Assembly (NCBI GenBank): GCA_964617125.1 | Contig: CAZTVS010000108.1 | Span: 1-16,274 of the forward strand | DNA length: 16,274 nucleotides | Source of the DNA: an uncultured Acidobacteriota bacterium | Lineage (GTDB): Bacteria > Acidobacteriota > UBA6911 > CAINFC01 | Direction: 5' to 3' | Shown here: piece after piece, positions 1-16,274 of the stretch | Position numbering within the stretch: position 1 is the stretch's first letter | Layout: each line of letters begins with the position of its first letter | The notes under the pieces: generated by a model | The model's input: the letters and a program-made list of their open reading frames with translations, nothing else | What the model was told of the DNA's origin: nothing | Database searches by the model: none | Made by a program: the position numbers and the translations under genes

Positions 1-195
1 CAAACGAGACAGACAATCTAACAAACTTAAAACCAATCTGTCAACAAAAAAAATCTACCGACTTCTTTCTCCAGCAGGCAGTTGAAAAAACTCTCCTGCC
101 TGAAAGGGAGTCAGTTTCTAACACGACAGATCTGAACTGTCAACGGAAATACGATTGAAAAAAATTTATTTACCTCTACACCCGATGCGGGCCCG

Positions 196-1680
196 TCAGT
201 AGATCTCGAAAAAACGCCCCGTTCCGAGTTTGTGAACCTTCATCAGGTTTGTGGAGCCACGAGCCTCAATGGGCATGCCCATAATTATGACAATAATGTC
301 TCCTCTGTGGTACCCGGATGAAAGCAGAATATTCTCCACAGTCCTGATCGCCTCATCGAGTTCAAACATCACCGGAATCCTGGTCGCGGACACCCCCCAA
401 TTGAGAGAGAGCCTGCTCTGGATCTCCCTGGATGTCGTAAACGCACGTATCGGTATGTTGGGGCGAAAACGGGAAATGAGCGTCGCCGTACTCCCGGTCT
501 GCGTAAAAACCGCAATTGCCTTGGCAGCCAGAGTCGAAGCAGCACGACAGGCCGATTCGGCAACGGCCAGTGATATGCCGGCGGCCGGAATTACCCGTTC
601 TTCCACCCCTATCCTGGCGTGATTCCTTTCCACATCTCGTGCTATCCGGTCCATCATTCTGACCGATTCGACCGGATAATCACCGGTTGCAGTCTCGGCC
701 GACAGCATGACCGCATCTGTACCGTCAATTATGGCATTGGCCACATCGGAGGTTTCCGCGCGGGTGGGCCGGGGATTACGGACCATTGATTCCAGCATCT
801 GGGTCGCAGTAATCACCGGTTTTCCGGCCTCGTTGCAGGCGGATATGATTTTTTTCTGATAAAAAGGTACTTTCTCGGCTTTTACCTCGACACCGAGGTC
901 GCCTCGCGCAACCATGACCGCGTCCGCCGATAAGAGGATTTTCTTGAAGTTCCTGAGGGCCTCGGGCTTCTCAATCTTGGCGACAACCGGAGTATTCTTC
1001 CCCTTCGAGTAAATGGTCCGCTTCAGACGATCCACATCTTCCGCGGTCCGCACGAAGGAAAGGGCAACATAGTCAACACCCGCCTCAAGGGCGCTGTCAA
1101 GATCCCTCAGGTCCTTGTCGGTCAGTGATGGTTCGGACACGACCGTGCCGGGCAGGTTGATTCCCTTGCTGTTCTTCAGCACACCTCCGGACACGACATG
1201 GCATCGCACACTGTTTTGTTCGACTGAGACAACCCGCAGTTCCATCAACCCGTCATCCAGAAGAATCCTCGAACCGTTCCGCACGTCACCGGGAAGCGAC
1301 GCGTAGGTTGTGGGTATAACCCCCCGCTCTCCCGGGACATCAGCGGTGGTAATGATCACATCCTCTCCCCTGGTCAGGGACATGGCGCCGTTGGCCATGA
1401 TGCCGGTCCTTATTTTAGGCCCCTGCAGATCGGCAAGAATGCCGGCATGCCTGCCCATCTTTTCGGAAACCGCACGGATTGAACGGATGATCTGCTGCTT
1501 TGAGGTTGCATCGCCATGGGAATAATTCAAGCGGAATACATCCACGCCCGCATTCATGAGTTGGGTGATCATCTCAGGGGGCGATGAGACCGGGCCGAGT
1601 GTGGCGACTATTTTGGTTTTACGGTATGTCTTTGACAATGTCTGGACCCGTGATTGGTGCCGAAAGATTCCACCATCCAT
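196..1680 (-). CDS. pyk: Pyruvate kinase
   Basis: The 494-aa ORF has the canonical pyruvate-kinase N-terminus (KTKIVATLGP...FRLNYSHGD) and the K+/Mg2+/PEP-binding motifs MVARGDLGVE and TQMLESM. It is full length for the family. The true start may be the TTG about 42 nt downstream, which gives the typical M-SKTYRKTKIV start, because no good SD precedes the ATG at 1680. Confidence 0.9.
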   Translation of the reverse strand: MDGGIFRHQSRVQTLSKTYRKTKIVATLGPVSSPPEMITQLMNAGVDVFRLNYSHGDATSKQQIIRSIRAVSEKMGRHAGILADLQGPKIRTGIMANGAMSLTRGEDVIITTADVPGERGVIPTTYASLPGDVRNGSRILLDDGLMELRVVSVEQNSVRCHVVSGGVLKNSKGINLPGTVVSEPSLTDKDLRDLDSALEAGVDYVALSFVRTAEDVDRLKRTIYSKGKNTPVVAKIEKPEALRNFKKILLSADAVMVARGDLGVEVKAEKVPFYQKKIISACNEAGKPVITATQMLESMVRNPRPTRAETSDVANAIIDGTDAVMLSAETATGDYPVESVRMMDRIARDVERNHARIGVEERVIPAAGISLAVAESACRAASTLAAKAIAVFTQTGSTATLISRFRPNIPIRAFTTSREIQSRLSLNWGVSATRIPVMFELDEAIRTVENILLSSGYHRGDIIVIIMGMPIEARGSTNLMKVHKLGTGRFFEIY

Positions 1681-1838
1681 TGGACATCAGCGGCAACTTT
1701 CTCCATGCTTGCCGGAAAGAAAGGTCGCTAAAATCATAGCGCACCGTTGAGCAGATGCAACTCAAACAAACAAGGTACGGCTATGCCATAAATAATTCGG
1801 GCATTCAGGCGCCGCAGCTTCAACCATCCGGCAAAAAG

Positions 1839-3464
1839 TCAGTAGAGCTGTTCGGACTTGGGCACATACCATCTGATCAGGTTGTGGGATATTCCGGCGG
1901 GAGCCGGCTCAACACCCCGAACACGGGCACTTACCACCGGCAAGGCGTCGGGAACGTACAGGAAGGTATAGGGCTGCTCATCGGCAAGTATTTCCTGAAT
2001 GCGATAGTAGGCACGCTTGCGTTTTTTGATGTCAAAGGTACTCCGCCCCTCCACAAGCAACCGATCAACCTCGTCATTCTTGAAACCGATGAAATTCAGT
2101 TCGCCCGGCTTGGTCTTGCTGGAATGCCAGACGTCAAACATGTCAGGGTCGAGAGATGTGGTCCATCCAAGTAACACCACATCAAAATTGCCCTTGTCAA
2201 CGAACTCCTTCAGAAATGCGGCCCATTCCACGACACGGATCTTGACATCAACACCCACGTATCTGAGACGTTGCTGGATGATCTGCGCCGTCAGGAGACG
2301 CTGCTGGTTACCCTGGTTGGTCAGGATGGTGAAGGAAAAGGGTCTCCCCCCCTTAACCAGAATCCCCTCACCGTTTCTCTCCCTCCATCCGGCCCGGGCC
2401 AGCAACTGCATGGCGCGTCTTGGATCGTATGGAATGTCTTTGATTTTCGGGTTGAACGCCCAGCGGCCCGGGGGAATGGGCCCATAGGCCTTGCACCCCA
2501 TTCCGAACAGCACGCCGTGAATCAGTTCATCCTTGTTGATGGCGGCAGTGATCGCCTGACGGACTAATTTCTCTTTGAACAGCGGATGCCGGAGATTGTA
2601 CCCCATGTAGACATAGCTTGAAGATGAGTAGCGATATTTATTGAATCGCGCGGCAAACTGCCGGGAGATCGTCTGGCGCATGTACTGGACCGGGGTCAGG
2701 TTCATCAGATCGATCGAGCCGGCCTTGAGCTCCATGTACATGGTTGATAGATCAGGGATAATTCTGTAGACGTAGCGCGCTATGTAGGGGCGCCCCTCGA
2801 AATAATCGGGATTCGCCTCCAGCACGATCTTCTGCATGGGAACCCACTCCCTGAACCGGTAGGGGCCCGTCCCCACCGGTTTCCGGGCCAGAGGGCTCTT
2901 GGTAATGTCCTTCCCTTCCAGCAGGTGAGCCGGTAGAATACTCGTTCCCCAGGAGGCCAGGGCCGGCGCGAAGGGCCTGGCATAGGTCACGATGACGGTG
3001 TGGTCGTCGGGAGCGGACACTCCCTTGACCTGCTTGAAATCCTCGGAATAGGCGGTGGGAGTTCCGGGATCGATGACGACTCTGTAGGTATACAACACAT
3101 CGCGGGACGTAAACGGAGCGCCGTCGTGCCATTTCACCCCCCGGCGCAGTTTGAAGGTTATTTTGAGCCCGTCGGGGGAAACGGAAAAAGATTCAGCCAG
3201 ATCGCAGACCAGCTTCAGGTTCTTGTCGTATTTGACCAGACCGTTATAGATGAGTGACGACACCTCATGGGAGGATGCATCGGTGGCAAGAATGGGAATC
3301 AGGGTGGACGCCTCACCGATCGTACCTTCCACGATGGAATCGCCGTAAACCGGCTTTTCTCTCTTATCGACGGGACGGGAAACCGGCGAAGAGTTCCGGC
3401 TGCACGCGGCAACCAGCAGAAAGGCGACGAGCAGCAGAGGCATGAACCAGTAATGACGGTTCAT
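1839..3464 (-). CDS. Solute-binding lipoprotein of ABC transporter family 5 (OppA/DppA/NikA-like)
   Basis: The 541-aa ORF starts with a signal peptide and lipobox (LLVAAC). Its length and conserved blocks (KWHDGAPFTSRDV, NPDYFEGRP) are typical of cluster-C/family-5 periplasmic binding proteins. Its start overlaps the stop of the upstream TPR gene (ATGA). Confidence 0.85.
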   Translation of the reverse strand: MNRHYWFMPLLLVAFLLVAACSRNSSPVSRPVDKREKPVYGDSIVEGTIGEASTLIPILATDASSHEVSSLIYNGLVKYDKNLKLVCDLAESFSVSPDGLKITFKLRRGVKWHDGAPFTSRDVLYTYRVVIDPGTPTAYSEDFKQVKGVSAPDDHTVIVTYARPFAPALASWGTSILPAHLLEGKDITKSPLARKPVGTGPYRFREWVPMQKIVLEANPDYFEGRPYIARYVYRIIPDLSTMYMELKAGSIDLMNLTPVQYMRQTISRQFAARFNKYRYSSSSYVYMGYNLRHPLFKEKLVRQAITAAINKDELIHGVLFGMGCKAYGPIPPGRWAFNPKIKDIPYDPRRAMQLLARAGWRERNGEGILVKGGRPFSFTILTNQGNQQRLLTAQIIQQRLRYVGVDVKIRVVEWAAFLKEFVDKGNFDVVLLGWTTSLDPDMFDVWHSSKTKPGELNFIGFKNDEVDRLLVEGRSTFDIKKRKRAYYRIQEILADEQPYTFLYVPDALPVVSARVRGVEPAPAGISHNLIRWYVPKSEQLY

Positions 3465-5155
3465 CGCTCACCCTGCTCCCCTTTGAGTCTGCGGACCTTG
3501 TCGGCCAGTTCCTTGCGTTCTGGTTCCAGTTCCAGCGCTTTTTTATAGACCCTGAGCGCTTTCTTGTTCTCACGCCGGGCAACATAGGCGTCTCCGAGAT
3601 GTTCGAGGATGGTGGAATCATCCTCCGCGAGCCGGGTGGCCTCCTCGAGGTTACTGACTGCCTCGTCAAACCGTTTCATCTTGAAGTACACCCATCCCAG
3701 GCTGTCCAGAATGAAACCGTCATCGGGTCGGATTTCAACGGCCAGTTTGAGGTATTTCAGCGCTTCGTCCAGGTTGATTCCCATCTCCGCATACGAATAC
3801 CCGAGATAGTTCAGCGCCTGGGCATCCCTTGGATTGATGCTCAGCACCTTTTTCATCCGTTCTATGGATGCCTGCCTCTTCCCGAGCGTATCATACAGCA
3901 CGCCGATACGAAAATGCAGGCGCGGTTCATCCGCAAAACGCTTCTCTGAGGCGAGAAGCAGTTCCAGGGCGGTCCCCGCCTTGCCGGCAGCTTCATAAAC
4001 CGTGGAGAGATTGAGGTAAAGCTCAATCTGATCGGGATTTGCGGCAATGGCATTTTTCAGAACATCGATGGCCTCGTCGTTCCTGCCCTTTTCCGAAAGA
4101 ACAAAGGCAATGTGGCCGATCGCATCGACATATACTGGGGAATCGGCGGGAATCTTTCTGAATTCGGTGTAAGCCCGGTCCAGTTCGCCCTTCTCCTCAT
4201 ATGCAACCCCAAGATAGAGCCTGATTGGATGGGCAGTCGGGTCCTTCTCCAGCAGATTGGTAAAGACGGAGATCGCCTCATCGTACTGTTCCAGTTCAAG
4301 ATGAATCAGTCCGATCTTCCGCATGGTTTCCACGCCGTTCAGACCTGATTCCGCGGACTGGTTGAGGTATTCCAGGGCTTCTTCCAGCCTGCGCTGCTGT
4401 ATGAGCAGCTGGATGAGACGCTGCTGAACCGCAATTCGGCTCTCATCTTCCTCAAGAAGACGCTGGTAGATTTCTATGGCCCTGTCATACTCACCAAGCG
4501 CCTCATGGGATACCGCCATGTCGATGGAAGCCTGGGTAAACTCCGGCCTGAGTTCCACTGTTTTCCTGTAGTATCCAACGGCATCACGGAAAAGCTTCAT
4601 CTGGCTGTAAGTCCGGCCGAGATAGTAATATCCCAGGACGGATTCGGGGTTAAGTTTCACCAGATCCTTGAGCGTATTGACCGCATCCTCGTACTCGAAC
4701 AGGCGGGTCAGTGAAACGGATAGATGCAGATATGCATCCTCCTTGCTGGGGTCAAGTTTTATCGCTGTACGGAGATACCCCACAGCCTCGCTGTCCTTGC
4801 CGGACGAGGCCATGATGACACCTGCCATGACGTACGGCTCGCGGTAGGCGGGATCGAGCTTGATCGCCCGGTTGACGTACTCCAGACCCTCCTGAACCTG
4901 CCCGATTTTGATCTTGTTCTCAGCCATGGCCGTATAGAGAAAAGCCGAGGACGGGTCCAGGTCAATGGCTTCCCTCAGATTGCTCAGGGCACCGACGAAG
5001 TCGCCTTCAATACTGGAAAGACGCGCACGGGAGTACAGGTAGAGCGCACGGGAACGCGCATCATGAATCTGGGGATAGGTGGAGGCATGGTCACCGACGG
5101 TGGCGCATGATGCAAGCGCCGCGGCGCACAGGAGCATGCTCAAAATAAATTTCAT
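3461..5155 (-). CDS. Tetratricopeptide-repeat (TPR) lipoprotein
   Basis: The 564-aa ORF has an N-terminal signal peptide with lipobox (ALASC). Roughly 12 or more 34-residue TPR units are visible, with recurring A..Y....G.Y.EA...Y..AL.L.P motifs. It is translationally coupled to the downstream SBP gene. Confidence 0.85.
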   Translation of the reverse strand: MKFILSMLLCAAALASCATVGDHASTYPQIHDARSRALYLYSRARLSSIEGDFVGALSNLREAIDLDPSSAFLYTAMAENKIKIGQVQEGLEYVNRAIKLDPAYREPYVMAGVIMASSGKDSEAVGYLRTAIKLDPSKEDAYLHLSVSLTRLFEYEDAVNTLKDLVKLNPESVLGYYYLGRTYSQMKLFRDAVGYYRKTVELRPEFTQASIDMAVSHEALGEYDRAIEIYQRLLEEDESRIAVQQRLIQLLIQQRRLEEALEYLNQSAESGLNGVETMRKIGLIHLELEQYDEAISVFTNLLEKDPTAHPIRLYLGVAYEEKGELDRAYTEFRKIPADSPVYVDAIGHIAFVLSEKGRNDEAIDVLKNAIAANPDQIELYLNLSTVYEAAGKAGTALELLLASEKRFADEPRLHFRIGVLYDTLGKRQASIERMKKVLSINPRDAQALNYLGYSYAEMGINLDEALKYLKLAVEIRPDDGFILDSLGWVYFKMKRFDEAVSNLEEATRLAEDDSTILEHLGDAYVARRENKKALRVYKKALELEPERKELADKVRRLKGEQGER

Positions 5156-5244
5156 TGTAAAATAGGTCCGTTTCTTTAAAAATTGTAAAAAAAACTAGCA
5201 TGAATCCATACATGCGTCAAATGAATATCAATGACTCCAACACC

Positions 5245-5273
5245 TTGCTACGGAGGCGGTTTGATGTTAATCT
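5245..5273 (+). promoter_or_regulatory. Candidate sigma70-type promoter for the 5295-11236 operon
   Basis: TTGCTA (5245-5250), a 17-nt spacer, then TAATCT (5268-5273) with an upstream TG, about 20 nt before the ATG at 5295. It lies in an AT-rich divergent intergenic region. This is motif-level evidence only. Confidence 0.3.
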
Positions 5274-5294
5274 TTAGAGCAATAATGGGGCTCC

Positions 5295-6857
5295 ATGATG
5301 ATACGAAGCGCTCTAAAATCACTGCTGAAACCGGAAGCATATCCTGAGCCTACCACCAGGGTCGACCTGGTGCAAACTCATGTCTCATGGATATTTCTCA
5401 CCGACACCCATGCCTACAAGATCAAGAAACCGGTTGATTTCGGTTTTCTCAATTTTTCAAGTATAGATCGACGTAGATTCTATTGCAACGAAGAGGTAAA
5501 GTACAATAGGCGTCTTTGCCCCGACATGTACGTGGGAGTCGTGGAACTGCGCAAGACTCCCACGGGCGCCGGTTTTCTGGGAACCGGCCAGATAATAGAC
5601 TATGCGGTCAAAATGAAACGGCTTCCGGCGGAGGGAATGCTTGACCGTCTCATCGGAAACAACGCCGTGTCGGCAGCGGAGCTTCGGGCAGTTGCCCGGA
5701 TGATCGCCGATTTTCACCAGACAGCTCCGACATCGCCCGCCATCTCAGAGTACGGGGGCGTTGACCGCATCCTCCGCATTTGGACTGAAAACTTAGAACT
5801 GACTGTTCCCTTTGAGAGCAGCACCCTTCCGGCGACAGAACGGGAATTGATCAGGGAATGGGTATTCTCGTTCACGGAACGTAATGCCGGCCTGTTTGAA
5901 AGGAGAATCCGGAACGGTTTCATCCGTGAATGCGATGGCGATATCCACCTGGAGAACATCTGCCTGGTCAACGGCGCAATCTACATATTTGATTGCATAG
6001 AGTTCAGCGACCGCTTCCGCTGCTGCGATACCGCCTCGGATCTCGCATTCCTGCTCATGGACCTGGATTTTCACGGTCGCCGTGACCTGACCACGGAAGC
6101 CATGGCAGCCTATCTTGACTCTTCGGGCGATGAGGAGATGTTCGCCCTGCTGGATTTCTATAAGATCTACCGAGCCTTTGTGCGTGGAAAAGTTGAAAGC
6201 CTGAAGGCGATGGACATCGGCATCGACCAGCAGGCCCGCGCTGCGGCCACCCAGAAAGCCGTCAGGTATTTCAGGCTGGCGCGTGGTTATATCGAGCGGA
6301 CCAGGCTTCCGACCACCCTTTTCATAACATGCGGCCTGACGGGCTCCGGGAAAAGCACTCTTGCCGACCAACTCTCCTTCGAACTGGGAATCCCCGCTTT
6401 CAATTCCGATATCATCCGCAAACAGATGGCGGGGATCTCCCCTTTAACGCCGGCCCCTGCCGCTTTCGGTGAGGGAATTTACTCCCCGCAGGCCAATGAA
6501 CAGACCTACGACGAACTTCTGAGACTGGCTGAGCAGGAGATTTCGGCGAGCCGCTCGGTCATAATCGACGCCTGCTTCATCCGCAAAGCCGACCGCGCCA
6601 GGTTCGCGGCAGCGGCGCAGCGCTACGGAGCGCGTTTCGTAATCATGCATGTCTCGTGCAGTGAGGCGATCAACCGGCGCAGACTCAGCGCCCGCTCTGC
6701 GTCGGGCCGATCCGTATCGGACGGCAGGGCGGAAATATTCGGCGTTCAACGCCAGATGTTCGAACCACCGGAAACGGAAGAAGGCCGGATCATACCGGTC
6801 CGTACCGTAACGGCGCCATCAAGGCTTACCAGCATGGTATACGAAAGGCTGGCCTGA
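5295..6857 (+). CDS. Bifunctional kinase: N-terminal aminoglycoside-phosphotransferase-like (APH/protein-kinase-like fold) domain fused to a C-terminal P-loop kinase (AAA_33-like) domain
   Basis: The 520-aa ORF has an APH-type catalytic loop (CDGDIHLENI) and downstream IFDCIEFSDRF...DLAFLLMDLD in the N-terminal half. The C-terminal half has a Walker A motif (GLTGSGKST). The stop at 6857 lies 1 nt before the next ATG. Confidence 0.75.
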   Translation: MMIRSALKSLLKPEAYPEPTTRVDLVQTHVSWIFLTDTHAYKIKKPVDFGFLNFSSIDRRRFYCNEEVKYNRRLCPDMYVGVVELRKTPTGAGFLGTGQIIDYAVKMKRLPAEGMLDRLIGNNAVSAAELRAVARMIADFHQTAPTSPAISEYGGVDRILRIWTENLELTVPFESSTLPATERELIREWVFSFTERNAGLFERRIRNGFIRECDGDIHLENICLVNGAIYIFDCIEFSDRFRCCDTASDLAFLLMDLDFHGRRDLTTEAMAAYLDSSGDEEMFALLDFYKIYRAFVRGKVESLKAMDIGIDQQARAAATQKAVRYFRLARGYIERTRLPTTLFITCGLTGSGKSTLADQLSFELGIPAFNSDIIRKQMAGISPLTPAPAAFGEGIYSPQANEQTYDELLRLAEQEISASRSVIIDACFIRKADRARFAAAAQRYGARFVIMHVSCSEAINRRRLSARSASGRSVSDGRAEIFGVQRQMFEPPETEEGRIIPVRTVTAPSRLTSMVYERLA

Positions 6858-6858
6858 T

Positions 6859-7116
6859 ATGCTGAAGCGACTGCGCCTGATGCTGCTGCATCGTCTGCAA
6901 TTGCGGGAATCATGGATTATCTTCTTCATACTGGGTCTTATCCTGATCAATTTTCCCTTTCTCGGTATCTTCAATAAATCCGAAACGATCCTGGGCATTC
7001 CGCTCCTTTTCCTGTACCTTTTCGTCGGCTGGGGAACATCCATATCCGTGATCTACCTTTTTACCCTGGCTTCCGGCAGCACGGACGCAGCTTCCACGGA
7101 GAAACATCAGCCGTGA
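6859..7116 (+). CDS. Small two-helix membrane protein, DUF4212-like putative small subunit of a sodium:solute symporter
   Basis: The 85-aa ORF has two hydrophobic helices (IIFFILGLILINFPFLGIF and LLFLYLFVGWGTSISVIYLF). It lies immediately upstream of the SSS-domain gene and is translationally coupled to it through a GTGA overlap. This is the usual arrangement for small subunits of SSS transporters. Confidence 0.55.
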   Translation: MLKRLRLMLLHRLQLRESWIIFFILGLILINFPFLGIFNKSETILGIPLLFLYLFVGWGTSISVIYLFTLASGSTDAASTEKHQP

Positions 7117-10100
7117 CCAACGGCCTTATCCAGACCTCGCTGATTACCATGCTCTATACCCTGCTGATCTTCCTGATCGCCTGGTATGCCCATTACCGCA
7201 AAGAAAACGGCCGGAGTATGGTCGCCAATCCGTACATCTATACCCTCTCCATCGCGGTCTACTGCACGGCCTGGACGTTCTACGGCAGTGTCGGCAAGGC
7301 GGCGACAACCGGAATCGATTATCTCCCGATCTATCTGGGTCCTTCCCTCACGGCATTCGCATGGATATTCCTGCTGCGACGCATGATAAGGATCAGCAAA
7401 GAGAACAACGTAACATCCATTGCCGACTTCATCAGCCTGCGCTACGGCAAGTCTCCCTGGCTGGGAGCGCTCGTAACCGTTCTGGCGATTCTGGGCATCA
7501 TGCCCTACATCGCCCTTCAGATCAAAGCGGTGTCCACCAGCTTCCATCTCTTGAGCGGAAACGTTTTTCCGCCTGATTCGATCCCGTTTTCACGCGCCGC
7601 GTACGGCGCCTCGCTCCCTAGCGGCCTCCTCCTTTCCCTGATCCTGTCGCTGTTCGCCGCCATCTTCGGAGCCCGCAGGCTGGTTTCTTCCGAACGTCAC
7701 GAGGGACTCATCGCGGCGATCGCGCTGGAATCCGTGGTGAAACTGGTGTGCCTGCTGGGTGTGGGTATTTTTGTCACGTACTGCCTTAACGACGGATTTG
7801 TTGACATTTTCATGAAGTTTCGACAGTTTAACCCCGTTGACTTCAACCGACTGATGACCATCGGCGCGAGCCGGTTCCCCGGTGACACGGTTCCCCCATT
7901 CACCATGCTGTTCATGTCCATGGGGGCAATAATGCTCTACCCCCGCCAGTTCCACGTCATGGTGATCGAAAACTCCACAGAACGCCATATAGAAAGGGCC
8001 ATGTGGCTCTTTCCGCTCTATCTCTTCCTGATCAACCTTTTCATCATTCCCATTGCCCTGAGCGGCATAATGATCACCGGCACTGCCGATAATGCCGATT
8101 TCTTCGTCCTGAACATTCCGCTCCTGACCGGGCATCGCACCATCGCGACATTGGCGTATCTGGGCGGACTCGCCGCGTCGGCAGGCATGGTCGTGGTTGA
8201 ATCCATCACCATATCCACCATGCTTCTCAACTACATCTTCATGCCGGTCATAGTGCGGCTGAAGCCGCGCAGCTGGTTCCCCCATCTGCTGATCAACCTC
8301 AAACGGTTCGGCATCTTTCTGGTCATCTTCCTGGGATACCTCTACTACCTCTTTGCCGGCAACGCCTTCACCCTCTTCAAACTGGGAATGTTTTCCTTCT
8401 CGGCCATAATCCAGTTCATGCCGGCCGTGCTGGGGGGGGTCTACTGGAAACGCGCCAATCGTACGGGAGCGATCATCGGCATTCTCTCCGGCCTGATCAC
8501 ATGGCTGTACACACTCTTTCTGCCGTCTCTGGGAAACGTCCGCGGGATTCGGTTGGACGCCCTCAACAACGGCCCCTTCAATATATCCCTTCTCAAACCC
8601 ACCGCTCTCTTCGGCCTTACCGGCATGGACCCGTGGAGCCACTGCCTGTTCTGGAGCATGCTTTTCAACATCGGCGGTTATATCGCGTTTTCGATTCTGC
8701 TGACTCAGGATGAGCAGGAGAGGAACCATGTCAGAAAGTTCATCGGCACTTTCGAGACGGAACGTCGCAAGCGCCTCCATGGAGAGACGAGTCGGCTTTC
8801 CAAACCCGTTACCATAACCCAGTTCACCTCCCTGCTGGCAAAATTTATCGGGGACCAGGAAGCAGAGCATGCCATCAACGGCTATATCGGAAACCGGAGC
8901 ATCGACAAGGGCGGCCACATCTCCGAATTCGAGCTTCCGAACCTGAAGCGCTTCACGGAAAAAACCCTTGCCGGATCGGTTGGAGCGGCTGCCGCCGGCG
9001 CCATCGTGGACAGTTATCTGTCGGACATGGGCTCACGCATGGAACTGGTCTACGACATCTTCAGCAACGTGAGGAGTTCCCTGGACCAGAGCCGTGAGGC
9101 CCTGTTTGTCCGCCTCAAGGCCTCGGAGATCATCAATCGCACCCTGGATCTGCGCATCATCATGGATGACCTTCTCGAACTCCTCATGAGGGAATTCAAG
9201 CTCGATCTGGCAATGATCTTCCTCCGGGACAATCAGGGCAATCTCACACTGGCCAGCGCCAGAGACAGAGAAGATAACGCCGCGCCGGCGGGGCAGTGGC
9301 TGAATGAATGCAGGGATGTGTGCGAGATGGTGGCAAACAGAGGCAAATCGTACGTCATCAACGACACATCAACCGATATCCAGGCGGAAGCTTTCCGCTT
9401 TGACTTCCTGGCCAGGGCCGTGTCATACGCCTACATCCCCATTCTGCGGGAGGGAGAGAAATCTCCGGGGATTCTTGCCGTTTTCTCAAATGCAATCCCG
9501 GGCCTCTTTACTGAAGAATTCATCGGACTTCTGGAAAGCCTTGCCGGCCAGCTTGCGCAGGCCATCGCCATCACGCGCGAAATTGAGGCCAAGGAACGGG
9601 AGCGGACCCAGAAAGAGCATGCCCTCATGCAGAACGCCCGTATCAGGCGGGACATGGAGATAGCCCAGCAGATACAGCTCTCCCTTCTTCCGGCAGCACC
9701 GCCACAACTTTTCGGGGTGGAGCTTGAGGGACGCTGCATCTCCGCGGCCCATGTTGGAGGGGACTACTACGATTTTTTCCGGCGTGACGACAACACCGTC
9801 GATATTTTGATTGCGGATGTCTCGGGACACAGTGTGGGAGCGGCGCTAATCATGGCTGAGGCGCGGACCCTGCTCAAACCCCAGATCAACTCGTCCCACA
9901 GCGCTTGCGCCATCCTCAAGCTGCTGAACAACCAGCTTTACGACGACCTCACCCGGGCGGAACTGTTCATCACCATGTTCTACGCCCAATACAACTCCGC
10001 CACCGGACGTCTCTCCTACGCGAATGCAGGCCACAACCGCCCGCTCGTCTGTCGCGAGGGAGAGGGGGACTGCATCCAGCTGGATGCCGAAGGGCTCATA

Positions 10101-10370
10101 ATCGGCGTCAGGCCGACCGTTGTTTTTGAAGAGCGAAGCATAGAACTCGTGCGGGGTGATGTGGTATTATTCTATACCGACGGCCTGATCGAAGCCACAA
10201 ATCCCGGGGGGGAACAGTTCGGAATTCAGAGAATCTGTTCAAGGTTGAGGGAATTTCGCGATCTCACAGCAAAGGAGATCATAGACTCATTGTACTCATC
10301 AGTGTCGGAGTATACCGGTCTTGGCGCCTATCAGGACGACATCTCCCTGGTGATACTGAAGATTCTCTGA
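7113..10370 (+). CDS. Membrane sensor phosphatase: sodium:solute-symporter (SSS) domain, GAF domain and PP2C/SpoIIE-type serine phosphatase (RsbU-like)
   Basis: The 1085-aa ORF starts with a GTG at 7113. Residues 1-520 are polytopic membrane and SSS-like (YGSVGKAA..GIDYLPIYLG, multiple TM helices). Residues 660-830 form a GAF-like fold (LDLRIIMDDLLELL...LDLAMIFLRD). The C-terminus carries PP2C motifs (GGDYYDFF, ILIADVSGHSVGAAL, FYTDGLIEA, DDISLVIL). Confidence 0.85.
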   Translation: MTNGLIQTSLITMLYTLLIFLIAWYAHYRKENGRSMVANPYIYTLSIAVYCTAWTFYGSVGKAATTGIDYLPIYLGPSLTAFAWIFLLRRMIRISKENNVTSIADFISLRYGKSPWLGALVTVLAILGIMPYIALQIKAVSTSFHLLSGNVFPPDSIPFSRAAYGASLPSGLLLSLILSLFAAIFGARRLVSSERHEGLIAAIALESVVKLVCLLGVGIFVTYCLNDGFVDIFMKFRQFNPVDFNRLMTIGASRFPGDTVPPFTMLFMSMGAIMLYPRQFHVMVIENSTERHIERAMWLFPLYLFLINLFIIPIALSGIMITGTADNADFFVLNIPLLTGHRTIATLAYLGGLAASAGMVVVESITISTMLLNYIFMPVIVRLKPRSWFPHLLINLKRFGIFLVIFLGYLYYLFAGNAFTLFKLGMFSFSAIIQFMPAVLGGVYWKRANRTGAIIGILSGLITWLYTLFLPSLGNVRGIRLDALNNGPFNISLLKPTALFGLTGMDPWSHCLFWSMLFNIGGYIAFSILLTQDEQERNHVRKFIGTFETERRKRLHGETSRLSKPVTITQFTSLLAKFIGDQEAEHAINGYIGNRSIDKGGHISEFELPNLKRFTEKTLAGSVGAAAAGAIVDSYLSDMGSRMELVYDIFSNVRSSLDQSREALFVRLKASEIINRTLDLRIIMDDLLELLMREFKLDLAMIFLRDNQGNLTLASARDREDNAAPAGQWLNECRDVCEMVANRGKSYVINDTSTDIQAEAFRFDFLARAVSYAYIPILREGEKSPGILAVFSNAIPGLFTEEFIGLLESLAGQLAQAIAITREIEAKERERTQKEHALMQNARIRRDMEIAQQIQLSLLPAAPPQLFGVELEGRCISAAHVGGDYYDFFRRDDNTVDILIADVSGHSVGAALIMAEARTLLKPQINSSHSACAILKLLNNQLYDDLTRAELFITMFYAQYNSATGRLSYANAGHNRPLVCREGEGDCIQLDAEGLIIGVRPTVVFEERSIELVRGDVVLFYTDGLIEATNPGGEQFGIQRICSRLREFRDLTAKEIIDSLYSSVSEYTGLGAYQDDISLVILKIL

Positions 10371-10411
10371 GCTTCTTTTATCCGTAGCAAATGATCGGAT
10401 CAACCATCTGT

Positions 10412-10420
10412 TGTTATAAT
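10412..10420 (+). promoter_or_regulatory. Candidate extended -10 element (TGtTATAAT), possible internal promoter for the STAS/kinase genes
   Basis: A perfect TATAAT at 10415-10420 is preceded by TGt (10412-10414). It sits 23 nt upstream of the ATG at 10443 and 40 nt downstream of the phosphatase stop. No good -35 is present, which is typical of extended -10 promoters. Confidence 0.35.
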
Positions 10421-10442
10421 GAACTGCCATAAAGGAGTGAAC

Positions 10443-10778
10443 ATGAACCTGAAGATTGAAGCGGTCGGCAGCCGCATGATTATCGCCGTACAGGAAGAGA
10501 GGCTTGACGCCCACAACTCCGACGAGTTGAAGACCGAAATGAACAGGCTTTTCTCCGAGGGGGCGAAGGATCTGATCCTAGACCTCAAGGATGTGCGTTT
10601 CATTGACAGTTCAGGGCTGGGAGTACTGGTTTCCGGATTCAAGAACGCCTCGACCCGCCAGGGTTCTCTCAAGCTCGCGGGACTGCAGACGCAGGTGAGA
10701 TCGATGTTTGAACTGACCCGGCTGCACCGCGTCTTTGACATCTTCCAGACAACTGACGAGGCGCTGGACAGTTATTAA
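10443..10778 (+). CDS. STAS-domain anti-sigma-factor antagonist (RsbV/SpoIIAA-like)
   Basis: The 111-aa protein starts at the ATG at 10443, which has a strong SD (AAAGGAG, 10431-10437). The track ORF start at 10419 lies inside the -10 box. It carries the conserved phosphorylatable serine motif (FIDSSGLGVLV) and has typical STAS length. Its stop overlaps the next start (TAATG). Confidence 0.85.
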   Translation: MNLKIEAVGSRMIIAVQEERLDAHNSDELKTEMNRLFSEGAKDLILDLKDVRFIDSSGLGVLVSGFKNASTRQGSLKLAGLQTQVRSMFELTRLHRVFDIFQTTDEALDSY

Positions 10779-11236
10779 TGAATAGTTTCAGTCTGAGCGG
10801 GCAATTCATGAAAAATGAAATCGAGATCAACATCAGAGTACCCAATCAGACGCGCTACCTGAGCCTTATCGGAAGGATCGGCGAATACATGGCGCGGGAA
10901 GCCTGCAGGCTGCCGGATGACAGGGAGTCCCTGGCATTCAACATGAACGTGGTGCTTACGGAGGCCATGACCAACGCCATAAAACATGCAAACGCGGCAG
11001 ACCCGAACAAGGAGGTCCAGATCTGCATCAGGATATCAAAGGACGAGCTTGATATCATGGTATACGACAGCGGCCAGGGATTCGATCTCAATGCGATTCC
11101 CTGGCCGAAGTTCGATTCCGACTGCCTGGATGAAGCCGGCCGAGGAATCTTCATCATCAGATCCCTGATGGACTCGGTGGTATACGAGAAGGCGGATGGC
11201 GGCAACGTACTGAGGATGAAGAAGGGCCTGAGGTAA
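10778..11236 (+). CDS. Anti-sigma regulatory factor / serine protein kinase (RsbW/SpoIIAB-like, GHKL HATPase_c)
   Basis: The 152-aa ORF has an N-box (EAMTNAIKHA), a G1 box (DSGQGFD) and a G2 box (GRGIFIIRSLMD). Its size and its position after a STAS gene are typical of partner-switching kinases. Confidence 0.8.
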   Translation: MNSFSLSGQFMKNEIEINIRVPNQTRYLSLIGRIGEYMAREACRLPDDRESLAFNMNVVLTEAMTNAIKHANAADPNKEVQICIRISKDELDIMVYDSGQGFDLNAIPWPKFDSDCLDEAGRGIFIIRSLMDSVVYEKADGGNVLRMKKGLR

Positions 11237-11252
11237 GCCGACGACGACCGGG

Positions 11253-12278
11253 CTATGGCTCCACCGGCCCGTACTTCTCCTCTGCGGCCCTTACGATCTG
11301 CCTGACCATTGAGGCGGACAGAGCCCTGGTCATTTCACTCATGGCGCCCATGGTTGCCTTGGTGAATTTCACGGCCGGCGCGGTGCGCATGAACGCTACA
11401 TACTCACGCAACTCGTTATCGGTAAAATCCCTGAAGGTATAGGTAAGACCGATCCGTACCTGATTGCGCAGCTGCGCATCCATCTCACCCCTGTGGCGTC
11501 TGATCTGTTTGAGCATCTCTCCCCGGGCCCGCCTCTTTTCCGCGCTCCGTGCGGGAATCGCACTCATTGCCCCGAAAATCGCATCACCCATTATCTGTCG
11601 CGCCATCTGCGTACTCCTTGAGGCATCGTCCAGTTCGCGGATCAGGGTCCGTCTCCGGGGAGGCGGCGGGTTCCCCTCCATCTCGTTCAGTATCCGCTGC
11701 GCCGCCTCGGGCGACATGACGTCAACAGCGGTTTCCGCGTCGCGGACCTTGATCCCGAGGGGGCTCTTCATCCACGCCAGAATCGCCTCCAGGGTCCCGT
11801 TGTCCAGATGTGAACGGTAATAGGCGCGGATTCTGCGCTTGGCCTTCTGCGGATCGAACCCGGCCAGCGCCTGGGAAAAGACGTCGCCCAGTTCCCTGTT
11901 GTCTCCGATCGATGACATGGCGCCTGCCTGGAACTGCAGGAGAAACTTGTCGATCTGCTGGTCGAATTTCGACCCGGCTAGAATCTGTTCCACGAGGTCG
12001 CTGGAGGCGGCTCCGGCGGCACTGACATCTTTTGCATCGAGTATCGCGGTATCGGCGAACTTAGCTATCCTGTTGAACTTCTGCGTCTTCTCCAGCAACA
12101 CATCATCTTCAGGATACTCGAACAGGGTCTGTGATCTGCTGAGATAGACCCTGTCCCCCTCCATCCAGACCGAGTTGCCCGTCTCCCGTGAACCGTCCTT
12201 CAGATAAACGGTGGCGCCAAATGCCGCGCCAGCCATGCAGAGGGTTACAAGAACCGCCATGAGGAATCTAAGACCCAT
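11253..12278 (-). CDS. Secreted protein with two DUF2059-like domains
   Basis: The start is taken at the ATG at 12278, which has a strong SD (AAGGAG) 7 nt upstream. This gives a signal peptide (MGLRFLMAVLVTLCMAGAAFGA). Two copies of the DUF2059-type motif are present (AILAWMKSPLGIKV and YVAFMRTAPAVKF). An in-frame ATG at 12326 lacks an SD. Confidence 0.6.
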   Translation of the reverse strand: MGLRFLMAVLVTLCMAGAAFGATVYLKDGSRETGNSVWMEGDRVYLSRSQTLFEYPEDDVLLEKTQKFNRIAKFADTAILDAKDVSAAGAASSDLVEQILAGSKFDQQIDKFLLQFQAGAMSSIGDNRELGDVFSQALAGFDPQKAKRRIRAYYRSHLDNGTLEAILAWMKSPLGIKVRDAETAVDVMSPEAAQRILNEMEGNPPPPRRRTLIRELDDASRSTQMARQIMGDAIFGAMSAIPARSAEKRRARGEMLKQIRRHRGEMDAQLRNQVRIGLTYTFRDFTDNELREYVAFMRTAPAVKFTKATMGAMSEMTRALSASMVRQIVRAAEEKYGPVEP

Positions 12279-12360
12279 GAGTGTCTCCTTACCAAGGGAT
12301 TGGATATTGACTGAAATGTGACGCACTGTTCATGAAAATCGGCGAAAACCAGGATGTTTA

Positions 12361-14883
12361 TTACGATTTTGAGGCCGAATCCAATGACTGCGAATCATTC
12401 TTTTTCAAAAGAGCGGGGAGATCGACACCCGGCAGCAGCCTGGTCAACGTTCCCATCAGTCCGTCCGCGGCGCTGGCGCCACCCGTTACCAGTACATCCG
12501 GCACGATCTTGATCCGGCCGCTTTCGATGGCCGCGGACAGCAGCTCCACGATCCTGATCTGCCTGATCGCCTCTTCGCCGATCGCCTCCTGCTGCTTGTT
12601 GTAGGCCTGGGCGGTTGCCTCGCCGATGGCCGCGATCTTGGATGCCTCGCCATCGCCGATAGCCCTCAGCCTCTTCCCCTCGCCCGTCCCTTCCAGCGCC
12701 TTGGCTTCCGCCGTACCCTCCGCAAGAGTGATCATCTCGGTCTTCTTCTGGGTGGCCACTTTCACCGCGATCTCCGATGCCACCAGCGTGGGCTGCTGGT
12801 CGGCAGTGGCGCGCATCTTCTCCATCTCGGTACGCTCGGCCTGCGACCTCTGCTCCATCCGGTACATCTCCTGCTGCTGCTCGGCGATGATGCGCTTGGT
12901 CTGGGTCTGCATGAGATCCTCCGGGAGCTTGATCTGGCAGATCAGTACCGACACGCACTCCACGTGGTAGCGCTCCAGATCGGCCCGGGCGCGGCTCTCG
13001 GCCTTGGCCTGCTCCTCGGAACGGCTCTGCAGGAAGTTCATGGCGGAGGCCGTGGAGGCCTGGTTCCTGAAGGAGGAGTCGATCATGGGATGGATCACGT
13101 GCTGGATGAGGTTGTCGATGGAACCGACCTTGGCGACCATGTAGGGCGCCTGATCGGGGCGGACCCGGATAACCACCTTGACCGCCACCTGGATCGGGAA
13201 GCCATCCTTGGAGATGACGGAAAGCTGATCGAAACGGGTGTCATCCTGATCATCCCAGTCGATGGTGATGTTGGTGGTGTCGATGATATAGACCATGAAG
13301 GCCCGGCGGTTGAGGTAATAGCGCCCCGGTCCGGCCACCTCCTCCTGGATGCCACGGTACCCCTTGGGAACGACGTACTTCTCCTTCCCCTCTTCCACGG
13401 AAGCCCCGAGTTGAGTCGAGCCGAGCCGTTTCTTCATCTCCTCCGTCGGATCATCTCCCACGTTGGAAACTATGACTCCGACCTGGCCGCGTTCGATAAC
13501 GGCCACGTTGTCCACTTCGACGCTGAACATGAAGTGGTTGATGTAGTAGGTCCCGGGTCTCAGCACGTCGAGCTGCGGGCCGCGCTGTCCCATGTTGGCA
13601 AGGAACGATGAACCGTTCTGGTAATCGTTGTGGCCGCTGACCGGCGAGGCCACGTACTCGCGCTCGGGAAGCGGAATGCCGTCCAGAGCGGTGACCAGGC
13701 CGACCTTGTTGGCTTCGACAACAATGGCGGGCGCGATCTGGATCTGAAACAGGTTGAGGTTGATGCGGTACGTGCCGGGAAGGAGCACATCGATCTGCGG
13801 CCCCTTCTGGCCGCCGTTCTTCAGGAATGCCTCGCCATTCTCGTAGTTCGAGTGTCCGCCCACGCTCTGGGCCAGGAGCCGGCCCATGGGGATGGGAGCA
13901 CCGTCCTGGGCGGTGACCATCCCCACCTCCCCCTTGGCGATCACCACCGCCCCGGCGTTAGTAACCTTGAACAGGTTGGGATGGATGCGGTAGACGCCGG
14001 GCGGCAGGATCTCGGTCTGGGGGCCCTTCTGGCCGCCGTTCCTGATAAAGGCCTCGCCGTCCTGAAAGGCGTTATGGCCGGAAACGACGGTGGCAAATAT
14101 GCGGCCGGCCGGAATTGCCGCGCCGTCGGCGGACTCGACCAGTCCGATCTCGTTTTCCCCGATCCTGGTGGCGGTGCTCTTGGTAACCTTGAACAGGTAG
14201 GGATTGATGCGGTAGTTGCCCGGCGGGATGATCTCGATCTGGGGCCCCTTCTGGCCGCCGTTTCTGATGAATGCCTCGCCGTTCTGGAAGGATGAGTGGC
14301 CTTCCACGGCCCGGGCGAAAATCTTCCCCTCGGGAATTGCCACCCCATCCACCGACTCCACAATTCCGATCTCGAAATCCTTGATCTCGGTCACCCTGCC
14401 CTTGGTGAGCTTGAAGAGGTACGGGTTGATGCGGTATTTTCCGGGAGGAAGCACTTCTATCTGGGGCCCCTTCTGGCCGCCGTTACCGATGAATGCCTCG
14501 CCGTCCTGAAAGGCATTGTGTCCGGCCACGACCTCGGCAAAGATCCTCCCCGGCGGAATCGGCGAGCCGTCCACCGATTCGATCATCCCGATCTCGTTTT
14601 CCAGGATTTCGGTAAAATAGCTCTTGGTGGCCTGGTAGATGAAAGGGATCAGGAAGTGCAGGCCGGGTCCCAGGGTCCGCGCCTGGATGCCGACCTCGTC
14701 ACCCATGGCCACGACCCGCCCTTGGGGCATCTTTTTGCCGAACCATCTCCGCTCGATCAGCGCTATTTCCCCACCGCCCACAATCACGATGGAGTTCCAG
14801 AGCAGAAAGCAGAAGATGGCAAAGGCCAGGATATAGTAGTAGTGGTGGCCGAGCCAGGAGAGCAGGGTAAAGGGGTCGTACAT
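12361..14883 (-). CDS. Flotillin/SPFH (band-7, YqiK/FloT-like) membrane protein with an N-terminal expansion of tandem 74-aa repeats
   Basis: The 840-aa ORF has an SD (GGGAGGA) 6 nt upstream of its ATG and an N-terminal TM helix. The C-terminal third is a flotillin-type coiled coil with Ala/Glu-rich EA repeats (AEQQQEMYRMEQRSQAERTEMEKMRA...AEGTAEAKALEGTGEGKRLRAIG). The core is SPFH-like. Five exact 74-aa repeats occupy residues 97-466. Confidence 0.85.
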   Translation of the reverse strand: MYDPFTLLSWLGHHYYYILAFAIFCFLLWNSIVIVGGGEIALIERRWFGKKMPQGRVVAMGDEVGIQARTLGPGLHFLIPFIYQATKSYFTEILENEIGMIESVDGSPIPPGRIFAEVVAGHNAFQDGEAFIGNGGQKGPQIEVLPPGKYRINPYLFKLTKGRVTEIKDFEIGIVESVDGVAIPEGKIFARAVEGHSSFQNGEAFIRNGGQKGPQIEIIPPGNYRINPYLFKVTKSTATRIGENEIGLVESADGAAIPAGRIFATVVSGHNAFQDGEAFIRNGGQKGPQTEILPPGVYRIHPNLFKVTNAGAVVIAKGEVGMVTAQDGAPIPMGRLLAQSVGGHSNYENGEAFLKNGGQKGPQIDVLLPGTYRINLNLFQIQIAPAIVVEANKVGLVTALDGIPLPEREYVASPVSGHNDYQNGSSFLANMGQRGPQLDVLRPGTYYINHFMFSVEVDNVAVIERGQVGVIVSNVGDDPTEEMKKRLGSTQLGASVEEGKEKYVVPKGYRGIQEEVAGPGRYYLNRRAFMVYIIDTTNITIDWDDQDDTRFDQLSVISKDGFPIQVAVKVVIRVRPDQAPYMVAKVGSIDNLIQHVIHPMIDSSFRNQASTASAMNFLQSRSEEQAKAESRARADLERYHVECVSVLICQIKLPEDLMQTQTKRIIAEQQQEMYRMEQRSQAERTEMEKMRATADQQPTLVASEIAVKVATQKKTEMITLAEGTAEAKALEGTGEGKRLRAIGDGEASKIAAIGEATAQAYNKQQEAIGEEAIRQIRIVELLSAAIESGRIKIVPDVLVTGGASAADGLMGTLTRLLPGVDLPALLKKNDSQSLDSASKS
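13486..14595 (-). repeat. Intragenic tandem repeat, 5 in-frame copies of 222 bp (74 aa), inside the flotillin gene
   Basis: The protein repeats R1-R5 each have the form EIGxVESxDGxxIPxGRIFAxxVxGHNAFQDGEAFIRNGGQKGPQIEILPPGxYRINPYLFKxT. All copies are exactly 74 aa with no indels. DNA blocks such as ggccccttctggccgccgtt recur at about 13800, 14024, 14239 and 14463. Partial copies flank the array on both sides. Confidence 0.85.
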
Positions 14884-15242
14884 GGATTCCTCCCGTCATT
14901 GTTGCGGTATTGGTCATGCGTCGACTGCCGGTGCGGTTTCGCCCTTGACGCCTAATTGGTGAAACGTTGCCAATAAAAAACAACCGGTCCGAACCGGTGA
15001 TGCCCGTACCGCACCGGGGTGTTCAGGCTCGGAAAACAGCGCCTATTCCGCCTGGCCCTTACCCACCACGAATTTCCCGGTGAAGTATTTCTTACTTATC
15101 TCGCCGGCCTCCGCCAGCCACCGTTCAGGACCGACCTTCCTGATGCGGCAGAGATTGCACACCTTCTGATTACAACGATAGAACAAAAACAATCGTTGAA
15201 TAGTAATAATTTTATTCAGCAATCTCCTTCATCGTGAGAGCT

Positions 15243-15983
15243 TCACGTTCTCCCCACGAACGCCGTCCAGTTGCGCCACAGGATCCGTTCAAGTTCCCCG
15301 GCGTCCAATTCCCTGATCCCGGCCAGCTTCTCCAGTATCTTCAGGAGCAGTTCCGGCATTCCGGTCTCGCCCGCACCCCATCGATAGCCGTCGGGATTGT
15401 CGGTCTCAAGCAGCATGCGGTCCAGCGGCAGAATTGCCGCGATACCCGGTGATTTCCCCGGATTGAGGACATCGACGCCTATGGTGAAATAGCATCCGGC
15501 GTCCAGAAAGGATTGCACGAGAGCGGACGGCCCCGAATACCAGTGGATGATCGATCCGCCGATCCCGAAGCGCCGCAGGGACTCCAGAACCTCGCGCTCG
15601 GCGCCGGCGGCATGCAGGTTCATGGGCTTGGACAGGCGGCGGGCCCATTCGCACTGGTATTCAAAAACCTCGATCTGCCCCGGGTAGAGAGCCCGGTCCT
15701 TCACGTACCGGAAATCCAGCCCCGCCTCGCCGATAACCGGCGTCTCATCCAGATAGGGATCCAGCTCATGCAGACAGTCCGAGTATCTTCCAGCCTCCCA
15801 GGGATGGATGCCGAAAGTGGGGACAACGTATGGGCTGGAACGCGCGATCTCCAGGGTTTTCAGGTAGGACGGTACATCCATGGCCACCGCCATCGTCAGG
15901 ATCCGGAGCCTCTCCATCTGCCCGAGGGCTTCATCCAGATCCTCGACATACCAGTCAAGATGCGCATGCGCGTCAACCAGCAT
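15243..15983 (-). CDS. TatD-family metal-dependent hydrolase (DNase)
   Basis: It has the MLVDAHAHLD N-terminal metal-binding motif and conserved His/Glu/Asp blocks (EAGLDF, IIHWYSG, LETDNPD). The start is taken at the ATG at 15983, which has an SD (GGGGAG) 5 nt upstream. The track ORF extends to 16019 without an SD. Confidence 0.85.
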   Translation of the reverse strand: MLVDAHAHLDWYVEDLDEALGQMERLRILTMAVAMDVPSYLKTLEIARSSPYVVPTFGIHPWEAGRYSDCLHELDPYLDETPVIGEAGLDFRYVKDRALYPGQIEVFEYQCEWARRLSKPMNLHAAGAEREVLESLRRFGIGGSIIHWYSGPSALVQSFLDAGCYFTIGVDVLNPGKSPGIAAILPLDRMLLETDNPDGYRWGAGETGMPELLLKILEKLAGIRELDAGELERILWRNWTAFVGRT

Positions 15984-16125
15984 CCGGACTCCCCGGTGGG
16001 AAACGGAGCCACCGCTCACCCCATCCCGAAAAGTGAATTTTCAGAGACCGTGGAACCACGGCAGTCCCGGAACGGCAAATAGCGGTTCTCCTGGCCTGAT
16101 GACACCGCAAAAAGTCCTTTTTACC

Positions 16126-16200
16126 CTTCGACAAGCTCAGGGCGAACGGACTTTCATGCCCTAACTGACTGTAGTGCCGTTCGTGCTGAGCTTGTCGAAG
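16126..16200. repeat. Palindromic repeat element (REP/MITE-like), 24-bp arms with a 27-nt loop
   Basis: Arm 1 at 16126-16149 (cttcgacaagctcagggcgaacgg) pairs with arm 2 at 16177-16200 (ccgttcgtgctgagcttgtcgaag) at 22 of 24 positions. Translating this element gives the low-complexity peptides (LRQAQGER / FALSLSKGKK) seen in track ORFs 15880-16164 and 15973-16242. Confidence 0.6.
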
Positions 16201-16274
16201 CATGAACCAAGGCAGTGTTTTTAGAATTTGCGAGAGCATCATGGCCTTACTTTTTCCTTGTCTTCACTCATGAT

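Follow-up and report, generated by a model that had tools for sequence, protein, structure and literature searches.

A conserved Geobacterales operon in which a transporter-like sensor phosphatase and a probable companion peptide are proposed to feed a sigma-less RsbV/RsbW-like switch

On its sensory side, the locus described here comes closest to CbrX-CbrA of Pseudomonas and to the CrbS/MxtR-like kinases. CbrA is an SLC5-STAC transceptor histidine kinase with a PAS-DHp-CA output, described in a cryo-EM preprint (PMC13022988; PDB 10ed), while CbrX is a small two-helix peptide that binds the SLC5 domain of CbrA and whose gene runs into the beginning of that of the sensor. The CrbS/MxtR-like SLC5-STAC kinases belong to the acetate switch, with acs and actP under CrbS/R control, and thirteen transmembrane (TM) helices have been given as the rule for the SLC5 domain of SLC5-STAC sensors (PMC5715377). 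On its output side, the locus resembles RsbU-RsbV-RsbW and SpoIIE-SpoIIAA-SpoIIAB, in having a PPM phosphatase equipped with a helical linker and a sensor at its N-terminus, a STAS protein carrying the DSxG serine and a GHKL serine kinase with N, G1 and G2 boxes, as well as in the gene order phosphatase, STAS, kinase. It differs from them in that its operon holds no sigma gene and its phosphatase is an integral membrane transceptor. The same PP2C/STAS-like/kinase logic without an adjacent sigma gene is known from Chlamydia RsbU/V/W (in which RsbU is also membrane-bound and carries a metabolite-binding sensor domain), Vibrio SypE/SypA, Pseudomonas SiaABCD and HsbR/HsbA, but none of these sigma-less or unlinked switches has an SLC5 domain or a companion peptide, and their outputs (sigma66, the syp polysaccharide locus, the diguanylate cyclase SiaD and FlgM) have no counterpart near the operon. 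Finally, a domain census remarked on SSS+GAF+PP2C_SIG(+HATPase_c) proteins in Actinobacteria, no member of which had been studied (PMC7918813). In these proteins, compared here by description only, SSS is likewise fused to GAF and a sigma-regulating-type PP2C, and the fusion as such has thus already been seen in databases; unlike in the present locus, where the kinase has a gene of its own, HATPase_c is fused as well.

The locus lies on a contig of 16,274 nt that was analysed as a whole (the window), and all five open reading frames (ORFs) reported for it in an earlier note were found on the + strand. These are a dual-kinase gene (5295-6857, 520 aa), a small membrane-protein gene (6859-7116, 85 aa), a sensor-phosphatase gene (7113-10370, 1085 aa), a STAS gene (10443-10778, 111 aa) and an RsbW-like kinase gene that was first read from 10778 to 11236 (152 aa). 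The stop-1nt-ATG junction between the dual kinase and the small ORF and the GTGA overlap between the small ORF and the phosphatase gene are present as described, and a convergent ORF indeed ends at 11253, 16 nt past the kinase stop. The TAATG that was thought to couple the STAS and kinase genes is also present as sequence (10776-10780), but related loci keep a start of the RsbW-like gene at ATG 10808 (10808-11236, + strand, 142 aa, with a 29-nt gap after STAS), from which the gene is also called on a JGI contig identical to the window. Because this conserved start is more likely the true one than ATG 10778, the TAATG overlap probably reflects no real coupling. In a similar manner, the 72-nt gap in front of the STAS gene does contain the proposed -10 box (TATAAT, 10415-10420) and SD (AAGGAG, 10432-10437), but since most relatives have only 13-20 nt between the PP2C and STAS genes, neither the gap nor its TATAAT is conserved, and a promoter scan made no call within it.

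About 53 of 57 full Geobacterales loci have the five genes in this order, far more than chance would give, and the small ORF, sensor, STAS and RsbW-like genes occur in every full locus from Geobacterales genomes. With regard to the question whether the kinase and the small ORF always travel with the phosphatase, this is therefore so for the small ORF but not for the dual kinase, which is missing in four loci. The locus is a Geobacter-group operon, conserved across Geobacterales, in which a transporter-like sensor and its small peptide are combined with a phosphatase that would control a sigma-less RsbV/RsbW-like switch; its parts are all known, while this combination had not been studied before.

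The sensor-phosphatase had earlier been read as an RsbU-like PP2C phosphatase, which is correct for its SpoIIE domain but misses the first ~530 residues, where a 13-TM SLC5 (sodium/solute symporter family) transceptor domain is found (residues 1-529; 7113-8699, + strand). This domain matched PDB entry 10ed_A, deposited under the title 'histidine kinase' and presumably the CbrA SLC5-STAC cryo-EM construct, with an E-value of 3.5e-74 and 34% identity over 456 columns, while its NCBIfam matches were weaker (MctP 3e-9; VC_2705 4.8e-7). The AF2 model of the domain contains 13 TM helices, of which TM2 and TM7 are broken, and its best Foldseek matches were all SLC5 transporters (SGLT1/2, NIS, SMCT1, SiaT and vSGLT). 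As in CbrA, a lysine occupies the Na2 site: K210 aligns with CbrA K196 and is invariant in 37 family members. A lysine at this site goes with proton- rather than sodium-coupling. More broadly, nine mapped CbrA pocket and Na2 positions (Y50, T52, W54, T55, F/Y70, Y74, K210, S269 and F429) show little or no variation among 13 PP2C-type and 24 kinase-type proteins. When the window protein is set against CbrA itself, however, four of eight pocket residues are changed (S53T, A56T, F71Y and F248S), and histidine is therefore unlikely to be the ligand of this SLC5 domain, judging from the residues compared.

Below the membrane, the AF2 model also follows the layout of CbrA. A membrane-parallel linker helix (residues 534-559) precedes a STAC-like four-helix bundle (residues 568-638; 8814-9026, + strand), built from a pair of alpha-hairpins (568-592 and 608-638) that a central loop of 15 residues connects, after which a long helix (643-679) runs onward into the GAF domain. 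Because sequence and profile searches matched this region to no STAC entry of the PDB or Pfam, residues 568-638 are assigned to STAC tentatively and by this modelled layout only. The PP2C and histidine kinase families can be aligned with each other over this region, and the motif F..G...A ... E..LAG..G...A is invariant between them. In contrast to CbrA, the output consists of GAF and PP2C domains and comes without a response regulator, of which Pfam and NCBIfam found none in the window; Pfam likewise found no HisKA or HATPase domain in the sensor protein, their place being taken by GAF (residues 678-819; 9144-9569, + strand; GAF_2 4.6e-14, GAF 6.8e-8) and, after a helical linker, a PP2C/PPM phosphatase domain of the SpoIIE family (residues 892-1084; 9786-10364, + strand). 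The SpoIIE match (3.8e-48) covers profile positions 1-191 of 192, and the metal-binding motifs GGDYYD, ADVSGHS, YTDGL and QDDIS can be read in the translation with their metal-binding aspartates intact. The nearest solved structures are P. aeruginosa RssB (3es2, 2.7e-16), Rv1364c (4e-14), SiaA (6k4e) and SpoIIE (5mqh), and the sigma-less Sia system is thus represented among the PDB matches of this domain.

The 85-aa protein (6859-7116, + strand), a 2-TM hairpin and probable companion of the SLC5 domain, resembles CbrX in its position, its size, its two hydrophobic helices and the overlap of its gene with that of the sensor. In the window, as in about 53 of 57 loci, 4 nt are common to the two genes, and homologous ORFs of 66-91 aa (37-47% identity) lie directly upstream of all seven related SLC5 histidine kinases examined. 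A single-sequence search with the 85-aa protein returned 516 cluster representatives at E<=1e-3, all of them small proteins, and residues F23, G26, P33, F38, P48 and W58 are invariant. The protein matched no Pfam family, including DUF3311, DUF485 and DUF4212, the small subunits of SSS transporters, although among 150 of its relatives DUF3311 matched eight (best E 0.00079) and DUF485 and DUF4212 matched sporadically. Searches also gave no sequence link to P. putida CbrX, and PDB sequence and profile searches were empty, including for any CbrX chain in 10ed. Taken together, sequence comparison identifies the small protein as a conserved companion of the SLC5 domain, whatever the output domain, and by analogy with CbrX-CbrA the peptide probably forms a complex with that domain. 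It had been listed as an extra outside the RsbUVW set, and so it is, but because the phosphatase carries a CbrA-type SLC5 domain it is no stray addition.

The closest relatives of the sensor domain are found among CrbS/MxtR-like kinases and related SLC5-HisKA-HATPase kinases of ~915 aa, to whose SLC5 domains that of the window protein is 47-50% identical. These kinases share with it the residues at all nine mapped pocket positions, the motif of the STAC region and the small ORF directly upstream, but they differ in their HisKA/HATPase output towards a response regulator and in lacking the dual kinase. Their neighbourhoods are also distinct, with acs, a DUF4212+SSF symporter, an exonuclease and DUF294 beside them, none of which occurs near the window operon. 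More specifically, the seven kinase-type loci examined all have an adjacent REC gene and a PAS/RNase_T exonuclease, while DUF294/CBS was found in six, the DUF4212+SSF symporter in five (with the large-subunit gene of L076 deduced from a 2.2-kb uncalled gap), and acs and a LuxR-type regulator in one each. Since the genes around these related kinases point, as with CrbS, to acetate utilisation and the pocket residues do not differ, our best guess for the input is, by analogy, a carboxylate nutrient signal; acetate in particular would be guilt by association. The earlier note had left the input unknown, which no longer applies to its kind, as this is indicated by the CbrA/CrbS-type SLC5(-STAC) domain of the phosphatase.

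These data suggest a partner switch fed by a transceptor, an explanation to which, as a whole, we assign a probability of roughly 0.6. The five genes would form one operon with a promoter upstream of the dual-kinase gene, and the sensor would be a membrane complex of the 1085-aa protein (13-TM SLC5, STAC-like bundle, helix, GAF, helical linker and PP2C, in this order) with the translationally coupled 85-aa two-helix peptide, the latter playing the role that CbrX has toward CbrA. A small nutrient solute, most likely the one sensed by the closely related CrbS-like kinases that are genetically tied to acetate utilisation, would be bound or transported in the SLC5 pocket and alter the conformation of the STAC, helix and GAF parts, and this change would be passed on through the helical linker to set PP2C activity, a route resembling that of RsbU-type phosphatases. 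An extra cytoplasmic ligand may come in through the GAF domain. Studies on CbrA call for some caution with regard to the SLC5 domain: a soluble CbrA variant without it still signals, and it was suggested that signalling does not require this domain and that the true stimulus may lie in the cytoplasm (PMC9100948, PMC7918813), so that it may modulate the signal rather than sense it. Going further, the SLC5 domain could chiefly be a working transporter (histidine is transported by CbrA) or a membrane anchor that localises the protein or is itself regulated, leaving the phosphatase to answer a cytoplasmic signal through GAF only. We consider this unlikely, since PP2C-type and kinase-type proteins alike strictly conserve the pocket residues and the tip motif of the STAC-like region, and the SLC5-STAC unit was kept despite the change of output domain, which argues that this unit carries information.

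Downstream of the sensor, Pfam domain matches uphold the PP2C/STAS/GHKL trio named in the earlier note. The STAS protein is a single-domain, RsbV/SpoIIAA-like protein (10443-10778; STAS 2.2e-21 in Pfam) that scored 83.1 bits against the cut-off of 53.45 of TIGR00377, anti-sigma factor antagonist, and S56 of its DSSGLG motif aligns with the DS(A/T)GLG serine of TM1442, RsbV and SpoIIAA, making it the predicted phosphorylatable serine. The RsbW-like kinase (HATPase_c_2 2e-25 in Pfam) has the N (EAMTNAIKHA), G1 (DSGQGF) and G2 (GRGIF) boxes; its best PDB match was RsbW (6m36_A, 3.7e-12), with SpoIIAB next. It also matched the RsbW equivalog models (3e-18 and 1e-16) and that of SpoIIAB (1.2e-13), but its RsbW and SpoIIAB scores lie far below the equivalog cut-offs. 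In the transceptor-fed switch, Ser56 would be dephosphorylated by the PP2C domain and rephosphorylated by the RsbW-like kinase, and unphosphorylated STAS would bind the kinase and displace its other partner or might itself act on a target, with the target of the switch encoded away from the operon. What the ligand is, which way regulation runs and all steps past the STAS protein are inferences here.

The absence of a sigma factor gene downstream, proposed from the window, extends further: none was found in the window, nor in the next 10 kb as covered by a longer contig of identical sequence (L079), nor downstream in about 57 orthologous loci, P. propionicus excepted. In the latter, an ECF sigma gene lies 0.5 kb from the operon, but it belongs with an LTXXQ protein of its own and an ORF downstream, forming a unit apart that other loci do not conserve. 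The expectation in the earlier note that partner switches without a sigma factor tend to control non-transcriptional outputs is plausible. This absence, together with the equivalog scores under their cut-offs, makes it rather unlikely that the module is a conventional anti-sigma switch acting transcriptionally, in the manner of RsbUVW or Chlamydia RsbW-sigma66, on an unlinked sigma factor (for example a group-3 factor such as FliA, or a stress sigma), even though the best family and structure matches of the kinase are the anti-sigma factors RsbW and SpoIIAB, the STAS protein scores above the cut-off for the anti-sigma-antagonist superfamily, and Chlamydia (PMC4552016, PMC11619594) offers a precedent for an unlinked sigma target. 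Alternatively, the STAS protein could be the output itself, as HsbA or SypA, with the RsbW-like protein serving only as its kinase; STAS, in its unphosphorylated or its phosphorylated form, would then bind an effector other than a sigma factor, for instance a transporter, an enzyme or a diguanylate cyclase. The operon encodes no partner for the kinase, and sigma-less modules are known, namely SypE/SypA and the STAS-only proteins covered by PMC8256260 and PMC10120452. However, no candidate effector is conserved beside the operon and the transceptor-fed switch already allows for STAS acting on a target, so that as a separate explanation this remains tentative and somewhat unlikely.

The first gene (5295-6857, + strand) encodes an APH/P-loop dual kinase, as had been reported, with the P-loop half recognised by sequence and the APH half by fold. 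The C-terminal ~180 aa match the full AAA_33 profile (2.4e-28, Pfam), while the N-terminal ~340 aa, of APH/choline-kinase fold, stay below the Pfam threshold for APH by sequence (E 0.0054). In Foldseek searches with the AF2 model (pLDDT 86.6), the N-terminal half matched choline/ethanolamine kinase (3dxq), MTR kinase (2pul) and capreomycin phosphotransferase, with 3dxq, 2pul, 8i85/7f0a and 3fi8 aligning to the APH-type part over ~320-370 columns, and the C-terminal half matched PNKP, gluconate kinase and adenylate kinase. Neither catalytic site varies among 25 orthologues, the invariant residues being D216/N221/D233 (the D-x4-N loop and metal-binding Asp), K42-45 and, in the Walker A stretch G347-S354, G347, G350, G352, K353 and S354. 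Of 54 loci reaching far enough upstream, about 50 have the dual kinase, and its stop nearly always lies at -4/+1 nt from the start of the small ORF. It also occurs in Desulfuromonas versatilis, but it is missing from four loci with an otherwise intact operon (L036, L039, L042 and L047) and from all seven kinase-type relatives. We propose that it is a translationally coupled, lineage-specific and dispensable accessory.

It is quite improbable, given these losses, that the dual kinase is instead integral to the module, either as the regulated output of the switch or by phosphorylating the imported solute or a related metabolite into a GAF ligand, although it is the only other conserved soluble protein of the operon, its coupling and active sites are well kept, its occurrence extends to D. 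versatilis, and by fold it is closest to small-molecule and polynucleotide kinases, not to protein kinases. More speculative still, and the least probable of the readings given here, would be a metabolic, non-transcriptional switch in which solute flux through an acetate-type transceptor with its CbrX-like peptide sets STAS phosphorylation and the dual kinase is held and released by the RsbW-like protein or makes a metabolite that GAF reads. If true, no partner switch before it would have joined a transporter as input to a small-molecule kinase as output, and the bacteria concerned live on acetate.

Upstream of the dual-kinase gene, a consensus promoter scan made no call on the conserved blocks of the divergent intergenic region (5156-5294) between a TPR gene (- strand) and the operon (+ strand). 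These blocks, CTAGCAT, CGTCAAA, GAWTATCA and CTTGCG...TTTGATGnTA, are conserved in an alignment of 15 related intergenic regions and might represent putative back-to-back sigma-70-like promoters.

All five open reading frames that an earlier note had placed on the forward strand were found, in the order dual kinase (5295-6857, 520 aa), small membrane protein (6859-7116, 85 aa), sensor phosphatase (7113-10370, 1085 aa), STAS protein (10443-10778, 111 aa) and, in its longer reading, RsbW-like kinase (10778-11236, 152 aa). The assignment of the phosphatase, STAS and kinase products to a PP2C/STAS/GHKL trio was borne out by Pfam (SpoIIE 3.8e-48, STAS 2.2e-21 and HATPase_c_2 2e-25), and the STAS protein scored 83.1 bits against the anti-sigma-antagonist superfamily of NCBIfam, for which the curated cut-off is 53.45. 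The PP2C domain retains its four aspartate motifs intact (GGDYYD, ADVSGHS, YTDGL and QDDIS), and its nearest solved structures are those of P. aeruginosa RssB, Rv1364c, SiaA and SpoIIE. Ser56 of the STAS protein aligned to the serine that is phosphorylated in RsbV, SpoIIAA and TM1442, while the RsbW-like kinase carries the N, G1 and G2 boxes and aligned best with RsbW and SpoIIAB.

The phosphatase had been described as RsbU-like, and it does end in a SpoIIE-family PP2C domain, but this description overlooked the transceptor nature of the protein, the catalytic part of which comprises only the last 200 of its 1085 residues. Residues 83-470 yielded weak NCBIfam matches to the monocarboxylate permease MctP and to the VC_2705 symporter family, and residues 4-484 matched PDB entry 10ed_A with 34% identity (E 3.5e-74). 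This 606-aa chain was deposited under the name "histidine kinase", and we infer that it is the Pseudomonas putida CbrA SLC5-STAC construct of a 2026 cryo-EM preprint (PMC13022988). When residues 1-680 were modelled with AlphaFold2 (pLDDT 77.9), 13 transmembrane helices were obtained, of which TM2 and TM7 are broken, and the best structural matches of the model were SLC5 transporters throughout (SGLT1/2, NIS, SMCT1, SiaT and vSGLT).

In the same model, TM13 (507-529) gives way to a long linker helix and a poorly ordered stretch, after which come two alpha-hairpins (568-592 and 608-638) with a joining loop, and finally a long helix leading to the GAF domain (Pfam GAF_2, 4.6e-14). As modelled, this arrangement would share the layout of the CbrA STAC domain and of the STAC definition (PMC13022988, PMC5715377). 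The hairpin region could be aligned with related histidine kinases, revealing F578, G580, A584, E616, L619, A620, G624 and A628 as invariant. However, we refer to this predicted region as STAC-like only and claim no STAC membership for it, because a profile built from residues ~567-652 of 12 PP2C-type and kinase-type proteins retrieved no STAC structure from the PDB and no family from Pfam. Further downstream, the helical segment between the GAF and PP2C domains is compatible with the linker mechanism put forward for RsbU-type phosphatases, as well as with the proposal that sensor modules are swapped among phosphatases, kinases and cyclases (PMC12143880).

In Desulfuromonas versatilis (L084), where the whole cluster is present, the sensor gene is interrupted by one in-frame TAG where the GAF region begins (8065-8090, ...ILEIFK*QFKFDL...) and is therefore annotated as two proteins, a 688-aa SLC5-STAC and a 374-aa GAF-PP2C protein. 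A natural modular split of sensor and phosphatase was rejected in view of this single TAG within the GAF region, which may reflect nonsense mutation, sequencing error or read-through.

The small membrane protein had been regarded as an addition to the canonical RsbUVW set, a view that overlooked that the protein belongs with the SLC5 sensor domain; its homologues precede related SLC5 kinases. It consists of two hydrophobic helices with a basic N-terminus, and the 4-nt overlap of its ORF with the sensor gene in the window recurs in about 53 of 57 related loci. Outside the phosphatases, the sensor domain is most closely related (47-50% identity) to SLC5-HisKA-HATPase kinases of ~915 aa from Betaproteobacteria, Alphaproteobacteria, Calditrichota and others, and in each of the seven kinase-type loci examined an unannotated ORF of 66-91 aa was found directly upstream of the kinase. 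All seven of these ORFs encode homologues of the 85-aa protein (37-47% identity), the small proteins having the pattern LG...P.L..F(N/R)......G.P.L..Y.F..W in common. A library-wide search with the 85-aa sequence alone recovered 516 cluster representatives at E<=1e-3, small proteins without exception. Pfam has no family for them, and sporadic weak matches were confined to DUF3311, DUF485 and DUF4212, which are small partners of SSS transporters.

In Pseudomonas, cbrX is likewise a small gene that precedes and overlaps cbrA, and its product was resolved by cryo-EM as a two-helix hairpin on the SLC5 domain (PMC13022988). The 85-aa ORF of the window thus stands in the same genomic relation to its sensor as cbrX does to cbrA, and its product presumably binds the SLC5 domain. 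Searches of the PDB with the 85-aa sequence alone and with profiles of 28 and 150 sequences yielded nothing credible and no similarity to CbrX. From these sequence comparisons, it is fair to state that the small protein is conserved alongside this clade of sensor domains, irrespective of the output domain. The occurrence of a homologous peptide with the sensor domain under two different outputs in turn supports the CbrX-CbrA structure, and suggests that the companion peptide belongs to the sensor and is no mere accident of translation.

Taken as a whole, the operon shows an SLC5 sensor with a STAC-like region, along with the small peptide that accompanies it, transferred to a PP2C phosphatase, which would act on an RsbV/RsbW pair. 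To our knowledge, SLC5-STAC transceptors have so far been characterised experimentally only as histidine kinases, namely CbrA (histidine, carbon/nitrogen balance), CrbS (acetate switch) and RpuS (pyruvate). The parts are of two known kinds, i.e. SLC5-STAC transceptor sensors and PP2C/STAS/GHKL partner switches. However, a histidine kinase output is a defining feature of the former family and a linked sigma factor of the latter, and because the operon lacks both, we file it as a member of neither. It offers a naturally occurring case of the sensor-module exchange that has been proposed for phosphatases, kinases and cyclases, and not a new principle. Apart from a domain-census remark on Actinobacteria (PMC7918813), the combination has been noted only in the naming of database entries (e.g. 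"sodium/solute symporter serine/threonine phosphatase"), and our literature search found no study of a transceptor-phosphatase partner switch.

The earlier claim that the operon lacks a sigma factor is upheld, as none was encountered downstream in any locus examined except that of Pelobacter propionicus DSM 2379 (L085). There, a same-strand group (14647-16386) of an LTXXQ/Metal_resist protein, an ECF sigma factor (210 aa) and a 181-aa ORF begins 0.5 kb 3′ of the RsbW-like gene, and is missing from the other loci examined. This ECF sigma factor (0.5-0.9 kb downstream) was rejected as the cognate one, since an LTXXQ protein and a downstream ORF of its own accompany it and it has no counterpart in the other loci; the group looks like a self-contained unit.

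The input of this strongly conserved operon is largely explained in kind, while the ligand can be put forward as a reasoned guess. The residues of the CbrA histidine pocket (PMC13022988) were transferred via the alignment of the window protein with 10ed_A, and Y51, W55, Y75, F406 and the Na2-site K196 of CbrA proved to be kept as Y50, W54, Y74, F429 and K210, with S53, A56, F71 and F248 being replaced by T52, T55, Y70 and S269. The nine mapped positions are the same or nearly so in 13 phosphatase-type and 24 kinase-type proteins. Judged from these residues, the sensors of both types most likely read one common ligand, which is probably not histidine. Genes surrounding the seven kinase loci include those for a REC protein and a PAS/RNase_T exonuclease (all seven), a DUF294/CBS nucleotidyltransferase (six), a DUF4212+SSF two-subunit symporter (five, the large-subunit gene of locus L076 being inferred from an uncalled gap), acetyl-CoA synthetase (acs, one) and a LuxR-type regulator (one). 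Because these neighbours recall the control of acs and actP by the CrbS/CrbR acetate-switch system (PMC5715377), our best guess by association is that the input would be a carboxylate nutrient signal, with acetate as first candidate. Work on CbrA has also raised the possibility that the true stimulus is cytoplasmic and merely modulated by the SLC5 domain (PMC7918813, PMC9100948). The operon is a candidate carbon-sensing pathway in acetate-dependent Geobacterales, for which the phosphorylation state of the small STAS protein would be a simple read-out. Geobacterales physiology centres on acetate and related carboxylates.

The description of the first gene product as an APH/P-loop dual kinase was confirmed for the P-loop half by Pfam (AAA_33, 2.4e-28) and for the APH half by fold, the match of the latter by sequence being weak (E 0.0054). 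In its AlphaFold2 model (pLDDT 86.6), the N-terminal ~340 residues matched choline/ethanolamine kinase, methylthioribose kinase and capreomycin phosphotransferase, and the C-terminal part matched polynucleotide kinase, gluconate kinase and adenylate kinase, so that the closest folds belong to kinases of small molecules or nucleic acids and not to protein kinases. Across 25 orthologues, no variation was seen in the catalytic D216/N221/D233, in the lysine cluster K42-45 or in the Walker A motif. The best 120 matches of a homologue search were Geobacterales orthologues alone, all seven kinase-type relatives lack the gene, and a literature search on APH+AAA_33 fusions found nothing relevant. We treat the dual kinase as a lineage-specific accessory.

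The window spans an entire contig of 16,274 bp, the source of which is related to Pelobacter, Oryzomonas and Geobacter. The nearest genome locus is 74% identical to the window, and the Pelobacter propionicus locus 68%. Of 67 Geobacterales genome loci, all those of sufficient length display the order small protein, sensor phosphatase, STAS protein and kinase. As to whether the dual kinase and the small ORF always travel with the phosphatase, this is true for the small ORF, present in all full loci, but not for the dual kinase, which is missing from four related loci (L036, L039, L042 and L047). Where present, its stop lies at -4 or +1 nt from the start of the small ORF, the window having the single intervening nucleotide described earlier (TGA-T-ATG at 6855-6861); the GTGA overlap of small ORF and phosphatase gene was likewise seen (7113-7116). 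The TAATG said to couple the last two genes is present at 10776-10780, but the overlap is probably incidental, because the RsbW-like gene likely begins at ATG 10808, which is conserved among related loci and is also the start called on an identical JGI contig. Similarly, the 72-nt gap between the PP2C and STAS genes does contain the reported -10 box (TATAAT, 10415-10420) and Shine-Dalgarno sequence (AAGGAG, 10432-10437), but is not conserved, this spacer measuring 13-20 nt in most relatives and 54-128 nt in a few. An internal promoter in the gap was rejected on this ground and because a promoter scan called none there. The window spacer (10368-10442), with its perfect TATAAT, is atypical compared to those of the relatives. 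Scans of the window for Rfam RNA elements and of seven proteins for PADLOC defence systems gave zero matches.

Upstream and divergent from the operon, the reverse strand (1839-5155) encodes a TPR protein (564 aa) and an SBP_bac_5 solute-binding protein (541 aa) that overlap by 4 nt, and this pair recurs in about half of the related loci, Pelobacter propionicus included. Desulfuromonas versatilis has the SBP_bac_5 gene upstream, with two unannotated ORFs where the TPR gene would stand. The intergenic region (5156-5294) contains blocks conserved in 15 related loci (CTAGCAT, CGTCAAA, GAWTATCA and CTTGCG...TTTGATGnTA), most of which we read as two putative back-to-back sigma-70-like promoters, while GAWTATCA could be a regulator site. 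A direct repeat specific to the window, ATTGTAAAA, occurs at 5154 and 5182. No conserved partner gene emerged downstream in the related loci, where a convergent hydrogenase operon or other housekeeping genes occupy this position in most cases; by reading of the sequences, a convergent NiFe-hydrogenase operon, a rubrerythrin-like gene, an ABC-F gene and ppk recur among the neighbours. In the window, the convergent ORF reported to lie 16 bp past the kinase ends at 11253, indeed 16 nt beyond the last stop. The convergent reverse-strand genes (11253-14883) encode a DUF2059 protein (357 aa) and an unusually long SPFH/Band_7 protein (840 aa), a pair that stands beside the operon in the window's genome only and not at the other loci.

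Follow-up and report, generated by a model that had tools for sequence, protein, structure and literature searches.

The window, a stretch of 16,274 nucleotides from an uncultured Acidobacteriota bacterium, harbours a conserved gene cluster whose order is predicted kinase, small hairpin protein, sensor phosphatase, STAS protein and RsbW-like kinase (Table 1). According to Pfam and to an AlphaFold2 model of the full-length 1085-aa protein (mean pLDDT 83.8), the sensor phosphatase consists of an SLC5 domain with 13 transmembrane helices, a STAC domain, a GAF domain, a 58-residue helix and a PP2C domain, in this order. The first-pass annotation had described an SSS domain wired to PP2C through GAF; the GAF and SpoIIE domains are recognised by Pfam, and the STAC domain that lies between SSS and GAF had been missed. 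The GTG start at position 7113 is supported by the orthologous loci: in 55/58 of them, the start codon of the sensor gene (ATG in 30, GTG in 24 and TTG in one) lies within a 4-nt overlap with the end of the small ORF upstream. Orthologues 64-81% identical to the protein form more than 120 clusters and occur in about 67 Geobacterales/Desulfuromonadales species, counted as species-level genomes and essentially always with this gene cluster, and this breadth indicates that the gene is real and under selection.

Table 1. Genes of the cluster and domains of the sensor phosphatase, with positions in the window
Feature	Position	Strand	Description or basis
Predicted kinase, 520 aa	5295..6857	+	Weak APH-like N-terminal half and AAA_33 P-loop kinase; Pfam
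Small membrane protein, 85 aa	6859..7116	+	Two-helix hairpin; overlaps start of sensor gene by 4 nt
Sensor phosphatase gene, SLC5-STAC-GAF-PP2C	7113..10370	+	Single 1085-aa ORF; GTG start
SLC5/SSS-fold membrane domain, aa 1-530	7113..8702	+	CbrA-type sensor subfamily; 10ed_A match, Foldseek, AF2
STAC domain, aa ~566-640	8808..9032	+	Four-helix bundle of two hairpins, between TM13 and GAF
GAF domain, aa 678-819	9144..9569	+	Pfam GAF_2, E 5e-14
Long alpha-helix from GAF to phosphatase, aa 801-858 (58 residues)	9513..9686	+	AF2 DSSP: one helix, H801-858
PP2C/PPM phosphatase domain (SpoIIE/RsbU type), aa 869-1084	9717..10364	+	Pfam, motifs, Foldseek
STAS anti-sigma-factor antagonist, RsbV/SpoIIAA-like	10419..10778	+	Pfam STAS, E 3e-21
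RsbW/SpoIIAB-like serine kinase/anti-sigma factor (HATPase_c_2)	10778..11236	+	Start overlaps STAS stop codon

The N-terminal ~520 aa had been read as SSS-like and as a sensor domain of the CbrA/CrbS type, and both readings hold. In the AlphaFold2 model, TM2 and TM7 are broken at aa 51-52 and aa 276, respectively, and the best Foldseek matches of the membrane part are all SLC5/SSS proteins, namely NIS, SGLT1/2, SiaT, SMCT1, CHT1, DUR3 and vSGLT (E 7e-11 to 1e-7; target TM-scores 0.60-0.75). The sole solved relative by sequence is the SLC5-STAC chain of CbrA (10ed_A), which is matched with an E-value of 6e-71 by the single sequence and of 2.5e-107 by the family profile. With such fold matches and homology to CbrA, a generic 12-TM MASE/7TMR domain was rejected. 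Judged by sequence, the domain resembles ordinary SSS transporters only remotely. The Pfam SSF model (PF00474) does not match the 1085-aa protein even at E<=10, no canonical SSS structure is retrieved at E<=1 in the family-profile search, and the best match to a canonical transporter, NCBIfam MctP, reaches 36 bits (E 3e-9) against a cut-off of 625. As SSF does match 9 of 44 members of the sensor family (best E 7e-11) and also the relative P0124, at 27.5 bits for a cut-off of 22.8, the link to the SSS superfamily is real but remote. The membrane domain thus belongs to the divergent CbrA/CrbS sensor branch and is not an ordinary symporter.

The residues that line the predicted pocket (Y50, T52, W54, T55, Y70, Y74, S269 and F429) show little or no variation among 59 orthologues. 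K210 (codon 7740-7742) is invariant in the same set, and W54, T55, K210 and F429 reach at least 90% conservation in the wider sensor family. [quoted passage not shown] An Na+ site, and with it Na+ coupling, is therefore unlikely in this domain. The invariant lysine at the Na2 position also speaks against a typical sodium symporter; of the sodium:solute-symporter core proposed initially, the fold stands and the typical sodium symporter probably does not. The conserved pocket together with K210 would be compatible with transport, although it does not prove it. The pocket residues are almost identical among relatives with all kinds of outputs, and hence they may reflect the mechanics of the domain rather than a specific ligand.

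As for the cytoplasmic part, the STAC domain comes directly after the last transmembrane helix, as it does in CbrA, and its fold matches Af1502. It carries an LGPx(x)A-like motif, FIGDQEA, between its first two helices, and a tip, E616..L619.G621..G624...A628, that is invariant. At the sequence level, STAC matches CbrA weakly (E 0.38); the most conserved stretch aligns with the helix3/4 tip of CbrA, which is inserted into the base of the transporter according to the CbrA paper. Among the five protein segments whose mean conservation was compared over 59 orthologues, GAF is the least conserved (0.48), with the others at 0.64-0.72 and the linker segment at aa 826-890 the highest (0.72). The phosphatase domain is matched by Pfam SpoIIE (PF07228) over aa 892-1084 with an E-value of 4e-48, covering positions 1-191 of the 192 of the model, and its closest folds by Foldseek are RssB (3eq2/3f79), SpoIIE (5ucg), Rv1364c (3ke6), SiaA (6k4e) and RsbX (3w40). 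Its motifs GGDYYD (882-887), DVSGHS (902-907), TDG (1022-1024) and DDIS (1075-1078) are invariant in the 59 orthologues, and all PP2C catalytic motifs are intact. The metal-binding aspartates on which the initial reading depended are in place and equally invariant: D884/D887, D902, D1023 and D1075/D1076, which we take to be the metal-site residues. No HisKA or HATPase_c domain is found in the 1085-aa protein by Pfam; GAF and SpoIIE stand instead. A single long helix precedes PP2C, in keeping with the coiled-coil linker model of RsbU, RsbP, RsbZ and GAF-PPM proteins (PMC12143880), and by analogy it presumably forms a coiled-coil signalling linker in a dimer, our structure predictions being of the monomer.

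Translation and hydropathy place two hydrophobic segments in the 85-aa protein, at about aa 17-40 and aa 43-70. Its orthologues are 51-69% identical, and homologous small ORFs lie upstream of 59/73 proteins related in the sensor domain, among them histidine kinases. A sequence search of PDB chains, with the entry of the CbrX complex among them, gave no match. DUF3311 (PF11755) does not match the protein of the window and is weak in its relatives, being found in 6/15 orthologues at E>=0.003 and in 1/28 wider family members at E<=0.01. The likeness to CbrX thus lies in position, in the 4-nt overlap and in the two-helix topology. On these grounds, the 85-aa protein, whose translation is coupled to that of the sensor phosphatase, is a candidate for an accessory subunit of the CbrX kind, and the retention of the small ORF with the sensor domain whatever the output supports such a role.

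The phosphatase had been assigned to a partner-switching cascade, and its position directly upstream of genes for a STAS protein and an RsbW-type kinase agrees with this. The STAS protein scores 84.8 bits against TIGR00377 (cut-off 53.45), and its DSSG motif (D63-S64-S65-G66) is invariant in 72 loci. We presume that it is the substrate of the phosphatase, with the phosphorylatable serine in DSSG. The RsbW-like kinase matches Pfam HATPase_c_2 (E 2e-25) and, below the equivalog cut-off, NCBIfam RsbW (E 3e-18); over more than 70 loci, neither its N-box (E62/N66/H70) nor its G-boxes (D97xGxG and G121xG) vary. PP2C-type loci have the STAS gene in 70/75 cases and the RsbW-like kinase gene in 72/75, with 7/7 and 5/5 in further PP2C-type loci, and neither gene is found beside kinase-type relatives in the loci compared. 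The window contains no response regulator gene. The neighbouring genes include none for a sigma factor or another conserved target, be it in the window or among the downstream genes of other genomes: the gene after the RsbW-like kinase is convergent and codes for a DUF2059 protein in the window, and elsewhere a convergent hydrogenase cluster, a rubrerythrin-like gene or an ABC-F gene follows. Taken alone, the architecture of the protein and its partner-switching context can be accepted with high confidence.

At E<=1e-30, the SLC5 sensor has 1326 relatives as cluster representatives, almost all of them long multidomain proteins. Roughly 75% have a kinase output and about 3-5% a PP2C output, and the nearest 150 cluster representatives are mostly kinases of the CrbS/RpuS kind. 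In a sample of 44 proteins (43 relatives and this one), HATPase_c was found in 33 and SpoIIE in three. The SLC5-PP2C architecture is not new, as NCBI and JGI annotations name it and a 2021 review (PMC7918813) mentions it, and the occurrence of the fusion in Streptomyces further makes the novelty modest. The actinobacterial SSS-GAF-PP2C_SIG-HATPase_c proteins (PMC7918813) likewise fuse the SLC5 sensor, 44% identical in the 1206-aa P0151 of Streptomyces albogriseolus, to GAF and SpoIIE/PP2C; some sources give the annotation 'Na+/proline symporter/serine phosphatase RsbU/anti-sigma...'. Unlike in the window, where the kinase gene is separate and follows a separate STAS gene, the RsbW-like kinase is a C-terminal fusion within the same chain in P0151, and this is separate evidence for a link between the sensor phosphatase and a kinase of the RsbW type.

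Among known systems, one of the closest is the Pseudomonas transceptor CbrA, an SLC5-STAC-PAS-histidine kinase protein (cryo-EM structure 10ed_A, PMC13022988/PMC13488458). The two proteins have in common a homologous 13-TM SLC5 domain (33% identity), the Na2-site lysine (K196/K210), most pocket residues (Y, W, Y and F), a STAC bundle past TM13 and a small, translationally coupled two-helix ORF upstream. In contrast, CbrA signals through PAS-HisKA-HATPase and a response regulator, where the present protein has GAF-PP2C with a STAS protein and a kinase. The small ORF of CbrA encodes ~58 aa against 85 aa here, with no detectable sequence similarity between the two products. The pockets differ at A56, F248 and S53 of CbrA, which correspond to T55, S269 and T52, and histidine is thus not implied as the ligand. 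CbrA itself is an outlier of the family, with 34-39% identity to all relatives tested. CrbS/MxtR and RpuS, set alongside by description, share the SLC5-STAC input family, but their output is that of histidine kinases, hybrid or classical, with regulators of the LuxR type. On the output side, RsbU, RsbP, RsbZ, SpoIIE, SiaA and Pseudomonas aeruginosa RssB have the SpoIIE-type PP2C fold and motifs and the alpha-helical sensor-phosphatase linker, as well as STAS and RsbW-type neighbours, and RsbZ is also a GAF-PP2C protein. Their inputs are RsbT-binding, PAS, receiver or HAMP domains, unlike the 13-TM transporter-like domain and STAC found here, and the present operon differs from them in having no sigma factor gene. 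Finally, MctP permeases and their DUF3311 partners also pair genes for an SSS protein and a small two-helix protein (PMC9100948), although the MctP score is far below cut-off here and the similarity to DUF3311 marginal.

We favour, with somewhat better than even confidence in the chain as a whole, a transceptor-type membrane sensor phosphatase that feeds a partner-switching module. The hairpin protein would pack on the SLC5 domain in the manner of CbrX on CbrA, and a small solute would be bound in the central pocket between the broken TM2 and TM7. As K210 would stand in for the sodium ion at Na2, a transport cycle, if there is one, would be coupled to protons and not to Na+. The STAC bundle, docked beneath, would read the occupancy or the conformational cycling of the SLC5 domain, and the signal would travel from STAC through a helical connector and GAF to the 58-residue helix. 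In a dimer, the pair of helices would form a coiled coil that sets the switch helices of PP2C, hence metal binding and activity. The active phosphatase would strip the STAS protein of the phosphate that the RsbW-like kinase puts on its Ser64 or Ser65, and the STAS protein, once dephosphorylated, would capture the kinase and free a kinase-held target encoded outside the cluster. That solute binding controls the phosphatase is something we infer, and we see about an even chance that the SLC5 pocket exerts such control. For the ligand, our guess is a monocarboxylate such as acetate or pyruvate, since MctP is the best canonical match and CrbS and RpuS control acetate and pyruvate use (PMC9100948).

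Alternatively, the true sensor might be the cytoplasmic GAF domain, responding to a metabolite or nucleotide, with SLC5-STAC serving mainly as an anchor, dimerisation scaffold or modulator. We consider this possible, though clearly the less probable option. The SLC5 domain of CbrA is dispensable for signalling, as CbrA without it still signals at high expression (PMC7918813), and stimulus perception in the CbrA family is thought to be cytoplasmic (PMC7918813, PMC9100948), so that GAF could be the real input here. A parallel argument has been made for CbrA, where PAS is a candidate sensor, and membrane-free GAF-PP2C phosphatases such as RsbZ are common (PMC12143880). However, conservation is lowest in GAF, while no variation is seen in the SLC5 pocket, K210 and the STAC tip, and a transporter fold of 530 aa that comes with its own conserved hairpin subunit would be a costly anchor. 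GAF and SLC5 inputs are not mutually exclusive.

The upstream 520-aa protein deserves consideration as a possible end point. Pfam identifies AAA_33 (E 2e-28) and, on its N-terminal half, APH (E 0.005), and its homologues are annotated as 'aminoglycoside phosphotransferase family enzyme/predicted kinase'. Its gene, the first of the cluster, is separated by 1 nt from the small ORF and is syntenic in 54/59 orthologous loci and in 4/5 more distant PP2C-type loci, and it was never found beside kinase-type relatives in the loci compared. This co-location and the lack of a sigma factor in the cluster would suit a module whose target is the 520-aa kinase or its substrate, that is, a sigma-independent switch like SiaABCD or HsbR/HsbA. 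Nevertheless, co-location alone is weak evidence, the PP2C-type locus L081 lacks the gene, and nothing ties that protein family to STAS or RsbW proteins; we regard the proposal as unlikely. That the protein is primarily a working transporter, with GAF-PP2C regulating transport or reporting flux and information passing from the cytoplasm to the membrane domain, is very unlikely: CbrA's SLC5 domain by itself does transport histidine (PMC7918813) and STAC was first proposed to regulate solute transport (PMC4834066), but that transport is insufficient for growth, the strict linkage to STAS and kinase genes favours phosphatase signalling as the output, and the surroundings of the sensor-phosphatase loci show no conserved genes for the catabolism of a transported substrate.

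It is tempting to speculate further, on a scenario that we think rather improbable in its full form, that SLC5-STAC and the two-helix hairpin may constitute an ancient, output-independent cassette that has been plugged into histidine kinases, PP2C, GGDEF/EAL and HD-GYP outputs. The PP2C version of Geobacterales would then register at the membrane how available a small carbon source is, or its flux, acetate or a different monocarboxylate being conceivable, and convert this into a partner switch that needs no sigma factor and whose effector might be the co-located APH-like/AAA_33 kinase.

The sensor phosphatase is a PP2C-output version of a known kind of SLC5/STAC sensor. It is encoded by a single long open reading frame with a GTG start, with exactly the coordinates of the first-pass annotation, and its 1085-aa product was already present, without a name, as an identical protein in public collections. 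The best 120 database clusters are orthologues of near-equal length (1072-1085 aa) with 64-81% identity, and a scan of one genome per species yielded 67 orthologous loci; the gene is therefore real and conserved. Nearly all of these loci are labelled Geobacterales or Desulfuromonadales, and they comprise MAGs as well as Oryzomonas japonica and Pelotalea chapellei, while the cluster search added Pelobacter propionicus and Geobacter sp. SVR. Two loci (L052 and L056) come from MAGs labelled Dongiaceae and Pedobacter, with genes 62-65% identical to those of Geobacterales and the same synteny; these labels likely reflect binning contamination rather than lateral transfer.

The membrane domain falls into the divergent sensor branch represented by the Pseudomonas histidine kinase CbrA, not into that of working symporters such as PutP or ActP. 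The Pfam SSF model did not match the N-terminal 586 aa, even at E<=10, and the only hints from curated models were NCBIfam MctP (E 3e-9, with 36 bits where the cut-off is 625) and a symporter model of the VC_2705 type (E 5e-7). Searching aa 1-586 against all PDB sequences gave one strong match, the 606-aa 'histidine kinase' chain 10ed_A (E 6e-71), over aa 4-484 of the sensor phosphatase. With A5, a profile of ten diverse relatives, the E-value improved to 2.5e-107, and this chain alone was retrieved from the PDB, with no ordinary SSS transporter at E<=1. We take 10ed to be the cryo-EM structure of the SLC5-STAC fragment of Pseudomonas putida CbrA (PMC13022988, now PMC13488458), because the numbering in our alignment agrees with the published CbrA residues Y51, S53, W55, A56, F71, Y75, K196, F248, F406 and S582. 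The full-length AlphaFold2 model, built from a 72-sequence alignment (mean pLDDT 83.8), has 13 transmembrane helices, of which TM2 is broken at aa 51-52 and TM7 at aa 276. Foldseek comparison of this model with the PDB returned two kinds of matches alone, SLC5 proteins for the membrane part and PP2C proteins for the C-terminal part. The former were NIS, SGLT1/2, SiaT, SMCT1, CHT1, DUR3 and vSGLT (E 7e-11 to 1e-7, target TM-scores 0.60-0.75). The first-pass annotation, which had called the N-terminal domain 'SSS-like', was thus right at the fold level, and the alternative that it had named, a generic multi-TM sensor of the MASE or 7TMR kind, is ruled out by the 10ed_A match and the SLC5 structural matches.

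In CbrA, the side chain of K196 sits in the canonical Na2 site and the proton gradient drives transport (PMC13022988); the Na2 residues of PutP are not conserved in that protein (review PMC7918813). In the 10ed_A alignment, K196 pairs with K210 of the sensor phosphatase ('ESVVKL' vs 'ESVIKL'). K210 does not vary among 59 orthologues, and its conservation is at least 90% across relatives of all output kinds. Judging from these residues, a Na+ site in the membrane domain is unlikely; this verdict draws on CbrA alone, since the profile gave no residue alignment with PutP, vSGLT or SiaT. As for the histidine pocket of CbrA, its residues Y51, S53, W55, A56, F71, Y75, F248 and F406 map to Y50, T52, W54, T55, Y70 (F in most orthologues), Y74, S269 and F429, respectively. 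All eight positions are invariant or nearly so among the 59 orthologues. Conservation thus extends to both the pocket and the coupling lysine, which is compatible with a membrane domain that binds or even transports its ligand, and two non-conservative pocket changes argue against histidine being that ligand.

The SLC5-like, GAF and PP2C parts of the earlier domain reading stand, but a STAC domain between TM13 and the GAF domain had been overlooked. The evidence for its presence is moderate. Four helices (568-579, 581-592, 608-623 and 625-639) are predicted there in the full-length model, and the same four appear in a separate AlphaFold model of aa 531-680. The motif joining the first two, 'FIGDQEA' here and 'FLGPxxA' in relatives, agrees with the LGPx(x)A motif reported for STAC (PMC4834066). 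A profile of the region aligns colinearly, if weakly (E 0.38), with CbrA 516-591, and places the invariant E616-L619-G621-G624-A628 on the 'SGLMGPSVAQ' turn, which in CbrA inserts into the transporter base (PMC13022988/PMC13488458). A Foldseek search with the STAC region returned no match, and the region as a single sequence found chance-level GGA1 matches and nothing else in the PDB. Profiles of the region from the family alignments A2 and A5 also match FliG weakly (8z4d and 8umx, E 0.04-0.4) over 'E..L.G..G.A.A'; this resemblance may be due to chance or to a distant likeness between small helical domains.

The gene is preceded by a small ORF for a protein with two hydrophobic helices (see table), 51-69% identical among orthologues; in 55 of 58 loci, the two reading frames share 4 nt at the phosphatase start. 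An HMM of these ORFs detected homologues at the same position upstream of histidine-kinase relatives (E 1e-8 to 1e-18), and 59 of the 73 sensor-domain loci with upstream DNA carry a homologous small ORF, whatever the output. Their joint consensus is clear (RLxxLFLLGxLLFNYPxLxLF...GIPxLYxYLFxxW). CbrX is a hairpin of ~58 aa whose translation is coupled to that of cbrA and which binds TM3/TM8 in the SLC5 domain of CbrA (PMC13022988/PMC13488458). In position, coupling and topology, the small ORF thus shows a strong analogy to CbrX. The two may be homologous, but neither of two small-ORF profiles retrieved CbrX or any other chain from the PDB; a bridge through close CbrA orthologues was also sought, but no fetched locus exceeded 39%. 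The small ORF is only marginally similar to Pfam DUF3311, which accompanies MctP-type permeases as a small partner (PMC9100948). These observations suggest that the small ORF encodes a general accessory subunit comparable to CbrX.

Gene features of the sensor phosphatase cluster and its surroundings in the window
Feature	Coordinates	Strand	Description
SBP_bac_5 solute-binding protein gene	1839-3464	-	4-nt overlap with the TPR protein gene
TPR protein gene	3461-5155	-	564 aa
520-aa protein	5295-6857	+	two halves, one weakly APH-like (protein-kinase fold), the other an AAA_33 P-loop kinase; 1 nt between its end and the 85-aa ORF
85-aa ORF	6859-7116	+	two hydrophobic helices
Sensor phosphatase	7113-10370	+	1085 aa, GTG start
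STAS anti-sigma antagonist	10419-10778	+	TIGR00377, 84.8 bits vs cut-off 53.45
RsbW-like kinase	10778-11236	+	start overlaps the STAS stop codon
DUF2059 gene	region 11237-11252 and downstream		convergent, 3' of the RsbW-like kinase
Band 7/SPFH protein	12361-14883	-	840 aa, unusually long; Band 7/SPFH domain at aa 506-681 alone

On the output side, a Pfam GAF domain (aa 678-819, E 5e-14) is connected to the phosphatase by a single 58-residue helix (801-858) in the AlphaFold2 model. The SpoIIE-type PP2C domain is complete (aa 892-1084, E 4e-48, model positions 1-191 of 192), and its nearest structures in Foldseek are P. aeruginosa RssB, SpoIIE, Rv1364c, SiaA and RsbX. The PP2C motifs GGDYYD (882-887), DVSGHS (902-907), TDG (1022-1024) and DDIS (1075-1078) are invariant in the 59 orthologues, so that the metal-binding aspartates, whose loss would have spoken against the first-pass reading, are retained. 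The proposed wiring to a partner-switching cascade is also supported by the STAS and RsbW-like genes directly downstream, whose DSSG motif and N- and G-boxes, respectively, are invariant in more than 70 loci. Of the ~59 genome loci having upstream sequence, 54-59 share the gene order from the 520-aa predicted kinase to the RsbW-like kinase. The sensor-domain profile was also used to fetch 80 metagenome loci; in these, PP2C-type genes with enough DNA adjoin a STAS gene in seven of seven cases and an RsbW-like gene in five of five, whereas no kinase-type gene adjoins either. Similarly, the 520-aa gene accompanies the PP2C-type sensor in 54/59 and 4/5 loci and never a kinase-type relative; its product may act in the same pathway. 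A scan of 5000-11500 found one promoter-like site vs 3.8 expected, and no convincing terminator between genes.

No conserved gene, such as one for a sigma factor or an effector, follows the RsbW-like kinase across the 67 genome loci and the window; many other genomes have a convergent cluster of [NiFe]-hydrogenase and maturation-protease genes at this place. The SBP_bac_5 and TPR genes, divergently upstream of the cluster, are syntenic in ~30 orthologous loci. Outside its Band 7/SPFH domain, the 840-aa protein has no family match, and its gene is not syntenic in related loci.

The best-supported reading is that of a transceptor-type sensor phosphatase. In it, the SLC5 core would act jointly with the hairpin subunit, and the STAC bundle, docked to the core, would read out the state of the core. 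The signal would then pass through the GAF domain and the long helix, which would form a coiled coil in a dimer, to the switch helices of the PP2C domain. Such a coiled-coil linker has been demonstrated in RsbU, and one is predicted where PPM phosphatases are attached to GAF, PAS or receiver domains (PMC12143880). The phosphatase would undo the phosphorylation of the STAS serine by the RsbW-like kinase, and the free STAS protein would capture that kinase. Of this reading, the domain make-up, the intact motifs and the linkage of the genes are established, whereas the way in which the signal flows, the ligand, the dimer and the target are inferred. In the main rival explanation, the GAF domain is the sensor, for a cytoplasmic signal, and the role of the SLC5 part is merely to modulate the response, as has been argued for CbrA, whose SLC5 domain is dispensable for signalling (PMC7918813, PMC9100948). 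However, the GAF domain is the least conserved of the sensor phosphatase (0.48 vs 0.64-0.72 in other segments). The initial interpretation of an SSS-type input read out through GAF and PP2C is supported, with the STAC domain, the Na2-site lysine and the hairpin ORF as additions.

The sensor-type SLC5 family is large (1326 clusters at 50% identity, E<=1e-30), and PP2C domains occur in 5 of the 150 nearest cluster representatives. In a Pfam sample of 44 members (43 representatives and the sensor phosphatase itself), HATPase_c was found in 33, HisKA in 27, SSF in nine, SpoIIE in three, and GGDEF/EAL and HD-GYP-type domains in two each. One relative from Streptomyces albogriseolus (P0151, 1206 aa), named 'Na+/proline symporter/serine phosphatase RsbU/anti-sigma...' in some sources, has the SLC5 sensor, GAF and PP2C parts and ends in a fused RsbW-like HATPase_c_2 domain, whereas in the window the RsbW-like kinase is a separate gene. 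The pairing of phosphatase and kinase has therefore been made twice, differently. The SLC5-PP2C architecture is already on record: the SMART census in a 2021 review of prokaryotic SSS proteins lists actinobacterial SSS proteins with GAF, PP2C_SIG and HATPase_c (PMC7918813), and the orthologue from Geobacter sp. SVR is entered in NCBI as 'sodium/solute symporter serine/threonine phosphatase'. In the literature, we found no experimental work on any SLC5-PP2C protein or on the Geobacter cluster.

Given this record, the value of our finding is incremental. Nevertheless, SLC5/STAC 'transceptors' are understood through a few histidine kinases only, and even the 2026 CbrA structure leaves unsettled how the transporter core is coupled to its cytoplasmic output. 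The PP2C-output variant would offer an independent system to test control of the output by the SLC5 pocket, with a simple and separable read-out, the loss of phosphate from a single small STAS protein. A proposed rule, that sensor modules can be swapped among kinases, cyclases and PPM phosphatases by way of a coiled-coil linker, could be tested in it as well. The association of the hairpin protein with the sensor domain, whatever the output, suggests that the module generally includes a CbrX-type subunit. In the Geobacter relatives, the cluster marks an unstudied, putatively nutrient-linked regulatory pathway.

Follow-up and report, generated by a model that had tools for sequence, protein, structure and literature searches.

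An 85-residue two-helix protein encoded next to an SLC5 sensor with GAF-PP2C output: a probable CbrX-like accessory subunit from a family without a curated profile

The closest known system to the one described here is CbrX–CbrA of Pseudomonas. The cbrX ORF encodes a two-helix peptide of 58 aa and shares 17 nt with cbrA; its translation is needed for the production of CbrA (PMC6591292). CbrX copurifies with CbrA and packs on TM3/TM8 of the SLC5 domain in a cryo-EM structure of 2026 (PDB 10ed; PMC13488458). In the same work, CbrX was found to form a hairpin whose N- and C-termini are both cytoplasmic, AlphaFold dimer models put it at the CbrA dimer interface, and the peptide was dispensable for growth on histidine (PMC13488458). 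A small membrane peptide that accompanies an SLC5 sensor is thus of an already known kind: coupling was established in 2019, and the complex was visualized in 2026. The CbrX chain of the PDB entry (10ed_X) carries the name "MFS transporter."

A comparable pair of genes occurs in the window, by which we mean the whole stretch of 16,274 nt that was analyzed. On the + strand, an ATG-initiated ORF at 6859..7116 encodes an 85-aa protein with two hydrophobic segments and a short polar loop, a predicted two-helix membrane hairpin. Its TGA stop (7114–7116) shares nucleotides with the GTG (7113–7115) that starts a 1085-aa ORF at 7113..10370. The resulting GTGA junction (7113..7116, + strand), a 4-nt overlap read from the sequence, agrees in coordinates and extent with the original prediction that the stop of the 85-aa ORF is nested in the start of the 1085-aa gene. 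The likeness to CbrX–CbrA lies in a small two-helix peptide gene directly upstream of, and overlapping, an SLC5-sensor gene. The two systems differ in the length of the peptide (58 aa in CbrX vs. 85 aa here) and in the overlap (17 nt for cbrX–cbrA vs. 4 nt here).

The GTGA overlap has the geometry that would be expected for termination–reinitiation coupling. A GGAG that resembles a Shine–Dalgarno (SD) sequence for the sensor gene lies within the 3′ end of the small ORF (7098..7101, + strand), 11 nt 5′ of the GTG. SD-like motifs of at least 4 nt, located 4–13 nt 5′ of the overlapping start, were present in 37 of 63 loci, including that of the window. The small ORF itself is preceded by a GAAAGG that ends 10 nt 5′ of its ATG, and a single nucleotide separates this ATG from the stop of the upstream 520-aa gene (5295..6857), in the arrangement TGAtATG. 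In a promoter/terminator scan, the + strand of the region covered had no promoter-like site, and there was no terminator-like site from the upstream gene through the small ORF to the sensor start. Coupling was demonstrated for cbrX; here, the gene geometry and the SD-like motif suggest that the small ORF is translated and that its translation is coupled to that of the sensor.

An AlphaFold2 model of the 85-aa protein, computed with the family alignment as input, was a helical hairpin with a mean pLDDT of 80 and helices at residues 2–37 and 49–72. Together with the two hydrophobic segments, this model backs the double-TM protein that had been proposed. The basic N-terminus (K3, R4, R6, H11, R12, and R16) suggests that both termini are cytoplasmic, a predicted topology that would match that of CbrX. 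A Foldseek search with the hairpin model gave no match in the PDB, as is expected for a small hairpin; the library extended to April 2026 and may not contain 10ed.

The small ORF is a real gene under purifying selection. We found 289 homologues of the 85-aa protein in a large protein collection, nearly all of them 84–86 aa long and unnamed, from Geobacteraceae/Desulfuromonadales. Among 31 sampled homologue sequences, 22 positions were invariant, and the invariant residues of the family alignment include P33, F38, G46, P48, Y53, and W58. Pairwise divergence by codon position was 0.32/0.16/0.57 across 80 gene copies (79 orthologues and the copy in the window), which indicates purifying selection on the reading frame of the small ORF. 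Independent gene callers also called the small gene on four metagenome contigs.

The linkage to the sensor was determined in a scan of species-representative genomes that took the small ORF, not the sensor, as its starting point and gave 80 loci, 78 of them informative. A full-length sensor orthologue (44%–74% identity) lay directly 3′ of the small ORF in all 78 informative loci, from Geobacterales/Desulfuromonadales. Cultured carriers of the locus include Pelotalea chapellei DSM 13688, Oryzomonas japonica, and Trichlorobacter thiogenes. The junction was GTGA in 42 loci, ATGA in 18, and TTGA in two, so the 4-nt NTGA overlap is kept in 62 of the 78; the remaining 16 had a 1-nt overlap (four loci) or a gap of 0–21 nt (12 loci). 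The orthologue alignments begin at residue 1 of the sensor and a start codon is conserved at the position of the overlap, and both observations support the overlapping GTG as the start of the sensor gene. The small ORF had been described as tightly joined to the SSS-domain gene, and the unbroken linkage and the frequency of the overlap bear this out.

The sensor (7113..10370, + strand, 1085 aa) consists of an SLC5/SSS domain at about residues 4–484, a linker at about 485–650, a GAF domain (678–819), and a PP2C/SpoIIE domain (892–1084), the last two identified by Pfam matches. The GAF region also matches PDB 2qyb, a GAF domain from Geobacter. The Pfam SSF model did not match the N-terminal 480 residues, and the NCBIfam models for MctP (3e-9) and the VC_2705 large subunit (4.8e-7) matched the SLC5 domain weakly. 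Residues 4–484 gave an E value of 3.7e-74 with the SLC5-STAC chain of CbrA (PDB 10ed_A), which shows that the membrane domains of the two sensors are homologous. The lysine of the CbrA Na2 site (K196) has its counterpart in K210 of the sensor, a residue that is invariant in 40 SLC5 sensors. Several pocket residues are also common to both proteins: Y51, W55, Y75, and F406 of CbrA are kept, and T, T, Y, and S stand in place of S53, A56, F71, and F248, respectively.

The linker (residues 485–680) shows homology to the corresponding stretch of five other SLC5 sensors (E values from 1e-16 to 6e-23) and matches CrbS 489–628 (E = 1e-5). Its position is that of the STAC domain in the SLC5 sensor family. 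The match to CbrA 520–580 was marginal (E = 0.28), and the linker alone matched no PDB sequence, STAC included. When residues 10–690 were compared as a unit, the nearest relatives were other SLC5 sensors linked to the small family (470–514 bits), followed by CrbS (368 bits for the Pseudomonas aeruginosa protein) and CbrA (201 bits). The SLC5 domain is thus homologous to those of both CbrA and CrbS, and CbrA is a more distant relative of the sensor than CrbS-like proteins and other SLC5 sensors are.

The output domains set the sensor apart from CbrA. CbrA acts through PAS-HisKA-HATPase on CbrB, whereas the sensor in the window carries a GAF-PP2C output that would act on a STAS/RsbW switch. The Pfam matches rule out a cbrA-type kinase, as the output is GAF-PP2C (SpoIIE) and there is no histidine-kinase output. 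The original comparison with cbrA-type systems was therefore apt for the SLC5 domain and for the cbrX/cbrA analogy but not for the nature of the partner, which is not a kinase.

Two genes of the partner-switching type follow the sensor on the + strand. The first (10419..10778) encodes a STAS-domain protein of the anti-sigma-factor antagonist type (Pfam STAS, 2.8e-21), which is presumed to be the substrate of the PP2C domain of the sensor. It was present 3′ of the sensor in all 67 orthologous loci for which the region downstream of the sensor was recovered. The second (10778..11236) encodes an RsbW/SpoIIAB-like serine kinase or anti-sigma factor (Pfam HATPase_c_2, 2e-25), and its synteny is conserved as well. 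Judged from these domain assignments, the sensor, STAS, and RsbW-like kinase genes probably form a partner-switching module with a transporter-like input. The module resembles those of the RsbU/SpoIIE type in that GAF-PP2C, STAS, and HATPase_c_2 occur in one conserved cluster, but its input is an SLC5 domain and the small peptide that accompanies it, in place of RsbT or a stressosome. SSS-GAF-PP2C architectures in Actinobacteria are mentioned in one review (PMC7918813), and in the literature searched we found no description of an SLC5-PP2C partner switch or of the 85-aa family. The 520-aa gene upstream of the small ORF (5295..6857, + strand), which has an APH-like domain and an AAA_33 P-loop kinase domain according to Pfam, occurred upstream in 38 of the 80 orthologous loci; of the 67 loci with both the STAS and the kinase gene, 34 had it. 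This gene is a variable neighbor and lies outside the core module.

The family of the small protein extends well past the Desulfuromonadales. A profile search of 1.84 billion cluster representatives gave 779 small proteins at E ≤ 1e-3, with the motif N-[FY]-P-[FL]-L-x-I-F-N-x(5,6)-G-x-P-L-x(3)-Y-x(4)-W. The motif could be recognized in several proteobacterial classes, in Desulfuromonadales, and in one further cultured genome. No model of Pfam or NCBIfam matched the 85-aa query (DUF4212 and TIGR03647 gave nothing at E ≤ 1), and scans placed neither the 31 close relatives nor 149 wider ones in a curated family. UniRef labels one homologue (P0095) as DUF4212 domain-containing, and this protein has no DUF4212 match in the current Pfam.

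Members of the family occur beside SLC5 sensors with other outputs. They are encoded upstream of SLC5-domain histidine kinases in metagenomes and one cultured genome (loci L087, L105, and L108) and on plasmid 1 of Paracoccus denitrificans PD1222, upstream of an SLC5 protein that carries the annotation "EAL domain-containing" on pAZKH of Azoarcus KH32C, and upstream of a sensor of Cupriavidus necator N-1. On the family profile, the Azoarcus, Paracoccus, Cupriavidus, and metagenomic histidine-kinase-linked members scored 64–87 bits. Another 80 loci came from scanning metagenomes with a proteobacterial sub-alignment; 75 of them were informative, and an SLC5 sensor gene was directly downstream in 73 of these; one of the two exceptions was a deletion remnant that retained only the EAL-domain tail. 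The 33 complete downstream sensors from these loci comprised 26 HisKA/HATPase kinases and seven GGDEF-EAL proteins.

The small-protein family thus follows the SLC5 module whatever the output, be it histidine kinase, GGDEF-EAL, or PP2C. Since its members stand beside SLC5 sensors of differing output, the small protein travels with the membrane module and not with the output. The occurrence of one small family with three different outputs suggests a function that belongs to the membrane module, such as assembly, dimerization, or gating, and not to kinase chemistry. In the proteobacterial subfamily the small gene and the sensor gene are separated by short gaps, which means that not all members share the start/stop overlap. 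Across 160 loci, none carried a natural fusion between the small protein and an SLC5 sensor. One orphan member (P0135) lies after dnaB with no SLC5 gene nearby. Sensors of the CrbS/RpuS type have no such ORF upstream, though CbrA is more distant from the window sensor than they are, and the SLC5 sensor fold is thus not strictly dependent on a partner.

We compared the family with CbrX itself, taking the Pseudomonas putida sequence from PDB chain 10ed_X together with an orthologue encoded on an Amphritea plasmid. Five close relatives came from a homology search with the Amphritea protein, and the CbrX profile was shallow, with seven sequences. The hmmsearch comparison of the new family with CbrX was weak (10.8–11.7 bits), and in a search of 177,635 PDB sequences CbrX ranked sixth, with E = 2.1. 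In the hhalign comparison, the family and CbrX profiles aligned with a probability of 58.8% and a score of 26.8; 40 column-shuffled controls scored at most 15.8. The near-invariant P48 and W58 of the family are matched in this alignment by P35 and W39, which are invariant in CbrX. A kinship between the small-protein family and CbrX is plausible on the basis of these alignments. The 85-aa proteins nevertheless form a separate sequence family with its own motif and no significant direct match to CbrX.

Several families of small membrane proteins are encoded upstream of SSS genes. Examples are DUF4212/TIGR03647 (the small subunit of VC_2705-type symporters), DUF485 (YjcH, upstream of ActP), and DUF997 (YhdT, upstream of PanF). 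The original prediction named a subunit of the DUF4212 or DUF485 type, and neither profile matched the query. For DUF4212 (PF13937), three of the 31 relatives gave sub-threshold matches (best E = 0.0017) and none of the 149 wider relatives reached E ≤ 0.01. TIGR03647 of NCBIfam matched neither the query nor any of the 31 relatives. For DUF485 (PF04341), one of the 31 relatives matched with E = 0.077, and DUF997 was absent among the matches listed. The DUF4212 and DUF485 assignments of the small protein were rejected. Sub-threshold matches to DUF2304 of Pfam were found in 17 of the 31 relatives.

A further family, DUF3311 (PF11755), corresponds to a small gene upstream of mctP (PMC9100948), the gene for a monocarboxylate SSS permease. 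The query had no match to DUF3311, and 15 of the 31 relatives matched it at 11–18 bits (best E = 0.004), all sub-threshold against the Pfam gathering score of 30 bits; a positive control, the Sinorhizobium fredii protein NGR_RS10970, scored 64 bits. The sub-threshold matches were always in the same register, and most members of the family had none. With hhalign, the family aligned with DUF3311 over 62 columns with a probability of 84.5%, below the usual 95% level, a P value of 7e-6, and a score of 35.5. Reversed controls scored 14–15 (12–15 when those of the CbrX comparison are included) and 40 column shuffles at most 20.6. Four near-invariant residues of the family, P33, G46, P48, and Y53, fall in register with P17, G28, P30, and Y35, which are invariant in DUF3311. 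The similarity to DUF3311 is thus stronger than that to CbrX. Remote kinship with DUF3311 is likely on these profile comparisons, yet unproven. Direct profile comparison of CbrX with DUF3311 gave nothing. In both DUF3311 and the new family, a small two-helix protein is encoded just upstream of an SSS-fold gene; the partner of DUF3311 is a plain transporter without signaling domains, whereas the SSS-fold gene here carries them. In the literature searched, we found no function for DUF3311 and no physical interaction with its transporter. The broader idea that the sensor has kept a small subunit of the transporter type thus gains some support from DUF3311, although the subunit is not of the DUF4212/DUF485 type.

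We propose that the 85-aa protein, an inner-membrane hairpin by prediction, is probably a cotranslated accessory subunit of the SLC5 sensor, which would feed into the switch from PP2C to STAS/RsbW. This proposal draws on the reality and linkage of the small gene, the homology of the SLC5 domain to that of CbrA, the precedent of CbrX, the profile similarity, and the hairpin model. In the proposed sequence of events, the ribosome would terminate at GTGA and restart at the GTG of the sensor, assisted by the internal GGAG. Such coupling would yield matched amounts of the two proteins and the coinsertion of the hairpin with the nascent SLC5 domain. The hairpin would then most likely dock on the side of the SLC5 domain that faces the lipid, much as CbrX sits on TM3/TM8 of CbrA, and it would stabilize the sensor module, aid its dimerization, or tune its conformational cycle. 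The ligand or transport state of the SLC5 domain would be passed through the linker and the GAF domain to the PP2C phosphatase, which would remove phosphate from the STAS protein and thereby toggle the RsbW-like partner switch. We infer physical binding, where it takes place, its effect on signaling, and all steps of the phosphatase pathway from these comparisons, and the mode of binding is extrapolated from CbrX, since the sequence similarity to CbrX itself is weak. The role of the subunit may be subtle or condition-dependent.

An alternative is that only the act of translation matters, with the small ORF serving as a leader that supplies ribosomes to a weak sensor GTG and encodes a peptide without function. 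Such a role would fit the loss of CbrA production when cbrX translation is blocked (PMC6591292), the dispensability of the CbrX peptide for histidine growth (PMC13488458), and a sensor start in the window that is a GTG within the overlap. A functionless peptide is nevertheless difficult to reconcile with its strong conservation, which is visible in the 22 invariant positions, in a motif shared across distant lineages, and in the pattern of divergence among codon positions. The family also persists where a short gap replaces the overlap, and CbrX is physically bound in the CbrA structure. We therefore regard a pure leader ORF as unlikely. Another possibility is a small membrane protein with a role of its own, such as a stress or holin-like peptide, that hitchhikes in the operon and has no physical or functional interaction with the sensor; this would be in line with the orphan P0135 after dnaB and with the lack of fusion proteins in the 160 loci. 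Linkage in 78 of 78 and 73 of 75 loci, across very divergent lineages and three output types, is not what hitchhiking would produce, and the junctions are overlapping or very short; we consider this explanation highly improbable.

It could also be argued that the small protein is a symporter subunit of the DUF4212/DUF485 type and that the SLC5 protein is chiefly a two-subunit transporter, given the weak NCBIfam matches of the SLC5 domain to MctP and the VC_2705 large subunit, the UniRef label of P0095, and the three sub-threshold DUF4212 matches among the relatives. The profile searches speak against it: the query matches neither PF13937 nor PF04341, no relative matches TIGR03647, P0095 is not recognized as DUF4212 by the current Pfam, and the wider relatives do not match it at E ≤ 0.01. 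The recurrent weak similarity goes to DUF3311 instead, and every downstream partner examined carries a signaling output domain. This last explanation is barely credible, and an accessory subunit of the SLC5 sensor remains our preferred reading of the 85-aa hairpin.

Three aspects of the accessory-subunit system appear to be new relative to CbrX–CbrA. A distinct, large, and uncurated family holds a CbrX-like position for a major clade of SLC5 sensors, and this family is independent of the output, with the GAF-PP2C partner-switch variant included. The third aspect is a likely link, suggested by the profile alignments, between the family and a small-subunit family of true SSS transporters. More speculatively, the family might be an evolutionary bridge from the small subunits of the DUF3311/MctP type to CbrX. 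A two-helix β-subunit would then have been inherited when SLC5 transporters became sensors and kept as a general, output-independent component of "transceptors." We hold this reading to be possible but somewhat doubtful. If it were true, the two-helix subunit could form a dimer interface or gate the conformational signal.

These results bear on how SLC5 transceptors such as CbrA convert their transport or ligand state into a signal, and on the part that CbrX may play in this. Partners resembling CbrX extend beyond Pseudomonas to several proteobacterial classes, the Desulfuromonadales, and at least one other cultured genome. The family defined here fills a gap in Pfam and NCBIfam, offers many new systems in which the function of the partner could be tested, and suggests a descent from small subunits of the DUF3311 type.

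The genes at 7113..11236 of the window encode three proteins in a row: the 1085-aa sensor, which is an SLC5-linker-GAF-PP2C phosphatase, then a STAS protein, then an RsbW-like kinase. This arrangement is a partner-switching module with a transporter as its input, and it is kept across the Geobacterales/Desulfuromonadales. No sigma factor or other target of the module lies within this gene cluster. Directly upstream of the small ORF lies a 520-aa gene with an APH-like domain and an AAA_33 P-loop kinase domain (5295..6861, including the junction), and its stop codon stands 1 nt ahead of the ATG of the small ORF (TGAtATG). Roughly one in two orthologous loci has this gene in synteny, and it is therefore outside the core module.

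The SLC5 part of the sensor covers residues 1-484 (7113..8560). Its K210 is the counterpart of K196, the Na2-site lysine of CbrA, and all 40 SLC5 sensors compared have this lysine, whether their output is of the kinase, GGDEF-EAL, PP2C, CrbS, or CbrA type. The window sensor retains the CbrA pocket residues Y51, W55, Y75, and F406, and four other pocket positions are changed (S53T, A56T, F71Y, and F248S, from CbrA to the window sensor). Together, the lysine and the pattern of kept and changed pocket residues suggest a proton-coupled, ligand-binding domain whose ligand would differ from that of CbrA. The start of the GAF region (residues 666-696; 9108..9200) is near-identical to PDB 2qyb, a 181-aa entry named "Membrane protein, putative"; from this match, the GAF domain of a close homologue appears to have been solved already.

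The conserved C-terminus of the small protein, E-x-x-Q-P, coincides with a Shine-Dalgarno-like motif (GGAG/AGGAG) and the sensor start (7090..7116), so selection on the RNA signal may account for the conservation at this end no less than selection on the peptide. Two public labels look wrong: the homologue P0095 (Pelotalea chapellei) is named "DUF4212 domain-containing protein" in UniRef and had no DUF4212 match in current Pfam, and the CbrX chain (X) of PDB 10ed carries the name "MFS transporter". At L140:4456-4965, all that comes after the family member is an 81-aa ORF for the C-terminal end of an EAL domain; an SLC5-GGDEF-EAL gene seems to have undergone an internal deletion here, or the locus is possibly an assembly artefact. 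Another family member, P0135 (L085:3064-3372), is an orphan of 102 aa that overlaps the end of dnaB; fdhD lies downstream on the opposite strand, and no SLC5 gene was found nearby.

Paracoccus ferrooxidans pFER4 has a different ORF (L095:2664-2906), of 80 aa and with two hydrophobic segments, that shares 11 nt with the gene of an SLC5-domain protein of 885 aa whose sole annotation is "sodium:solute symporter". The family profile gave just 8 bits against this ORF, and its product may represent a third kind of partner peptide. No hairpin ORF was present upstream of the CrbS-/RpuS-type SLC5 sensors at the plasmid and chromid loci L092, L094, and L096-L103 or at L091 (S. fredii pNGR234b), even though their SLC5 domains are nearer to that of the window sensor than the CbrA domain is. 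The CrbS/RpuS clade thus lost the hairpin partner or never gained one.

Follow-up and report, generated by a model that had tools for sequence, protein, structure and literature searches.

The open reading frame at positions 12361..14883 of the minus strand encodes an 840 amino acid protein of the SPFH family, in which a stack of small beta modules lies between an N-terminal transmembrane (TM) anchor and the SPFH2 core. On predicted structure, the repeats have the major vault protein (MVP) repeat fold and the whole chain has the MVP architecture, which was overlooked in an earlier, sequence-only reading of this DNA. We consider it rather likely that the locus specifies a membrane-anchored SPFH protein whose stack of SPFH1 modules builds a vault-like barrel (a "half-vault") on the inner membrane. 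A large bacterial family unites the canonical SPFH membrane anchor with a vault-type repeat stack. The window, i.e. the whole stretch of DNA analysed, is 16,274 nt long and comes from an uncultured Acidobacteriota bacterium.

The ORF list and translation give the 840 aa length stated previously, with the stop codon at 12361–12363. An identical protein (P0001) occurs in public metagenomes. A scan for promoters and terminators yielded counts that did not exceed those of shuffled controls.

The transmembrane anchor is at aa positions 14–36 (YYYILAFAIFCFLLWNSIVIV; 14776..14844, minus strand) and is seen both as a hydrophobic run in the sequence and as a helix in the AF2 model. The hydrophobic stretch has 21 residues (aa 15–35) and is predicted to be a membrane element N-terminal to the SPFH domain; AF2 shows the anchor as helical at aa 14–30. 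There are no K/R residues before the anchor and five within the 20 residues after it. By the positive-inside rule the bulk of the protein would therefore be cytoplasmic, this rule and a size argument being the two bases for the orientation. The 840-aa query and most of the complete relatives examined have such a TM helix at the N-terminus.

Five tandem units of 74 aa follow, without gaps, at aa positions 95–464. The number and length of the units are as first described, but their register is 13492–14601, which is 6 nt off the 13486–14595 given before. The array lies on the minus strand; no strand had been given for it. Tandem Repeats Finder independently shows a period of 222 nt. An HMM made from the five units scores each of them with 127–133 bits (E-values of 1e-41 to 1e-43). 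The units, all on the minus strand, are R1 (aa 95–168, 14380..14601, 132.8 bits, pLDDT >90), R2 (aa 169–242, 14158..14379, 133.1 bits), R3 (aa 243–316, 13936..14157, 130.4 bits), R4 (aa 317–390, 13714..13935, 127.9 bits) and R5 (aa 391–464, 13492..13713, 126.6 bits). Their identities to the corresponding units of orthologues are about 85%, 86%, 83%, 91% and 84%, respectively. The repeat motif quoted earlier is present literally only in R1 and R2; R3 and R4 have an approximate form of it, and R5 a degenerate one.

The same HMM detects a sixth, partial copy at aa positions 498–539 (12.5 bits, E-value = 5.6e-6) and a faint further copy at aa positions 63–93. Thus the half-copy after the TM helix and the degenerate copy ahead of the SPFH core, both of which had been proposed, are real. 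The former belongs to R0, a short canonical SPFH1-type beta module (aa 37–94; 14602..14775, minus strand). The latter belongs to R6 (aa 465–540; 13264..13491, minus strand), a degenerate copy that is the protein's own SPFH1 module. R6 carries a helical insertion of low confidence at aa 476–505, with pLDDT of 54–60 at aa 481–500.

R1–R5 display a conserved insertion of about 17 aa (GH.FQ.GEAF..GG), which is followed by a conserved QKGPQ motif. The insertion is missing from R0. The most conserved residues of the repeat (G42, G45, Q47, P53, G54 and Y56) are those of the repeat-specific insertion and the loop.

The repeat is a duplicated opening module of the SPFH domain, as was originally suggested. 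A profile of 52 repeat sequences aligned with hhalign matches the post-TM segment R0 with 92% probability (E-value = 7.5e-7) and matches R6 at the start of the SPFH domain with 90% probability (E-value = 1.9e-6, 72 columns). R0 alone aligns with positions 2–36 of Pfam Band_7 (E-value = 0.0056, under the Pfam cut-off). Since the main Band_7 match of the protein covers profile positions 4–170, the domain opening is present more than once. The repeated unit, a small module of antiparallel beta strands, is located ahead of SPFH2 and matches the initial ~36 positions of Band_7. Published ECOD-based work assigns the N-terminal domain of ordinary SPFH proteins of archaea to the MVP repeats (PMC13607799). 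The residue-level register that had been proposed for this relationship does not stand. Both the profile alignment and the model place the EAFIxNGG segment as a short helix inside the ~17-aa repeat-specific insertion, and the equivalent of SPFH strand 1 in the repeats is E(I/V)G(L/I)VE..DG. The resemblance of the repeat to AFVRTGLGGQK of YqiK is probably coincidental. Single repeats matched no Pfam family at E ≤ 10, and the repeat profile matched none of the PDB sequences at E ≤ 10.

The SPFH2 alpha/beta core (aa 541–653; 12925..13263, minus strand), the equivalent of the MVP "shoulder", is identified by Pfam Band_7 and by Foldseek. Band_7 (PF01145) matches aa positions 506–681 with 81 bits vs. 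a cut-off of 23.6, and is found in all of the 50 aligned homologues. AF2 predicts long coiled-coil helices, CC1 and CC2, after the SPFH domain. CC1 (aa 654–730; 12694..12924, minus strand) is the equivalent of the MVP cap-helix and falls within the whole-length Foldseek alignment with MVP. The MVP cap-helix is presumably far longer than the 77-aa CC1 of the bacterial protein. The CC2 helices and the E/A/G-rich C-terminal tail occupy aa positions 731–840 (12364..12693, minus strand). AF2 shows helices past CC1 at aa 737–767, 769–786, 805–815 and 821–826; this region is partly of low confidence, with pLDDT <50 at aa 728–742 and from aa 788 to the end.

The protein had been labelled a flotillin, a name that the comparisons do not favor. 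A Flot/flotillin family was not found in 50 members with Pfam at E ≤ 5, provided that the library includes a flotillin model. Nor did a flotillin model of NCBIfam, if that library has one, match at E ≤ 0.01; only HflC models appeared, below threshold. The nearest sequences of solved structure are those of HflC, at a marginal E-value of 0.005. Foldseek matches to SPFH proteins are with prohibitin, erlin, HflK/C, stomatin, QmcA and flotillin (E-values of 7e-9 to 2e-5 over ~350 columns); prohibitin, erlin, HflK/C and stomatin, with E-values of 7e-9 to 6e-7, all come before flotillin, which has 5e-6. The "YqiK" labels that homologues carry at JGI are COG-level names only.

The likeness to MVP is seen at the level of predicted structure. 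The full-length AF2 model has a pLDDT of 85–94 in the repeats and a pTM of 0.58, and displays a common five-strand pattern in all seven modules; in R0 the strands are at aa 38–44, 62–70, 73–76, 82–88 and 90–92. A model of R1–R3 gives a pLDDT of 93.3 and a pTM of 0.83. With the full model as query, the best 12 Foldseek hits are all MVP (E-values of 2.8e-16 to 1.5e-12, with ~900 columns aligned). Against the MVP R1–R7 fragment the full model gives an E-value of 9e-8 and a target-normalised TM-score of 0.62. The repeats alone also have MVP as all of their top 11 hits, with modest E-values (7e-3 to 6e-2). Thus tandem domains of predicted MVP-repeat fold are present directly N-terminal to the shoulder. 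At the sequence level, Pfam Vault and MVP_shoulder are absent from 50 family members at E ≤ 5, the family profile aligned by hhalign to human MVP (sequence identical to PDB 11dr_A) gives a probability of 4.5%, and hmmsearch of MVP with the repeat profile, filters off, gives no match.

A search for the family at E ≤ 1e-3 yielded 1374 representatives of clusters formed at 50% identity. These share the order TM–R0–repeats–SPFH with a repeat number of 2–13, and the matches occur in 321 species genomes of at least seven phyla. The database names of the family are only "SPFH/YqiK/HflC"; none of the names found mentions MVP or vault.

The earlier reading had R1–R3 nearly identical in DNA and the array possibly still expanding or contracting by recombination. 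Measured pairwise identities of R1–R3 are only 72%–74% in DNA and 68%–70% in protein, with 55%–59% at third codon positions and a longest common exact run of 26 nt. R4 and R5 have about 50% and 40% protein identity to R1–R3. A constant number of five repeats is found in the genome loci listed at 84%–89% identity, which are from several phyla, and every repeat can be paired by position with an orthologue in other phyla, at a per-repeat identity of ~83%–91%. Recent recombination or copy-number polymorphism is ruled out by the R1–R3 divergence, the constant five copies and the positional orthologues. The relatives analysed, with three, four or five repeats, have the R4 and R5 types; where a homologue has three or four repeats, these types form its second-to-last and its last unit, respectively. 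By these sequence comparisons the array is old and fixed in its clade, and is not recombining.

Recent horizontal transfer was also considered as the source of the 85%–89% cross-phylum identity, and was rejected. Cross-phylum orthologues have 84%–89% aa identity and only 43%–64% identity at third codon positions. Thus the similarity reflects strong constraint at the protein level, and transfers, if any, were not recent. Such constraint fits a protein whose surface would be mostly assembly interface.

The domain order of HflK/C, QmcA, prohibitin, erlin, stomatin and flotillin is the same as that of the 840-aa protein, i.e. N-terminal anchor, SPFH1, SPFH2, CC1, CC2 and C-terminal tail. In contrast to the single SPFH1 of these canonical cages, seven are present in tandem here, and ~450 residues are added between anchor and core. 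Solved SPFH proteins are all cages, with a subunit number (y) that is related to CC1 length (x) by y = 0.1782x + 10.22 (PMC12624060), and every one of these cages is closed (PMC12624060, PMC13100048).

In the 840-aa protein, SPFH1 (the ECOD "MVP repeat" fold) has been multiplied by duplication, and seven modules (R0, R1–R5 and R6) are stacked head to tail. Next come the SPFH2 core, the CC1 helix of 77 residues and a cap region at the C-terminus, in the domain order of eukaryotic MVP. We infer ring assembly, stoichiometry and a physiological role as follows. By analogy with the solved cages, chains may join side by side through SPFH2 and a CC1 helical barrel to form a closed ring, and extrapolation of the published regression to x = 77 would give ~24 subunits. 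In the vault the wall of the barrel is made of the R domains; here the stacked beta modules would likewise build a tall wall, reaching from the membrane to the shoulder. Such a "half-vault" on the cytoplasmic face of the inner membrane may fence off a membrane patch, with a lumen much deeper than that of HflK/C-type cages and a wall whose height would follow from the number of repeats (2–13 across the family). If assembly is as predicted, no taller membrane-bound SPFH cages would be known, the repeat number would be a natural genetic dial for wall height, and the family would allow the construction and the contents of vault-like barrels to be studied by experiment in bacteria.

The same repeats could serve without forming a wall. 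The stack may be a rigid spacer or stalk by which an SPFH ring of the ordinary kind, or an oligomer other than a cage, is kept ~15 nm off the membrane, or its GGQKGPQ loops may be partner sites; there would be no lateral contacts between repeats and no barrel. The concentration of the most conserved residues in the insertion and loop is what a ligand or partner site could produce, and cyanobacterial relatives have an extra C-terminal VWA interaction domain. We think this unlikely, since MVP builds a barrel wall from the same fold in the same position, solved SPFH proteins are all closed cages (PMC12624060, PMC13100048), and the 84%–91% per-repeat conservation across phyla exceeds the needs of a passive spacer. 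That the repeats form a beta stalk of Ig-like or adhesin type outside the cytoplasm, unrelated to SPFH, is very improbable; the protein would then be a periplasmic or surface SPFH fusion. This would be suggested by a weak summed signal for Pfam Big_14 in 9 of 50 members (best E-value = 4.8e-5) and by weak CshA_repeat matches in cyanobacterial giants. However, the two Big_14 matches that could be located, neither of them in the member with the best E-value, score 14–15.8 bits where 27 is the cut-off, and no single stretch in them is significant; the CshA_repeat matches are below threshold, and the fold searches contradict this assignment.

Two histories would account for the likeness to MVP. 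Chances are about even that it is convergent, the bacterial and the MVP lineages each having duplicated SPFH1 independently; this would leave the domain assignment unchanged. Convergence may well be what happened. Sequence comparisons give no signal to MVP, the ~17-aa insertion of R1–R5 is missing from R0 and, judged by domain length, from MVP repeats, and the repeats are closest to one another, as duplication within the lineage predicts. Duplication of SPFH1 automatically yields the order repeats–SPFH2–long helix, so that this order does not separate convergence from common descent. That the bacterial family represents true MVP relatives (a sister or ancestral grade), and that a membrane-anchored SPFH cage with several repeats gave rise to the vault by loss of the TM helix, is a more doubtful proposal. 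On that proposal, loss of the helix would have freed the N-terminal repeats and let two half-cages pair, and the origin of the vault would be prokaryotic and membrane-bound. Tall "half-vault" compartments would also, if this is true, be widespread in bacterial inner membranes and so far unrecognised there.

Comparison with eukaryotic MVP (PDB 4V60, 4HL8, 9MXV, 3GF5) shows the corresponding differences. MVP is soluble and consists of two 39-mer halves paired by their free N-terminal repeats, whereas the 840-aa protein is membrane-anchored, and its TM helix takes the place of the free N-terminus through which half-vaults are joined in MVP. MVP has nine repeats; the bacterial protein has seven modules, five of which are 74 aa long with an extra helix-containing insertion.

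Prokaryotic proteins of related design have been reported. Asgard MVP homologues, one with five repeats, have been connected to MVP both by sequence and by reciprocal best hits in structure comparisons (PMC12962969), and proteins with a single "MVP repeat" and SPFH are found across archaea (PMC13607799). Like the family described here, these archaeal MVP-like/SPFH proteins are prokaryotic and carry one or more domains of MVP-repeat fold together with an SPFH shoulder and helices. The available text describes no membrane anchor in the Asgard proteins, whereas the present family is bacterial and TM-anchored, with 2–13 copies. A further difference is that the bacterial repeats keep profile similarity to the opening segment of their own SPFH domain; thus the route from SPFH1 to "MVP repeat" by duplication is readable in the sequence.

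Bacterial "MVP homologues" with a predicted MVP-like fold have also been listed (Daly et al. 2013, PMC3762200; Sokolskyi 2019, bioRxiv 10.1101/872010). They come from BLAST searches with MVP, in which a few gliding bacteria and cyanobacteria gave proteins of ~25% to >50% identity. The annotation is band 7 for some of them (e.g. Herpetosiphon A9AUD4) and MVP/MVP-shoulder for some (PMC3762200, 10.1101/872010). Judged by their description, they are set apart from the present family, which is invisible to MVP sequence searches and is found in many other phyla.

The gene neighbourhood was compared over 80 loci of homologues. No flanking protein cluster is present in more than 8 of the 80, so there is no conserved operon partner and the neighbors give no functional clue. 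An NfeD-like open reading frame was not found upstream of the gene; it thus differs from canonical SPFH cages in having neither a nearby NfeD nor another conserved partner gene. A link to defense systems was rejected, PADLOC giving no match for the gene or its neighbors. Of the neighbors in the window, DUF2059 recurs beside homologues at 2 of the 80 loci; TatD, STAS and HATPase do not recur at any. A DUF898 protein and an M48 peptidase are located upstream both in the source contig and in Geomonas, and clusters resembling them occur in 5–7 of the 80 loci.

The SPFH-family open reading frame (window positions 12361–14883, minus strand) has a chain length of 840 aa and encloses the repeat region. 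R1–R5 are five ungapped 74-residue units at aa positions 95–464 (window positions 13492–14601, minus strand), visible when the protein is set in a 74-residue register. Tandem Repeats Finder independently reports a period of 222 nt. The perfect-length 74-aa repeats described in the sequence-only reading are thus present, in a register 6 nt off its coordinates. With an HMM of the five units, each of them scores 127–133 bits; the HMM also detects a sixth partial copy at aa positions 498–539 (12.5 bits, 5.6e-6) and a faint additional copy at aa positions 63–93. R1–R3 are 68%–70% identical to each other in protein and 72%–74% in DNA, and the longest exact run in common between units is 26 nt; the same reading was wrong in taking their DNA to be near-identical. 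R4 and R5 have a protein identity to R1–R3 of ~50% and ~40%, respectively. Third-codon identity is 55%–59% among R1–R3 vs 36%–46% against non-repeat segments. The gene displays a GC of 0.61 and a GC3 of 0.83 vs a GC of 0.55 in the remaining window, values that would fit either a gene acquired from elsewhere or a strong bias in codon use.

The Pfam SPFH domain (Band_7) is found at aa positions 506–681 (profile positions 4–170, 81 bits). R0, a short copy directly after the hydrophobic N-terminus (aa positions 32–94), corresponds to Band_7 positions 2–36 (E-value = 0.0056). Because both segments match the opening of Band_7, the array has an SPFH-domain start at either end. The half-copy and the degenerate copy previously proposed to flank the array are both found, the former being R0 and the latter (R6) the 12.5-bit HMM copy. 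A profile of diverse repeats (A2, an alignment of 52 sequences) aligns by hhalign to R0 (92% probability, E-value = 7.5e-7) and to R6/SPFH start (90% probability, E-value = 1.9e-6, 72 columns), which bears out the proposal that the repeat duplicates the start of the SPFH domain. In these alignments SPFH strand 1 corresponds to the repeat motif E(I/V)G(L/I)VE..DG, and the SPFH motif PGLHF.IPFI to PPG.YRINP.LF.V; GH.FQ.GEAF..GG is an insertion of ~17 residues present in R1–R5 only. The residue match to AFVRTGLGGQK pointed out earlier sits inside this insertion and is probably coincidental. R6 has an insertion at aa positions 476–505 (window positions 13369–13458), which is charged (PTEEMKKRLGSTQLGASVEEGKEKY), differs in sequence among homologues in the alignment consensus, and is modelled as two helices (pLDDT 54–60).

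A full-length AlphaFold2 model built from a 50-sequence alignment (mean pLDDT 77, pTM 0.58; repeats pLDDT 85–94) displays seven successive modules with a common strand pattern, A-B-C-D-E. R0 has a short A-B loop, the A-B insertion of each of R1–R5 contains a short helix, and R6 has two low-confidence helices. After R6 there is an alpha/beta core, a helix at aa positions 654–730, more helices and a low-confidence tail. The model shows a predicted architecture of a TM helix, seven SPFH1/MVP-type modules, SPFH2, the coiled-coil helix CC1, and then CC2 with a C-terminal tail.

Foldseek searches of PDB with the full model give major vault protein (MVP) for all 12 top matches (E-values 2.8e-16 to 1.5e-12), with ~900 aligned columns that encompass the whole chain. 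The MVP R1–R7 crystal fragment, which is without the shoulder, also matches (E-value = 9e-8, target-normalised TM-score 0.62). Prohibitin, erlin, HflK/C, stomatin, QmcA and flotillin come next (7e-9 to 2e-5), with only ~350 columns. A very confident model of R1–R3 (aa positions 88–330; pLDDT 93.3, pTM 0.83) has MVP chains at its first eleven ranks, with modest E-values (7e-3 to 6e-2), and no Ig-like or adhesin fold is among its fold matches. As modelled, the repeat has the MVP-repeat fold, which also resembles SPFH1 of ordinary SPFH proteins. An ECOD-based survey (2026, PMC13607799) assigns to ordinary archaeal SPFH proteins an N-terminal domain of the “MVP repeat” class (H-group 3529.1). Because ECOD places SPFH1 in this group, the two likenesses are one.

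MVP is counted among the SPFH family, and its likeness to the present proteins may reflect either common descent or a parallel duplication of SPFH1. No link to MVP was found at the sequence level: none of 50 family members matches Pfam Vault or MVP_shoulder at E-value ≤ 5, the family profile aligns to human MVP (sequence identical to PDB 11dr_A) with 4.5% probability by hhalign, and the repeat HMM does not match MVP. The repeat profile gives no match to PDB sequences, and for the 840-aa protein there is no NCBIfam model and no PADLOC match. The SPFH core is far diverged from solved members, the best being HflC (E-value = 0.005). Nothing favours the earlier label of flotillin.

A few bacterial MVP homologues are known, found by BLAST (PMC3762200, bioRxiv 10.1101/872010), and Asgard MVP homologues with five repeats are also on record (PMC12962969). 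MVP domains are still called unique to the vault in a 2026 paper (PMC13100048). Of the earlier bacterial MVP homologues, Herpetosiphon A9AUD4 (annotated band 7) is the likeliest candidate for a relative of the family. In full-text literature searches no description came up of a bacterial family that is widespread, anchored in the membrane and equipped with vault-type repeats in multiple copies; such a family is what appears to be new here.

A close-homologue search yielded 4075 matches. The repeat count in homologues, which the earlier reading had called for, is five in all relatives at 82%–100% identity and four or three at 53%–66%. Compared with the repeat at the same position in orthologues, query R1, R2, R3, R4 and R5 have identities of 85, 86, 83, 91 and 84%, vs a cross-position identity of only 64%–70% among R1–R3. 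Judged by these identities, each repeat is orthologous to its counterpart at the same position. The R4 and R5 types are the final two units in 3- and 4-repeat proteins, and copy-number variation is limited to the membrane-proximal R1-type units. Searched with a profile, 1.84 billion cluster representatives yield a family of 1374 proteins at E-value ≤ 1e-3 (780 at ≤ 1e-10); among the best 149 of the 1374, those with the complete order of TM, R0, repeats and SPFH core have 2 to 13 full repeats. The largest members are 1638–1802 aa (one from Symploca), with smaller ones of 1208–1331 aa in Okeania and Iningainema, and four of five large members scanned have an added C-terminal VWA domain. Five family proteins (P0121, P0122, P0123, P0127 and P0145) of 1279–1802 aa have 4–13 repeats, and those with source names are from filamentous cyanobacteria (Symploca/Iningainema); P0145 has a weak peptidoglycan-binding-domain match close to its N-terminus. 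The names given at source are limited to “SPFH/Band 7 domain-containing”, “YqiK”, “HflC” or “VWA domain-containing”.

Reference genomes give 321 species matches. The five-repeat form is found with 84%–89% aa identity in Geobacter, Geomonas, Oryzomonas, Syntrophaceae, Verrucomicrobiota, Sericytochromatia, Planctomycetota, a Pedobacter MAG, Caldilineaceae, Paludibacterium and Ca. Electronema; homologue loci L006–L065 represent at least seven phyla (Desulfuromonadota, Verrucomicrobiota, Sericytochromatia, Planctomycetota, Bacteroidota, Chloroflexota, Betaproteobacteria). At third codon positions these genes are just 43%–64% identical, and therefore protein constraint appears to be very strong and transfers not recent. 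The cross-phylum pattern points to unusually strong constraint plus old horizontal spread.

K/R residues are absent ahead of the hydrophobic segment and number five in the 20 residues that follow it; the positive-inside rule would therefore place the bulk of the protein in the cytoplasm. With module and helix lengths as we estimate them, seven modules, SPFH2 and the 77-residue helix would be too tall for the periplasm. The vault barrel wall consists of the MVP-repeat fold at the same position in the chain, and by analogy the repeats would form a wall from membrane to shoulder, a “half-vault” on the inner membrane, with a height set by repeat number. All solved SPFH proteins, including MVP, form rings or cages via lateral SPFH2 and CC1 contacts (PMC12624060, PMC13100048), and the present chains may assemble in the same manner. 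A published regression (y = 0.1782x + 10.22; PMC12624060) that relates the number of subunits to the length of CC1 gives, as a rough extrapolation, ~24 subunits at x = 77.

In the window, the SPFH gene is preceded by a TatD-family gene and followed by one for a DUF2059 protein, with no NfeD-like open reading frame near it. No conserved neighbour gene was found within 3 kb of homologues at 80 genome loci; an M48-peptidase-like cluster is present at 7 of the 80 and an adjoining membrane-protein cluster at 5. A DUF898 protein (with zinc ribbon) and an M48 peptidase are upstream in the source contig and in Geomonas sp. Red32 (homologue loci L002, positions 4245–6645, and L004, positions 1–5361), the latter species having a rhomboid protease in addition. 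The peptidase and rhomboid, on two contigs, only loosely hint at an involvement in the quality control of membrane proteins.

The gap that separates the SPFH gene from the TatD-family gene contains a hairpin resembling a terminator, with a T-run (window positions 14983–14998, minus strand). This suggests a separate promoter for the SPFH gene within the ~100 nt that remain, the count of such sites being not above that of shuffled controls. A signalling cluster of the partner-switching type (window positions 5295–11236, plus strand) is convergent with the SPFH gene. It encodes a 520-aa AAA_33 kinase-like protein, an 85-aa open reading frame, a 1085-aa GAF + SpoIIE/PP2C phosphatase, a STAS anti-anti-sigma-like protein and an HATPase_c_2 anti-sigma-kinase-like protein; neither the STAS nor the HATPase gene was found beside SPFH homologues in other genomes. 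A 564-aa protein at window positions 3461–5155 (minus strand) consists nearly entirely of TPR repeats (>40 TPR-type Pfam families match), and is adjoined by genes for an SBP_bac_5 solute-binding protein (1839–3464) and pyruvate kinase (196–1680).
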